Source: an uncultured Methanoregulaceae archaeon (lineage in GTDB: Archaea > Halobacteriota > Methanomicrobia > Methanomicrobiales > Methanospirillaceae). From it: a stretch of DNA of 64,000 nucleotides. Made by a program: the position numbers and the translations under genes. The stretch covers positions 1,280,001-1,344,000 of the forward strand of contig CAVTTL010000001.1 of NCBI GenBank assembly GCA_963737635.1. Reading direction: 5' to 3'. The notes beneath the pieces are model-generated. The model made no database searches. It was not told the origin of the DNA and saw nothing but the letters and a program-made list of their open reading frames with translations. Below are positions 1-64,000 of the stretch, piece by piece (position 1 is the stretch's first letter; every line of letters begins with the position of its first letter).

Positions 1-631
1 TATCGCGGTATCCGATGTCCGTGACCATCTTTTCGATGACTTTGATGCGTGCGGTGATAAGTGCCATCTCGCCGGAGATCGGGCGTACTTCCCCGCCTGC
101 CTCTTCAGCGCCACCGCCGGCTGCTTCCTTAACTTCGACGACGATGGGGTCGCCAGCGAACGCGCCGGGGTCTTTGGCCTTGAGTTCGTTGATTTTGGCC
201 TTGATGGCGGCAAGGTCCTCGGTCTCCATGATATTGACGACGGTAATCTGCTCCTGGAAGCGCTTGATCGCCGCATCATTGAGATTTTCAATGAAGGGGA
301 TAGCGCCTTCAGCGCCGACAATCCTGCCGTCCTTGACGCCGCCTTTATGGAGAGCGACCATGGACTGGCCGGAGAGGTGGCCCTTGACTTCGGTACCACA
401 GAGGATCATGAACCTGATGTTGGGGTTGGCGATGTAATTGGCGATGACCTTTTCAAGACCGAGGTTTTCGGTCTTACAGGAACCGCACATCGCTGCGCCC
501 GCATCACAGATACCCTGTTCATCGAGGTGGGAACCCATGGTGATAACAGCGACGCAGCTGTTTGCATCTCCTGAGTGGAAGTCGCCTTTAACGAGCGGCC
601 ATCCACTTGCCGGTGATTTCTTATCTGCCAT
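1..631 (-). CDS. mtrA: Methyl-H4MPT:CoM methyltransferase subunit A (partial, runs off the window start)
   Basis: Manual translation from ATG 631: [38 protein letters not shown]...[40 protein letters not shown]. Directly follows mtrB. Not in the ORF track because no stop lies in the window. Confidence 0.96.
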
Positions 632-632
632 A

Positions 633-926
633 TCAGCCCACCTTGATCAGCTGCAATGCAATGACTCCTGCAACGAGTAATCCGATGGCAAGCCCGTACC
701 AGAAGGCACTGATGCTGCCACCGATAGTAAGGGTCTTCTCGCGGCCCGGGAAGGATGCAACATAGTTTCCTTCGCCGGAAAGCATGTTGACCAGATCATC
801 TGCCGATGCCTCGAGTATTGCTACCTTGTCTGCAACCGGGGAAAGCGATTCTCCGGCAGTCGTGATAATACCTACAACGGGGTCAGCAACCAAGCCGAAT
901 TCCGGGAGAACAATAACGTATGCCAT
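633..926 (-). CDS. mtrB: Mtr subunit B
   Basis: 97 aa; [16 protein letters not shown]...SFPGRE...FWYG plus C-terminal TM helix; operon position. Confidence 0.95.
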
Positions 927-928
927 GG

Positions 929-1778
929 TTAGTGTCCCTCCACATCAGGAATCGGTTTTGAGTCAAGCCATGCGTATGCATCGCGCTTCGAGAGCTTGAT
1001 GTACTCACAGTAGGTGTATACCCATCCGATGATTGCAATGACCAGCGATATAACTGCCGATCCGGCGCTGACGAGCGCAAACGACATAATTGCTGCGACG
1101 ATCATGCTCAGGAACCCGCATTCTGCGGTGAGCATAAGCATCCGGTCCTGTTTCCAGCCGGGTCCCAGGCACGCGTTGAACGGATGCTGGATCGCAATTG
1201 CCCCGAGCAGGAATGCAACGCCCGTGAGACCGCCGCCAATGAATGAGACCTGGTAACTGGCCATGGAAATACCCATGAGCGCAACGGTACCGGAGCTCAG
1301 CGTAGTGAACGTGAAGTCTGCCGGTAATGAGGACTGCAAGGCCCATCAGCGTGAGTGCACCGACAACGGCAAGCTCGGTCAGAGCCTGGATCATTACCGG
1401 AATCTTCATGTTGAGGACTTCATTTGCAAGATATCCAAGGATAAGCCCAATGACGGCTGCAAGGATGAGCGCAACGATAGGTGCTGCAATGCCGAACTTG
1501 GTTGCAAGGAGCATCGCAATGACACCGGAACCGAATGCAATCATACCTGCTGAGGGTACACCGGTACCGATACCGTAACTGCACAGTACCTTGATAGTGT
1601 GGCTCCCCCAGATAAGGGCAGCAACTGCGGCGAGGCCGCCGAAGAACGAGAACATCTCGGTGCCGGTCAGCACATTGAGATAGGAGAGGTACAGGCACAC
1701 GATCGTACAGATTATTCCTGCGATCATGATCTTTGTGTGCGGGACGCCTCCTTCGATTACTTCAACTTTTACGGTCAT
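929..1778 (-). CDS. mtrC: Mtr subunit C (split by an apparent 1-nt insertion near 1319)
   Basis: ORF 1005..1778 carries CSYGIGTGVPSAGM; ORF 929..1339 carries AIAIQHPFNACLGP. Together they make one MtrC. Confidence 0.93.
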
Positions 1779-1787
1779 TTCAACACC

Positions 1788-2621
1788 TCAGATCGTGACG
1801 ATCAGGATCGCCACAAGACCGCAGAGCGCCGACGCGACCGCGGATGCAACGATTGCCCGTGGCCAGCGCTTGAACTTGGGGTCGTGGGGGCCCTCGATGG
1901 TTCCCGTGATGTTGTAGGCTGTCAGCACGGCATTGACAAGGAACATACCTATAGCAAAGATTCCTGCGGTTGAAACTGCAATCGGAAGGATCTGCGCAGC
2001 GGTTGCACCTATAAGGTTCGGAAGTGTTGCCTGGTACAGGTTGAGAAGCTCGATATAGATAAGCGTACCTCCTGCACCGCCGAGAATACCCCCGGTGACA
2101 CCGCCCACAAACGAGACGAATGGAAGACCATGCCCCTCAGTACCCTGCGATTTGAATTCAGGCTGGGAGTCCCCGGTGATCGGGTCCTTTAGTACCTTGC
2201 CTGAAGCTGCCGGGATACCCATGCCAAAGACATAGACGAAGTTGACCATCATGCAAGTGACAGCCATCATCATCCCGCCGCCGATGCCGCCGGTAATGAC
2301 CGCGATAACAAGTCCCTGGCTGGCGGCCCATGCGCCACCGAAGAGACCGGCAAGACCTGCACCGGCTGCGAGCATAGCGACACCGGTTGCGATACCGGGT
2401 GCTTGGCCCATTGCCGCGGGTGCACCGCCGACCGGCACGAAGTGGACGCCGAATCCGATCAGGACACCGCCGATGACTACGCCGATCAGGGCCATGAAGC
2501 CGAGTGTCGGGGAGACAAAGTAGCCAATCCCGAGAAGAATGATAAGCAGGATCACACCCACTGCCATCGCAGTGGGATTCATTGCCGAGCCCGCGGCTGG
2601 CTTCGCTGCAACTGCGGTCAT
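1788..2621 (-). CDS. mtrD: Mtr subunit D
   Basis: VHFVPVGGAPAAMGQAPGIATG, GTEGHGLPF and YNITGTIEGPHDPKFKR motifs. Confidence 0.96.
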   Translation of the reverse strand: MTAVAAKPAAGSAMNPTAMAVGVILLIILLGIGYFVSPTLGFMALIGVVIGGVLIGFGVHFVPVGGAPAAMGQAPGIATGVAMLAAGAGLAGLFGGAWAASQGLVIAVITGGIGGGMMMAVTCMMVNFVYVFGMGIPAASGKVLKDPITGDSQPEFKSQGTEGHGLPFVSFVGGVTGGILGGAGGTLIYIELLNLYQATLPNLIGATAAQILPIAVSTAGIFAIGMFLVNAVLTAYNITGTIEGPHDPKFKRWPRAIVASAVASALCGLVAILIVTI

Positions 2622-3523
2622 GGTGCTGCCTCCTTTACCGGAACCGTATAGGGTCCATAGTTCTTGCGTGCCCAGACCTCGATGTACCGGTCAATGACCG
2701 TGAAGACAAGGATGATCAGGATACCGATGACGATTGCACCCCAGCCAGCTCCGATCTTATCGAAGAGGATGGAGCGCCAGAGTTCAAGGAATACGATCAG
2801 GCCAAAGCAAAGGCCCGATGCGGGACCGCCGAACTTTGCGGTGAAGAATCCGTTATCGATCGAGTTGCGTTCTCCGGCTTCAGCATACCGGACGATGTTT
2901 CCTGATGCTGAGATCGGGACACCGGCACCGAACTTCTGGTTCTGGTACTGGCGTTCCTTGCCGTAGTACGGGTTGCCCGTTGCAGACCCTGCTGCTCCAA
3001 GGGCGATTCCCCAGATGAACCCGAGCAGCGGCAGCGGGAATGGGTGTCCCAGTGCGACGTTGATCAGGTAACAGATGGTGACGGTACAGAAAATTGCTAC
3101 AAAGGCATGAGCCATGGCAACCGTCGTCATGGACTTTAAGATGTCCACGTAGACCGGCTGGCCGAACTTGGCGAGACTTGCTGTCCTGCCCAGGTATGCA
3201 GTTGTCGCATAGACGCCCTGAACGAAGACTGCAAGAAGAGAGCCCAAGACAATTGCGAGGACCGCGTTGAACTGCATGGCCAGAAATGCCCATGCAAGTC
3301 CTGCGCCAAGAGCACACCACAAACCATACGCCGGGGGTTCTCCGGCAACCGCCTTATTGAAGATGCGGTGCACGAATCCCATCTGCGGAGCGAGCTGAAC
3401 CTGCGAGTTGGGGTCTCCCTGCGACCCGATGTTGGATTCAGTATCTTCCGCTGAACCGGCTACGGTGGCAAGGGCTCCTGCCAGTGCAGTAATTCCAATG
3501 CCAAATACAATATTATCTACCAT
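2618..3523 (-). CDS. mtrE: Mtr subunit E
   Basis: AEDTESNIGSQGDPNSQVQLAPQMG..HRIFNKAVAGEP signature; GGAGG RBS upstream. Confidence 0.97.
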   Translation of the reverse strand: MVDNIVFGIGITALAGALATVAGSAEDTESNIGSQGDPNSQVQLAPQMGFVHRIFNKAVAGEPPAYGLWCALGAGLAWAFLAMQFNAVLAIVLGSLLAVFVQGVYATTAYLGRTASLAKFGQPVYVDILKSMTTVAMAHAFVAIFCTVTICYLINVALGHPFPLPLLGFIWGIALGAAGSATGNPYYGKERQYQNQKFGAGVPISASGNIVRYAEAGERNSIDNGFFTAKFGGPASGLCFGLIVFLELWRSILFDKIGAGWGAIVIGILIILVFTVIDRYIEVWARKNYGPYTVPVKEAAP

Positions 3524-3626
3524 TTAGCCTCCTCCCTGCGTGCTTTTACACGAGAGTATTCAAAATGCAATGCCACGCACATCGAGTTAAACTCTTTGTG
3601 GTCAGTGTAAAATTAGTGAGATCTTG

Positions 3627-3640
3627 ATTAAAAGGTTTCG
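3627..3640 (-). promoter_or_regulatory. Putative BRE/TATA promoter of the mtr operon
   Basis: Minus strand reads CGAAACCTTTTAAT about 105 nt upstream of the mtrE ATG; same layout as the element upstream of mcrB. Confidence 0.55.
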
Positions 3641-3984
3641 AAATCATGTTCGGGAAAACGGAGTGTTTAAAGCCTGAATTATAAAACTGGGGCGTATAAC
3701 GGATTATTTTGACATGTAAACTTTCGTTAATGAAAGATAGGTTGCGTTCGGGGCAAGCAATCTTGTGCTAGCCGTCATAGGGGCCGGGTGAGCACCGGAG
3801 TTTCATCGAATCTAAACTATTTATTGATAGTTCATCAATCACTCTGTCTCTAGAATTCAGGTACTGATATGGTCACAGTTGGTCCCTGATTTTTCCATCT
3901 CGGAAAAAAATCCCCTATCAACCGCCAACTTATCAGAACCCTCAGTCCTTACCGCTAAATACCGCTAAGACTCTATCTCTTCTC

Positions 3985-4371
3985 ATGCCAAACATCTTGC
4001 ACTTCATGGTCCCGGCCGACAACGTGGACCGGGCACGGCACTTCTACACCGCCCTCCTTGGCTGGACGATCGAACCTGTCGTCCCCACCCCCGATCCTGG
4101 TGGGATAGCTGCGATGCAGTACCATGCGATCACGACTGGCTCTACCGAGCCAGGCACGCTGAACTCTGGGGGTCTATATAAACGGCACCTGAGCGAACCA
4201 ATCCTGGATTTCGTGCAGATCGAAGATATCGACGCTGTGCTCTCAAAGGTGGAGGATCTCGGCGGGAAGATCATGATGCCGAAGACCGTCATCCCCGGCG
4301 TAGGACACACAGCAATGATCCTCGACTCCGAAGGAAACATGATCGGCTTTTTGATGCCGGAAAAGGCGTGA
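3985..4371 (+). CDS. VOC/glyoxalase family protein
   Basis: ILHFMVPADNVDRARHFYTALLGW...VEDLGGKIMMPKTVIPGVG...DSEGNMIG pattern. Confidence 0.85.
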   Translation: MPNILHFMVPADNVDRARHFYTALLGWTIEPVVPTPDPGGIAAMQYHAITTGSTEPGTLNSGGLYKRHLSEPILDFVQIEDIDAVLSKVEDLGGKIMMPKTVIPGVGHTAMILDSEGNMIGFLMPEKA

Positions 4372-4391
4372 GGGTGGCGGGGGTCGCCCTC
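4370..4391 (+). terminator. GC-rich stem-loop directly after the VOC gene
   Basis: GAGGGTGGC-GGGG-GTCGCCCTC forms a 9-bp stem with two G-U pairs; role as a terminator is not established. Confidence 0.3.
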
Positions 4392-4544
4392 CCTTCAGCC
4401 CGGATCCTGCCGGTGCGTTTTCCGCGTCCCGGTCGCGAAAATACCTGTTTAAAACCGTTTGAGTTCCCGAATCATAAGAAAGCGTATATCCCGGGATAAA
4501 GAGAGTAACAATACGTGGCATAAACCACAATCAACGAAAAGGAA

Positions 4545-4652
4545 GTGATTACTACGTCAGTGAAGATAACCAAGGCAGCCGCCGCGAAGAAGGCGTCGGC
4601 AAACGCGAAGTCCGCTGCCGGTGACAAGAACACCAGCGCAAAGAGCGCGTAA
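4545..4652 (+). CDS. Putative small Lys/Ala-rich basic peptide (30-35 aa)
   Basis: GTG 4545 (or GTG 4560) to TAA 4652: (MITTS)VKITKAAAAKKASANAKSAAGDKNTSAKSA. Upstream GTATAT and GGAAGTGA elements, downstream T-tract. Confidence 0.45.
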   Translation: MITTSVKITKAAAAKKASANAKSAAGDKNTSAKSA

Positions 4653-4915
4653 ACCCCCTAACAATCTCTATTTTTTACCTATTGATTTTTCACCCCGTCA
4701 AGTTGTTTCCCGGTATGATCGTGCCTGTTCTCTGCAAAACTCTTGATAGATCTTTCTGACGCACTTTTCGATCTTCGGCATTTCGATGCCATTCGCCATC
4801 GTGACGTGAGCATCCCCCGGAGAACGATAACTCCCGCCGTGCCCCGGAGAGGCCATGAGAGGGGAAATCCTCGTCGGAGTAATGAAAAAATCTGAATGAT
4901 GAGAGAATTTACGGT

Positions 4916-6085
4916 TTACCGCATTGCGTTCTTCCGCATCAGCGCCATGACGACGGGCTTTGCGGGTTTCTGCGGCTTGTCTTGTGACGACATCCCGAAG
5001 CCGCCCATCTCCATCGGGGGTGTGTCGAACATTTCCTTATTGAGCCGGCCGCTGATCTCATCGAAGATCCGGGTATAAGCCACGCAGTGCGTATCGACAC
5101 CCTCGATCCTCCCCGGCGTTGGCGCCATCGCGTTGTATGGGCACCCGCCCCGGCAATACTTGATATGTTTGCATTTGCCGCACGCCGTATCCACGTAATC
5201 CCTGAAGGCGAGCATCAGTTTTCCCGCCGGAGACTCCATCAGCGTCTCGATTGAAGGGTGATCCGCAACATTCCCCATCACGTATTCCGGCATCCCGACA
5301 AATCGGTAACAGGGATAGATACTCCCATCTGGCCCCACGGCAAAGGTGCTTCCCATGCAGTCCACATACGTGCAAACGCTGCCCCGCCGGGTAAACACGC
5401 ACCGGCAGAGGTCGTTGATGTTCATCACCTCAATCTCGCCCATGTGGCCGAGCGCCTCGTCGAGGAGATACACCAGCAGTTCGCCGTACTCCGCTGGTTC
5501 GAGTGCCCATTCCTTCGGGTTCTCGGAACGGAGCGACGGGAGAGCCGGGTGCAATTTCAGGGTAAAGCCCTTATAGAGGAAGAACCGGAAGATCTCCTCC
5601 TTCTTCTTCACCGATCTGCTCGTGAAAGTACAAATGAAACGCACGTCGAGGCCATGGGCTTTTGCGATTTCGTAGCCCTTCATGGTTTTCTGGTAATACC
5701 CGTTCCCCCGCTGCGAATCGGTTATTTCCTCGGGCCCGTCGATGCTCGACCCAATTGGCACACGGTACGCCGCTAGGGCATCTGCGATCTCCGGTGTCAT
5801 TCGCCAGAGATTGGTCTGCATCGCGAACTCCGGGTGCATCCGGGCGAGCCCTTTCGAAAGAAGCGGTAATGCTTGCTGGTAGAACTCAGCTCCGGCAAGC
5901 AGCGGTTCCCCGCCGTGGAAAGTAAACGTCACCCTGTCATTCGGGATATCCTTCAGCCACGCCACGATCTCCTTTATCGTATCCACGGTCATGACCGGCG
6001 ACCCTTCTTCCGAGCTCCAGCAGTACTTGCACTTCGAAGGGCAGCCTAGCGTTGGGATGATCATCACGTGGAACGGGTTTTTCAT
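4916..6085 (-). CDS. Radical SAM/SPASM protein, anSME-like (TIGR04083-type putative peptide-modifying enzyme of methanogens)
   Basis: CPSKCKYC, FTFHGGEPLL, MQTN, SIDGPEE; SPASM Cys pattern C..C..GPDGSIYPC..CGKC..CRGGC..C. Confidence 0.88.
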   Translation of the reverse strand: MKNPFHVMIIPTLGCPSKCKYCWSSEEGSPVMTVDTIKEIVAWLKDIPNDRVTFTFHGGEPLLAGAEFYQQALPLLSKGLARMHPEFAMQTNLWRMTPEIADALAAYRVPIGSSIDGPEEITDSQRGNGYYQKTMKGYEIAKAHGLDVRFICTFTSRSVKKKEEIFRFFLYKGFTLKLHPALPSLRSENPKEWALEPAEYGELLVYLLDEALGHMGEIEVMNINDLCRCVFTRRGSVCTYVDCMGSTFAVGPDGSIYPCYRFVGMPEYVMGNVADHPSIETLMESPAGKLMLAFRDYVDTACGKCKHIKYCRGGCPYNAMAPTPGRIEGVDTHCVAYTRIFDEISGRLNKEMFDTPPMEMGGFGMSSQDKPQKPAKPVVMALMRKNAMR

Positions 6086-6260
6086 TAGTTTTTTTTCCTT
6101 TCATCAGAGCATAATGGTTTTCATATACGTTAGGCCTGCACATGATCGATAGGAAATCCTGATAAAAGAGGGATGGGCCCTGCCTGAGTGGGTCTCTTTG
6201 GTGCCATGGAGGCGCACATCAAGCAACGCTCTTTTGCCCGGATGTATACGATTTTAAGGG

Positions 6261-6977
6261 TTATTTTGAACCGGCAGCTCCGATGACTATAGGCAGTGCA
6301 GTAATGATCTCGGGGAGCATCTCGGCAGGGAAACCCATCACCAGCTCGTCATCTGCGATACCGGAGTATCTGCGCGATCCATCGCAGCCCAGCGAGAAGT
6401 TCGGCCGCCCGGAAAGATAGGTCTGTGCCGTCGCATCCGCACAGACCGACTGGATGCCGGAGAACTCCGCACAGATCCTTCCGCCGAGCCTGAAGAGGCT
6501 GCTCTGGGCGAGCTTGAGCATATTGCGGGGTGTGGTGATAATCAGGATGACCTGAGGGGAAAAAGGCGTTTTCTCCAAGGGGGCATAGAGCGTGGCGTAT
6601 GTTTCGCGCGTATCGAGATGCGGAACCTTCTCAATCGTCCGCTTGCAAGCAGCATCGCTATCGAATTTTCCCAGCTTGAAATAGAACTCCCCTTTTTTGA
6701 GGGTGGGTGTTATCTCTTTTAACCCCAGCGACCACGCCCCCCCGTTGCATTCGTGCCGTTCGGCGGGAGCGTAGAATATCTTTCCCTCGGTTCTTGCCAG
6801 GTTCACCATAGAACAATGCCGGATGGTCTTATCGAGTTCCACCATCCCGGCCGGGATATCCGCTTTTGTGGGCGCGAACCTGATGGCAACTGGCGATCCT
6901 TTCAGGCCCAGTATTTTTTTCAGCGTTTCTGCGGCCTCTAAGAAATTTACCGGTATCTTTGTCTGCTCATTGCTCAT
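6261..6977 (-). CDS. DUF169 family protein
   Basis: LGLKGSPVAIRF, RHC, C.GG..SLG, YAPL, GIQSVCAD and SLGCDGSR motifs. Confidence 0.85.
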   Translation of the reverse strand: MSNEQTKIPVNFLEAAETLKKILGLKGSPVAIRFAPTKADIPAGMVELDKTIRHCSMVNLARTEGKIFYAPAERHECNGGAWSLGLKEITPTLKKGEFYFKLGKFDSDAACKRTIEKVPHLDTRETYATLYAPLEKTPFSPQVILIITTPRNMLKLAQSSLFRLGGRICAEFSGIQSVCADATAQTYLSGRPNFSLGCDGSRRYSGIADDELVMGFPAEMLPEIITALPIVIGAAGSK

Positions 6978-7111
6978 GTTGTTACCTCATCCTCCTTAGT
7001 TCGCGGGGGTAATTACCCATATGAGCGGAACCATAAAAAGATGATGAAAAGGTCAGAAGCGATCAAAAATGCGGTGCCACTTAGGAGTGGCGATTTTACA
7101 AATGCGGAATT

Positions 7112-7126
7112 AAAAAAAAGAAAAAA
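7112..7126 (-). terminator. Oligo(T) terminator of the mcr operon
   Basis: Minus-strand T-tracts (T6-C-T8) about 20-35 nt after the mcrA stop. Confidence 0.6.
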
Positions 7127-7146
7127 TTTGTTGGGGACGATCGTGC

Positions 7147-8832
7147 TTACCTTGCGGGGATGATCAGCGAGCGCTCGCCGGCGGGCATGAACTCGCGGAT
7201 TGCGCCCTTTGCGAACTCGCGGCGTGGTTCGGAGAAGTCGAACTTGAGCGACGGGTCTGCGAACGTGATCTTCATGAGCGGGGACAGGGTCCAGGCATCT
7301 TGGCGTCCATAGTGGGCGGCCGCAGCAATTGCGGCGTATTCTCCCTGGTGTCCGACATTCATTGCGTAGTTCGGGTAGTTCGGGCCGCGAAGTTCCCCGA
7401 TACAGCCCTCGTCGGGCCGGACGGACATACAGTTCGCGGAACCGCACTGGTCCTGCAGGTCGTAGCCGAAGAAGCCGAGACGTGACCAGCCTTCCTTGTG
7501 CATGAGCATCGACATGTACCAACCGTTCAGGCCTGCATTGGAGTTTGCCGTTCCAAGTGAAGCGGAGATACCTGATGCCGCGGCAAGGACGGATGCACGC
7601 TGGGAACCGCCGAAGTGGTCCTCGAGTGCAGTCGGGTACTGCTCGTACTGCTCCATACCGTAGAGCGTGACTTCAGATGCAATGTCGCTGACTGCTTCCT
7701 GGGTCTGTTTTGCCTTTCCGATACCGCCGTGGTTCTTCTTGACGTAGTCAAGACCGTAGTAGCAGTAGTCGTCGAGGATGTTGTCGGTATATGCAGCGGT
7801 TGCATACTGGGTGAATCCGACACCGCCGGACATATAAGATCCGAGCCAGATCTGGTCGAAGAGCATGGTACCTGCACCGACGACTTCAAGGGATGCCTTG
7901 ACGGGGTCGTTGGGGTACTTGCGGTCTGCCTGGATCATGTCGGCGAAATGTCCGAACTTGATGCCACCTGGCTCGTTCGGGCCACGTGCACGGCGGGCGG
8001 GCAGGATATCTGCCATCTGGATGACGCCGGCGTGCTTAGCTGCGAATGCGAGGTCGGCGACTGCTGCCTCGCCGGCGCACATCTTGTACGCTCCGATGAA
8101 GGACATACCGATCTGCATGGCGGACCACCGGGAGGTTGTTCCTCCGTCGCAGGTCCTGCTGACTGTAGTCGGGATGTGGACAGCCTGCCACATGGACTTG
8201 CCGACTGCTGCCTTGAGTGCTGCTGCCTGCTTTGCCGGGAAGAGCTTGTCGAGGTTTAAGACGAACTGGGATTCGAGGTCGTCCGCCATCTCATCATCGC
8301 CGGTGAAGACCTTGACGTAGCAGTCATCGACGAGTGCCGGGTGAGTCTCGACCATGTGTTCCTGCACGACGGCTGCGCCGGGCATCGCGTGGTTGAGCAC
8401 GTGGAGGTACTCGTTGATGGTTTCAGGAGTAACTTCTTTCCCGAGACGCTTCTGGAGGGTACCGTGGGCGAGGTCGAGGCCGACGATGATCGTCCGGCGG
8501 ATGTCGTCCCACATCTGCTGCATTGCAGCGTTGTTGACAAAGTGAAGGTCATCGCCCTCTACAAAGACACCGGTGCCGGAGACCTCGTAGGTCATCAGCT
8601 GGCGCTGGCCGAGAGGAATACCGCCACAGTGGCAGCGCTTGGGGTCGTACATGGAGATGCCGCGGTCCATCTCGGCCTTCTTACCGGCCTTGAGGAACTC
8701 CATCTTGCGCGGGGACTGCTCGAGACCTTCGCGGGCGAACACCGTTGAGGTTGCCTGGGGGTCTTCTGCGAACTTCTCCTTCATTGCCTTCAGGAAGAGC
8801 TTCTGGGTCCTTTCGATTTTTGCCTTTGCCAT
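7147..8832 (-). CDS. mcrA: Methyl-coenzyme M reductase alpha subunit
   Basis: [46 protein letters not shown] and NYAMNVGH motifs; intact 561 aa. Confidence 0.99.
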
Positions 8833-8838
8833 ATCTTA

Positions 8839-9604
8839 TCACTCCTTTGGCATGAAGCCGTATTTTACCCTCAGCGCGTGGATGCGCTGGATGTATTCAA
8901 TGTATTCTGCGTCTTCACGGAATCCGGTACCGACAAGCGAGTGGAACATGGTGGTGTGTGCCTTGAGCCACTTCTCGTCCATAGCCTTGCCGACCTTGAC
9001 TTCGGAGTCAAGGGGAACGCCGACTTGGTCTTTGACGTACTTGATCTGTCCCGACTTCTTGTCCATGACAAAGCGCTGGAGCATATCGAACATCATCCCA
9101 TTCTCATCGAGACGGAGGGAGTGTCCGTGCACGGTACAGCCGCGGATGCCGGTGAGTGCTGCATCGAAGAGACTCGGTGTTGACGAGTTCTTTTGCATAC
9201 TTCTCGAGATCTCTCTCACGGCATTCGATGATCTGACGGCCTGACAGCGTACCCGGGTCGATACCACGGTAGCGGTATGCCTCGAGCCAGCTTCTCTGGT
9301 AGGGCTGGCAGGGTGCATTGTACATCGAGTCGGTAAACTGGATGTAGCGGACGCGGTCGCCGGCTTTTGCGCCGTCGGTCGGGGTCACGAGCTTGCGGAT
9401 CGGACATGCCGGTTCCTGTTGCTCGGAGAGTGGCGGGTGGGCAGATGGATATGCTGCACCAGGTGCCTTGTGTCCCATGACGAGGACGATGTCCTTGTCC
9501 GTTACATCGCGAAGCTTTTCCAGCTTGTGGGTTGGGTCCAGCTGCTTGCGCCTGTTTTCGGCGATATGCGTCTGGCCGGGACAATACTGGGGTTTGTATG
9601 CCAT
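8839..9604 (-). CDS. mcrG: MCR gamma subunit (apparent 1-nt insertion near 9172)
   Basis: N-part MAYKPQYCPG..RGIDPGTLSGRQIIECRERDLE; C-part RGCTVHGHSLRLDENGMMFD in another frame. Confidence 0.95.
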
Positions 9605-9611
9605 TGTTTAA

Positions 9612-10250
9612 TCACTCCAATGTTGTTTCCTTCTTTTTCACGATTCTCATGACAGATGAAATGACTTCCGCCATCTTCTCTCGCGTGGGGGTCTGACCCC
9701 GGGTTACGCCGCTGACTATAGCCATCACCGTGCCTTTCGTCCGGATCCGGTCTGTCGGGGGCATCACTACCGCGGTCTTCACGCCCTCTTTTGCGAGATC
9801 TTCATAATCAATCGGGGACTGGGAGACGACAATTGCCTTCACGTCACAATTCTCAAGGATAAACCGGACCTTGTGCACGACATGGGATCGGACGTTCCCA
9901 TGGTGAAGTATAGCGACTTTGTGTCTCTCAATCTGCGCAATTTCCTTATCTGTAAGCCCGAAGTAGGCGCCGATGACCCCGCCGGGAATATTGGGAGCGT
10001 CCGGGGGGACGCCGCTGCCGGCGTTCAGTACAAGGGTGCTGATGCTGTATTCGACGCCCTGCTGTCGCAGCCCTGAGGTGATATCGCACACCGGTTTGGT
10101 GACGTGGCGGCGTCCGGGGGACATCCCGACCACGATCACGTCCGGGTACCGGCATTCGGAGATGGTGCCTCTCTGGGCTATCCCGCCTCCTTTACCCATG
10201 CCCATCGCCTCTCGGCAATCCACAACTTGGGTTACTCGTCCTATCGGCAT
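9612..10250 (-). CDS. mcrC: MCR operon protein C
   Basis: MPIGRVTQVVDCREAMGMGKGGGIAQRGTISE and HVTKPVCDIT. Confidence 0.97.
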   Translation of the reverse strand: MPIGRVTQVVDCREAMGMGKGGGIAQRGTISECRYPDVIVVGMSPGRRHVTKPVCDITSGLRQQGVEYSISTLVLNAGSGVPPDAPNIPGGVIGAYFGLTDKEIAQIERHKVAILHHGNVRSHVVHKVRFILENCDVKAIVVSQSPIDYEDLAKEGVKTAVVMPPTDRIRTKGTVMAIVSGVTRGQTPTREKMAEVISSVMRIVKKKETTLE

Positions 10251-10720
10251 TATTTAATTCCCTGAATGATGGTGGGCCTGGACTTGCTGCTTGGATCAGC
10301 AAGGCCGAGGATCGATTTGTCCGCATCCGGCCCGTACTTGCAATAATCAACGAGCGACGGCTCGGTCTTCATGAATTTCCCTTCCTGTATCCGGAATGAA
10401 AAACAGGTGAAGACCTGTTCGCATGCGGCCTTCAGTGCGGGAATAACATCACGGCTTTCAATCTCGAGAAGTACCGTACCCACGTGAACCTGCAGATCCA
10501 CTTCCTGGTCACCCACATGAATTGTCTTCCTCATTGAATGAGGATTGGCAAGTCCTTTAGCGGGGCCGTAAGTTATGGTAACCGGAAGGCGTGGTCCGTT
10601 GAGAACCATGCGGCGGATACCAGGGATCTCAATAATCTTGTTCAGTAGGTGCTCGGTCGTCTCTGGATTAAGCAGCCGCTCAGTGACTATCCTGCACTGG
10701 GGGAACGTGGCTTCAGTCAT
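10250..10720 (-). CDS. mcrD: MCR operon protein D
   Basis: Start at MTEATFPQCRIVTERLL; GPRLP...YGPAKG; DYCKYG. Confidence 0.95.
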   Translation of the reverse strand: MTEATFPQCRIVTERLLNPETTEHLLNKIIEIPGIRRMVLNGPRLPVTITYGPAKGLANPHSMRKTIHVGDQEVDLQVHVGTVLLEIESRDVIPALKAACEQVFTCFSFRIQEGKFMKTEPSLVDYCKYGPDADKSILGLADPSSKSRPTIIQGIK

Positions 10721-10736
10721 TTGTATCCGGGAGGGT

Positions 10737-12051
10737 TTATACACCCTTTGCGATCGTCTGGATCGGCTTCTTGAACGAGTCAAGCTGCCCGAAGGTGTCC
10801 TGGTAAACCTTTGAGGTAGCCTCGGGGCCGAACATCTGGGTGCCTGCATCCAGTGCGCATGCTGCTACGATACAGGGCATACCGACACCGGCTGCATGAC
10901 GGGTAACGACGTGGTTACCGTTGAATCCACCGGGGCCACCGCCACCATAGATTGAGTGGCTGAAGAACGAGAACCCAACTGCAACACCCATCGCACGGCC
11001 GAAGTCAGAGCCGGGGAGACCGGTCTCATGCTCAAGCAGGTCGTTGAAGTAGAGCAGGGTTGCGGATACTGCCTGGGCGAACCGTCCGGCACCACAGTTA
11101 ACCATGGTTGCCGCGAGGGTGCCTGCAGATGCGTACGCGTTCCACATCATCGGATCCTTGGTCTCGTAGAAGACGTAGCCGCTCTTGCCCTTCTTGCCTG
11201 CCTTGATGACTTTGTCGTCAATGGCACGCTCGACAAGGCTCTGCACGACAGTACCCGATGGTACCGGTCTTGCCGTTCTTCTTAACGAGGTCGTAGACAA
11301 TGTTGTTTGCGTTTAAGCCCTGGTATGCGTAGAGCAGAAGCTGGGCGCGCTCGAACGGGCCGATTGCTGCACCCATTTCAAACTCTCCAGCCTGCTCGAA
11401 GGTAGCACAGAGTGCTGCACCCTGCATTGCATTCCGGTGGGTTATCATGACCGCGTGGTTTGCCGGGATGTTGCGCAGTGCATAGCCGAGGCCTTCGTTG
11501 TTCTGCGGGATGGACAGGATAGAAACGACGTTTCCGCCCTGCATATCCATCGTCTGTGGGTAGGTACCCCAGACTGCACCCTTGACGTAGGAACCATCGA
11601 ACATACCGACCTTGTACTGGTCGATCAGTGCGTAGGTGGTTGCCGCTGCAACGCATGTGGATGTTGCATCGTAGGTTGCTGCTGCGTCCAGCCGGGCGCT
11701 CGGGACCTCGACAAGGAGCATCTTGCCGCCGCCGATCTTGGTGATCTTGGTGTTGTCGCCTTCAGTGACTTGGATCATGTCCTTGATCTTGGCAGAGATA
11801 GCGTCAGCATCCTTGACAACGCTGCAGTTCATGCTGCGGCCGAGGATCTGGTTGGACTTGCCGCCCATCTTACCGGTCTTGAGTGCTTCCTCAATACCGG
11901 CGAGGTTGACTGCCACGGTCCTCTTGGTGAGGTCGATGATACCGGCTGCACCTTTGTTGACCAGCGGGCTGATCTTGTCAATGGTGACATTGCTCTTTAA
12001 GAGCTTACCCTCATCGTCGTAGAGGTCGATTGCATCTTTATATTTTGCCAT
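10737..12051 (-). CDS. mcrB: MCR beta subunit (apparent 1-nt insertion near 11254)
   Basis: [13 protein letters not shown].., [22 protein letters not shown]; C-part [22 protein letters not shown] in another frame. Confidence 0.97.
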
Positions 12052-12195
12052 GTAATTTCCTCCAAATCTGGTTGTAACTGCTGTACCGTACGATATCTGA
12101 ACACTGGTAGTCACTAACAGGAATCACTGATAATGAATGAGAGTCACTATTGCACGTCCCCTAAATCGGGACATTGATTAATTCCCAATTTCTCC

Positions 12196-12209
12196 TTATA
12201 AGCGTTCCG
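12196..12209 (-). promoter_or_regulatory. Putative BRE/TATA promoter of the mcr operon
   Basis: Minus strand reads CGGAACGCTTATAA about 145 nt upstream of the mcrB ATG, in an AT-rich intergenic region. Confidence 0.6.
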
Positions 12210-12429
12210 ATTTTATCTCGAAAGATTGTTTTATACAAATGCAAAAATATTACATAAACATGAAGGAATGTTCAAATATTACATATATCTGCCCTTTCTT
12301 TGTTTTACGCAGTGTGATTTTTTTTGAGAAAAGTGCTATTTTTTCTTATGTAAAATAAGAAAAACGCATATTTTCCTGTGCGCTTCTTATAAAAAAATAT
12401 TGGTTCTGACAGGTTTTTTGCAAAGGCAC

Positions 12430-12885
12430 TTATTTGTTTTCCGTAAGTGGGCTTGGTCCGAGTTCTCTTACGGTATCAACGACGTTTGTAACAACTTTTG
12501 CCCATTTTGCACCTTCCGATGCAGAGACAAAGGTCATCCGGAAGCGCCGGTCGTCAAGACCGATACTCTTCATAAGTCTCTTGACCATGAACATCCTCTT
12601 TGCCGCCTTGTAGTTGCCTTCAAGGTAGTGGCAGTCCCCGAAGTGGCACCCGGAGACAAGAACGCCATCAGCCCCATCGGCAAACGCTTTGAGGACGAAG
12701 AGAGAATCGAGACGGCCCGTGCACATGACACGGACGATCCTGATGTCCGGAGGGTACTGGATACGACCCCCGCCGGCGAGATCGGCCCCTGCATAGGAAC
12801 ACCAATTGCAGACCATACCGAGGATCTTAGGTTGCCAGAATCCGGGGCCTCTTTCTGGGATTTTGAAGTCACCTGGTGCTGACAT
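12430..12885 (-). CDS. mvhD: MvhD [2Fe-2S] subunit of the Hdr complex
   Basis: CNWCSYAGADLAG, RVMCTGR, GADGVLVSGCHFGDCHY and SASEG motifs. Confidence 0.96.
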   Translation of the reverse strand: MSAPGDFKIPERGPGFWQPKILGMVCNWCSYAGADLAGGGRIQYPPDIRIVRVMCTGRLDSLFVLKAFADGADGVLVSGCHFGDCHYLEGNYKAAKRMFMVKRLMKSIGLDDRRFRMTFVSASEGAKWAKVVTNVVDTVRELGPSPLTENK

Positions 12886-15037
12886 TTATTGCTCACCTCC
12901 GAGAAGGAATGCATCGATTTGGGCAACAACCTGAGGTGTCGTAAAGTGGTTCATCCAGATTGCGCCACCGGGACAGAAGCCGCCGCAGGTACCGCAACCC
13001 TTGCACTTGGCCTCGGTAACCTGCATGACCGTCTTTCCTTCCTTCTCTACGAGAGAAAGGGCGGTGTAGGGGCAGAGGTTTACGCACATGCCGCAACCGG
13101 CACACTTCTCCTCGATACAGGTGGCGAAGTACGGTTCAAGTTCGACCTCTCCGTTGTGGATCGGAATGCTTGCCGCAGAGGCAGCGCCTTCTGCAGATGC
13201 TACCGTGTCTGGGATATCCCTTGGACCCTGACAGACACCGGCAAGGAAAACACCGGCAGTAGTAGTTCCGCACGGATTGAGCTTCGGGTGGGCTTCTTGG
13301 AGCCAGCCGTCGCCAGGTACAGGAAACGCCGAATAGTCTCCGTGTCCTTTCTGTGTCTGCTTTTGGCTGGATTGCTGCTGCAAGTACGACAAGATCGACT
13401 TCCATATCGACCGGGCGGTCAAGCAGGGTATCGTCGGCGTGGACATGGAGGTTCTTGGTCTTGTAATCCTCGAGGATGTTTGCCACGCGCCCGCGGATAA
13501 ATTTCGCTCCTTCATCCTGGATGCGGTAGTAGAACTCCTCGTATGCCTTACCGAATGACCGGATATCCATATAGAAGATGTAGGGTATGCACCCGGGGAT
13601 TTTCTCGGTGATCTGGTGCGCGTGCTTTAAGGAATACATGCAACAGAACCGGGAACAATAGGGTTTACCGATACCGGTGTTGTCACGGGACCCGGCGCAG
13701 AGCACGAAGGCCACACGCTTGGGCGTTTCGCCATCGCTTGGGCGGACAAGGTGGCCGCCGGTTGGGCCGGATGCGCAGATGAGCCGCTCGAACTCGAGGC
13801 TGGTAATCACGTTCTCGTACCGCTTGTATCCCCATTCCTCTTTCTTTTCGATGGGGAAAATATCATAGCCTGTGGCGAGGATTGCCGTTCCTACCTTGAC
13901 TTTGATGAGCTCGTCCTTGGACTCGAGATCGATTGCTCTCTTTTCAGGACCGCATGCAGTCACGCACAACCCGCACTTGATACAGGTGTCGAAATCAATC
14001 GTGTAGATCAACGGGACAACCTGCGGGTGGTAGATGTAGATGGCCTTTCTCGGCTTCATCCCGATCTCGAATACGTTGGGCTTGATGACCGGGCAGACCG
14101 CGTCACAGTCACCGCAACCGTTACAGCCGCCTCCGACAATCCCGCGTGCTTCTGCCTCCTTCGGGGTCAGTACACCGCGGGCCTTCTTGCGGAGGGTTAC
14201 ATCGAAGTTCCCGATGTATCCTTCCACATTATCAACTTCGGAGTAGGTCATCAGCTCAATGTTCTGGCTCCTGCCGACGTCCACCATCTTTGGTGTCAGG
14301 ATGCACTGTGAACAGTCGAGGGTTGGGAACGTCTTGTCGAGCTGGGACATCCTGCCGCCAATAGTTGGCGCTGATTCGATGAGGTAGGTCTTAATCCCTG
14401 CTGCTGCAAGATCGAGCGCTGCCTGCATACCGGCGATCCCTGCACCGACAACCATTGCAGCCTTCTCGACCGGCACGGACTTCGGGAAGAGATCTTGGAG
14501 GAGTGCTGCCTTTGCAACAGCAATACGGACTGCATCCTTTGCCTTCTCCGTTGCACCAACACGGTCGTGCATGTGCACCCATGAGTTCTGGTCACGGATG
14601 TTTGCCATCTCGAACCGGAACGGGTTTAATCCGCCTTCCTTTGTTGCCATCCTGAATGTCGGCTCGTGGAGACGCGGCGTGCATGCTGCGACGACAACAC
14701 CTGTCAGTTTCTGGTCTTTGATTGCTTTTTCAATCTTGCCTTGGCCGGGTGTCGAGCACATGTACTGGTAATCGTCTGCCCATGCAACTTCGGGGAGCGT
14801 TTTTGCGTATTCCTCGACTTCTTTGATATCGAGCGAACCGGCAATGTTAGTACCGCAATGGCAGATGAAGACCCCGATGCGTGGTTTCTGCGTGGTGGTA
14901 GCACCGGGCGCTGCTCCTGCTTTTACTTCCGGTGCAAGGGCCTGTTTCTTGACTTCCTCTTTCACGGGAGCCTCCTTTTTAGTATCCTGCTTCTTGGTTT
15001 CGGTCTTTTTGGTAGTTGCTTTCTTCTTTTCAACCAT
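12886..15037 (-). CDS. hdrA: Heterodisulfide reductase subunit A (frameshift near 13315)
   Basis: RIGVFICHCGTNI, GAGIAG, DKTFPTLDCSQC, YCSRFCC; C-part EAHPKL..GPRDIPDTV and CxxCxxCxxxCP motifs in a second frame. Confidence 0.96.
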
Positions 15038-15047
15038 CTTTCCCACC

Positions 15048-15971
15048 TCACAGCACCTTCTGCAGGAATGATTCGCAGCTGATTCCGTGCAGGTCAAGTC
15101 CGAGATCCTGAGGGCTCATGCCCTGTGCAAGGCCAAGGAGCTCGGCAAAGTGCAACACCGGTAAATTATAGCTGACGCCGAACTTTTCCTTGATCTCAAT
15201 CTGGCCGCGGTCGAACTGAAGCTGGCAGAATGGGCAGATATCGGTTAGCGCATCCACTCCTGCCTCTTTGAGGTTGATCAGCTTATCGTTGGTAATATCC
15301 AGCGAATGGACGATATCGTATCCGCGGACACCGCCACCGGCACCACAACACTGCATCTTATTGCGGTACTCAACCGGTGTTGCACCAAGAGCTGCGACTA
15401 ACTCTTCCATCCAGCTCGGGTGCTCGGTGTTCAGCATGACTTCCTTCTCAAATTCACGATCCTTGTGGGGTTTGGTGAGGTGACAGCCGTAATGGACGGC
15501 GATGCGGGAACCAGTAAGGGGACTTACTACGGTGTCTTTAATCTTCGCGACACCGGCGAACTTGTCATTGTAGAGAATCTCAGCGAGGTGATAGACATTG
15601 ATAGTGCCCTTGAACTCCATATCGACTTCTTTAAGCACTTCGTTGACGCCATCACGGAGATCCTGGTTGTGTTTGAGCTTGTGGTTGACTTCCCAGATCG
15701 ATTTGTAGCAACCATTGCAGACTAGTGCGATATCGGTTTTCATCTGTTCGGCGAGCACAAGATTGCGTGCTGCCATTGCATAGAAAACGTTCATATCGAT
15801 GGAACCAAATGCACCGGGGGCCGGGCAGCAACTTGCTCCCTTAAGGGGAACGAGATCGATGCCGAGTTTCTTGCAACCTTTGATAGATGCGGATTCCACA
15901 CCCGGGTACCGGTTTGGTGCAATGCAGCCAAGGTAGAACGCGAACGTGTGGTTTGCTTTGGATTCTGACAT
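15048..15971 (-). CDS. hdrB: Heterodisulfide reductase subunit B
   Basis: YLGC, SCCPAPG, CNGC, HYGCH, CCGAGGG and CPFCQLQFD CCG-domain motifs. Confidence 0.97.
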   Translation of the reverse strand: MSESKANHTFAFYLGCIAPNRYPGVESASIKGCKKLGIDLVPLKGASCCPAPGAFGSIDMNVFYAMAARNLVLAEQMKTDIALVCNGCYKSIWEVNHKLKHNQDLRDGVNEVLKEVDMEFKGTINVYHLAEILYNDKFAGVAKIKDTVVSPLTGSRIAVHYGCHLTKPHKDREFEKEVMLNTEHPSWMEELVAALGATPVEYRNKMQCCGAGGGVRGYDIVHSLDITNDKLINLKEAGVDALTDICPFCQLQFDRGQIEIKEKFGVSYNLPVLHFAELLGLAQGMSPQDLGLDLHGISCESFLQKVL

Positions 15972-15977
15972 GCTCTC

Positions 15978-16560
15978 TTATCCCTCCCGTTCCTTGACAA
16001 TCCTGTCGGCATTCTCTTTGAGATGGTAGTGGTCGATGATCTTCCTGATGGCCGGCATATATTCGGGGTACATGTGGGTGGTCGGTGGGTCACGCGTGAG
16101 TCCGAGTCTCTCTCGGGCTGCACGGTTGACATCATTGTTGGGCACACCGTGACCGGAGCTGTAGATCGCCTGCACGGTCTTGAGGAAGTTCACCGGTATA
16201 ATATCGTGGGTGAATGCCATGTTTCTCATAGCCATAATCACATCAGTGGGTGCAATGTCACGCGGGCACCGGTCGGTGCAGCTGTAACAGGTGGTGCACA
16301 GCCAGAGATCGGGATCGGTAAGCGCCTCGTTCTCGAACCCGAGGACAGACTCTCCGCATAAACTTGCGGATCCGGTAGGTGCTTCTGGGTGCTGAGGGGC
16401 ACGAGCCGGTGCAGGTACCACATTGGTAGCACATATGGGCAATGGTGCGTGAAATACCCTCGACTCTCTTAGTAAAGTCAGGAACCGAGTCTTCACGGAA
16501 ATACCGCTGATCGTGGAGTTTTTTCTCCATCGCTTCCGGGTAACCTTTTGTTCTTGCCAT
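15978..16560 (-). CDS. hdrC: Heterodisulfide reductase subunit C (apparent 1-nt insertion near 16349)
   Basis: CYQCGTCTGSCPS in ORF 16258..16560; LWLCTTCYSCTDRCPR in ORF 15978..16496. Confidence 0.95.
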
Positions 16561-16572
16561 GCTCGTCCTCCC

Positions 16573-17745
16573 TCACGCCTTCTCCATCATTTTTAGTCCG
16601 ACCTGTCCGGTAATATTTTCCTTTACCTTTGAGGTTCTTCTCGTGCAGAGTTTCTCCTTGATCTTCCTGAAGAGGTCCGTCTCCGTTCCTTTCATCCGGA
16701 GGCCGGTCCGCTGGAGCACGATGATATCTTCACCGGGACAGGCATCAACACAGGCACCGCAGAGAATACAGTAATCCTTGTTGACTGCGATGGTAGCCTC
16801 GATGTTGTGTCCCATCTCGGCTGCCGGCTTCTCGCTTGGGAGATAAATCGCATTTGCCGGGCAGATTTCCACACAGGTGGAACAACCACCGGGGCACTTT
16901 TCGGCATGGAACTCAATATCGCCTTCAAAGAGCTTCTCAACAACAATTGCCTCAGTCGGGCAATTGCGTGCACACCAGGTACAGGTGCAGCAGTTGTCCT
17001 GTATAATGCTGACCTTACCGCTTATCTTATCGGAAATTACCTCGCGTTCAACGGTGATGCATTCTTCAGGGCAGGCTTCTACGCATACCTTGCATGCGTC
17101 ACATTTGGTCTCGTCCCAGATTACATCGCCTTCAACTTTGCCGACCTCAGCCGTAAATTCCTTGTGCTTGACTTTTATAGCAGGACAGAGTGCACCACAT
17201 ATACCACACAAGGTGCATTTCTCCTTGTCCACTGTGAAAGTAGTCTTTGCCGTGAGTGCGGTCTGGCGATCCTTTGCGCCTGCAATCGGCCCTTTATAAG
17301 TACCTTCATAAGCGGGAACATTCCTGTCGATTGCATCACGCGGGCAGACCGATTCGCAGATCGTGCACCTCACGCATTTTTCGTCATCGATCTCTGCCTT
17401 CATGTCATACTGCGGGAATCCCTCTTTTTCAATAATGGGAAGCCGCTCCTGATTGTCGACTTTCAGAGTCAATGCATTGAACGGGCACATGATCACACAG
17501 ACACCGCAGTACGAGCACTTGGTCTCGTCTACATCGATTGGTGTCGCATAGTTAATGGCACCCCGGCGGGCTGCACCGACAAGTCCGAGGACAATAGCCT
17601 CCTCAGGACAGGACTCGACACAGATACCGCATCCTGTGCAGGTCTCTGAATTCAGAATCAGGTTGTTCACGCTCTGAAGGAGACGCTGCTCCATCACAAC
17701 GTTGACACCATCCCTTTTTTTGGAAAACTTTGGAAACAATGCCAT
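16573..17745 (-). CDS. fwdF: Formylmethanofuran dehydrogenase polyferredoxin subunit F
   Basis: 390 aa with eight CxxCxxCxxxCP-type motifs; directly upstream of hdrC as in Methanomicrobiales. Confidence 0.9.
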   Translation of the reverse strand: MALFPKFSKKRDGVNVVMEQRLLQSVNNLILNSETCTGCGICVESCPEEAIVLGLVGAARRGAINYATPIDVDETKCSYCGVCVIMCPFNALTLKVDNQERLPIIEKEGFPQYDMKAEIDDEKCVRCTICESVCPRDAIDRNVPAYEGTYKGPIAGAKDRQTALTAKTTFTVDKEKCTLCGICGALCPAIKVKHKEFTAEVGKVEGDVIWDETKCDACKVCVEACPEECITVEREVISDKISGKVSIIQDNCCTCTWCARNCPTEAIVVEKLFEGDIEFHAEKCPGGCSTCVEICPANAIYLPSEKPAAEMGHNIEATIAVNKDYCILCGACVDACPGEDIIVLQRTGLRMKGTETDLFRKIKEKLCTRRTSKVKENITGQVGLKMMEKA

Positions 17746-17768
17746 GAAATAACCCTCACGCTGTTCCT

Positions 17769-18038
17769 CTATTGCACCTTTGCCTTTGCTCTGGTTTCCC
17801 AGGGCCCTGTCAGCCTGATAATATCATGCGGACACGTCTGGACGCATTCACCGCACACGGCGGGTAGGAGCATACTCTTGAAGTCCGGGATTATCATCAC
17901 TCCATCCCGGTCTGTGCAGATATTTTTGGTTGACTCCGGAACTACCGTGTGAAGTTCCAGCGCGTCCACAGGACATGCAACAACACCACTGCTACAGCCG
18001 GTGCAATGGCCGAAATTGATCTGCACTGCAAATGCCAT
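17769..18038 (-). CDS. FwdG-like small ferredoxin with degenerate cluster motifs
   Basis: MAFAVQIN..CTGCSSGVVACPVDALEL...PAVCGECVQTCP resembles FwdG, but each cluster motif lacks one Cys. Confidence 0.65.
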   Translation of the reverse strand: MAFAVQINFGHCTGCSSGVVACPVDALELHTVVPESTKNICTDRDGVMIIPDFKSMLLPAVCGECVQTCPHDIIRLTGPWETRAKAKVQ

Positions 18039-18101
18039 GTGTTCACGCACCAGCTATGATCGATTTCAAAATCGATTATTAAAAGAGTGGTGGAAGTATC
18101 T

Positions 18102-18115
18102 AGATAAAGGTTCTG
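18102..18115 (-). promoter_or_regulatory. Putative BRE/TATA promoter of the fwd-hdr-mvhD operon
   Basis: Minus strand reads CAGAACCTTTATCT about 65 nt upstream of the ATG, in the AT-rich divergent region shared with ftr. Confidence 0.45.
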
Positions 18116-18307
18116 AAATATGTCGTGCCAAAACAGCAATTTTATTCATTTTTTTTAATTTTTATTTATATGCTCCGAGCTAGTGTTAATCACAAATACT
18201 ATACTTTTTAATGATATTCCACTGCGCTCTTAGAATCTCTACGATCAAATGAGAAAATTTATTCGGTAATATCATGGTACTTCTGGTATACCTGAGGTTA
18301 TGTTAGT

Positions 18308-19193
18308 ATGGAAATTAATGGCGTGACAATTGACAACACCTATGCAGAGGCATTCCCCACCTGGGTCTGCCGGGTTATAATCACCGCAGTGACAAAAGAC
18401 TGGGCACTCAAGGCAGCAACCGAGGCAACCGGCTTTGCTACTTCCGCGATCGGCTGCCCGTGCGAAGCGGGTATCGAGACCATCCTTTCCGGCAGCGAGA
18501 CCCCCGATGGAAGACCCGGGGTTGCAATCCTTATCTGCGCAAGCAAAAAGAAACTCAAGGAGCAGGTTGTGGAGCGTCTTGCCGAATGCGTGCTGACCGC
18601 ACCTACAACGGCAGTCTTCAGTGGTATCACCGATGCCGAGGAGAAAATTCCGGTGAAGCTACATTTCTTCGGCGACGGGTATGAGTACCAGAAGGAAGTG
18701 GGCGGCAGGAAGTGCTGGGTCATTCCGATCATGAACGGCGAATATGTCGGGGAAGAGGAATTCGGTATCGTAAAAGGTGTCGCCGGCGGTAACTTCTTTA
18801 TCATGGGAGAGAACCAGATGGCAGCGCTCGTAGCCGCCCAAGCTGCGGTAGATGCCATTGCCGAAGTTAAGGGCGTTATCACGAGTTTCCCCGGCGGGAT
18901 CGTGGCAAGTGGCTCCAAAGTCGGCAGCCTGAAGTATAAATTCATGACGGCATCCACGAACGAGAAATACTGTCCTACGCTCCGCGAAAAAGTGGCAGAC
19001 AGCAAGGTTCCGGCGGGTGTAAAGGCGGTCTATGAAATCGTTATCGATGGTATTGACGAGAAGAGCGTTGCCGCTGCAATGGGAGCCGGGATCAAGGCAG
19101 CAGGTACAGGTGCCAGGAGTTAAGTTCATATCTGCGGGTAACTTTGGCGGTAGTCTCGGCCCGTTCAAGATCGAACTTGCAAAAGTTCTCTAG
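18308..19193 (+). CDS. ftr: Formylmethanofuran:H4MPT formyltransferase (apparent 1-nt insertion near 19103)
   Basis: MEINGVTIDNTYAEAF, TPDGRPG, GIVASGSKVG; the conserved C-terminus VPGVKFISAGNFGGSLGPFKI continues in the +1 frame to TAG 19193. Confidence 0.96.
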
Positions 19194-19196
19194 TTC

Positions 19197-19205
19197 TTTT
19201 TTTTT
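19197..19205 (+). terminator. Oligo(T) terminator after ftr
   Basis: T9 run directly after the ftr stop. Confidence 0.55.
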
Positions 19206-19223
19206 ACAAAATTTTTCTCTCAT

Positions 19224-19237
19224 GGAATCTTATAAAT
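19224..19237 (+). promoter_or_regulatory. Putative BRE/TATA promoter of the mmp11-aks operon
   Basis: GGAATCTTATAAAT about 45 nt upstream of ATG 19283. Confidence 0.55.
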
Positions 19238-19282
19238 AGTGTTATTGCCGATTTAGTTGTTAACGAAAATTTCGGCGATAAT

Positions 19283-20239
19283 ATGATTACACTCACCCCC
19301 GACGACGTGAAACAGCGGTTTGGCCCGCTCTTCTCGAAGAAATTCTTGGTGATGGTAGACGAAACAACAGGACTTGCAGAGATCCTCGAGAAATGCCATG
19401 CCCGCGGGACGATAGAGTGGGACGCCATGAACCGATCCCGGGCCGGTGGTGCGGTGAAAGCGTGTGCTGTAGAGGGGTGCATGATGACGATACAGGCTCG
19501 CCTCGGCAGATATCCGGTCAATTTCGGTCCAGCCGCTGATACGATAGGTGGGCAGGCATTGGAAGCGGTTGAAGTGAACGGTGACGAGGTAATCACAACA
19601 TGGGCAGGTATAGCTGGTGCTGGTGTCGGTATTGCCGCGTGTCTCCCTCAGGCACCCGGGGTTATCCGGGCGGAATACCCGTTAGAAGAAGATCTCAGGA
19701 TTGGAGGTGCCCGGACCAACCATGTGAGGATAGTCTCGCCGAAGTACGAAAAGGTCTGCTTTGGTATTGACGATACGGATACAAAACAAGAGGGCGCCAC
19801 GTGGGTGATGGCACTCAAGTGTGCAGAGGCCTGTCATGTCCCGGGAGTGGAATTTCTTGGTATGCGCCTTATCCAGCTCAATCCGGCGGTTCCCGACAAA
19901 ACAACAAACTGTGTCGGTTCAGCGCTCAATTTTGCCGCCCGTTCCGGAAGCATCGAAGCACTTCGCGAGTTCGTCAGCACATTTGTAGGGAAACATACCT
20001 TCTCAAAGGACACCGGTATCGCATTTGCCCGGGGCATTGGAGCGATAAAGGAGTCTCGGGTGCTCAAGGCGATCAAAACCGAGATCGTACCGCTCGAAGA
20101 GGCTGAATCCGAGGCCCAGCGGCTGGGTATCGAGTTCCTCGACACTAACGGGAGAAAGGGGAGGATCGGTGCACTAGGTGCCGTGATCTGGGCGAATCGT
20201 GGCATCGAAGCGGCAGGTTTGTATGGCGAGCATCTCTGA
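19283..20239 (+). CDS. Methanogenesis marker protein 11-like, TiaS N-terminal-like domain (paralogue 1)
   Basis: GAGVGIAAC..APGV, FGIDDTDTKQEGATW, QLNPAVPDKTTNCV and G.IGALGA motifs. Confidence 0.8.
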   Translation: MITLTPDDVKQRFGPLFSKKFLVMVDETTGLAEILEKCHARGTIEWDAMNRSRAGGAVKACAVEGCMMTIQARLGRYPVNFGPAADTIGGQALEAVEVNGDEVITTWAGIAGAGVGIAACLPQAPGVIRAEYPLEEDLRIGGARTNHVRIVSPKYEKVCFGIDDTDTKQEGATWVMALKCAEACHVPGVEFLGMRLIQLNPAVPDKTTNCVGSALNFAARSGSIEALREFVSTFVGKHTFSKDTGIAFARGIGAIKESRVLKAIKTEIVPLEEAESEAQRLGIEFLDTNGRKGRIGALGAVIWANRGIEAAGLYGEHL

Positions 20240-21119
20240 ACCATATGTCATAAAATATCCGCAGATTGTGGCGGTTGCAGACGAGAGCGGCAGTAAAGTC
20301 GAGTTAATTGAATTCTTTGACTGTTTAGGTGGCGCGATGTGGACACAGCACCATTATGCCAAAAGCCCGCTCGTCGAAAATGTACGATGCGTAGGGGCAA
20401 CAACCCGTTTCCTGCTCCATCCCGGTCTTGTGGATCTCGCACTTGAAGGATCCCGGTTCCCCGCCGGAATATCAGGTGTCTCAGTCACTGGCGACGAGAT
20501 TGCCGTGACATACATCGGCATGGGCGGCGGAGGCGTAGGCGCGACATCCTGCCGTGCAGCTGCACGGGGCGTGCTGCGAGATCACTGCGATCCGGCAGGT
20601 GGGGGAAAAGTGGCAGGTGCAACACTTTGGCTGCCCCGGCGGCAGCGTGTGCTGATCGGGGTGGATGACACCGACACCGCAGAAGAGGGTGCGACCTGGA
20701 CCCTCGTCCATAACATCGCAAAGGCAGTGGAAGATGAATACACCGCATATCTGTCGCACACGATAGTCCAGCTCTTCCCGGTTGCGTACCGGACAAAGAA
20801 CTGCGTGAGCCTTGTTGCTGAATTTGGCACGACTCAACCGGAACGCCTTGTTGGGGAGTTTTACGAGCTGCTCCGGAAATATACCCTCTCTGAGAAGACC
20901 GGCATGGCAGTCTATACCGGCTTTGCTCCATCAAAAGAGCTCCTGGATTATGCAAGCAAAGTAAAACGAGGGGAAGTAACGCCGGATCTTGTGAATACCA
21001 TTAACGATCCCCAGCTCCGCATTGTTATGAACGGCCGGGGGATTACCGGGGCAGTGGCGGCACTGCCGTTCTCTACCCGTTACGAGGAGGCGCTGGAACT
21101 ATGCAGTGGGAAGAACTGA
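20223..21119 (+). CDS. Methanogenesis marker protein 11-like (paralogue 2)
   Basis: GGGGVGATSC..ARGV, IGVDDTDTAEEGATW, QLFPVAYRTKNCV and GITGAVAAL; same motif order as the upstream gene, which it overlaps. Confidence 0.8.
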   Translation: MASISEPYVIKYPQIVAVADESGSKVELIEFFDCLGGAMWTQHHYAKSPLVENVRCVGATTRFLLHPGLVDLALEGSRFPAGISGVSVTGDEIAVTYIGMGGGGVGATSCRAAARGVLRDHCDPAGGGKVAGATLWLPRRQRVLIGVDDTDTAEEGATWTLVHNIAKAVEDEYTAYLSHTIVQLFPVAYRTKNCVSLVAEFGTTQPERLVGEFYELLRKYTLSEKTGMAVYTGFAPSKELLDYASKVKRGEVTPDLVNTINDPQLRIVMNGRGITGAVAALPFSTRYEEALELCSGKN

Positions 21120-22069
21120 AGTCCCGGCTGCTTGAATGCGGTTCGGCCCGGCTCGGTGGGGAAACAGCGGACGATTTTATTGCGAAATCTACCGCTGGCC
21201 CAGGTGCCGGGGGAAAAGGTTCGGTCTTCTTTGCCATGGGCAGCCACCGGGTCAAACTCGCAATCAATCCTGCATCCTCCGTTGAGATTGTCCATCGGGG
21301 CGGTGGTGTCGCCGATCTGTATTTTGACGGCCGACAGATCCCCGGACGGCTCCTCCTGCCGGGGCTTCACTGCCCGGATCAGGCATTTATCACGGTAACG
21401 GAGAGTTGCATCTTCTCGTGCCGCTATTGTTCGGTTCCCCGGATCTCCGGGAAACGGAAGACTGTCGAGGAGATTATGGCACTCGTTGAATCGGTCCGGC
21501 ACCGTGTCAATGCTCTCTCTCTGACAAGTGGTGTCTTGGGGAGCATCGATGAGGAGGAAGCTTATGTCTGTGAGGTTATCGATCACCTGAGGTTCTTCGA
21601 ACTCCCTATGGGGGTCTCCATTTACCCGACCGAACAGACCCCGGACAAGCTCCATGCTCTCGGCGTTGATGAGGTAAAATTCAATATCGAGGCAGCGACG
21701 CCGGAACTTTTTGCAGAAATGTGTCCCGGCCTTGACTATGATCTCCTCTGGCGGGTCCTTGACCGTTCAGTGGATCTCTTCGGGAGAGGCCGGGTTTTTT
21801 CTAATGTCATTGTGGGGCTTGGTGAGACCGATGCAGAGATGGAGACCTGTATCAACCGGCTCGCATCCCACAGCGTTATACCAGTACTCCGGCCGCTTAA
21901 CCCGGTGGCAGGGTGTGCCGGCGGATCCCGGCCGTCCGCAGAACGGCTGAGGAAACTATTTGCCCTCCACCGGGAGGCCCTTTCCCGCGAAGGACTGGAT
22001 ACCGCCGGTGCTCTTACGATGTGTACGACTTGCGGGGGCTGCGATCTCGTACCAGGGAGGGATGAATGA
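21101..22069 (+). CDS. Radical SAM protein, biotin synthase-related
   Basis: CIFSCRYC; N-terminal STAGPGAG and HCP; SNVIVGLGETD; extra C-terminal CTTCGGC. Confidence 0.85.
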   Translation: MQWEELKSRLLECGSARLGGETADDFIAKSTAGPGAGGKGSVFFAMGSHRVKLAINPASSVEIVHRGGGVADLYFDGRQIPGRLLLPGLHCPDQAFITVTESCIFSCRYCSVPRISGKRKTVEEIMALVESVRHRVNALSLTSGVLGSIDEEEAYVCEVIDHLRFFELPMGVSIYPTEQTPDKLHALGVDEVKFNIEAATPELFAEMCPGLDYDLLWRVLDRSVDLFGRGRVFSNVIVGLGETDAEMETCINRLASHSVIPVLRPLNPVAGCAGGSRPSAERLRKLFALHREALSREGLDTAGALTMCTTCGGCDLVPGRDE

Positions 22070-23337
22070 AAGGTGTTGAGGCGCTGGCGGCTGCCATATG
22101 TGCGGGTACTGATCGCCGATATACGGTCCCGGGTTTCCCGGTAACCGAGCTTGGCACATTCACCCGGGCGGAGATGGTCATAAACGAGAAGACCGCACTT
22201 GAATATGCACTGGGAGATTCCCTTTCCGGTCAACGTGCAGCGGTCATTATAAAAAATGTTGGAGTAAACGCCTGCGCAGACCCTCTGGCCCAGGCTTCCG
22301 TACAGGGACTACGGGGAGGTGTTCTCCTTGTCGTGGGTGATGATCCCGACGCAAAAGGTTCCCAGACGGCACAGGACTCCCGTTATTACGGAGAACTGGC
22401 GGAACTTCCGGTGATCGAACCTGATACGACAACCTGCTTCACTGGCGTTGAAACGGCACTTACCGCTTCGGAAACATTTTCCCGCGTCGCTATGCTCCGG
22501 CTTACACCGCAGCTGCTGGACGCTGACGTCACCGGGGTGCCCATCCCCCGGAACCAAGGTAGCGGAAAGCTTGCCGATCCGGCCTGGACCATGCACGGCA
22601 GGGTAACTGCGGCCGAAGAAATCTACCGGACGATGTTTGTGTGGTCGGAGATATCACCCCAAAACCAGTGGAAAGACGGCACACTTGGCGCCGGTTCTGC
22701 ACCGGGGAATTCCCGGCTTGTGACGGTCAATCCGGTTCCCTCCCGTGCTGCAGGATTCCCATCGGTAAACGAGTACGGGAGGTCCTTTATCCGGGATCAC
22801 CGTACCCTAGTACCACCAGAACCGCAGGAACAGCCGGAATCCTATAAAAATCGGGGATTTAGCAGGACATTCTGCTCTGCATGCCCGTACCGGACCCTGC
22901 TTAACATTATCAGGGAAAAGGATATGCACCTGATATGCGACGCGGGGTGCTCGGTCTTTGGTATGAACCCGCCGTATAGTCTGGGCGTTGCCAGCTATGG
23001 TATGGGTTCGAGTATTGCGGTTGCCGCACGAAGCACGCATGTAGCGCTGATCGGGGACTACGCGCTGCTTCACTCGGGCCTCAACGCCCTTATCGACGTG
23101 TATGAAAAGAGACACCCACTCCTGTGTATTGTCATGAAAAATCACTGCGCAGCAATGACCGGGTGTCAGCCGGTGAGTGATCCGGTTCCTTATATCCGGT
23201 GGGCCGACCCGGTAGTCTGCCCTGCAGAAGATGAATGCCGCCTCCGCGAAATTATCCGGTACCCAGATGCGCCCTTAACGGTCGTAGTGGAAGCGGAATG
23301 CCCCAAGGGAGCACGCCATGAAACCGTGGAATGTTGA
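22066..23337 (+). CDS. TPP-dependent enzyme, truncated IorA (indolepyruvate oxidoreductase alpha)-like
   Basis: VPGFP.TE, NEKTALEYALG, GDDP..SQTAQDSR, FCSACPYR, DAGC, MGSSI and GDYALLHSG..N TPP motif; 423 aa with no ferredoxin domain. Confidence 0.85.
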   Translation: MKGVEALAAAICAGTDRRYTVPGFPVTELGTFTRAEMVINEKTALEYALGDSLSGQRAAVIIKNVGVNACADPLAQASVQGLRGGVLLVVGDDPDAKGSQTAQDSRYYGELAELPVIEPDTTTCFTGVETALTASETFSRVAMLRLTPQLLDADVTGVPIPRNQGSGKLADPAWTMHGRVTAAEEIYRTMFVWSEISPQNQWKDGTLGAGSAPGNSRLVTVNPVPSRAAGFPSVNEYGRSFIRDHRTLVPPEPQEQPESYKNRGFSRTFCSACPYRTLLNIIREKDMHLICDAGCSVFGMNPPYSLGVASYGMGSSIAVAARSTHVALIGDYALLHSGLNALIDVYEKRHPLLCIVMKNHCAAMTGCQPVSDPVPYIRWADPVVCPAEDECRLREIIRYPDAPLTVVVEAECPKGARHETVEC

Positions 23338-24445
23338 GATCTGTGACGTAACGCTCAGAGACGGAGAACAGACGCCCGGTGTGTCGTTCTCCTGCGAAGA
23401 AAAAGTGGACATCGCCCGGACCTTGGATTGTGTCGGCGTGGAAGTGATCGAGGCCGGGTTTCCGGCAGTCTCCGAAAACGAGAAACAGTGTGTAAAGACC
23501 ATCGCAAACCTCGGGCTCGATGCACGGATATGCGGTTTTGCCCGGGCACGGAAAGAGGATATTACGGCGGCAATAGACTGCGGTGTCGATATGGTATCCA
23601 TCTTTATCCCCACATCGGATCTCCATGTAAAGGTCAAATTCAGGAAACCACGTGAACAGGTGCTCGAAGATGCCCTTGCCATGATAGATTTCGCCCGGGA
23701 TCAGGGGGTTGCCGTGAGGTTTGCTGCGGAGGATGCATCGCGGACCGATCCGGTCTTCCTCAAGGAAGTATACCGGCGTGCGTCGGACCACGGGGCAGTC
23801 CTGCTCAGTTTCGCCGATACCGTGGGATGCTTGATCCCGGATGAGATGCGCACGATCATGGCTGATCTGGTCTCTTCGGTCGATCAGCCGTTTTGTGCCC
23901 ATTGCCACAACGATATGGGCTGCGCCGTTGCAAACACCATCACTGCGGCACAGGCTGGGGCGTTCCAGCTCCACACGACGGTCAATGGGATCGGTGAACG
24001 TTCAGGCAATGCCTCACTGGAAGAGGTGCTGGTTATCCTGCGAACCAAAGGCGGCATCGACCGGTATGATCTCTCGTACCTTTCCACACTCTCAAGAAAA
24101 GTAGAAAAGTATTCCGGTATTGCGCTCCCGAAGAACAAGCCGGTAACCGGAGAACTTGCATTTTCTCACGAAAGCGGCATCCACATCGCCGCTATTCTCG
24201 AAGATCCTGCCACGTATGAGTACTTCCCTCCGGACCTTGTGGGCGGGGAGCGGCACTTCATCCTTGGAAAGCACACCGGAAGAAAAGCGCTCGAACATGT
24301 CATCGCATCACTTGGCCAGGACCTCTCCGGGGCCCAGATCTGCCGGGTTCTTGATCTTGTTAAAGAACATTCCGAACAGAAATGCAGCATCACGCCCGAG
24401 GTATTGCAGAAGCTGATCCAGAAGGCACAGAGGGAGATGGTATGA
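23318..24445 (+). CDS. aksA: (R)-homocitrate synthase family (AksA)
   Basis: DVTLRDGEQTPG, HCHNDMG, NGIGERSGNA, HESGIH and LGKHTG; 375 aa without the LeuA regulatory domain. Confidence 0.85.
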   Translation: MKPWNVEICDVTLRDGEQTPGVSFSCEEKVDIARTLDCVGVEVIEAGFPAVSENEKQCVKTIANLGLDARICGFARARKEDITAAIDCGVDMVSIFIPTSDLHVKVKFRKPREQVLEDALAMIDFARDQGVAVRFAAEDASRTDPVFLKEVYRRASDHGAVLLSFADTVGCLIPDEMRTIMADLVSSVDQPFCAHCHNDMGCAVANTITAAQAGAFQLHTTVNGIGERSGNASLEEVLVILRTKGGIDRYDLSYLSTLSRKVEKYSGIALPKNKPVTGELAFSHESGIHIAAILEDPATYEYFPPDLVGGERHFILGKHTGRKALEHVIASLGQDLSGAQICRVLDLVKEHSEQKCSITPEVLQKLIQKAQREMV

Positions 24446-25653
24446 GCACGCTGTCAGAACGTATCCTGGGTGCAGCTGCAGGGGAATATGTCGACCGGAA
24501 GGTTGACAGGGCATATGCCCATGATGGCACCGGTGTCCTTACCTTGGAAGCCTGGAAAGACATGGGCGGAGACCGGTTGGGAAAAGATACCGGATATTAT
24601 ATCCAGTTCGATCATATAGCCCCGGCCAACAATAGCACGACCGCGACCCTCCAGCACGAGCTCAGGGATTTTGCGAAACGTTCGTTTATGCAGTTCTCCG
24701 ATATCGGCTGCGGCATCTGCCACCAGCTGATGGGCGAGGGTATCGTCCTGCCCGGGGAGATTGTCGTCGGCGCAGATTCGCACAGTGTTACGCTCGGGGC
24801 ATTTGGAGCGTTTGCGACCGGTATGGGCGCCACCGACATGGCTGCGATCTGGCTGACTGGGGAGACTTGGTTCCGGGTTCCCGAATCTGTGGGCATTCAC
24901 CTGAGCGGAAGGTTCACTGGTGCTGCGGAAGCAAAGGATCTTGCGCTGGCCTACGTAGGAAAACTCGGCACGGACGGTGCAACCTATCAGGCACTGGAGT
25001 TTGTAGGCGAAGGCACGCACTATCTTTCGATGGACGAACGCCTCGTACTTGCAAATCTTTCTGTCGAAGCCGGGGCAAAGGCAGGGCTCTTCTACGCGGA
25101 TGATGTGACGGTCCGCTACCTGAAGGAGCATGGGCATGACGTCGCGTTTCAGGAATACGAATCCTGTACATACCGGCAGGAACTCGATCTCGATCTTGCA
25201 GATATCGTGCCGCTCGTTGCGGTGCCCCACCGGGTGGACACGGTAAAGCCCGTGGATGCGGTTGCCGGCTTACCGCTTGACCAGGTCTTTGTTGGCACCT
25301 GCACTAACGGCCGGTATTCCGATCTCGCCCGGTTTGCCCGGATGATTAAGGGCAGGAAAGTGGCCGTACGGACCATCGTGGTTCCGGCATCAGCTTCGGT
25401 TCTTGAAAAGGCAATCCGGACCGGGGTGCTTACCGATATTGTCGGGGCCGGGTGCACTCTCGGGACGCCCGGGTGTGGTCCCTGTCTCGGGTACCATATG
25501 GGGGTACTCGGTGAAGGGGAAGTCTGCCTCTCGACAGCCAACCGGAATTTCAGGAACCGTATGGGTATCGGCGGGGAAATCTACCTTGGTTCTGTCGCTA
25601 CTGCCGCAGCAAGTGCTCTCGCAGGTGAAATTGCATCGCCGGAGGCCGGATAA
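24442..25653 (+). CDS. aksD: Homoaconitase/isopropylmalate isomerase large subunit (AksD)
   Basis: FDH, GICHQ, GADSH, GTCTNGR, GCGPCLG and STANRNFRNRMG; ATGA overlap with aksA. Confidence 0.85.
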   Translation: MSTLSERILGAAAGEYVDRKVDRAYAHDGTGVLTLEAWKDMGGDRLGKDTGYYIQFDHIAPANNSTTATLQHELRDFAKRSFMQFSDIGCGICHQLMGEGIVLPGEIVVGADSHSVTLGAFGAFATGMGATDMAAIWLTGETWFRVPESVGIHLSGRFTGAAEAKDLALAYVGKLGTDGATYQALEFVGEGTHYLSMDERLVLANLSVEAGAKAGLFYADDVTVRYLKEHGHDVAFQEYESCTYRQELDLDLADIVPLVAVPHRVDTVKPVDAVAGLPLDQVFVGTCTNGRYSDLARFARMIKGRKVAVRTIVVPASASVLEKAIRTGVLTDIVGAGCTLGTPGCGPCLGYHMGVLGEGEVCLSTANRNFRNRMGIGGEIYLGSVATAAASALAGEIASPEAG

Positions 25654-26123
25654 TGAAGGGCAAAGGAACCGCCGTATGCCTCCCGGCAGATATCGATACC
25701 GATGTCATTATCGCCGGCCGGTACTTGCGGACGAAGGATCAGGGAGTCTGGGCAACCCATGTGTTCGAGGATCTCGATCCTTCGCTTGCCCCCCGTCTCA
25801 AAGGAGCTGTTATTGTCGCCGGCAAAAATTTCGGGTGCGGCTCTTCGCGGGAGCAGGCGACCATTGCCCTCAGGGAGGCAGGGATTGTTGCTGTCATTGC
25901 CCCGTCGTTTGCACGGATATTCTTCCGGAACGCGATCAATATCGGCCTTCCGCTCATCGAATCAGATCTGGCCTGTGCGGAAGGCAGCAGGGTAACATTT
26001 GACCTGTCAGGTGGTTGGGTGGAGACTGGCGGGAAAAGGCACGAAATCCGTTCGTTGTCTCCCCGGATGCAGGAAATCCTGGACGCGGGGGGCCTCGTTG
26101 AATATTGGAGGGCTCACCGATGA
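25653..26123 (+). CDS. aksE: Homoaconitase small subunit (AksE)
   Basis: DIDTDVIIAGRYLRT (YLRT loop typical of methanogen homoaconitase), NFGCGSSRE and FARIFFRNAINIGL. Confidence 0.87.
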   Translation: MKGKGTAVCLPADIDTDVIIAGRYLRTKDQGVWATHVFEDLDPSLAPRLKGAVIVAGKNFGCGSSREQATIALREAGIVAVIAPSFARIFFRNAINIGLPLIESDLACAEGSRVTFDLSGGWVETGGKRHEIRSLSPRMQEILDAGGLVEYWRAHR

Positions 26124-26920
26124 TCTTTCCGGACCATTGCAAGTATGTGGGGATTGCTTCGACCCGACCCTGCGGAGATCGGGTCTATACCCTGAGCCGG
26201 TATCTCCTGTGTGAGACAGAGCGGGGGTATGAACTCCGGGAAGTTATCCTTGATCATACCGGAAAAAACGTTATGAGGAAAATTATCTCCTCCAGAGTAC
26301 TTGCAACTCCGGCGGAGTTTTACTGTTACCCTGAAAAAGTGCAGCTTAACGACAGGGCGAGACTCGTACGGCTCGCATCTGAAAGCGGGTACCGGTGCAC
26401 GGTCTTTACCGGTCTCGAGGAAAACATGACGTTTGTCCTCGATCCCGATCTGTCAGGATTCCTTACAGTGCACGTCTATGATGTCATACCACCCCGTCCG
26501 ACCCTTTCGGCGAGCCTGAAAGAAATGGAGGCGATCGGTCTCTTCGGGGAACTTTCGGTGGTCTTCGACCATCATATCCGGGACATTACTGTGGTGCCTG
26601 CGGATGTCTATCCATGCCGGGCTGCAGGATATACGAGGACGCTGGACGCCGATCCCCTGCATGGTGGCGAACGGGTGGCCGGGTGCCTTACGGCGAAACA
26701 ATTCTGTACTGAGTGCTATGGGACGGATTTTGTGCTCGAGACTATCTGCCCCCTTGAACAAGTTGCAGAAGAGCCCTTTATTGCCCGGTGCTGCCGGTCT
26801 GAGCGGGAGGGCGTAGGTACCTGGAACGGCAGGTTCGGGGCGATTGTCCACTGGGGTGCAGATCCGGCAAAGATTGCCCGGTCAGTCCAGGAACTGGTCA
26901 GGCAGTGGAGGGCAAGATGA
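26120..26920 (+). CDS. Cys-rich protein of unknown function inside the aks operon
   Basis: 266-aa ORF coupled by ATGA overlaps at both ends; Cys cluster YPC..GC..CxxC..CP..RCC..VHWG. Confidence 0.8.
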   Translation: MIFPDHCKYVGIASTRPCGDRVYTLSRYLLCETERGYELREVILDHTGKNVMRKIISSRVLATPAEFYCYPEKVQLNDRARLVRLASESGYRCTVFTGLEENMTFVLDPDLSGFLTVHVYDVIPPRPTLSASLKEMEAIGLFGELSVVFDHHIRDITVVPADVYPCRAAGYTRTLDADPLHGGERVAGCLTAKQFCTECYGTDFVLETICPLEQVAEEPFIARCCRSEREGVGTWNGRFGAIVHWGADPAKIARSVQELVRQWRAR

Positions 26921-27885
26921 CGCGGATCGCGGTTGTTGAAGGCGACGGGATAGGTCATGAGGTGATTCCGGTTGCCCAGAAAGCGCTAGCGTTGCTCCAC
27001 CCTGAGTATGATTATTTTCCGGTCGAGGTCGGGTACGGCCGGTGGGAGCAGACCGGCTGCCCCTGTGCGGACAACGATATTTCCATGCTCAAAACAGCTG
27101 ATGCTATCCTGTTTGGTGCCATTACCACCCCCCCGATGAAAGACTACCAGAGTGTCGTTTTGCGGATCCGTAAGGCACTCGACCTGTTTGCAAACCTGCG
27201 GCCAGTCCGGGGCGACGGGTTTGATTTCATGATCGTCAGGGAAAATACGGAAGGACTCTACTCGGGGATCGAGGAGCTCAGCAACGACCGTGCGACAACA
27301 CTCCGGCTGGTGACCCGGCCGGGGACCGAGCGAATTGCACGGGCGGCGATCCGGCGTGCGCAGCAGCGGCGGGGAAAACTAACGATAGGCCACAAGGCAA
27401 ACGTCCTCAAATCGGATGTCTTCTTTCGGGACATCTGTGTAGCTGAGGCAAAAAAGGCCGGCGTTTCTTACAGTGATAAGTTCATCGATTCGCTTAGTCT
27501 CGATGTCCTCCAGCATCCGGAAGTATATGATGTCATTGTAACCACGAATATCTTTGGCGATATCCTATCAGACGTTTCCTCGTATCTTGTTGGGGGCCTG
27601 GGCCTTGTGCCAAGTGCAAATATCGGGGATCGGTACGCCCTGTTTGAACCGGTACATGGGAGCGCCCCGGATATTGCCGGTAAAAACATTGCAAATCCTG
27701 TAGCAGCCCTGCGGAGTGCTGCGATGCTTCTCGCCCATCTTGGAGATAAAGAGGGTTCTCAGCGGATAGAATTGGCTATATGCGAAGTACTCGCGACCGG
27801 TATCCGGACCCGGGATATTGGGGGATCAGCCGGAACCCGCGAGTTCGGTGATGCGGTCACGAGAGTCCTTGGCTGGCAGGGATAG
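26917..27885 (+). CDS. aksF: Homoisocitrate/isopropylmalate dehydrogenase family (AksF)
   Basis: [40 protein letters not shown] and [13 protein letters not shown]. Confidence 0.85.
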
Positions 27886-27915
27886 ATTGGCCTAACACAT
27901 CACCTGCTTTTCTTC

Positions 27916-28278
27916 TTATTCCGGGAGCCCTCTTCTTGTCGTGGAATCCGCCAGGAGATGGAAGAGATACCCAAGCGCGCAACAGGAGAGACCGAAAATA
28001 AGGGCTTTGCTTGATACAGATGGTAAAGGTAGCAGACCGATTGTAGCACAAAGGCCAAAGATTCCCACAGTACATTTCAATGCCCGTTTGCTGTGAAAGA
28101 TCCTCCTGTGTTTGGAACTCGTCGGTGGTTCCAGAATATCCGGCATGATCGAACCGATTGTAACAGCAAGAAATCCGAGAATGAAAAAATCCACGGTAAT
28201 AGTACGTATGCAATTAAGCAGGTATGCATATACCAAAAATGCCACTGCCCCTATTATGAGATGAACACCTTTTCTCAT
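27916..28278 (-). CDS. Membrane-bound metal-dependent hydrolase (YdjM-like)
   Basis: H near the N-terminus, GSIMPD, HRRIFHS, HLLAD..T..G; hydrophobic helices. Confidence 0.75.
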   Translation of the reverse strand: MRKGVHLIIGAVAFLVYAYLLNCIRTITVDFFILGFLAVTIGSIMPDILEPPTSSKHRRIFHSKRALKCTVGIFGLCATIGLLPLPSVSSKALIFGLSCCALGYLFHLLADSTTRRGLPE

Positions 28279-28519
28279 TGAGGAAATCGTTAGAAAAATA
28301 CCGTATAAATACCAGCCATGAACGGTGAAAGTGTTAGCTGTCAATTCTTTTGGATCATTTAGCCACTTCGGATCGTTAGAATCTTTTTAACCGGTCTTGA
28401 ATAGGGCATAATTTAACAGGATATATTACCGGCAACATTTGTATAAACCTATATGCGGTTTAAACGAGATTACCTGGTGTGGGGCACTTTTAGAGAGAGG
28501 TCCTCGTATGAAACGGGGC

Positions 28520-29002
28520 TCATCTTACGATCCGATATCCGGCCCGCTCAAAAACTTCTGCAACGGAGGTTTCCCATACTGCCTCATCAGGAATTATTGC
28601 ACCTGCGATCCCGTCCTGCCAAAGCCTTCGAAGATCTAGGTTCATAGTAGAAAAAAATCTCGAGCCATCCTGCACCCGACCCTTGTAATCGCCATCCGGA
28701 CTTAGAACAAGGAGACGAAAACAGATGTAAATCCTGCAGAGATCGGGACGGGTATGGTGAATAGTACAGAGTGCTTTTTTATTCTTGTCTGACCGAAGAA
28801 AAGGACAGGCCTCAGGTTGCAATGTTTTGAGATCCCGCGTGCGGAAAAGTACCTGTTTATCATGGTCAACCGTGACCTCCATCTCATTACCGGTGGCGGT
28901 AAACCGGATCCGGAACTTCAGTGTCCCGGTCTCCTCTTCAATACGGATAAGCTCCCCCATTGAACCACAGCATTTTCCGCATTGCTGGCACCGGAATGTC
29001 AC
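28520..29002 (-). CDS. YkgJ family Zn/Fe-chelating cysteine-cluster protein
   Basis: FRCQQCGKCC...CPFL...CTIHHTRPDLCR. Confidence 0.85.
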   Translation of the reverse strand: MTFRCQQCGKCCGSMGELIRIEEETGTLKFRIRFTATGNEMEVTVDHDKQVLFRTRDLKTLQPEACPFLRSDKNKKALCTIHHTRPDLCRIYICFRLLVLSPDGDYKGRVQDGSRFFSTMNLDLRRLWQDGIAGAIIPDEAVWETSVAEVFERAGYRIVR

Positions 29003-29165
29003 AAGTGAACCTCTCTACCTGCTATGTGGTTGCGATCGGGATTAAAGTGACGCAGAAGTCTACAGGCCTTTTCCCCATGTTCATGGTGTATGCAATAAAA
29101 CGGTCACTATCCTAAGGTCTATTATCCTAAACCCTGATTACAAGGTGTGGGAGGCGTTCTTCTTG

Positions 29166-29639
29166 ATGAATAATGCAGATGCAGGGAACAGAAACGGAAA
29201 AATTCCAATCTTTAACCCGGAAAAAAATGAAGTCGAATATGTTACTCCAATTGAAAAATCCGATGCAGAATGGCAGGCTCAGCTGACCCCCCGGCAGTTT
29301 GCCGTGGCACGAAAGCAGGATACCGAGTACCCCTTTACCGGCAAGTACCATGACTGCAAGGCGCATGGTATCTACCATTGCGTCTGTTGCGGGACTGCAC
29401 TTTTCCTTTCAGAGGCCAAGTTTGACTCAGGTACCGGCTGGCCGAGTTTTACTGCGCCGATCTCATCGTTCAATGTCACAACCCGGACGGATACATCTCA
29501 GCAGATGTTCCGGACTGAAGTCCTCTGCGCCCGGTGCGGGGCCCATCTCGGACATGTTTTTGATGATGGCCCTCCCCCCACAGGAAAACGCTACTGCATG
29601 AACTCAGAATCTCTCGTGCTTCAGCAAATTCCAGGATGA
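29166..29639 (+). CDS. msrB: Peptide-methionine (R)-S-oxide reductase
   Basis: [38 protein letters not shown] and RYCMNS. Confidence 0.95.
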
Positions 29640-29730
29640 AGAGGGTTTGAGCCTGCCCATCTCGGAGAGATCGATGGATACCTGAAAAGGACACGAGGTA
29701 TTTATCTTGTTTTTCCACTATAATGGATGA

Positions 29731-30291
29731 ATGAAGATTATGGAAAAAAAGGACGATCTTGAGGCAATAGAACGCATCATCGGATATCATTTTTTTGAGC
29801 GACAGCATCTTATCCGTGCGCTGACGCATCCCGCGTATGCAAATGAATTGATCCAGAAAAATCAGGTCTGCCTGACTCAGGAGGCGTATAGTACTCTAGG
29901 GGATGCCATCCTCAAGACCAGCCTGATTTTGTTTTTAATGGAAAAAGGATTGCAGGAAAAGGGTTCGATAACCCAGGCAAAGGAAAAACTTGAGGATAAT
30001 CCCAGTCTTGCAAAGATCGGCAGGCGCCTGAAGATCAAAAGGTTTATCCGGCTCGGCCGCGGGGAAAAGGATCTCTGGCAATCCGGAGAAGAGACTCTCC
30101 TTGCTGACACCATAGAGGCGATCATCGGTGCGATATTCCTTGACAGCGATGCAGGTTTTGGTGTAGTCCGGCAATGTATCGGAACTTGGTTTGAGCCCGA
30201 GCTGGCTCAGATCCGGTTGAAAGAAACGCCAAAAAAGAAAATTAAATCTCCCATTCCCTCAAGTCCCCGGCGAAGAACACGATCCAGATGA
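29731..30291 (+). CDS. Ribonuclease III-domain protein lacking a dsRBD
   Basis: IGYHF...ALTHP, EAYSTLGDAIL and LADTIEAIIGAIFLD; basic C-terminal tail. Confidence 0.85.
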   Translation: MKIMEKKDDLEAIERIIGYHFFERQHLIRALTHPAYANELIQKNQVCLTQEAYSTLGDAILKTSLILFLMEKGLQEKGSITQAKEKLEDNPSLAKIGRRLKIKRFIRLGRGEKDLWQSGEETLLADTIEAIIGAIFLDSDAGFGVVRQCIGTWFEPELAQIRLKETPKKKIKSPIPSSPRRRTRSR

Positions 30292-30376
30292 ACGACCCGG
30301 TTGTTTTCATGTGCCGGTGACTTCCGCAAGGCGAACACTCATATATCGGACGCTTGTATTCTGGAGTACAGGTGAC

Positions 30377-30859
30377 ATGATGGAACCGCAGCCTATGATC
30401 CGGACTGGAGATCCGGCACAGAATTTCTCGCTCAAGGATCACAACGATACGACTTTCGATCTGTTCGAACAATCGGGAAAATGGGTTCTTCTCTCGTTCC
30501 ATCCGCTCGCGTGGACTCCCGTTTGTACCGGCCAGATGAAGTCCCTTGAGGAGAACTATGATGTTCTAAAATCGCTGAACACAACAGCAGTCGGGATCAG
30601 TGTCGATTCGGTTCCGTGCAAGAAAGCATGGGCCCAGAATATTGGGATCACCCACACACCTCTCTTGTGCGATTTCTGGCCTCATGGCGGTCTTGCAATG
30701 GCGTACGGGATCTTTCGGAATGCAAATGGGTTCTCGGAGAGGGCAAATATTCTCATTGACGAGAACCAGCGGGTTAAATTTGTAAAGATTTACCCGGTCC
30801 ACAGTCTTCCCGATATCAAGGAAATTATTGAGTTTTTGCACAAGCAGAAGCCGGCTTGA
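30377..30859 (+). CDS. Peroxiredoxin (AhpC/TSA, AhpE-like)
   Basis: FHPLAWTPVC peroxidatic motif, GISVDS, DFWPHG and ERANILID. Confidence 0.9.
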   Translation: MMEPQPMIRTGDPAQNFSLKDHNDTTFDLFEQSGKWVLLSFHPLAWTPVCTGQMKSLEENYDVLKSLNTTAVGISVDSVPCKKAWAQNIGITHTPLLCDFWPHGGLAMAYGIFRNANGFSERANILIDENQRVKFVKIYPVHSLPDIKEIIEFLHKQKPA

Positions 30860-31039
30860 TATACCTTTTCGACCGATGGTGGGCTCTCTCCGCGGAAGGG
30901 TATTCGGAGCCATAACTGGCATCGGTATCGCCATGATCGTGCTGATCCTGGTAAAACGGCACTCTCCTTTTTTCAGCGGGGAGCGTGAGCTGCCACGGCT
31001 CAACGAAAAAGCCGCGAGAGATGGGGTTTTCCGGAACTT

Positions 31040-32962
31040 TTAGGGCCGGGGCTGCTGCTGGGTCGCACAGTGGAACGTCCCGAACCCTTCGACCATCGCA
31101 CGGGCTCTTATCCCAAGGACCGTCCGTTCCGGGAAGAGTCCCCGGATAATCCGGAGCGCTTCCTCGTCATGCGGATCATCAAATACCGGAACAATAACCA
31201 CGGTATTCCCGATATAGAAGTTGGTATAACTTGCAGGGTACCGTTCATCTCCACTTATGACGGGAGCTGGCATGGGGAGTTTTATAACCTTGAATGGTTT
31301 TTCCTCCTGGTCGGTTACAGAGCTCAGGATCTCATAATTTTCTTTCAGGGCAGCGTAATTTTCGTCGGCAGGGTTTTCTTCATATGCACAGACGATCATG
31401 GAGGGTGCGACAAACCGTGCTATATCATCGATATGGCCATCCGTATCATCGCCGGACACGCCCCGATTGAGCCAGATAATTTTTACTACTCCCAGGTATT
31501 CCTTAAGATAATTCTCGATCTCATCCTTTGCGAGACGGGGGTTCCGGTTCGGGTTGAGAAGGCAGGCGCGGGTAGTCAGCACTGTTCCCCTGCCGTTGGT
31601 ATCAATCGATCCCCCTTCCAGAATAATTCCTGGCTTAAATATGGGTAGATCAAGCCACCTGTTCATGTCGTTGGGGATATGCCCATCGGCGATCTGATCC
31701 TCATATTTTTCACCCCACGCATTGAATTCCCAATGAACCATCGCCGATTGTCTAATGGCCGGGTTCACCACAAATGTCGGGCCATAATCCCGAATCCATA
31801 TGTCGGAATAGGGGATTGTCCGTATCGTAACCCGGGACAGGTCGATACCTTCGCTTTTCAAGCGTGTTTTTACCCTCCTGTTTATGGAAGTACTGGGCAC
31901 GAACATTTCGACGCGTTCCGAAGGAACGATCGCTGCAATGAACCTGATATATGTCTCCTCTACCATCCTGAGATTGGGAAAGGTGTTTTTGTTGTGCGGC
32001 CATGACAACCAGACCGCATCATGGTGTTCCCACTCAGCGGGCATGAAAAAGCCCAGCTTTCTTGGGGTGTCTCCTGCTCGGGGAATCGCTGCTGTGGCAT
32101 CGTGTTCAGGCGCCCGTGCACAAACAGAGCCATAGGTGTCCGGGCGTCGGTTCCTGAAAAATCCCCATGAATCACGGATTGTTGAATTTGTCCCAAGATC
32201 GATCTGTGCCGTGACTGTTTCATCGGCGTCACCTGCCCGGACGAGCAGTTTCCCAAACGCGTCACAGATAAACGATCCCCCGAAAAACCGGATATTGCCC
32301 TCCTGACCTGTCCGGTTGACGGCAGCGATATGTACACTGTTGGCGATGGCATGGCTGCGCTGGATGAGCTCCCAGGCTTCCTGCCAGTCTCCTTCGGAAG
32401 GTGGGTCTGTGCAAGGATTCCCGATTGCAGTCGGATAGAATATGATCTCCGCCCCGTCGAGGGCGACGCACCGCGCTGCTTCGGGAAACCATTGGTCGTA
32501 ACAGATGAGAATGGCGATTTTCCCATATCCGGTATCGTGCACGGTATAGTGATCTCCGGGATAAAAGTAGCCTTTTTCAAAAAATTTCGGGTCTTGGGGG
32601 ATGTGAACCTTGTGGTAAGATCGACGGAGATTCCCATCGGTGTCGATCACGACCGCTGCATTATAGAACTGCCCCGAGGAAGATCGTTCAAAGATCGGGA
32701 CGATGATAACTACCGCATACTGGCGGGCGAGCCGGGCAAATGCCTGCGTCGATTCCCCGGGAATATGTTCGGCATAGTGCTCTACAGGTGTCCCTATCTG
32801 CTGAGGGAAATACTGGGTACGGAACAATTCAGGAAGACAGATGAGCTGTGCTCCGTTCCGTGCAGCATTTTCAACCCGCGTAAGCGCCGTTTTGAGGTTC
32901 TTGTCCGGGTCCGGTCCGACCTCCATCTGGATAAGGGCGACGGTTCGTATGGTGTGATTCAT
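31040..32962 (-). CDS. Fusion of N-carbamoylputrescine amidase (nitrilase fold) and agmatine deiminase
   Basis: N-half LPELF, YHKVHIP, ICYDQWFPE and RNRRPDTY; C-half MPAEWE, WIRDYGP, LEGG, DTDGHID and GTFHCATQQQP. Confidence 0.92.
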   Translation of the reverse strand: MNHTIRTVALIQMEVGPDPDKNLKTALTRVENAARNGAQLICLPELFRTQYFPQQIGTPVEHYAEHIPGESTQAFARLARQYAVVIIVPIFERSSSGQFYNAAVVIDTDGNLRRSYHKVHIPQDPKFFEKGYFYPGDHYTVHDTGYGKIAILICYDQWFPEAARCVALDGAEIIFYPTAIGNPCTDPPSEGDWQEAWELIQRSHAIANSVHIAAVNRTGQEGNIRFFGGSFICDAFGKLLVRAGDADETVTAQIDLGTNSTIRDSWGFFRNRRPDTYGSVCARAPEHDATAAIPRAGDTPRKLGFFMPAEWEHHDAVWLSWPHNKNTFPNLRMVEETYIRFIAAIVPSERVEMFVPSTSINRRVKTRLKSEGIDLSRVTIRTIPYSDIWIRDYGPTFVVNPAIRQSAMVHWEFNAWGEKYEDQIADGHIPNDMNRWLDLPIFKPGIILEGGSIDTNGRGTVLTTRACLLNPNRNPRLAKDEIENYLKEYLGVVKIIWLNRGVSGDDTDGHIDDIARFVAPSMIVCAYEENPADENYAALKENYEILSSVTDQEEKPFKVIKLPMPAPVISGDERYPASYTNFYIGNTVVIVPVFDDPHDEEALRIIRGLFPERTVLGIRARAMVEGFGTFHCATQQQPRP

Positions 32963-33103
32963 ACACGAATACTCTTGCTTTAGAGGTTATTTCTCCATAA
33001 ATATCATGTTATCCAAATCGGATCTGTTTTCATGATATGGAGAAGATGAAAACGAAGAAGACCTTTTATAATTTCTTCCCCGGAAAAGCGATGCATTATT
33101 TCA

Positions 33104-35434
33104 TTATTCGCCGGGCTCTGGTACGGGATTTATAGATGAATGGTCGGCATCATTTTTCTTGGTACGGTGATTCCTCGCATCGAGCCATTCGGAGAACTGA
33201 CCCATGAGGGAGAGTACCGCCGGCATAATGAAAATGGCGCCGAGGAGTGAGAATCCCACGGCAATGAGGGTACAGACGCCGAAGTTACTCGTGATGGGGA
33301 AGCTGGCAAGGCAGAGAGCGGAGAACCCAAAGAAGGTCGCGAGACCGGAGACGGTAATAGCGGTGCCAATTCTTTTCACACTCTCCTGGATGGCGGCAAT
33401 ATGATCGTGCAGGCGCTCTTCCTCTTCGCTGTAGCGTTCCATCACGAGGATAGTGTATTCAGCCGCGACCCCGATCGTCATGGAGCCGAGAGTTGCGGTC
33501 AGCGGGGAGTAAGCGATACCGAGAATATACATCATTACCGAGTTCCAGCCGACGATAAAGACGATGGGTATCAGCGGGGATATCGCGTGGATGTGCCGGT
33601 AGACCAGGGCAAGGAAGATAAAGATCAGGGCGAATCCGAGATAAGTCATCTCGTCCTTGGATGAGGTCAACCCCCCGATGAGGGCGGTCATGATATCGAA
33701 TGACCCGACAGGCTGAATGGAGATACCGATGGGAGGCTGGAGAAAGGCGATATCGCTCACCATGACTTTCTTGAGATCTTCTTCCTGCGGGATCTGGAGA
33801 TTAGCCATACCGAACTCTACGACGCCACGTGTCGAACCGCTGAGGTACTGGTCTTTCACGCTGGCGGGTATTTTGTCAAGCGCTACGTCCACCTGATTCT
33901 GGGTCTGGGGCATCACACCGCCGTTGTAAGCCATGATGTACGTCACGATGCTTGTTGCCGAGGTAATTTGGGAATGGTGGCCGAGCTCATAATCCTGGAA
34001 TGTTTTGATCCATTGCAAGGTGTCAAGGTCGGTAACCCTGCTCCCTTGGATATAGAAGTCTGCTGTCGTTGTGGACCCGAGGACCCGGGTGACTTTATCC
34101 ATCTGGATCTTTGCCGGCATATTGCTGGGGACAAAGTTGTTCTGGTTCGCTTCGATGGGGATGAGCGGGTCGATCTGAAACCCGATCACGGCAATGAGGG
34201 CTGCAATCAGGAGGATCGGGACCGGGTTTTTGGCGATCTTGATGGAAGTATCGGTGAGGAACTGGCCGTAGGACCAGGATTTCTTCTGGGGTGTCGGGAG
34301 CGTATCGCAGGCCTCCTCGCCGACGGCGTAGCAGACCTCAGGGGTCTGTGGTTTGGGCTTATAGCGGATAATATGGGCAACGGCCGGTATACCTACGAGC
34401 GAGACGCAGTAGCAACTCATGATCCCGATCATGGCCACAAGGCCGAATGACTGGATCATGGGGACCGTGGAGATAAACATCGCCGCAAATCCTAGGGAGG
34501 TGGCGAGCATAGCGTACATCACGGCCGGCCCGGTCTTTGTGATGGTCGTATAGACTGCGTCATCAAGCGAGCCTTTGCGGGACTCCTCGTCAAGCCGTGC
34601 GTGGAACTGGATCGCGTAATCGATGCCAAGCCCGATCATGACCGGGAACGCCCCCATCACCGCCATGTTGAGCTGGATGCCGGCAAGACCCATCAGGCCA
34701 AGAGCAGTGCTGAGGCCCAGTCCCACGAAGACCACTGGAAGAAACCGGTAGCTGACGTAGGAGAAGAGAAGGCCCATGACGATTATCATCAGGATCATGG
34801 CGGCCCCGATCAGGATACCCATCTGGGAACCCATCGCCGCTTTCATCTGCGCAGTAAATGCCGGACTTCCGGAGACTTCGACCGTCACGCCAGCTGGTGG
34901 GTCCGACTGGTCGACTGCCAGCTGCACAGCGTCCAAGACCGAAGCCTCGGTGGCATCTGAAAGGCCGGGATCCAAGGGGAACTGCATCAGGCTGAGCACA
35001 TTGGATGGTACTATCGTTGTCTTGGTGGCGGCCGGGATCTCGTTGACGAGTGTATCAATCTCACCTTTTGACTGGGGCAGGACGCCGTTGTTCTCGCTTT
35101 TGAGGACATCCACGATGCTTGATGCGCCGGCAATGTGTTGCTGCTGACGGATGTCTGATTCGAGCCGGTTCATATAGGTGAGCACGGCGGGGCTCAATGG
35201 GTCGCTTGTCTCGATGATCAGAATGATAGAATCTTGGTTGAATGTGTTGGTAAATTCATTATTGACGACGCCTTCCGGTGAATTCTTGTTCATATAGGTG
35301 TCATTGCCAGTCTGCATGGTGATCATGGTCATGCCGACAAGGGCGATGATAAATATCACTCCAATGAGGGCAACGACCAGTTTCGGCCGGCGGTTGACAA
35401 GGTGAGCAATGGCACTAAAGATCTGATCGATCAT
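33104..35434 (-). CDS. RND/MMPL family (HAE3-type) transporter
   Basis: Two TM repeats with large external loops; GLGIDYAIQ and GVAAEYTIL motifs. Confidence 0.9.
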   Translation of the reverse strand: MIDQIFSAIAHLVNRRPKLVVALIGVIFIIALVGMTMITMQTGNDTYMNKNSPEGVVNNEFTNTFNQDSIILIIETSDPLSPAVLTYMNRLESDIRQQQHIAGASSIVDVLKSENNGVLPQSKGEIDTLVNEIPAATKTTIVPSNVLSLMQFPLDPGLSDATEASVLDAVQLAVDQSDPPAGVTVEVSGSPAFTAQMKAAMGSQMGILIGAAMILMIIVMGLLFSYVSYRFLPVVFVGLGLSTALGLMGLAGIQLNMAVMGAFPVMIGLGIDYAIQFHARLDEESRKGSLDDAVYTTITKTGPAVMYAMLATSLGFAAMFISTVPMIQSFGLVAMIGIMSCYCVSLVGIPAVAHIIRYKPKPQTPEVCYAVGEEACDTLPTPQKKSWSYGQFLTDTSIKIAKNPVPILLIAALIAVIGFQIDPLIPIEANQNNFVPSNMPAKIQMDKVTRVLGSTTTADFYIQGSRVTDLDTLQWIKTFQDYELGHHSQITSATSIVTYIMAYNGGVMPQTQNQVDVALDKIPASVKDQYLSGSTRGVVEFGMANLQIPQEEDLKKVMVSDIAFLQPPIGISIQPVGSFDIMTALIGGLTSSKDEMTYLGFALIFIFLALVYRHIHAISPLIPIVFIVGWNSVMMYILGIAYSPLTATLGSMTIGVAAEYTILVMERYSEEEERLHDHIAAIQESVKRIGTAITVSGLATFFGFSALCLASFPITSNFGVCTLIAVGFSLLGAIFIMPAVLSLMGQFSEWLDARNHRTKKNDADHSSINPVPEPGE

Positions 35435-35549
35435 GACAGTCCTGTCGTTAGGGGTTTAACTGGTGATTCTGAATATGGCATTCTTTTCACGCTTTATGTG
35501 GATCGTCCTACAGGCATCACTGCAGGGAGCTAACCTGGGTTAAAAAGGT

Positions 35550-36923
35550 TTACCGTGGTTTGAAGCGTTTGACGTAGATCACGTAACCGGCGATAGCGAG
35601 CACTATGAGGACGATAGCGATAAGGCCCGGGAGTCCGATCAGGGAGACGACGGTTTTAGTCGGTACCACTTCGACGTTAACCTTGAGGGGGTCGGAGGTG
35701 AACTGGTTATCGAGTGCATCGCGGTAGAGAACCTCGGAGTCCAGGCCGTATTCTTTCACGGTTGCATCCGGGTCGACAGAGACGGCAAAGGAAGCGGTGC
35801 GGATATCGCCCGGCGCCATCGTGCCCAGGAAGGCGGTATCGTCGTTGCTGGTAAAGGGGTCGACAGCACTGATCCGTGCCTCGGCGTTATAGGCAGTAAT
35901 GCCGCCGGTATTCTGGAACTGGACGGTAATGACGGCGTTAGCGCCGGGAGTAACGTTTGCCGCGATGGGGGTAACTGCAAAGTCGACTTTCTGGCCGACC
36001 GGGACCCCGATGGTCTCGATAGGCGAATCCACGTAGTCCCCTTCGTAATTCTTGTAGTAGACCAGTACGTCGAGGGGGTAGGTCTTCTGCTGGGCGTCGC
36101 TAGCTACCTGGGCCCGGAACGTGCAGTTGGCCACCGCCCCGACCGGGAAATCGCCGACATAGAAACTACCGTCGGTGGGGGTGACCGGGCTCTGGCCGTT
36201 CTGCTGGATCCGGATCACGGCGTTCTGGCCGTCGTCAGACCCGACATTCTTGACCGTTAAGAAAATATATCCTTCGATCCCGGCGTTCAGGCCTTCGGTC
36301 TGCACGCTGGGAACCGCGATCTGGACTTCGGGCTTAATCGTGATAGGGATGTCGATGGTCTCGTTGACGTTCTTGTACTGGTAGTTCAGGGTCTCGGTGC
36401 CTTCCTGGTTGGCCTGGTACAGGTACGTGTAATTCAGGACGACCGGGATCTGGTAGGTCCCTGCCGAGGCATACTGGTTGACCGTAATATGGAAGGTGGC
36501 GGTGGCGCTCGAACTTGCCGGGAGGTCCCCGACTATCTGGGGTGAGGCTTTGACCACCAGCGGGGCGTCCCCGGCGTCCAGCGTCGCGGTCAGCTGTTTT
36601 GCCGTGTTGGAGAGATCGCTCGGGCTGATGATGCCGGACTCGACGATCATAAACTGGTTGAGCCCGGTGTTCCCGATGACGACCTGGAGGTTCACATCGT
36701 CTCCCGGCGAAAACTCGTTGGTGCCGGCGATGTGCGCGTCCAACTGGGGGCTCCCGGCCATGATCTGGGTCCCGGCCATCACCGGCGATACGGCACAGAG
36801 TGCCAGTACGATAGAAATAAGGCACAGGAGCCGCGGCAGGCTGGTCCGATGCCTAAAAATACTCTGTACTGCCCCGGCATTATCCCCGTTTGCGGGGGGT
36901 AGAGATCGACTCCTCTTATCCAT
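35550..36923 (-). CDS. S-layer domain (COG1361-like) membrane-anchored protein
   Basis: Signal-like hydrophobic stretch, three Ig-like repeats (N.G...A), PFTSNDDTAFLG, KEYGLDSEV.YRD, C-terminal TM plus basic tail. Confidence 0.8.
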   Translation of the reverse strand: MDKRSRSLPPANGDNAGAVQSIFRHRTSLPRLLCLISIVLALCAVSPVMAGTQIMAGSPQLDAHIAGTNEFSPGDDVNLQVVIGNTGLNQFMIVESGIISPSDLSNTAKQLTATLDAGDAPLVVKASPQIVGDLPASSSATATFHITVNQYASAGTYQIPVVLNYTYLYQANQEGTETLNYQYKNVNETIDIPITIKPEVQIAVPSVQTEGLNAGIEGYIFLTVKNVGSDDGQNAVIRIQQNGQSPVTPTDGSFYVGDFPVGAVANCTFRAQVASDAQQKTYPLDVLVYYKNYEGDYVDSPIETIGVPVGQKVDFAVTPIAANVTPGANAVITVQFQNTGGITAYNAEARISAVDPFTSNDDTAFLGTMAPGDIRTASFAVSVDPDATVKEYGLDSEVLYRDALDNQFTSDPLKVNVEVVPTKTVVSLIGLPGLIAIVLIVLAIAGYVIYVKRFKPR

Positions 36924-37071
36924 GCAGATCCTCGAAAAAGTTGTATAAAGTTGAGTACAGGTTGAAATCCATATCATATATATCCCGATCATGTTTTTTC
37001 GTTCGATTGTCGTCATCATGCAATTTTACCCTCGTTTCCCCTGTGTTTCGCGATACATATGTTTCCCATAA

Positions 37072-38169
37072 TCATTCCAGAGTCCTCCTGAATGTGACAA
37101 TACCGAGGATGATCATGACCGATGAGAAGATCAAAAGCGCAATAAGATCAGTCCCGATCACATTGAGCCCCTGGTTCCTCAGGATGATGCTCCTCAATGC
37201 GTGGATACCGTAATATTCCGGATTAATAACCGTAATCCAACGCAACCACACCGGCATACCTATGACCGGGTAAAATGCGCCTGAGGTCATGAATAGCATG
37301 AGGTTGAAAAATGCAATTACCGAGGAGTACTCCTGTTGCGATGAGAAACGGGAGGCAAAAGAGACGACGAGGCTTGTTACCCCCATACAGGCAATAAGGA
37401 TGACGATGAGGACAAGTAAAAAGTCTTGGAAACTCTGGAGGGCGATGCCCGTGATCAGGAGATCTATCCAGAATATCGTAAACCCGGCGATAAAAGCCCT
37501 GACAGTTCCACTTGAAATGATCCCCATAACGATACTCGATCGTTTCACCGGAGTGACCAGGTAGCCTTCGTGAATGCCGTTCTCCCGATCTTTGATAAGC
37601 GCAATCCCGCCACCGAACATGGTGGAAGTGAAGATGGCCATCATGATCACACCAACACCAAAGAACTGGAGATAGGTAATATTCCCATAGATTTTATCGA
37701 CAATGACCGGGTTGTTTGCTCCAAGGGCCAGCAGGATCTGGTTTACCGCTGCTTCGACCAGCGGAGGAGTTACGGAATCCGAGCTGTCAACGTAGAGCCT
37801 TACGGCATTATTGTTTGATACTGATGAAGGAAATACAATAACCGCCGAGATTTTTCCATTCTCCAAGTCTTGTTTGGCCTGTACTTCATCGGTGTAAGTG
37901 ATGACATCCAGCTGTTTTTCTGCATCATTCTGGCTGCCTTGGCTGATATGGTTAAGCTGGTATGCGGCGTTTGTGAAGAGCGGAGTATCGTTGTAAGGTG
38001 GGACTTCCTGGACGACACCGACCGGGATGTGACTGATGGTTCCCCCGATCACGTTCCCGAAGACTATCAGGTACATGATGGGCATAAAAAGCGTCATCAT
38101 GATGATGAACGGATTGCTCAGGAACTTCTTGAAGTCCCGTTTGAAGATAGCAAGGGGCCCCCGCATCAC
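37072..38169 (-). CDS. ABC-2 type permease
   Basis: Six-TM pattern; DRENG..EGYLVTP, SGAFYP and NP.YY. Confidence 0.9.
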   Translation of the reverse strand: MMRGPLAIFKRDFKKFLSNPFIIMMTLFMPIMYLIVFGNVIGGTISHIPVGVVQEVPPYNDTPLFTNAAYQLNHISQGSQNDAEKQLDVITYTDEVQAKQDLENGKISAVIVFPSSVSNNNAVRLYVDSSDSVTPPLVEAAVNQILLALGANNPVIVDKIYGNITYLQFFGVGVIMMAIFTSTMFGGGIALIKDRENGIHEGYLVTPVKRSSIVMGIISSGTVRAFIAGFTIFWIDLLITGIALQSFQDFLLVLIVILIACMGVTSLVVSFASRFSSQQEYSSVIAFFNLMLFMTSGAFYPVIGMPVWLRWITVINPEYYGIHALRSIILRNQGLNVIGTDLIALLIFSSVMIILGIVTFRRTLE

Positions 38170-39296
38170 GATGACCGTCTCCTGCCTGGGCCGGGCGCAT
38201 CGTTCCCGTCCCCATTGCCACTGTCCAATCCCTTGCCAGTCAGATAGATGAAGATGTCCTCAAGTGAGGGGGATCGTATAGAGATGGAGATAATGGGAAT
38301 CTGAAATTTATCAAATACGGCAAGGATGGAGGGGATTACCTGGCTGCCATTCGTTGCCGAGATCATTACTTTATGCTCGACAACCGACACCGCGTTGACA
38401 AGATTGACGTTATGGATCGCCTCTTCTGCTAAGGGATACATCCGGTCAACGCCGATCTCGATAAGGTCACCTGCCGGGATCAGTTTCCGGAGGTTCTCCA
38501 GAGTATCAAGGGCAATAAGTTTGCCCCGTTCCACAAAAGCGATCCGGCCACAGAGTTTTTCCGCCTCGTCCATGTAGTGGGTGGTGAGAATGATCGTCGT
38601 ATGTTCCTTGTTGAGCATCACGATCTGCTGCCAAACTTCCCTGCGCGCCTCAGGGTCGAGGCCAATAGTAGGTTCGTCCAAGAAAAGGATGAGCGGACGG
38701 TGGATGAACGCCCGGACGATCTCGAGCTTGCGCTTCATGCCTCCCGAGAACGTGCCTACCGGCATGTACGCCCGGTCAGAGAGGCCGGCCATTTTCAGGA
38801 GTTCCCAGATCCGGTCCGGGAGGATGCTATCCGGGACGTTTTCGAGTTTTCCGTAGAATTCGAGGTTGTCGTAGGCAGTCAGTTCGGAATCGCTGGTGTA
38901 GTTCTGTGAGCAAACACCTATGATTTCCCGGATCTTCTCCGGATCTTTGGTAATATCGTAATTGTTGACGAATGCCTGTCCCGACGTTGGTGAGAGCAGG
39001 GTCGTAAGGATCCTGATAAGCGTGCTCTTTCCTGCACCATTTGCGCCGAGGAGTCCGAATATTTCCCCGTGTTTAACTTCAAAAGAGACATCGTTTACGG
39101 CAATCACGGTTTTTGTTTTGCTCGCAAAGACCTTGGAGAGATGCTCGATCCTTATGATCGCCGTCTCGTCATTACCGTCCCATCCACTTTGAACCACCGG
39201 TAAAGAACCAGATACAGTCCCTGCAGGCATTAGACCGATCGTATCATCATGCCGGCTATCATGTCCAAGGACTATTTCATGACCAAACAGACGCAT
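38166..39296 (-). CDS. ABC exporter ATP-binding protein (DrrA-like)
   Basis: GANGAGKST, FSGGMKRK, LFLDEPT and TTH. Confidence 0.93.
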   Translation of the reverse strand: MRLFGHEIVLGHDSRHDDTIGLMPAGTVSGSLPVVQSGWDGNDETAIIRIEHLSKVFASKTKTVIAVNDVSFEVKHGEIFGLLGANGAGKSTLIRILTTLLSPTSGQAFVNNYDITKDPEKIREIIGVCSQNYTSDSELTAYDNLEFYGKLENVPDSILPDRIWELLKMAGLSDRAYMPVGTFSGGMKRKLEIVRAFIHRPLILFLDEPTIGLDPEARREVWQQIVMLNKEHTTIILTTHYMDEAEKLCGRIAFVERGKLIALDTLENLRKLIPAGDLIEIGVDRMYPLAEEAIHNVNLVNAVSVVEHKVMISATNGSQVIPSILAVFDKFQIPIISISIRSPSLEDIFIYLTGKGLDSGNGDGNDAPGPGRRRSS

Positions 39297-39301
39297 GCTT
39301 C

Positions 39302-39745
39302 TTACCCCGACTGGAGTTTTGAGAGGATCTGGTATGCATCTTCCAATGCTATACACAGCTTCCCGATATCAGTGTCGTTAAGACCTGCAAGGTTCTCCTT
39401 GAGATCCTTCCTGTACCAGTTAATCGATTGCCGGAGATATTTTTTTCCTTTCTCGGTAATCGCAAGGTTAATCACCCGGCGATCGGTGGGATCCGGATGG
39501 CGTTCCGCGAGACCATCAGTGATCATCAGGTCGGCAAGCCGGGTCATGTAAGGCCGGGAGATATAGAGGCAGCTCCCAATCTCTGACATAGGCATCGTTT
39601 TGTGTTTCATAAGTATGCCAAGAGTATGGAGCTGGGCTATCTGTATTCCGGTGATTGAGGGCCTGTGCCGGATGACGTTCTTGTAGTAGAGGGGAATAAG
39701 TGCAAGAAGTGCATCGGCAGCGCGGTCCCGCATATCTTCAGCCAT
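39302..39745 (-). CDS. MarR family transcriptional regulator
   Basis: wHTH with DPTDRR..LAITEKG; first gene of the efflux operon. Confidence 0.88.
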   Translation of the reverse strand: MAEDMRDRAADALLALIPLYYKNVIRHRPSITGIQIAQLHTLGILMKHKTMPMSEIGSCLYISRPYMTRLADLMITDGLAERHPDPTDRRVINLAITEKGKKYLRQSINWYRKDLKENLAGLNDTDIGKLCIALEDAYQILSKLQSG

Positions 39746-39904
39746 TTTAAGTTCAGGAATTAGTTTTGAAACTTAATAGTTAAATAAGTAAACTATTCCG
39801 GAAGTGATTCGTTCGCAAAGACCGGGTCGTTCTCATGTGATGCATTCCTCGTTTAACGGGAGACTGGGGGAGGGTACATATGAAACGCAATACTACCAGA
39901 GGTA

Positions 39905-40537
39905 TCATGCAATATCGCTTGTCACAAACAGGGACGCGATCAGAACTGCCCCGAATGCGGCGATCACAAGACCTGCGAGACGGTTGATCAGGTGCAGGCG
40001 CTCACATGTCAGGTAACCCCGCATAGAACCCAGTGTCCCGCAGAGGAATATCCACCACCCCATCTCCCCAAGGAAAACGCCGATGACAAAGATCGCAGGG
40101 GCGACCCAGGTATTTCCGCTAATCACCACCCCAAAGTCCGGGATAATCATGGCAAAGAAGAGAATGGTTAGGGGGTTTGCCAGTGCAATGGCAAGCATCG
40201 TAGAATAATCGGCAATATAGGACTCGCTTTGGGGAGCCGTTGTTGCCTGAGGGGGCGGGGAAAAGAAGATGCGTATTCCCACTGCAATAAGCGCAAGCCC
40301 GCCAAACAACCGGAAGAACTGCTGGCGGGCGAACAGGAAATCGGAGATGAGTGCGAGGCCAAATGCAGTCACTGCCGCATAAAACGCATCGGCAGTCGCT
40401 ACGCCAAGCCCCGAGCTGATACCATGCGTGCGTCCATACGCTAGAGAGCGCTGGATACACACAAATGCTATCGGGCCGACCGGCGCTGCTAATACGATAC
40501 CGATGATGACACCATTGATAAAGAGTCCAGTATCCAT
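39905..40537 (-). CDS. LysE family transporter
   Basis: AAPVGP, GLGVATAD, NPLTILFF and INRLAG. Confidence 0.9.
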   Translation of the reverse strand: MDTGLFINGVIIGIVLAAPVGPIAFVCIQRSLAYGRTHGISSGLGVATADAFYAAVTAFGLALISDFLFARQQFFRLFGGLALIAVGIRIFFSPPPQATTAPQSESYIADYSTMLAIALANPLTILFFAMIIPDFGVVISGNTWVAPAIFVIGVFLGEMGWWIFLCGTLGSMRGYLTCERLHLINRLAGLVIAAFGAVLIASLFVTSDIA

Positions 40538-40772
40538 TGCTCGCCGTTCCCGGTGCGCCTATTGATGACGTGTCCTCCATTCAGTCAGGATCAGCGCAGA
40601 GAATTTCTGCGATGAGCGAGCTGACACGCCAAGGAACTGGTGTATTTGATCCTTCCTTAGGCGCATGTACCGTTATTTGTTGCATGCCCGGTATCATCAA
40701 TCTGTCACTTTATAGATGTCGCTTTATCAATATCCCCTGTGGGATTAATAGAAGATGACGGGAATGGGTTAT

Positions 40773-40994
40773 TTATGGACTTCCATTCATGAGAAAACGC
40801 CATGCAAGTCCGGCAATACAGATCACGGAACAAATCACAACTAGTGAGATATTAAATACTTTTTCACTCCCGGTCATGTCTGCCCAGCTGGATCGTTGCT
40901 TCTTTAGCAGATACCCGATAAACAGACCGATTGCGGTACCCGCCATGAGCCCGATCACCGTAACCATACCGATGGACAGAAAATCATCAGTCAT
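40773..40994 (-). CDS. Small two-TM membrane protein
   Basis: 73 aa with two hydrophobic helices; GGAGAG RBS-like element upstream. Confidence 0.65.
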   Translation of the reverse strand: MTDDFLSIGMVTVIGLMAGTAIGLFIGYLLKKQRSSWADMTGSEKVFNISLVVICSVICIAGLAWRFLMNGSP

Positions 40995-41169
40995 CGAATC
41001 TCTCCATCGTTGGTTTGCGCTGCCGGGATATAAAGCACCGCGCGTCGCCGTTAATCTTAGCCTGCAGTGATTACGGTCTTTTCTACAGCCACGACCAATA
41101 TAAGGTTTTATCGTGCTTCGGACACAATAATACAGCCATATCGCGAATCTTTCCGCAGGAGCGTAGGGT

Positions 41170-42237
41170 ATGATTTCACTCCGGTTTTACCGCATCTATG
41201 ATATCGGGCGGGAGATCGATATCGACTGGCTCGAGAAGTCTCTTGCCCGGAATTATTTCACGGCCCGGTCGAGTTTTGTCCGGGTCAAGCCCAAATCCAT
41301 CATGATCGAATCGTCCCCGATCCTGATCCGTATGCTGCCAATTACGGTGGAGCGGGAAGGACGCTCGTTTGAATTCTCCGCGGTTGCCCGGGTTTATGAT
41401 ATCGGGGTCATCAGCCTCTGTTTCATTCACGAGAACCCGGAGGCAGATCATGACAAGCTCGAATACCTTGCGTTCCTGTTCGCCGGCCAGGAAGGGCTTT
41501 CGGATTTCTTCCTCCAGTATCTTTCTACGCTGGGTGAGATCATCAAGCCGCATATCAAAAATTTTGCCATCGATCCGGACTTCTACGAGGACTACACGAT
41601 TTATGTGACCGATCGGCGGGACGATTCAATCGATCCGGTGCCCCTTCTTCTTGGAGACCGGACCTGTGTATCCCCCCAGATCCGCGAAGACATCATAAAA
41701 AATTCTCTCAGTTATTCCGATGAGGACCTGGCGGTGATTTCGTGGGATTCTGCGCTCTTATGCGGTCCCGAGAGCCCGACAGATCTTATCGATCTTATCG
41801 AGTTTGCAAACGTGCAGGTGCTCGAACTGAGATACTATGACCGGGAGCTTACCCGCGAGATGGCGCGGATGTATGACGATATCGAGCATGCGGACCGGTT
41901 GTCTTGGTTCAGCCGGAGCCGCAAGTACCACTCCATTATGAAACACCAGATGAAGACGTCCGCGGAGATCTCGGAGACGATTGAAAAGGTTGATAACCTG
42001 ATCAAAGTGACCGAGGATATCTATTACGCCCGTGTCTATTCGGCCGCATTAAAGATCCTCCGCAGTGGTCAGTGGAGCGAGAGCGTTAGTAGGAAAATTA
42101 ATGTGATCCGCGAGAACTATTCGATGCTTTCTGATGAAGTTAGGATCGAGCACTCAAATTTCCTTGAGTGGGTGGTGATCCTCCTGATCGCATTCGAGAT
42201 TTCTGTAATGCTTTGGGAGCGTGCGTGGTCCTTGTGA
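41170..42237 (+). CDS. RMD1/DUF155-like protein with C-terminal TM
   Basis: Helical region followed by EHSNFLEWVVILLIAFEI, resembling the DUF155 C-terminal signature. Confidence 0.65.
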   Translation: MISLRFYRIYDIGREIDIDWLEKSLARNYFTARSSFVRVKPKSIMIESSPILIRMLPITVEREGRSFEFSAVARVYDIGVISLCFIHENPEADHDKLEYLAFLFAGQEGLSDFFLQYLSTLGEIIKPHIKNFAIDPDFYEDYTIYVTDRRDDSIDPVPLLLGDRTCVSPQIREDIIKNSLSYSDEDLAVISWDSALLCGPESPTDLIDLIEFANVQVLELRYYDRELTREMARMYDDIEHADRLSWFSRSRKYHSIMKHQMKTSAEISETIEKVDNLIKVTEDIYYARVYSAALKILRSGQWSESVSRKINVIRENYSMLSDEVRIEHSNFLEWVVILLIAFEISVMLWERAWSL

Positions 42238-42320
42238 CGGAAGCACGTTTTCATATGAAAAGCAGGCTGGAATGTGACAACTCGTCGGCCTGAGAGATTT
42301 AAAACGCCGAGAAAAAAGAA

Positions 42321-42668
42321 TTACAGGTAACGGTTCTTCCGCAGCCAGTCTACCTGAGGCGGCAGGTACCGGTAGATAATATCGCACTTATCGTCTTGGA
42401 AACTCCACGGGACAATAATCAGGGTGTCCCCTTCGCGGATCCAGACGCGTTTTTTAATCTTGCCTTTAATTCGTCCCATACGGGTGACCCCGTCGAAACA
42501 TCGTACCCGTATGTGGTTTGCACCCATCATCAGGTCGGCGGAACCAAACATTTCATTATTCCATTTCTTGGGAAGCCTGACCCGGACAAAAGGTGTACCA
42601 TCGGGATTAAAACCTTCAGGTTCCCCAGTTTCACCACTACCGCCTTTTTTCTTTGCATTATCGGTGAT
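42321..42668 (-). CDS. eif1a: Translation initiation factor aIF-1A (apparent ATC start)
   Basis: VRVRLP..EMFG..MMGANHIRVRCFDGVTRMGRIKGKIKKRVWIREGD..PWSFQD.KCDIIYRY. The frame extends 39 codons upstream of the listed ORF to an ATC 8 nt after GAGGAG. Confidence 0.93.
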   Translation of the reverse strand: MTDNAKKKGGSGETGEPEGFNPDGTPFVRVRLPKKWNNEMFGSADLMMGANHIRVRCFDGVTRMGRIKGKIKKRVWIREGDTLIIVPWSFQDDKCDIIYRYLPPQVDWLRKNRYL

Positions 42669-42784
42669 GCCAACAACTCCTCATATATAAATGGCGTTGA
42701 GAATAATTAACGTATCCATCCGTACACCCTCTAATACTGGTGCAGATTCATACCTGTATTTCTGAATGTTTTTCCTTATTGCTT

Positions 42785-43936
42785 TTAGCCGCCTTCCGGC
42801 TCATCAGGGCCAAAAAGTGTCTGCTGCCGTGAATCCTGCCGTTTCAAGCATGAGAGCCGCAGGCCGATGCGCCTTATTTTCGTTCCATTGAAGAGTTCGC
42901 GGAGAAGTTCTTGTGAACCCCCCCGGATCGTTTCCTTATCATCATGATAATGAATCAGAGTCTTTGCTTTTGTTTTTGTTACAAATCCTTCGGATCGGAT
43001 TCTGACGGTGATGGTTTTGAAATAAAGGTTTTCTTTAGCAAGGGACTGGTACGCCTCTTCTATGAGGTCTTCCATAGTGGCGACAATCTCACCGGGATCC
43101 CGAGTATCCTGTTTAAAGGTGGTCTCTTTTGAGAGAGATTTTATATCGCCACGCTCAACAACTTCGTCCCCGTCAGCGCCGAGAGCAGCTTCGTGTAGCA
43201 CTACCGCTGCTCGCCCGAAGTGCCCGAGAAGCCTCTGAATATCGTATGTGGCAAGTTCACCGATGGTATGTATCCTCAGTGTCTCCAGTTCTTTCTCAGT
43301 TTTACTCCCTATCCCTGGGATCTTACGGACCGGCAGGGGTGCAAGAAATGAAGGAACATCTGCGGGTTTCACGACGGTCAGGCCATCGGGTTTTTTGAAA
43401 TCCGAGGCCATTTTTGCAACAATCTTCGTCGGAGCAAGACCGAGCGAACAGGTGATCCCGCACCGGCCGCGGATCTCCTTTTTCAGGTATTCTGCTAGTT
43501 TCTGCGACTCAAAAAAACTACCGGCAGGACTCAGATCCAAAAATGCCTCGTCAATGCTCACCTGCTCGAACCGGAACTCCGTTGATCTAAGAATTACCAT
43601 GATCTCTTCAGATACCTCTACATAGCGGGACATGTGAGGACGAAGAAAGACCGCTTCAGGACAGAGCCGGTATGCCTGAGATATGGGCATTGCAGACTTG
43701 ATACCGTACTTCCGTGCCTCGTATGAGCAGGTGGCAACAACGCCCCTCCCGGTACCCCCCTGAGGATCGGCACCAACCACAACGGGTTTTCCGGCATGGC
43801 ATGGGTGATCGTGCATCTCGACGGCTGCATAGAAACAGTCCATATCGGCATGCAGGATAATTCTGCAAGGGTTAACAGGTGTATCACCTGTCGTTACCCC
43901 GGTCATTATCCTTCCTTGTGATATCCTTCCTGTCAT
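42785..43936 (-). CDS. dinB: DNA polymerase IV (Y family); alternative start 43906
   Basis: HADMDCFYAAVE, SYEARKYG, SIDEAFLD, KMASDFKKPDG and IPGIG; C-terminal RQQTLF. Confidence 0.95.
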   Translation of the reverse strand: MTGRISQGRIMTGVTTGDTPVNPCRIILHADMDCFYAAVEMHDHPCHAGKPVVVGADPQGGTGRGVVATCSYEARKYGIKSAMPISQAYRLCPEAVFLRPHMSRYVEVSEEIMVILRSTEFRFEQVSIDEAFLDLSPAGSFFESQKLAEYLKKEIRGRCGITCSLGLAPTKIVAKMASDFKKPDGLTVVKPADVPSFLAPLPVRKIPGIGSKTEKELETLRIHTIGELATYDIQRLLGHFGRAAVVLHEAALGADGDEVVERGDIKSLSKETTFKQDTRDPGEIVATMEDLIEEAYQSLAKENLYFKTITVRIRSEGFVTKTKAKTLIHYHDDKETIRGGSQELLRELFNGTKIRRIGLRLSCLKRQDSRQQTLFGPDEPEGG

Positions 43937-43949
43937 GTGTGGATATCGG

Positions 43950-45161
43950 TCACCTGCTCAGGCCTCTAGCCGTAAACTCCCTTTTCTCTGAAAAACCGGT
44001 GAAATCACTTAGGGTACATTGCCGCTGCTTCAGGCTTTCTTGGAGCAGAGTGGTTTCAGTGATAAATCTCTGCAAAGGGAGGGTAAATGTGGCAGAGACA
44101 TGTGCAAGTGCAGATTTGAGGTCTTCGAATTCTCTGAACGGTTCATGCATTGCACTCCTGACATTCTCCCGTACATTAAACACACCCATAGGTACATAAC
44201 CGGGTAACGCCTCGCGCAATATAATGGCGCCAGCCTGCCGGTGCTCCCGAGCTAATGCTTCAAGTACTGCCATCTTGCAGGAATAATAGCACCCGCCAAG
44301 GGACGAATAACCCTCCTTCCCCTTATTTCTCTCGTAATCCGAAAAGACATATTCCTCGTTTCCGAGCACATGAAGGAATGCTTCTGTCCACTCATACTGC
44401 CAGCCGGTTGGCATCAGGAGGACTGCATACCGATTATGCAGGCTGGCGAATTCGTACATTCTCAGGGTATCGATCACCGGGCACTTTTTTACCTCCGTCA
44501 GGAGCCGGTCGCCGATCATAGTGTCACATGCGGTTATCGACCACCGCGTTGGAACAAGACGGCGTCGGGGGCCTCTCCCCATCGTCCCAGCGGAAAATGC
44601 CTTCTGGATAGTTGAGAATGCAAGATCCGAACGGTGTAAATCGAGAACAGCATTGCGGGCCGTCAGATCGGTATCATAAAAGACTTTTTCGAGAGATGGA
44701 TTCCAGCGTCCTGCCTCGATCTCCAAACGTTCAAGCGGTGCACTTGGCCCAAACGGGGTATGCTCTTCTGAAAAAGTGAGGCCCACTGGGGGGGTTTCGA
44801 ATGCGGCCTCGCTTTCAATGGAACCTTCGGCAAGGACGATTTCCTGAAGTTTTTCTACAAACCGGTTATCGAGATCGAGGGCATTGGTCATATGCTTACC
44901 CCGGACAAGGTTCATCCGGTACCCGATGATCTCTTCCTGGGTCAGGTGGCCACAAATCCACTCCTCAGGCCTGTCCATGATCCCGGTGTCACCATGCACC
45001 GGTGCAATCATCGGACCGGCAAGTATATCCGGGTAGTTCCAGCTGCCGATAAAGACCGAGGGCGGGGAGCTGCCGGTCATCTCCTTTCCCACTTCCACCG
45101 ATTTCATCTGGGCCGTTGCCGCGGTCAGCTGCCTGAGATATGCCCCTTTCCCGAGGATCAT
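43950..45161 (-). CDS. nreA: Nre family archaeal DNA repair protein
   Basis: [41 protein letters not shown] and [10 protein letters not shown]; C-terminal PIP-like QCTLSDF. Confidence 0.85.
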
Positions 45162-45385
45162 GCTATATGAGAGATCGGGAGTATGAATATTAAAGAGAGA
45201 GGGTGTGCGGGGAGAAAGTGAAACACGGGCCCCGCTTTACCGTGGTGCCGGAAAAGAACCGTTGGGTAGTAATCGGTATTGCAGAAATTGTCGGCATTCT
45301 CTTGTATCTGGCTTGAAATGGAGATTTTTGAGACAGCCTCTTCGTTCTCAAATCCTATAACCAATTATATTAAACAGGTACTGAC

Positions 45386-45709
45386 ATGATCCCGGTTTCT
45401 GTCGCGCTTGCTGCTTTCATATGCTATGTCCTTGTCAACATCATTGTTTTCAATCTGTATGCGTATGACAAACATACCGCTCGCACTGGTGAGTGGAGGC
45501 TTACCGAACGCCTTCTTATTACAGCTGCGTTATTCGGGCCGTTTGGTGCATATGTAGCAATGCACCTATTCCGTCACAAAATCAGGAAACTGAAATTCTA
45601 CCTGATACCGCTATTCATGATCATTCATATTGCTGGAATACTCTATGTGGCGGCCATTCTTGTTCACCCCCCTCTATCCGATCTTGCTCAACGAACCCTG
45701 ATCCTTTAA
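45386..45709 (+). CDS. DUF1294 family membrane protein
   Basis: YAYDK..A...WRLTE..L...GPFGA..AMHLFRHK. Confidence 0.85.
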   Translation: MIPVSVALAAFICYVLVNIIVFNLYAYDKHTARTGEWRLTERLLITAALFGPFGAYVAMHLFRHKIRKLKFYLIPLFMIIHIAGILYVAAILVHPPLSDLAQRTLIL

Positions 45710-45735
45710 TACCGGGGCAGGTCATACTTCCTTGA

Positions 45736-46224
45736 ATGCGAACCAACAGGCACCAGTATTTCCTTGACCTCGCCCAGCGGTGCGCCAACCAGGGCACCTG
45801 TCTGCGACGCAACTTCGGCGCGATTATTGTCGACGAATACAATACGATCGTATCCACCGGCTATACCGGCGCCCCACGTAAGCAGATGGACTGCACCGAA
45901 CTCAGGCACTGCTGGAGAAAAGAGCATAACATCCCCTCAGGTTCCAACTACGAACGGTGCAGAAGCGTACACGCGGAGATGAATGCGCTGCTCCAGGCAG
46001 GGAAACTGGCCCGCGGTTGTACTCTCTATCTCGCCGGTTTCGATGTTGGTACAGGTGAACTCACGCAGATATGGCCGTGTTTCTTGTGCTCCAAGATGAT
46101 CGTCAACAGCGGGATTGCCCGGGTCGTTATGCGGACGACACCTTCGGAGTTCAAAGAGATGGATCCAATGGTGCTCTACCAGATGCGGAGCCGGGAATCA
46201 CTCGGGGACGATTCCGCGTCATAA
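45736..46224 (+). CDS. dCMP/cytidine deaminase family protein
   Basis: TCLRR.FGA, STGY.GAP, HAEMNA and PCFLC Zn motifs. Confidence 0.92.
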   Translation: MRTNRHQYFLDLAQRCANQGTCLRRNFGAIIVDEYNTIVSTGYTGAPRKQMDCTELRHCWRKEHNIPSGSNYERCRSVHAEMNALLQAGKLARGCTLYLAGFDVGTGELTQIWPCFLCSKMIVNSGIARVVMRTTPSEFKEMDPMVLYQMRSRESLGDDSAS

Positions 46225-46321
46225 CCTTCAGCATGTACTCTACAGTTGATGTATGAAGTAACCGACAGATACACGCTCCCACAAAAACTATGCCTCCACG
46301 AGCCCCACATTTTTCATATCC

Positions 46322-47134
46322 ATGCCTGCCCGATCCGTTCCCGTGGTACTTGTTCACGGTTGGAAGAGCCATCCCGGCATATGGAACCGGCTCACCCCGC
46401 GGCTCAATGAGACGGGCATTCCTTACTGGAGCTTTGACTTCACATCCCTTGACGGAGCGTCTATGGAAGAGATTGCAGGAGCTCTGGGAAGATTTATTGC
46501 AACAAAGCGGGAAGAGCAAGACTACAATGGCAGCGTTGATGTAGTGTGCCATTCCATTGGCTCCTGCATCGCCCGCTACCTATTCGAAGTAACGGATGGT
46601 CACACCCGGCACGAACAGGTGCGCCAGCTCATCGCCATTGGCCCGCCCAACAACGGCTCTTCTCTTGCCGAACTTTTCTGCGACCCGGTAGTCGGGCCGG
46701 CAATAACCGAGAGGTTATGCGGCACCTTCGTTCCCCAGAATTTTGATCCTGTCGCAGATGTCATTGTTCAGGCCTGTCGTCCGGGGAGCGCAACGATGAC
46801 GGCCCTTCGCGAGGCAGGTATCCGCCCTGATATCCGGTACCGGCTCCTCTGCGCGGAAAATATCATTCGCACTTCCTCCTTTTTCCCCTGTTTTGGGGGA
46901 AAGACCTATGAGCTACAGCCAGATGGGAGATGGGTTATGACGTACTTCGGTGACGGCATCGTGCCTCATGCAGACTCGGTTCTTCCCGGCGCGACTCTGG
47001 ATATTCTCCCGGCTAAGCCAGCATCGCTCGAAAATGATGCCCGGCAATACTGTCATATTCATCTGCCCCGTGCTCCCGAAGTTGTGAACCGCGTCGTTGA
47101 TTTCCTGCATCATTGCCCGGTCACTCAGGGTTAA
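46322..47134 (+). CDS. Alpha/beta hydrolase (lipase/esterase-like)
   Basis: VVLVHGW, CHSIG nucleophile elbow, GPPNNGS, GDGIVP and CH. Confidence 0.85.
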   Translation: MPARSVPVVLVHGWKSHPGIWNRLTPRLNETGIPYWSFDFTSLDGASMEEIAGALGRFIATKREEQDYNGSVDVVCHSIGSCIARYLFEVTDGHTRHEQVRQLIAIGPPNNGSSLAELFCDPVVGPAITERLCGTFVPQNFDPVADVIVQACRPGSATMTALREAGIRPDIRYRLLCAENIIRTSSFFPCFGGKTYELQPDGRWVMTYFGDGIVPHADSVLPGATLDILPAKPASLENDARQYCHIHLPRAPEVVNRVVDFLHHCPVTQG

Positions 47135-47192
47135 TGAGATAACTGTACTAATGAGAAGGATGGCCCTTTGCGACTGTCGGTGCAGGTTGTTT

Positions 47193-47696
47193 TTATGTAG
47201 CTCTCTTTGCCTCGTTATAGAGGGAGACCAGAGAGATACTAGTCAGATTAAGCGTGGTTGCCGCATACCATAGGAACGTTTCGTTGGGACTCAGCTTCAT
47301 GATCCAGCCCGACCACAGCATCAGGCAGATGATCGAAAAGGAGAGCAGGGTGTCTCCCGCAAGAAAGACCATAGGCCGGTGTGCAAGCCTCCCTAACTCA
47401 GCAAGGGTGCAGTATTCCAGCGGAGTGGGAATATGCAGGAGATCGCCAGCAGCCCGTATGGCGTTCATGGTAAAATCGATAGCTGCCCATGCAACCACCA
47501 GCCACCCAAAACCTGACAGGAGTGGATTTGAAGGCGTCCCGGCCTGGATAGCCGCAATACCAAAGAGCCCCTTGAAGGTACAGAACGGGAGTCCGATTGT
47601 AAGGGTAAGAAAGAAGGGCCGGACAAAAAATTTCTGGATGCGGTCGGCTGGGCTCGGGTCCTTCATGTACCGTTCCGGGGTCTGTTCTGGTGGCAT
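47193..47696 (-). CDS. Hypothetical membrane protein (about 4 TM)
   Basis: Long ORF with four hydrophobic segments; start uncertain. Confidence 0.6.
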   Translation of the reverse strand: MPPEQTPERYMKDPSPADRIQKFFVRPFFLTLTIGLPFCTFKGLFGIAAIQAGTPSNPLLSGFGWLVVAWAAIDFTMNAIRAAGDLLHIPTPLEYCTLAELGRLAHRPMVFLAGDTLLSFSIICLMLWSGWIMKLSPNETFLWYAATTLNLTSISLVSLYNEAKRAT

Positions 47697-47932
47697 GGGT
47701 GTGCAAAGATAGGACTTCGGTGACCAAAGCCTGCAGGAACCTAGTGCAGGTTTACGGCATATCAGGGCCGGGGGTACTGTTTTGTTTCTGTGACCGTTAT
47801 GTCGGGAAAGAATAAGAAAGATTTTGGTGCATGGCAAAAGGAAAATATCCCGTTATGCACTATTTAACCGCGAGTCCGCTATCCCCTGCACAATGCATTC
47901 CTTTATCTCCCCGAAGCGATGAACCCTTGACC

Positions 47933-48220
47933 ATGTCACCAGTACACCCGTCAGGATCCGGACCAAGGAAAAGCCGCTTTGCAAGCCCGGACAGGAACCG
48001 CCATGCGGAAAACCACGAGCATCACGCGATGGCCACTCCAGATGTCCATCCCCCACACCACCCCCAGAAAAAAGAAGAACTTCCACCTCGGCATCATCCC
48101 CATACCGGACCAGAAAACAAAGATTTGAACGTGGATCACGGTACTCATGAGGATCGGCCGCGCCCCGGAAAGATTGCAAAGAAGGAAGAACCTTCCGTAT
48201 CAAATAAAAAATCTCGATGA
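47933..48220 (+). CDS. Putative His/Pro-rich disordered small protein
   Basis: 95 aa with 13 His; TTTATC element about 26 nt upstream of the ATG (leaderless-like). Confidence 0.45.
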   Translation: MSPVHPSGSGPRKSRFASPDRNRHAENHEHHAMATPDVHPPHHPQKKEELPPRHHPHTGPENKDLNVDHGTHEDRPRPGKIAKKEEPSVSNKKSR

Positions 48221-48332
48221 TCCTATCGGTGTGACTACATTTCATGCGCTACTGATTTTGACCCAAGGAAGCCGCGGAAGGGACGGAGTGAGAACTTAAT
48301 ATTTCGAAACAGCAAATTACAAAAGAGACGAT

Positions 48333-49079
48333 TTATCCACGCCGAACTACAAAGATCGCTGCACCGAGGGCAATAATAATAGCTGAAGGTTCCAAAGGCA
48401 CCGTTGTTGTGGTTGCTGGTACGGTGAATAGTATCGTGACCTGAGTTGTTTCCGGCGGTATGGGAACGGGACTCTGTGTCGGAATGGTTGTTGGTGGGAA
48501 TGTGGGTCGTGTGGGCCGGGTTACAATCGAGGTGATCGATACCGAACCTTTGGTCACTTCCGTGTCACCACGCTGAACGAGGAGCGTCCCATTATTGGGT
48601 GATGTGGGGTTTTCGATACGGACGGAATACGAGCGGACGGCTGTGTTTACAGATGTCCCAAATCCCACGACTGCATGCCCTGAATCATCAGTCGTGACCA
48701 ACGCATAATAACTGGTGTCTGATATAAGTGACGATGATGGCGCCACATCATCGAGGATCGTCCTCCCATTGCCGTTAGAATATTTATAGGATCCAATCGT
48801 GTAAGGTCCTCCCGCCGGATCCTGCTGAACGTTCAACTGGTTGGGGACAATAAAAGGTGGCTGATTGTATGCATTTCCCGATAGCGACCAGGTACCCGTC
48901 AGCCAGACATAATATGCGGTATTTGGGTTTCCTGTTATATCGACGGTAAACTGTTGTCCCTGATTAATTGGGGAGCCGGAAAGATCAGAGATGGTATATT
49001 CTGCTGCTACTGAGGTGCTCAGAAGAGATGTGCTGCAGGCGCACAGGATGAGAACAAAGATTGCAGATTTTATGTACAT
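48333..49079 (-). CDS. Secreted/surface protein with Thr/Pro linker and C-terminal TM anchor
   Basis: Signal peptide, beta-rich domain, TRPTRPTFPPTT linker, VPLEP motif plus TM plus RR tail. Confidence 0.8.
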   Translation of the reverse strand: MYIKSAIFVLILCACSTSLLSTSVAAEYTISDLSGSPINQGQQFTVDITGNPNTAYYVWLTGTWSLSGNAYNQPPFIVPNQLNVQQDPAGGPYTIGSYKYSNGNGRTILDDVAPSSSLISDTSYYALVTTDDSGHAVVGFGTSVNTAVRSYSVRIENPTSPNNGTLLVQRGDTEVTKGSVSITSIVTRPTRPTFPPTTIPTQSPVPIPPETTQVTILFTVPATTTTVPLEPSAIIIALGAAIFVVRRG

Positions 49080-49270
49080 TCCAGTCTCACTGTACTAGTT
49101 TTCACACCAAGATGACGTTTTTTTCTGTTGAGGATAAACTTATGCGTTATGATGTCCTCATAAACCGTTTTTTTACAAAGAGTCTGGTTTCATTGTAGAG
49201 GAAGAGTTTCGTTTTTCCCCACAACACAATAGCTGATCTTTAAACGTTCCCTGCTCGTATCCGGGATCAT

Positions 49271-50227
49271 ATGCATGCAATAGAGGTTTCGCACCTGACC
49301 AAGAAATTTGGCGCCCTGACCGCGTTGAATGACATAAATTTCTCGGTTGACGTGGGGGAAACATTTGGTTTCCTTGGCCCGAACGGTGCGGGAAAGACTA
49401 CGATGATCCGGATTCTCACAGGCATCTCCTATCCAACTTCAGGAGCGGCATCCATATTCGGCCACGATATCTGCTGCGATACGATTGCGGCACGGCAGTC
49501 CATGGGAATCGTTTCTGAGACTTCGAATGTCTACGATGACCTGACCGCCTGGCAGAACATGATCTTTTCTGCAGAACTCTATCATGTACGCCGGGAGGTC
49601 CGGGAGAAAAAAGCAACGGAACTTCTTACCACCTTTGGTCTCTACGAGCGTCGCAATGACAAGGCGCATGGTTTTTCCAAAGGCATGAAACGGCGGCTGA
49701 CCATTGCCATGGGTCTGGTCAACAGCCCTCAACTGCTCTTTCTCGATGAACCGACTTCGGGTCTCGATGTCCAGAGCAATCTCGTCATTCGTGATGTAAT
49801 CACTGACCTTATCCATCAGGGAGTTACCGTTTTTCTGACCACCCATAATATCGAGGAGGCGAATATGATGTGCGACCGGGTGGCGATCGTCAACCGGGGA
49901 ACAATTGCTGCAATCGACGCACCGGAACGGCTCAAGGAAACAATCCAGAGCGTGCAGTCGATAGTGGTTTCTTTTGATCATACATCAGTGCACCAGATTG
50001 ATGAAGTTCGTCGTCTTTCGATGGTCAACGATGCCATAAAAGAAGGGGACAAGTTCCGGCTTTATACGGAAGATCCTGCAACGGTGATCGAATCGGTGAT
50101 GGAGTATGCCCGGGCTCAAAATCTCCGGGTGATCAGTATATCGACACTGGGCCCGAGCCTTGAGGATGTTTTCATCAAATTGACTGGCCTGCAGAGAACA
50201 GGGGGGATGATCCATGCCATCGATTGA
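49271..50227 (+). CDS. ABC exporter ATP-binding protein
   Basis: GPNGAGKTT, FSKGMKRR, LFLDEPT and TTH. Confidence 0.93.
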   Translation: MHAIEVSHLTKKFGALTALNDINFSVDVGETFGFLGPNGAGKTTMIRILTGISYPTSGAASIFGHDICCDTIAARQSMGIVSETSNVYDDLTAWQNMIFSAELYHVRREVREKKATELLTTFGLYERRNDKAHGFSKGMKRRLTIAMGLVNSPQLLFLDEPTSGLDVQSNLVIRDVITDLIHQGVTVFLTTHNIEEANMMCDRVAIVNRGTIAAIDAPERLKETIQSVQSIVVSFDHTSVHQIDEVRRLSMVNDAIKEGDKFRLYTEDPATVIESVMEYARAQNLRVISISTLGPSLEDVFIKLTGLQRTGGMIHAID

Positions 50228-50993
50228 AGGGAAAGAAAAAACTTCTGCATGGTTTGGGCGGCTCGGCCACGAATTATCAGCTGCATGGGCGATCTCGCGC
50301 AAGGACATGATCACGTACTACATCAAGCCAAATATCATCGTTTCGGGGATTCTTTTTCCGCTTTTTATGTTTCTCGCATTTGCTATCGGAAAAAATGCCC
50401 CTCCCGGCACCCTTATCCCGGGCCTCATCGCTATCACACTACTCTTCTCGGCTTCTTCGATCGAACCGGTTTCGATTCCCATCGAACGGCGGGTAAAAAC
50501 ATTCGATCGGCTCCTCTCCGCACCCATCTCGCTTCATTCATTGGTTTTTGGTGAGAGCATGAGCGGTTTTCTCTACAGTCTTGGTATTGCCTGTCTCCCT
50601 CTTGTTATCGGAATTGTTCTTTTTGGGACACCGATCGAGCATGCACCAGTACTTGTTATTGCGATGGCGCTGACTGCGTTCTGTTTTGCAACACTCGGAA
50701 CCCTGTTCGCCGCCTACCCAACGGAAAATGTTGGGGAGGTCATGTCCATGCTCAACACAGTCCGGCTGCCGCTTATCTTTATATCCGGCGTCTTTATCCC
50801 TATATCGGAAATTCCGCAGATAGGCCAGAGTATCGCGCTTTTCTCACCTCTGACGTATGGAAACGATATGATTACCTATGCATATACCGGTATATCGCTG
50901 TATTCACCCGTTGGGGATATCCTCGCATTGCTGCTCTTCATTTTGATCTTCCAGTTCGTAGCAAACCGGCTATATAAGAAATTCAATGAATGA
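50214..50993 (+). CDS. ABC-2 type permease
   Basis: Six TM helices; ERR..TFDRLLSAP, FISGVFIP and SPLTY; overlaps the ATPase gene. Confidence 0.9.
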   Translation: MPSIEGKEKTSAWFGRLGHELSAAWAISRKDMITYYIKPNIIVSGILFPLFMFLAFAIGKNAPPGTLIPGLIAITLLFSASSIEPVSIPIERRVKTFDRLLSAPISLHSLVFGESMSGFLYSLGIACLPLVIGIVLFGTPIEHAPVLVIAMALTAFCFATLGTLFAAYPTENVGEVMSMLNTVRLPLIFISGVFIPISEIPQIGQSIALFSPLTYGNDMITYAYTGISLYSPVGDILALLLFILIFQFVANRLYKKFNE

Positions 50994-51130
50994 GAAAGCA
51001 GATCGGCTGGATTTAGATCAGAAAATAAAAAACAGGCAAATGAACCCCAGATTTTATTATTTTAATTAATTAAAATCGCGGGCTTGACAAAAAAAGCGGA
51101 TGTTTTCCAGATCCAAGAGATAACCTGCTC

Positions 51131-51208
51131 TCATGCGTACGGCAGGTGTTGCACAACAGTCTGGAGAATAGCGATTATCAGATTCAGTAACCAGTTCCAG
51201 TCGAACAT
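51131..51208 (-). CDS. Unannotated 25-aa hydrophobic amphipathic peptide
   Basis: GGAGGTGA-cagg-ATG, giving MFDWNWLLNLIIAILQTVVQHLPYA then TGA; GTATAAAT box at 51257-51264; T-tracts downstream. Confidence 0.7.
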   Translation of the reverse strand: MFDWNWLLNLIIAILQTVVQHLPYA

Positions 51209-51470
51209 CCTGTCACCTCCGTTTTTTGGGTATAAGTGAGAATGTAGAATTATAGCATTTATACTATGCGATTTTTATCCGGGAAGGATAAAGGCGATAT
51301 TTTCAAAATTACTACTATAATTATGATAAAATGCAAAAAATCTGTCGGATTAAAATTATACTATCAGGTACTGGCAGGATCCCTACGAATGGCACAAAAC
51401 CGGAATACTGCGAAGTTGATCGGAACCGGTATAGAATAACATGATGAACCAAAAATAGTTCGCGATACAA

Positions 51471-51803
51471 TTACATTTTTGATTGGTCGAAAGTAATATT
51501 TGCTCCTGCCGGGACCTTTGTCTTCTTCCTTTTCGCGTCGGGAAAAACTTCTTTGGATTTTTCCTTTATGGCCTTCCGGCCCGCACCGGCAACTTTTGCT
51601 GTCTCCTCTTCGGCATAGATGCCAAGGAAACAATCTACCGGGTTTTTCCCGCCCTGACACAGATCATTCTTTTTGTCTTCACATTCGCTGCATGTAGGAA
51701 CATGAGACGGGAGAAGATGAGGGAAGTGGATCTTCCAGAGTTCCGGATCGATCTTTCCTTCTTCGAGGAATTTTTTCACATGCCGTGGCGTATACTTCAT
51801 CAC
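51471..51803 (-). CDS. Hypothetical basic protein with 4 Cys (possible metal site)
   Basis: CSEC-x7-C-x8-C, Lys-rich C-terminal half. Confidence 0.6.
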   Translation of the reverse strand: MMKYTPRHVKKFLEEGKIDPELWKIHFPHLLPSHVPTCSECEDKKNDLCQGGKNPVDCFLGIYAEEETAKVAGAGRKAIKEKSKEVFPDAKRKKTKVPAGANITFDQSKM

Positions 51804-51902
51804 TGATCTTATTGTACTGATGATTTCTTATCTGTATCTCAGACTCAAAATTTGGATACTTCTGCGGCATTATTTTATTGCATTCTCATGGGGAAGAGAA
51901 AT

Positions 51903-53895
51903 TCAAAAAAAGGTTCCCATCAACATAAAAACCGAAAGATTTGCTTGGGCCTGGGCAAGATCTTTTGTACTTTTCTCGATAACCGGATGGAACTTGGCCC
52001 GGCTTTTGAGGATCTTCTGCTGGGTTGAGTACAGTTTTTCGATGCCGGTTAAGATTTCACGTTCAACCGGCCGGATTTTTGGCTGGAACGTATGGATCAG
52101 GCCCTGAATATCTGACGCGGAGGCGTATGTATCCTCATCAAAGACGAACCTGCCCTCCTGCTGTTTTCTCCATTTCATCAGATCACTTTTCAAAACTGTG
52201 TCCAAACCCGGTATATTCGTGATTTTCTGCGGGATGATGTCTGCCGCAGTCTCTATACCAAACGACCGGAGTGCGGCCTTCTGGTTCTCGCTGAGCCTGG
52301 GTGATGTGCAGGTTTCGATAAAACAGTTCTCCAGGAATTTCTTCTGTTGTTTATCCCTTGAAGTATGCTGGATGCTGACCAATGCGTTCTTGTATTCACG
52401 CTCAATCGTCTCATATTTTTCTTTGGAAGCCGTAAGTGCCTTTAGCCGGTTGATAAATTCTGTATCTCCAGCTTCGGCTTTCCATTTTTTATCCCAGAGC
52501 TGCCAGCTGTACCGGGCGTCCTCGAACGCTTTTTTCCGGCGTTTCTTTTCCGTCTTGTCCCTGCCCGGAACTATCTGGAGAAGCCCTGCGATACCAACCG
52601 GTACAAGGTTGATACTGTCTTTGAGGCTATAGGACCCACCACTCTCCGTTAATAACCGGAGCATCAGGATAGCGCTGGTAACCAGAAGCAGGGCTTGGGC
52701 AGGCTCTGCGTACCTTTCCCATCCTGACCGCCCGTGCGATCTCCCGGGAGAGTGGCGCGGGAAGACAGTGGTACTTCCGCGGGTTGATCTCGGGGATGGG
52801 TCCCGGCGGTTTAATAGCAAGAACCTTCTGCCATTCTGAGGCGACATCGATCCTCGAGATCGCATCCGAACTCAGGAACAAGAGGACTCCGGAACTATTT
52901 TCCAAGCTGCACCACGGACAGGAGGAAAGGCCGGTATAATAGGTGTGCATGGATTCGGTCGTGCACTTTTTGAGTCTTTTTTCTAGTGCATCAAGCACAT
53001 TCCACCAGTCATTTGCGCTCGGGCGCCCCCAGGATTGGGTCCCGGATTCTGTGAATGCCTGCTCAAAAAGGCTGGAAATCTCACTAGGAACCACTGATAG
53101 TCCGACCGAGTTTGGCGGTGGCGCCATTGCCCTGAGTGCTGCGTTCCTGCCAAATGCAAACCGGTGCTCGGCAATTGCCCGTTCGATCGGCATATCATCA
53201 TTTCCCTTGTAAACCCCGGAGAACGGATGTCTGCCCATAAAGAGCAAAAGGAAGATGAGGATCGCCAGCCCGAAGTTATCATGATTCTGCGTGCGCAGTA
53301 TCTTAAAATCCTTTGACTTCTGGAGCTCGGGTGGCGTGAACTGGGCGACCCCCACTTCACAGAAATAAGTCCTGTCATTGGTCTGTACCTGAAACGAGTC
53401 GCAATCGATCAGCCTTACGCATGCCTTTTTCGTGACAAGGATGTTTCCTTCATTAACGTCCCCAACGACGTACCCGTACTTATGAATAATGTAGAACGCG
53501 GCAGCGAGGTTTTTTGCCGTCCTCACCAGAAATTTCCAGTCTGCGTTCGGGAAGGACTCCTTCCGGTGCGAAGGGCCGTATACCCGGTGGATCGGTTCGC
53601 AATCGGTGATCCTCGGCATAATAAATCCGCATACCGGGCCATTTTTACCATCACGGAGCAGGTCGAGAGGCCATGCAGCAAATTCCTTTAACTCTTCGTT
53701 GCAGCCACTTACCATCAGACTGAGTTTTTCCTGTCGCTCCCCGGTGAGCGGCTTGTGGTAGATTTTGGCCAATACGTCCCTGCGGTGGGGCGCGATCTCG
53801 TAGACATCCCCTTCACCACCGCTTCCCACTTTTTTCCCAAGACTGACATGGGCATCCCTGCTGTCGAAAAGGTTGTAGTACGGCGATGGACTCAT
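51903..53895 (-). CDS. YegI-like Ser/Thr kinase with TM region and C-terminal HhH-like domain (frameshift near 52700)
   Basis: GSGGEG.VY, AKIYH, VVGDVNEGNILV, LIDCDSFQ, FTPPELQ, DNFGLA and GRHPF; C-part LRSFGIETAADI..IPG in another frame. Confidence 0.85.
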
Positions 53896-53906
53896 TGCTT
53901 TTCAGC

Positions 53907-54671
53907 TCACGGGGATTTCACGGCAAGGATCAGAGTCTTGTCGTCATCGCTTCGCGCATTCACGTCATCCCGGGAAAGCAACACGCTCAGGTGTGTGATG
54001 AGATTCCCACATCCGTTCTCAGGTTCATTCCTGAGTGCTGCAAACAGGGGCCGGAAAAACCCCTCGTGCACAGTGCGGCTGGAAAAAGAGAGTACCAGGT
54101 TCTGGAGACCGTCGGTAAAGAGGGCAAGCTCTTCCGGGGGATTATCCTTGCGATCTATTTTGATATGCTCCAGAAAATCATCATCGGTAATAAAACATGT
54201 CGTATTCGCATATTCACCCTGTTCCGGCCAGAAGACCGTGCGGTAACCGCCTTTTTCGCCCATCACAATACAACCGTCCCCGATCTGGAAAGAGAGTGTA
54301 TGATCGTTTGCAACTACAACGCCGATCAGCGTGCAGGCATAGTCTTTTACCCGCTGGCCCTCTTCTTTGGCCCGGGCGACGATCGCTTCCCGGGACATAG
54401 AAATCCAAGCCTTGATGTCGTCGTTTGCGATGGACGAAAAATGTTCCTCCTTTCTGATAGTGGAAAGGATCTGAAGGTACATTGATTCGCAGACGATCTC
54501 TGCACCATTCCCCCCATGGGTCGTACTACCTGCGCCATCGGCGGCAAGGCCGATAAAAAAATTCCGGTCCGAGACCCGGATGGCCCCGGTCCGGTGATAA
54601 TCCTGCCCCGGCTCGTTCCGGTCGCTGTGCGATTTTCCCGTAACCGACAAAGAGAGGTGTTTCCAGGTCAT
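53907..54671 (-). CDS. PP2C-like phosphatase (YegK/PphC-like)
   Basis: SVTGKSH..QD, ADGAGS, ACTL, QIGDG, GEYANTT, FTDGL and DDKTL. Confidence 0.9.
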
Positions 54672-55342
54672 ATCTCGCTCCACCCTGACGGTGGAGAGAG
54701 CAGGATCCTGTCTCCTGGATTGCTTCGTGAAGCTGATTTCATGGAATTGGAGAGCCACTGGAAGAATTCCCTGAATTTAAGGCCCTGGAGTTTGAGCGGC
54801 TGCCGGACTGAGATCTGCCGGAGTACAGACATATCTGCATTCTGGACACCGACCGCAAAGAAGGCAAACGACTTCGAACTTTCGCCTTCCCTTACCGCTG
54901 CGGCAGCACGCTGCCATTCGTCTGTCGGGGAACCGTCAGTAATGAGAAAGATCCATGGCCGGTAGAAGGAGATTCCGTTAGCCCGGTATTCCTCTTTGCG
55001 CTTCTTCACCAAATCGATTCCTTTCAGGATTGCCTCACCAAGCGGTGTATCCCCTTCGGCTTCAAGCGTAGGATCGAGGAAGAAATCCGCAGTATTGAAC
55101 TCAGAGATGACCCTGACTGGCCCAAAGGAGACCAGCGCCACTTCAACCCTTTTTACTGCAAGAGAATCGCTCTGAAGTTCCTCGTAAAAGGATCGCAGGC
55201 CGGTATTGAGTTCTGCGATTGCCTTTCCCGCCATGGAACCGGATGTATCCAGCAACAGGAGGCAGGGACACCGGGGTTCTGGGTTTTCTGCGAAGGTAAC
55301 GGATCCCAGCGGCTGCTGGTCATACATCGTGTCGTCACTCAT
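54668..55342 (-). CDS. vWA-domain protein (TerY/YegL-like)
   Basis: [44 protein letters not shown] and FFQWLS.S..S.S.PG. Confidence 0.92.
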
Positions 55343-55560
55343 CTGGTCTCTCCTGTATTCACTTATCATATCAACGACTAACTGTATATCTTTGTTGAGG
55401 CTGACATGCCCTGATGGTTTCGTATAGCGGTCAGCAATTTTCTTTCTGATGAAGATTGCGTTTCTTGGAAAATATCCCGAACACTAAAAAACTCTATGTC
55501 CTTTCGCGGGATCAACTTCGAAAAATTTCTGCCAAGGATCTGCCCGAAAAGAGAGGAAGG

Positions 55561-57214
55561 TTAATACTTTCGGTACAGGGCAATGCCGGCGACGACCCCG
55601 CAGCCGATGAGTGCGGAGAGCACGTCATATCCGGGCGACTTGGGGGTTGGTGTTGCCGTGGCAATAGCCTGTTGTTGTGCAAGCCAAGAGTTTACCGAGC
55701 CAGTAGTGGATGTAGCGCCAATCGCAAAGGTAGGTGCCGTTGTCGGCAACGACGTAGGAATGGTTGTCGCCCCTCCAGCGCCTACAGTTATGGTCTGAGT
55801 AGCGATATTTGTGCTGGTGCCCTCGGAGTTAGTAACCGTAAGGGTGACCGTATAGGTTCCTGCATTCTGGTACGTTTTGGATGGATTTTGCAGATTACTC
55901 GTACCCCCGTCTCCGAATGTCCATGCCCATGAAGTGGGTGACCCGGTTGATTCATCCGTAAACTGGACGTTAAGAGGAGGATTGCCTGAGGTGGGCGATT
56001 CCTCAAAGGCAGCGACCGGTATTGTTGGTCCGATGACGATATATCCTGTCATCGTCGTTGTGTTGCTCCCAAGCGAATTTTCTTCTGTCAGAGATACGGA
56101 ATAGGTTCCGTTGTTTATGTATGTGTTGGTCGGATTTTCCAAAGTGCTGGTATTACCATCCCCGAAATTCCAGCTCCAGGATGCCGGGTTCCCGGTTGAT
56201 TCGTCAGTGAATTGGACGGTAAGGGGTGCTGTACCGGACATCGGTGAACCATAAAATATCGGTAGTGGAACTGTCGTTGCTGCCGCGGCGAAGGTGTATT
56301 TGTCACCGGCGACTGCTGAGGATGTGCCGCTGGGTGTCGTAACTATTACGTCAACCGTTCCAGCTGCTTCAGCCGGAGTAGTTGCGGTAATTTCTGTATC
56401 ACTAACAACGGTGAAGCTGGTTGCCTCTGTGCCGCCTACGGTCACTGCAGTCGCCCCGGTGAAGCCTGTCCCGGTTATAGTTATTGTGGTGCCGGTGGAA
56501 ACCGGGCCGTATGTCGGTGAGACACTCGTTACTGCTGGGACTGTAGAGGTTGTCGTTGCCCCCGCATTCACAGTTATAGTTGTGGTCTGAGTGCTAGGTA
56601 CTACTGGGAAGAACGCCGCCATCTCCGATTGTGAGGTACACGGAATAGGTTCCAGCGGTCGTGTATGTGTATGACGGACTCTCATTACTAGCCGTATTTC
56701 CGCTGTTCGTACCTCCGTCACCGAATGACCAATCCCATGTGGTTGGGGATCCGGTGGATGTATCCATAAACTGCACAGTGAGAGGGGCAGTACCTGAGGT
56801 GGGCGACGCTGTGAATGAAGCAACTAATGGTGTGGCAGTAGTTGTAGCGGTTGTAGTCGCTGCTATTGGCGCATTCACCGTAATGGTCTGGGTAGCGGTA
56901 TTGGTGCTACTGCCCGCGGAGTTAGTCGCGATGAGAGATGCACTATAGGATCCTGCATAGTTGTACGTGTACGATGGGCTCTGAATTGTACTCTTATTTC
57001 CGTCTCCAAATGCCCAGCTCCATGATATAGGAGAATTCGTGGATTGATCCGTGAACTGTACAGTAAGCGGTGCAGTACCCGAGATTGGCGTCGCCGCGAA
57101 TACTGCAGTGGGTACGTTTAGTACCGGTGTGCTATCTGCAACGACTGGGACAACAACGCAGGCGATACAGACTAGCAGAATGCATCCCACAATGACGATG
57201 CACCTGGAATTCAA
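55561..57214 (-). CDS. Surface protein with four PKD repeats, an IPT/TIG domain and a PGF-CTERM-like tail (frameshift near 56610)
   Basis: Signal peptide; repeated G.APLTVQF.D.S...W.W.FGDG; VTSVSP..GP..GT.ITITGTGF; KSPGY plus TM plus RK. Confidence 0.9.
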
Positions 57215-57517
57215 GGGACTTCCTCCTTAAGATTACCATTTATTGGCTGCTTCTCGATCAGGCAGGTCATAGAACTCATTATTCCCAAGAGCGATAGCAT
57301 ATTCACCCAGTGCAGCTGAGGGATTTTCGCTTACAGCTTTGCTGACCGCATTGTAAGTGTAGGTAACTATCGCACTTTTTGTAAAATAAAGGTTACATTT
57401 TGTAGTATAAACATTCTACTGAGTGTTTACTGACTTACCTTATCCCCGGCCGACCCCCTTTAGGCTAGTTCTCGTGCATTGGAACGGTCAGACCTAGCGA
57501 TTATTTCTTGATTTACC

Positions 57518-58396
57518 TTATCGCATGTTCTTTGACGGCGTTCGTTGGCTGCCGGAACCCGCGGGGATTTCAAGAAAATCCAGCAGTGCCTTGTTGAGTT
57601 GCCCGGCATGGGTCCAGTTCAGGCCGTGTGGCCCGCCCTCCACAACCACAAGCCGGCTTCCCGGGATTGCTTCGTGAGTTCGTTTTCCTGTAACTTCAAA
57701 AGGACAGATCCGATCGGAATCGCCATGGACAATAAGCGTTGGTATCGTAATCTTCGAAAGATCATTCCGGAAATCGGTCAGCCATGCTGTTACACAATCT
57801 AAAGTACCCATCGGGGATGCAGTGACTGCAGTATACCAGCTGAGCCGGAGAGCTTCATCAGTGACGAGCTTCCCACCAAAAATGTCAGCGTTATAGAAAT
57901 TATGGAAAAACTGGGTCAGGAATGACGGGCGATCCCCGACTATCCCCTGCTTGATCCCCTCAAAGACGCTTTCATCGACCCCCTCAGGATTGTCACGGGC
58001 TTTTACCAGATACGGCGGGATCGCGGAGATAAACACCGCTTTACTTACGCGCCGGGAGCCCATGGTGCCAAGATACCGGGCAACCTCACCGCCTCCCATG
58101 GAAAACCCGACCAATGCTACATCGTTCAGGTTGAGTGTCGTCATCAGCTTATCAAGGTCTTGCGCGAGAGTGTCATAATCATAGCCCTTCACTGGTTTAC
58201 TGGATCGACCAAACCCTCTCCTGTCGTACGAAATGACCCTATACCCTGCGTTAAGCAAGACAGGTACCTGCTTTTCCCAGGATGCCCCGGAAAGCGGCCA
58301 CCCATGGATCAGAACCACCGGTGTTCCTTTTCCATGATCCTCATAATAGAGATCGATCTCTCCTGAATTTTCTTTCCCGACAGTAATATACGGCAT
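57518..58396 (-). CDS. Non-heme chloroperoxidase/arylesterase-type alpha/beta hydrolase
   Basis: LYYEDHG.G.PVVLIHGWP, YDRRGFG, GFSMGG, HGDSD and GPHG. Confidence 0.92.
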   Translation of the reverse strand: MPYITVGKENSGEIDLYYEDHGKGTPVVLIHGWPLSGASWEKQVPVLLNAGYRVISYDRRGFGRSSKPVKGYDYDTLAQDLDKLMTTLNLNDVALVGFSMGGGEVARYLGTMGSRRVSKAVFISAIPPYLVKARDNPEGVDESVFEGIKQGIVGDRPSFLTQFFHNFYNADIFGGKLVTDEALRLSWYTAVTASPMGTLDCVTAWLTDFRNDLSKITIPTLIVHGDSDRICPFEVTGKRTHEAIPGSRLVVVEGGPHGLNWTHAGQLNKALLDFLEIPAGSGSQRTPSKNMR

Positions 58397-58974
58397 CTTT
58401 CATCTCCTTTCAATGATGTACCTGCCTCATGTTGCATCTTCAATAAATTGATTTACACAATTTCCATTTTGAGAAACACTATTTGCAACTTTCAGAAAAA
58501 TCCGTGCCTTTGATCTGGCGATGATTGAAACGGGTACAGCCTCGGTCTGCAGCTGGCCGATTTTCTTCCTTATTTAGGCTCATTTTGTTCATTTATATTT
58601 GTATAATGAATATTATGTCAATCCGGCAAAATCACCATCCTTTTATACCCCTTTGTTTCCATTGGAAAAAAAGCAAATATTGCTTTGTTTTAATTATTAA
58701 ACGCAAATCATAGACTATTTTAAAGAGTCTTGATGGAGATTTACCTAAACCTATAAAAGAGGAAACGAATACTAATCGTTTGTGCAAATATATCCAATAG
58801 TCATTATAATAAATTTGGGTTAACTGCAGGGCGCTTCTTTGCAATAAAAAATGAAATGATTGCATGTCAACGAGAAAACACGGTTTTTTTTCTTATTATT
58901 GGCTATACATTGCGATGTCCTATCCAAAGATTAACAAAAAAGCCCGGCTCAGGTTCTCCTGAGAAAGCATCATT

Positions 58975-59775
58975 ATGAAATATCCCTTCCTCATATCGAT
59001 CCCGCATGGAGGTGTTGAGATCCCGGAGGAGGTCGCTGGCCGATTCGCTCTTTCGGTACAGGAGATATCATGGTACTGTGATCCCGCCACCCGGACTCTC
59101 TTTGATTTCGGTCAGTTTGTGGAGGCTTTGATAGATACCGAGGTCTCCCGGATGGTTATCGATCTTAACCGTCCTCCGCTGCCACTCCCCCCCCGGGACC
59201 CGGATGGGGTCATCAAAGTAAGGACTGTCGATGGCCGCCAGGTCTACAGGCCCGGACAACTGCCTGACATCTCCCTGATTCACAGGCTGATGCTGAAATG
59301 GTATTTCCCTTATCACCAAAGCATCGATGAGCTTATCGACAAAAATTCTGTGCGCATCGCGTTTGACTGCCATTCGATGTTACCCTATGGATCGGCAGAA
59401 CAGAATGATGCCGGTAAACGCAGGCCCCTGATCTGCCTTGGGAACTACGGTGACGAGAACGGCCAGGCAAAGCTTGGAAGCCTTACTACCTGTCCCTCGG
59501 AATGGATCGCGCGTCTTGCAGATGCATTTAGGGAGGAGTTCCGCGGAACCGGTGAAGTGGCAATTAACACCCCATTCTCAGGAGGATTTATTTCAAACGC
59601 CCATTACTGGCGTAAAGGCATCCCCTGGATCCAGATAGAGATAAACCGGGCACTCTACGAATATGAAGCTCCTCTTGCCCAGCAACCTGCAGTAATAGAA
59701 GGCCAGATTCCTGAATTACGCTGTAAGATCGGGGAGATCCTGACCCGGTTCTGGGATGGAATTTCAGACGAGTGA
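58975..59775 (+). CDS. N-formylglutamate amidohydrolase family protein
   Basis: SIPHGG, SRMVIDLNR, YFPYH, DCHSM, NTPFSGG and IQIEINRALY. Confidence 0.88.
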   Translation: MKYPFLISIPHGGVEIPEEVAGRFALSVQEISWYCDPATRTLFDFGQFVEALIDTEVSRMVIDLNRPPLPLPPRDPDGVIKVRTVDGRQVYRPGQLPDISLIHRLMLKWYFPYHQSIDELIDKNSVRIAFDCHSMLPYGSAEQNDAGKRRPLICLGNYGDENGQAKLGSLTTCPSEWIARLADAFREEFRGTGEVAINTPFSGGFISNAHYWRKGIPWIQIEINRALYEYEAPLAQQPAVIEGQIPELRCKIGEILTRFWDGISDE

Positions 59776-60189
59776 CTTGTGAAGAGAGCGCCCGTGATTG
59801 ATGCAGCTTTATAAGACGATTTTCATGCGCGAGTCTTTTCCCGGGATTTTTTCCTTAATCTCCAAAATGAATCATCGGAAGCGCGGAAATACGGGAAACA
59901 AGATTTTGATCGCGGTCATGAAGGGAGGATTTGCCCGGCTAAAAAACTGGTGATCAGATCATTGGCAATTCGGCTGAATTGGATAGGTATGGAATTATGT
60001 CGGTACACCGGGCGAATATGGTAATTGTTGCTGGTCCGGGGCACTTTTTTGAACAATTAATATTAAGAATTAAACCATGTACTATTTTTTATAAATCGGG
60101 CGATTATTTGTTGGAAATTTACGAAAAAACCGGAAATCCGGGGGCTGGAAGATATAGAATTAAATGGGATCAGGTGAGAACAATCGTTA

Positions 60190-62866
60190 ATGATTTCCCT
60201 GCTCTATGTCGATGACGAGCCAGCACTGCTGGATCTGTGCCGGCTTTTTTTAGAGCAGGAAGAAGACCTATCTGTCTCTACGGTATCGTCTGTTGGCGAA
60301 GCTCTTACCCGGATCGCCACAGGGAAGTTTGATGCCATTATATCTGATTACCAGATGCCCGAGATTGATGGCATTACGTTCCTTCGTAACGTACGCCAGA
60401 AGTATCCCGACATGCCATTTATCCTGTTTTCCGGCAGGGGTCGGGAAGAAGTCGTGATCGAGGCAATCAACGGTGGCGCGGATTCCTATGTCCAGAAAGG
60501 AGGAGATCCGGAATCACAGTTCAAGGAGTTATCTCATCGTGTCCGTCAGATCGTCCGGCGGAGAAAAGCTGAAACCGAACTGCGACTGATGAAGTTTTCT
60601 GTCGATCATGCGTCTGAGGGAATCGTCTGGATGCACATGAACGGTGAAATTACCTATTACAACGATGCTATATGCACTATGCTTGGCTATACATCGCAGG
60701 AGTTTTCCCGGCTCACAGTTTCAGATATCAAGCAGAGTTTTTCCCCTCATTCTCTTTCATCAGAATGGAATAAACTGCTCACCTGTAAATGCGCCACCGT
60801 AGAAGAAATTCTCGTAAAAAAAGATGGATCGTTTCTTCCGGTCGAACTGGTGCTCAACTATAATGAACAGGGATCGGAATCGTTGATCTTCGCATTTGTC
60901 CGGGACATCAGCGAGCGGCGGCGTTCTGAGCAGGAGCTCAAAGAAGCATTCCACCAGTTGATGCTGACTGAGGACGGGCTGCAACAGCAGTTTGTGGAAC
61001 TCAAAAAAAGCGACGATGCGATGTGGGCGATAGGCCAGCGGTACGAGATGCTTTCAGAACAAAGCGATGTCTGGATCTGGGAGAGTACTGCTGACGGCAG
61101 GCTCACCAGCTCGAGCGCTCAGGTCCACGATCTTCTTGGTTACAGACCGAGTGAACTGGCGGGAAAAACATTTGCAGAGCTCCTAGTCCCGGCCGATGCA
61201 GCCCGGGCCGCTGCCGAACTTGCCGAAGTCATGATAAAAAAAGAGGCGTTCCATTCACTTCTCCTGCGGGTAGCACACCGCGACGGACGGGAGATTATGC
61301 TTGAGCTTACCGGAATGCCCATTCTTTCCCGGAATAGAGTTTTTTCAGGATTTTACGGTATCGCCCGTGATTTTTCCTGTGAAACGTTTTCCGTAACGTC
61401 CCATCCTTTGCATATACCCGGCTACAGACTCCCTGCTGGAACAGGCAGGCGACGCGATCTTTATTGCCGATGCACGGACCGGTGTGCTCATTGATGCAAA
61501 CCAGAAAGCTCTTCACCTGGTGAACCGGACGCTCCCCGAACTCCTTGCAATGCAGGAATCCGCGCTTTACCCTGGAGGCGGAGAAGTGGATCAGGCAGAT
61601 CAGATCCGGCCAGGTCACGATGAAGAGTCAGGAATTTCTGAAGAGGTGATCGTTGACCGGGATGGAAATCGTATACCGGTGATCGTAAGCACCAAAATGC
61701 TTCTGATAGGTGACCGGCGAGCTTCGCATTGGGATATATCACGATATATCGGATCTCCGGGCCATCCGGGAGACCCTTCGGGAGAAGACTGGCGAGCTTG
61801 ACCGTTTTTTCACTACCGGTCCCGATTTGCTTTGCATCTTGGATACCGGAGGCAGATTTTTACGGCTCAATCCTGCCGGTGAAGCCCTTCTCGGCTGTGG
61901 AATCCGAACGCAGGACGTCCTGTCGCTTGTCGAGATCGTGCATACCGATGATCGCGCAGCCACCCGTACAACACTCCACCGCATGGGTCGGGGAGGAAAG
62001 CTGTCACTTTTGTCAACCGGATTATGTACCCTGGTGGTTCCTTCCGGTGGATCGAATGGCGGGCGTTCATGTCGGGAAGGAAACAGATCTATGCGATTGC
62101 ACGGGACCTGACTGATCAGAAAAAGGTGGAAGAAGCCCTTGCTCTGGCAAACCGTAAACTCAACCTGCTCACCGATCTTACCGGTCATGATATCAGGAAC
62201 AAATTAACTGTGCTGATGGGATATTTCGATCTCTTCCAAAACTGCCCGGGCGAACCGTACTTTTCAATGTATACGGAAAAGATCAATGAAACGATCGCTG
62301 CTATTTCCGCCCAAGTGGAATTTACCCGGATCTATCAGAACCTCGGAATGTCAGCCCCAGGATGGACCAATGTTCACAATCTGTTCTGTAAAATCTGCCG
62401 GCAGCTGGAGATATCTTCCGGTTCTGTTGCTTCGATTCCTGATGGGTGGGAGATCTTTACCGATCCGCTGATCGATCGGGTCTTTTACACTCTTGTAGAT
62501 AACGCATTCCACTATGGCACGACACTTACGGAAATCCGCCGCACTGCATACGAAACTCCGAAAGGTCTTGTTGTAGTTATCGAGGACAACGGTATCGGGA
62601 TCGCGCGGGAAGACAAGGAACGGATATTCAAGAAAGAATGCGAGAGATCTTCCGGCCACAGCCACAATCTTTTTCTGGCCCGTGAGATCCTTTCCATCAC
62701 GGGTATCGTGATCCGGGAGACCGGAAGGGCAGGAAGAGGGGCACGTTTTGAGATGCTTGTGCCAAAAAAGGCGTACAGGATCTTTGTGCCTGTGCCGGAC
62801 CAGTCTAACGGGCACGTGCAAGCCCCAGACTTTATCACCCCTACTCACCATAACCACACATCATGA
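60190..62866 (+). CDS. Hybrid REC-PAS(n)-histidine kinase (about three frameshifts near 61400, 61720 and 62000)
   Basis: LYVDDE/SDYQMP receiver; several PAS repeats continuing across frames; HDIRNKL H-box; DNAFHYG and EDNGIGI HATPase boxes. Confidence 0.85.
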
Positions 62867-63756
62867 TCCGTGAAACATCTCAGGAATTCCTGGACACGCT
62901 CAAATCCTATGTCCCCGATCCCAAGAGGCCGGTCGGTTTAGCCCGACAGGAATTCTCGGATTTTTTTACGGAATTCCAGTATGAGGAACGACCGGCGACA
63001 GAACAGGTTGCGATTAGGGACGATCTGCGGGGTGTATGGTGTTCAGTGCCCGAGGCAGCACCGGATCGGACCCTCCTTTTCTTCCATGGCGGTTTTTTCT
63101 CTGCGGGATCCACCTCGGATCATCTAGGATTCTGCGCCGAGATTGCCAAGGCCACTCAGTCCCGGGTCTTTTCTGTCGATTACCGCTTGGCGCCTGAGCA
63201 TCCCTTCCCAGCGCAGGTTGAAGATGCGTTTGCCGCGTACCGCTATCTTTTAAGCCACGACTGCCTGCCGCACCGGATTATTCCCATTGGCATATCTTCC
63301 GGGGGGACTCTTGTACTCAACCTCCTGATTTCACTCCGCGATCAGCGCCAGATTATGCCCCCAGCTGCCGTTTGCATGTCACCAATGGTTGACCTTTCGT
63401 TCGGCGGTGATTCGATAACTACAAATCAGGACAGCGACTGGCTTACTCCGGCCCGGTTCGATTCGATACGAACGCACTATCTTGCAGGCACCGATCCTGA
63501 AGATTCACGGGCTTCCCCGGTCCATGCCAATCTGTCGGGCCTGCCCCGTCTCTATATCCAGGCTGGCTCCAGTGAGCTCATGTATGATGATATTTCCGCA
63601 TTTGCAAAGAAAGCCAAATGGGCGGGGGTTCAGATCAGATTCGAGATCTGGGAGGGCATGTTTCATTTCTGGCAGATTTTCGGCAGGCAGGTACCTGAGG
63701 CCCGTAATGCGGTTGCCCGTGCGGGAGCCTTTGTACAGGAGACGTTCGGACGATAA
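62863..63756 (+). CDS. HSL-family esterase (alpha/beta hydrolase 3)
   Basis: FFHGG, DYRLAPEHPFPA, GISSGG and GMFH. Confidence 0.9.
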   Translation: MIRETSQEFLDTLKSYVPDPKRPVGLARQEFSDFFTEFQYEERPATEQVAIRDDLRGVWCSVPEAAPDRTLLFFHGGFFSAGSTSDHLGFCAEIAKATQSRVFSVDYRLAPEHPFPAQVEDAFAAYRYLLSHDCLPHRIIPIGISSGGTLVLNLLISLRDQRQIMPPAAVCMSPMVDLSFGGDSITTNQDSDWLTPARFDSIRTHYLAGTDPEDSRASPVHANLSGLPRLYIQAGSSELMYDDISAFAKKAKWAGVQIRFEIWEGMFHFWQIFGRQVPEARNAVARAGAFVQETFGR

Positions 63757-63937
63757 ATCTGGTCCCGGCTGAGATGTAAATCTTCGTTCTTCCGAAGTAT
63801 CTGGAGATTTTTATTTTCACCGGATGCGCGATGGATGCGGCAGGACAGGCTTAAACATCTTTTGCACGCAGCGCAAGCCGAGAGCCCCTGAAAAGGTAAA
63901 AAAAACATTCATCCCATAAGAATTCCAATAAAGAACT

Positions 63938-64000
63938 ATGATAGATCGGATTATTCGTAGTTTCGAATTGGTAAAGGCGAGCTGGCGGATCCTGATGGAG
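63938..64000 (+). CDS. Start of a hypothetical (probably membrane) protein, truncated by the window end
   Basis: ATG 63938 gives MIDRIIRSFELVKASWRILME, open to the end. Confidence 0.55.
   Translation, partial: MIDRIIRSFELVKASWRILME

Follow-up and report, generated by a model that had tools for sequence, protein, structure and literature searches.

A short gene for a TPP enzyme resembling IorA (the alpha subunit of indolepyruvate:ferredoxin oxidoreductase), embedded among aks genes in a 64-kb window (the whole stretch of DNA that was analyzed), raises the question of whether it encodes the missing 2-oxosuberate decarboxylase of coenzyme B synthesis. No methyl- or alkyl-coenzyme M reductase can do without coenzyme B, and the classical pathway of its synthesis leads from 7-oxoheptanoate to 7-mercaptoheptanoate. 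Passages of a 2011 paper put the number of unknown proteins in the coenzyme B pathway at about 2 (PMC3087415), and a passage of a 2025 paper describes the CoB pathway as one that "is still unknown" (PMC12068725). A literature search that covered the main texts of open-access papers found no named 2-oxosuberate decarboxylase or late coenzyme B genes and no biochemical or genetic tests of the short IorA-like family. So far, no better candidate than the TPP enzyme has emerged for the 2-oxosuberate decarboxylation step, although ComDE or another enzyme could carry out this step instead.

The gene is part of an operon with the order MMP11a-MMP11b-radical SAM-TPP-aksA-aksD-aksE-DUF7714-aksF, which consists of the following genes:

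19283-20239, plus strand: MMP11 paralogue (MMP11a), 184.8 bits, below the cut-off (Pfam/NCBIfam)
20199-21119, plus strand: methanogenesis marker protein 11 (MMP11b), above the TIGR03280 cut-off, with a TiaS TCKD-like domain (Pfam/NCBIfam)
21101-22069, plus strand: radical SAM protein with CxxxCxxC and C-terminal CxxCxxC motifs, weakly LipS2/lipoyl-synthase-like, coupled to the TPP gene on its 5' side
22066-23337, plus strand: IorA-like ThDP enzyme, 423 aa (P0001) (ORF list, translation, Pfam, NCBIfam, AF2)
23318-24445, plus strand: AksA-like protein of the homocitrate synthase family (Pfam/NCBIfam)
24382-25653, plus strand: AksD/HacA-like homoaconitase large subunit (Pfam/NCBIfam)
25653-26123, plus strand: AksE/HacB-like small subunit (Pfam/NCBIfam)
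26105-26920, plus strand: DUF7714 protein (PF24830), Cys-rich, with a weak XcbA-family match (Pfam/NCBIfam)
26905-27885, plus strand: AksF-like homoisocitrate dehydrogenase (Pfam/NCBIfam)

The TPP gene is translationally coupled: its ATG and the TGA that ends the radical SAM gene before it overlap as ATGA (22066-22069), GGGAGGG is located 5-11 nt 5' of the start codon, and the final 20 nt are shared with the start of the aksA-like gene (23318), an overlap that had already been pointed out in the preliminary description. A second, Leu-type set of aks-like genes is present elsewhere in the genome, and the aks set of the operon is therefore the extra, cofactor-type one. The genome, which is 90% complete, yielded no BioF match and no BioB match above the cut-off, so that coenzyme B remains the known sink for 2-oxosuberate. 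On the same grounds, the earlier suggestion that the enzyme makes pimeloyl-CoA is weak here when taken as a route to biotin, and this reading was rejected. A complex prediction for the TPP enzyme with MMP11b returned a score of 0.00, which counts neither way.

The description of the gene as a truncated IorA-like TPP ORF, made originally from the letters and the translation, holds up: the 423-aa protein, which begins with ATG, has TPP_enzyme_C (aa 285-368) as its sole Pfam domain match and scores 151.9 bits against the NCBIfam model IOR_alpha (TIGR03336), for which the cut-off is 650.9. In the genome search, the match covers only positions 9-163 and 357-468 of that model, and the stretch without a match (model positions 164-356) corresponds to the middle region of the protein. 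The AF2 model of the protein has a mean pLDDT of 94.6 and a pTM of 0.94. The following domains and motifs can be recognized:

22066-22515, plus strand: N-terminal pyrimidine-binding domain (OFOR domain I, about aa 1-150), from IOR_alpha positions 9-163 and profile matches
22516-22845, plus strand: middle region reduced to a remnant of OFOR/IorA domain II (about aa 151-260), from alignments, with approximate boundaries
22846-23337, plus strand: C-terminal diphosphate-binding domain (OFOR domain VI), from Pfam TPP_enzyme_C and alignment to 5b48_B
22873-22884, plus strand: C270-x-x-C273-P, equivalent of the OFOR proximal-cluster CXGC motif
22939-22950, plus strand: D292-x-G-C295, third putative cluster ligand, aligned to GIGCS of OFOR beta
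23053-23142, plus strand: ThDP/Mg motif G330-D331-Y...N359, aligned to GDS...N of canonical IorA
23299-23301, plus strand: C412 in E-C-P-x-G, fourth putative ligand, aligned to qpCPty of StOFOR2 beta

Domain I carries the motifs G23-F-P-V-T27 (YPITP-like), E41 (NEK), and R106, so that the YPITP-type Thr, the Arg, and the Glu of the OFOR core are all found in the alignment, and G330-D331...N359 conforms to the GDG-X(25-30)-N pattern for ThDP/Mg binding. The short-family profile alone gave one marginal match to PDB sequences, and a wider profile was needed; with it, domain I matched the OFOR alpha chains 1yd7_A (E 2.1e-10) and 8ys5_A, and the C-terminal domain aligned with the StOFOR2 beta chain 5b48_B (E 1.3e-6). 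According to the alignments, the middle region varies in length among the short forms (370-425 aa) and is longer in the sister forms of ~500 aa. Pfam detects no Fer4 in the protein, in agreement with the reported lack of a 2x[4Fe-4S] ferredoxin domain, and neither the protein nor the operon nor any of the sister loci examined has a CoA-binding domain III.

The catalytic residues are strongly conserved. C270, C273, C295, G330, D331, and N359 are each present in 100/100 loci, as is E41; R106 is found in 98/100 and T27 in 93/100, and C412 is retained in 89 of 90 Methanomicrobiales loci, the remaining one being outside HSP coverage. As described in parts of PMC5020499, the YPITP Thr and the Arg of StOFORs bind the 2-oxoacid carboxylate, the Glu activates ThDP, and the CXGC motif of OFORs ligates the proximal [4Fe-4S] cluster. 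In the alignments, the four conserved Cys residues (C270, C273, C295, and C412) fall at the positions where OFOR beta subunits have their ligands of the proximal [4Fe-4S] cluster. A plain non-oxidative decarboxylase would not need such invariant cluster Cys residues, which points towards redox chemistry. The earlier statement that the enzyme has lost its electron-transfer parts is thus not supported: only the ferredoxin domain is gone, and the four proximal-cluster Cys residues, overlooked at the time, are invariant. Because of these residues, the decarboxylation may be either non-oxidative (to 7-oxoheptanoate) or oxidative.

A close parallel to this layout is offered by the two-subunit archaeal 2-oxoacid:ferredoxin oxidoreductases (OFORs) StOFOR1/2 (PDB 5b46-5b48; also 1yd7 and 8ys5), which carry just one [4Fe-4S] cluster and have no ferredoxin domain of their own, as is the case for the TPP protein with its putative cluster site; the YPITP-type Thr and Arg and the CXGC and C-terminal CP motifs of the two align. 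However, StOFOR has domain III (the CoA side), a full domain II, and domains I and VI in two chains, whereas the TPP protein has domains I and VI fused in a single chain and no domain III. The likeness to the sulfopyruvate decarboxylase ComDE and the rest of the DC family (PDC, acetolactate synthase, HACL, and HKA synthase) would be one of functional analogy, namely, the decarboxylation of a 2-oxoacid without oxidation in a pathway by which methanogens make a thiol cofactor. Both the TPP protein and the DC family have the order Pyr-middle-PP within one chain, which accounts for the top Foldseek matches being of the DC type (8x3x_B, E 2.5e-14, TMq 0.58), but at 10-16% identity and an rmsd of about 15 Å in global superposition; by sequence profile, the family gave only a marginal match (oxalyl-CoA decarboxylase 2q27_A, E 0.009), which places the TPP protein outside it. 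We know of no DC-family ThDP enzyme with a comparable cluster site and, likewise, of no non-oxidative decarboxylase in the OFOR lineage.

The search for the TPP family covered genomes of the window's phylum, and the best 80 loci listed by the contig scan were all from Methanomicrobiales. A family-level match was found in 111 of the 121 sampled genomes of Methanomicrobiales, the order to which the window belongs, always in the short form; other methanogen families of the same phylum have the ~500-aa sister form. The gene neighborhoods are highly conserved. Among 80 Methanoregulaceae-type loci, the radical SAM gene is directly 5' of the TPP gene in 78/78 testable cases and aksA directly 3' in 76/77. 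The operon is retained in 10/10 loci sampled across six families of Methanomicrobiales, 9 of them with Ftr just 5' of it. In families outside this order, the homologue adjoins MMP11 and/or aks genes in 10/10 loci, and in the loci examined the TPP gene does not have the radical SAM gene as its neighbor. At three loci (L116, L118, and L124), MMP11 and the TPP gene overlap by 4 nt. Together with the co-loss described below, these data substantiate the idea of a dedicated short enzyme tied to the aks genes.

A comparison of the TPP family with the aksF orthologue in the same 121 genomes found both in 110 and neither in 8; the 3 discordant genomes comprise 2 that lack only the TPP gene (91% complete, 170-250 contigs) and 1 that lacks only aksF (62% complete). 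The TPP gene and the aks genes were jointly lost in at least two genera (g19 and g17), with the proviso that related genomes among the 121 are not independent. Genomes G024, G048, and G077 (95-99% complete) keep MMP11a-MMP11b-rSAM-DUF7714 but have neither the TPP gene nor the aks set; therefore, the TPP gene belongs to the aks module. Searches at E<=1e-40 gave no TPP-family match in those members of families f8, f16, f17, f28, and f31 that carry MMP11 (in f8, MMP11 is present in 13/46 genomes and the TPP family in 0/46), and the family is thus not universal among likely coenzyme B makers.

Linkage and co-loss tie the TPP gene to the 2-oxosuberate branch of coenzyme B synthesis. The account that we favor, tentatively and at a little under an even chance, is that the gene encodes a minimal enzyme of the OFOR/IorA lineage that decarboxylates 2-oxosuberate, most likely non-oxidatively, to 7-oxoheptanoate. 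Its core comprises the pyrimidine-binding domain, what is left of domain II, and the diphosphate-binding domain with one putative [4Fe-4S] site. 2-Oxosuberate, the end product of Aks chain elongation, would be taken up by the TPP enzyme encoded alongside, bound by the Thr27/Arg106 pair, and decarboxylated on thiamine diphosphate; the most likely outcome would be protonation and then release of 7-oxoheptanoate. Protonation and aldehyde release are favored because no CoA-binding domain III partner is encoded in the operon, and non-oxidative chemistry is plausible. The cluster could have a structural role, serve in redox sensing, or act as an electron relay, and the later steps of coenzyme B synthesis may be carried out by the neighboring MMP11, radical SAM, and DUF7714 proteins.

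A serious, if rather unlikely, alternative keeps the pathway and the substrate but makes the enzyme an oxidative one-cluster OFOR. Electrons from hydroxyalkyl-ThDP would pass via the [4Fe-4S] cluster to free ferredoxin or to the neighboring radical SAM enzyme, and the pimeloyl group would leave as pimelate or be handed on to an acceptor (a thiol or sulfur), after which MMP11, as an ATP-dependent carboxyl activator, would continue the pathway. The four invariant Cys residues aligned to OFOR proximal-cluster ligands argue for this alternative, as does the finding, reported in part of PMC5020499, that StOFORs lack a ferredoxin domain and yet are oxidoreductases that use external ferredoxin. Translational coupling to a radical SAM enzyme, a consumer of low-potential electrons, would also fit, and the linkage to aks and MMP11 serves it equally well as it serves the non-oxidative reading. 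However, neither the operon nor the surroundings of the sister forms examined contain a gene for domain III, IorB, or ferredoxin, and the radical SAM gene lies away from the TPP gene outside Methanomicrobiales. Classical labelling work is said to have placed an aldehyde, and not pimelate, on the path to coenzyme B, which likewise counts against the oxidative route. A semialdehyde intermediate is also named in a passage of PMC3087415.

It is improbable, though less so than the two alternatives taken up next, that the enzyme serves another methanogen-specific pathway together with MMP11, acting on a shorter Aks product or a different 2-oxoacid, so that the link to coenzyme B would be only apparent. 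The substrate is deduced from the neighbors only, MMP11, the radical SAM protein, and the DUF7714 protein have no proven function, and Ftr just 5' of the operon in most of the sampled Methanomicrobiales loci could be taken as a hint in that direction. Against this stand the loss of the TPP gene together with aksF and the fact that the consulted part of PMC3087415 names no sink of the Aks pathway other than coenzyme B. In addition, one member of the order, Methanomicrobium mobile, is known to be auxotrophic for coenzyme B (PMC10658910, in part), which fits the existence of genomes without the module, although those genomes cannot be equated with it.

Quite improbable is a variant IOR alpha subunit that uses the single IorB of the genome in trans to convert aryl-pyruvates or other 2-oxoacids to acyl-CoA. 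IorA is indeed the best-scoring named family for the TPP protein, and the two have in common the pyrimidine-binding domain, the NEK Glu, the DSR Arg, and the CxxC...D-x-G-C...C and GD...N motifs. In addition, IorB is encoded elsewhere in 5/5 TPP-positive genomes tested, all of them genomes with one family match. However, the score of the TPP protein is far below the IOR_alpha cut-off, and it shares only about 26% identity with the genome's own canonical IorA (590 aa, 827.7 bits to IOR_alpha, Fer4 at aa 535-584). Compared with the latter, it lacks the C-terminal 2x[4Fe-4S] domain, most of domain II, and an adjacent IorB, and its gene has an aks/MMP11 context, which recurs in every lineage examined. 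A tblastn search with the genome's IorB (POR gamma-like, TIGR03334) found no copy in the 64-kb window (E<=1e-4), as the preliminary description had stated for the immediate neighborhood, and only one in the genome (E<=1e-10), which adjoins the complete canonical iorA about 65 kb away. In the tree, the short and sister forms are separate from canonical IorA (SH-aLRT 100). Given this separate clade, the genome's own canonical iorAB, and a comD encoded elsewhere in the genome, the TPP gene is neither IorA nor ComD.

That the gene is a decayed, functionless iorA fragment, as its being shorter than canonical IorA by two domains might suggest, is ruled out by conservation of length and residues: the best 120 homologues are all 422-426 aa long with 97-100% query coverage, no full-length orthologues turned up in Methanomicrobiales, the catalytic residues are kept across the 100 loci, the AF2 model is confident, and the gene is retained in nearly all sampled genomes of the order.

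Returning to the 2-oxosuberate decarboxylase reading, a bolder version of it is possible but on balance doubtful. Here the short enzyme would be the missing decarboxylase and, with MMP11a, MMP11b, the radical SAM protein, and the DUF7714 protein, would make up the complete late coenzyme B pathway in Methanomicrobia and Methanosarcinia-type methanogens; three modules would have been shed stepwise in cofactor-scavenging lineages (Aks and TPP, then rSAM and MMP11b, then MMP11a and DUF7714), and the [4Fe-4S] cluster would link the removal of CO2 to the reductive sulfur chemistry that follows. If true, this cluster-coupled decarboxylation would add a reaction of a new type to the OFOR superfamily. 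Since the candidate gene is concrete and conserved and has a sister copy in the genetically tractable Methanosarcina, the question of the late pathway can be tested directly. Should the assignment be correct, the enzyme would offer methane mitigation a new target specific to methanogens, supply a part that heterologous MCR systems need, and show an OFOR core, reduced to two domains and one cluster, in a new role.

The IorA-like ThDP protein P0001 (hereafter, the TPP enzyme) is encoded in an operon with the gene order MMP11a, MMP11b (two tandem methanogenesis marker protein 11 paralogues), radical SAM, TPP, aksA-like, aksD-like, aksE-like, DUF7714, and aksF-like, preceded, after a gap, by Ftr. 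The following features are located in the window:

18308-19123, + strand: Ftr (formylmethanofuran:H4MPT formyltransferase), upstream of the operon
19283-21119, + strand: MMP11a and MMP11b, in tandem, carrying TiaS TCKD-like domains; MMP11b alone scores over the TIGR03280 cut-off
21101-22069, + strand: radical SAM protein with CxxxCxxC and C-terminal CxxCxxC motifs, weakly LipS2/lipoyl-synthase-like (70.6 bits versus a cut-off of 270)
22066-23337, + strand: TPP gene, an ORF coding for the 423-aa protein P0001
26105-26920, + strand: DUF7714 (PF24830), Cys-rich, weakly matching the XcbA family (46.6 bits versus a cut-off of 150)

The TPP gene has an ATG that overlaps the radical SAM gene's TGA (ATGA, 22066-22069) and follows a GGGAGGG sequence located 5 to 11 nt upstream; its 3' end overlaps by 20 nt the aksA-like gene, which starts with the ATG at 23318. 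TPP_enzyme_C (aa 285-368) was the sole Pfam domain seen in P0001, no Fer4 domain was detected, and the best NCBIfam family, IOR_alpha (TIGR03336), was matched with 151.9 bits versus a cut-off of 650.9, the match in the genome search being limited to model positions 9-163 and 357-468. The canonical iorA of the same genome, found with iorB directly after it ~65 kb upstream of the TPP gene and beyond the window, codes for a 590-aa protein (827.7 bits, Fer4 at aa 535-584) that is about 26% identical to P0001. An N6/N4 DNA methylase gene lies directly after this pair (G000:C1:1234599-1237850, locus L001). With the organism's own IorB as the query, tblastn found no homologue within the 64-kb window and a single copy genome-wide. 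ORF calling, the Pfam and NCBIfam searches, and tblastn thus agree with the preliminary description of a short IorA-like ORF that lacks a ferredoxin domain and an iorB neighbour and overlaps aksA. Judging from its sequence, the TPP enzyme falls within the lineage of IorA and other 2-oxoacid:ferredoxin oxidoreductases (OFORs) but lacks those defining features of IorA that were tested, namely, the TIGR03336 score, the ferredoxin domain, and the adjacent IorB.

The ThDP-activating Glu (E41) and the GD...N motif are present in all 100 fetched loci, the carboxylate-binding Arg (R106) in 98, and the YPITP-like G-F-P-V-T27 motif in 93. In tblastn alignments of the same 100 loci, C270, C273, and C295 are each found throughout; C361, C367, C385, and C391 show no conservation. 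C412 is found in 89 of the 90 Methanomicrobiales loci (the remaining one is outside the HSP coverage); of the 10 loci of sister forms, the ~500-aa homologues from other methanogen families of the phylum, 3 have it aligned, 6 lack HSP coverage at this position, and 1 has Leu instead. In two protein alignments, A1 (13 cluster representatives) and A2 (33 sequences, including canonical IorAs), C270 and C295 are invariant and C273 and C412 occur in at least 90% of the rows. The A2 profile matches the StOFOR2 beta subunit (5b48_B, E value of 1.3e-6), with its “D-a-G-C-s” and “g-e-C-P-e-g” opposite “GIGCS” and “qpCPty.” Because these cysteines are conserved and align with the StOFOR2 motifs, the TPP enzyme appears to retain one putative [4Fe-4S] site, a predicted single cluster in common with StOFOR. 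The earlier view that the electron-transfer parts had been lost would then apply solely to the two-cluster ferredoxin domain. The AlphaFold2 model of P0001 has a mean pLDDT of 94.6 and a pTM of 0.94; one-chain DC-family ThDP enzymes rank at the top in Foldseek (TMq 0.55-0.6, rmsd about 15 A), which we read, for this model, as a common domain order and not membership.

According to PMC12068725 (May 2025), the route to coenzyme B “is still unknown,” with MMP16 or L-ASST as possible participants. No gene for 2-oxosuberate decarboxylation was named in the main texts of the open-access literature searched. A biotin role via pimeloyl-CoA, offered as an option in the preliminary description, is weakened by the source genome having no match to BioF and none over the cut-off to BioB. 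In coenzyme B synthesis, the TPP enzyme probably performs the step that consumes 2-oxosuberate, both chemistries combined. The absence of a CoA domain and the presence of the aldehyde on the classical route tentatively point to non-oxidative decarboxylation, which would release 7-oxoheptanoate; the likeness to ComDE (ComD is encoded elsewhere in the source genome) would be an analogy of role only. OFOR-type oxidative chemistry on the same substrate could use the retained cluster and is the less likely of the two.

A second, Leu-type isomerase and dehydrogenase gene set, along with two further LeuA-like genes, is found elsewhere in the source genome, so the aks-like set of the operon is the additional one. 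In 80 loci of the Methanoregulaceae type, the gene immediately 5' of TPP is the radical SAM gene in 78 of 78 testable cases, and the one immediately 3' is aksA in 76 of 77; ten loci of the order Methanomicrobiales, representing its six families, all keep the arrangement rSAM-TPP-aksA...DUF7714-aksF. Outside these families, the TPP homologue of ten further loci adjoins MMP11 (L116, L118, L119, L122, L123, and L124, with a 4-nt gene overlap in L116, L118, and L124) and/or a divergent aksA with aksD-E-F-DUF7714 (L117, L119, L120, L121, and L125). Judging by coordinates, MMP11 and TPP genes are adjacent in most genomes of families f7, f24, and f14 among the matches listed; in f10 they are far apart and TPP lies with aks. 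In three sister loci, the other nearby genes are unrelated (RadC, CN hydrolase, PAP2, Lon-like, and cobalamin genes) and include no ferredoxin or IorB gene. The aks linkage of orthologues of this length, which the preliminary description proposed to check, holds in nearly all loci examined within the order, while some sister loci are linked to MMP11 instead. Across the order, Ftr lies before the operon at varying distances in 9 of 10 loci and is probably a conserved neighbour outside the pathway.

The TPP family has a family-level match (E≤1e-66) in 111 of 121 sampled genomes of the order. When AksF was searched for in the same genomes (E≤1e-75), 110 had both and 8 had neither, counts that include kin and are not independent, the loss having occurred in at least two genera (g19 and g17). 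The eight genomes are G024, G048, G077, G120, G109, G113, G068, and G093 (completeness of 99, 97, 95, 92, 91, 89, 81, and 62%, respectively); G104 and G107 (91% complete, 170-250 contigs) have AksF without TPP, and G098 (62% complete) has TPP without AksF. In G024:C55, G048:C23, and G077:C7 (L126-L128), the operon is MMP11a-MMP11b-rSAM-DUF7714, without TPP and aks, and the only AksF paralogues are Leu-type (38-41% identity versus 61% in the TPP-positive congener G030). Both the radical SAM gene and MMP11b are missing from G109, G113, and G120, which retain DUF7714 and an MMP11a-type gene, the two being adjacent in G109 (G109:C6:160620-162485) and G113. These reduced operons suggest that three modules are shed stepwise, Aks with TPP, then rSAM with MMP11b, then MMP11a with DUF7714, a pattern that would put the TPP enzyme alongside those of the Aks set, at the start.

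MMP11 (TIGR03280) was found in 154 of 301 genomes of the phylum. No TPP-family match at 1e-40 was seen in the MMP11-positive families f8 (MMP11 in 13/46 genomes), f16 (3/4), f17 (1/7), f28 (2/2), and f31. In f7, 25 of 37 genomes reach this threshold; the listed weaker matches adjoin MMP11, so the threshold accounts for at least part of the shortfall. Of 10 loci from TPP-negative families, 8 have a divergent radical SAM homologue next to MMP11, which makes MMP11-rSAM the more widespread pair. Given its distribution, the TPP enzyme is probably one of two or more ways of carrying out its step. Participation in another MMP11-linked pathway is unlikely. An IorB-dependent IOR variant, with IorB supplied in trans (it is encoded elsewhere in 5/5 TPP-positive genomes tested), is quite improbable.

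The best 120 homologues of P0001, with Methanoregula the named organisms among them, are all 422-426 aa long with query coverage of 97-100%. Clustering at 50% gave about a dozen full-length short clusters (370-425 aa; named members Methanofollis and Methanorbis) and a next group of 480-550 aa (Methanotrichaceae, Methermicoccaceae, and Methanosalsum). Among the 301 genomes, the ~500-aa form occurs in f7, f10, f14, f24, f30, and f34, with 230-290 bits over near-full model length. An IQ-TREE “quick” run on 45 sequences groups all 13 short forms in one clade (SH-aLRT 100), and a branch with support of 100 splits them and 10 of 11 sister forms from 21 canonical IorAs; P0159, labelled a sister beforehand, groups with the latter. 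Such uniform length and retention across the order speak against full-length orthologues and leave the dead-fragment explanation next to no credence. The sister gene of two genomes of f10 genus g67 has one in-frame TAG (G235:C90:2535-3956 and G214:C3:9175-10635), for which misassembly, pseudogene formation, and a read-through codon are possible explanations.

Other operon products may act in the same pathway. TiaS-type TCKD domains activate carbonyl groups with ATP. On this basis, the ATP-dependent steps of coenzyme B synthesis, threonine ligation and/or phosphorylation, have attractive candidates in the MMP11 paralogues. A third, weaker MMP11 paralogue is located at G000:C1:1977057-1977809, and the order's most reduced genomes retain MMP11a as the sole type. 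Radical SAM orthologues (38-42% identity) are found elsewhere in 5/5 genomes of other families. The XcbA family functions in bacterial coenzyme M synthesis; DUF7714 has, among the 301 genomes, the family-level range of the TPP family plus f28 and, of the control genomes, matches Methanosarcina acetivorans and not Methanocaldococcus jannaschii. The reduced operons, carried by certain small genomes of the order, suggest salvage of coenzyme B intermediates. Methanomicrobium mobile, a coenzyme B auxotroph according to PMC10658910, belongs to this order. The TPP enzyme, as a candidate, renders a long-open gap in the coenzyme B pathway testable.
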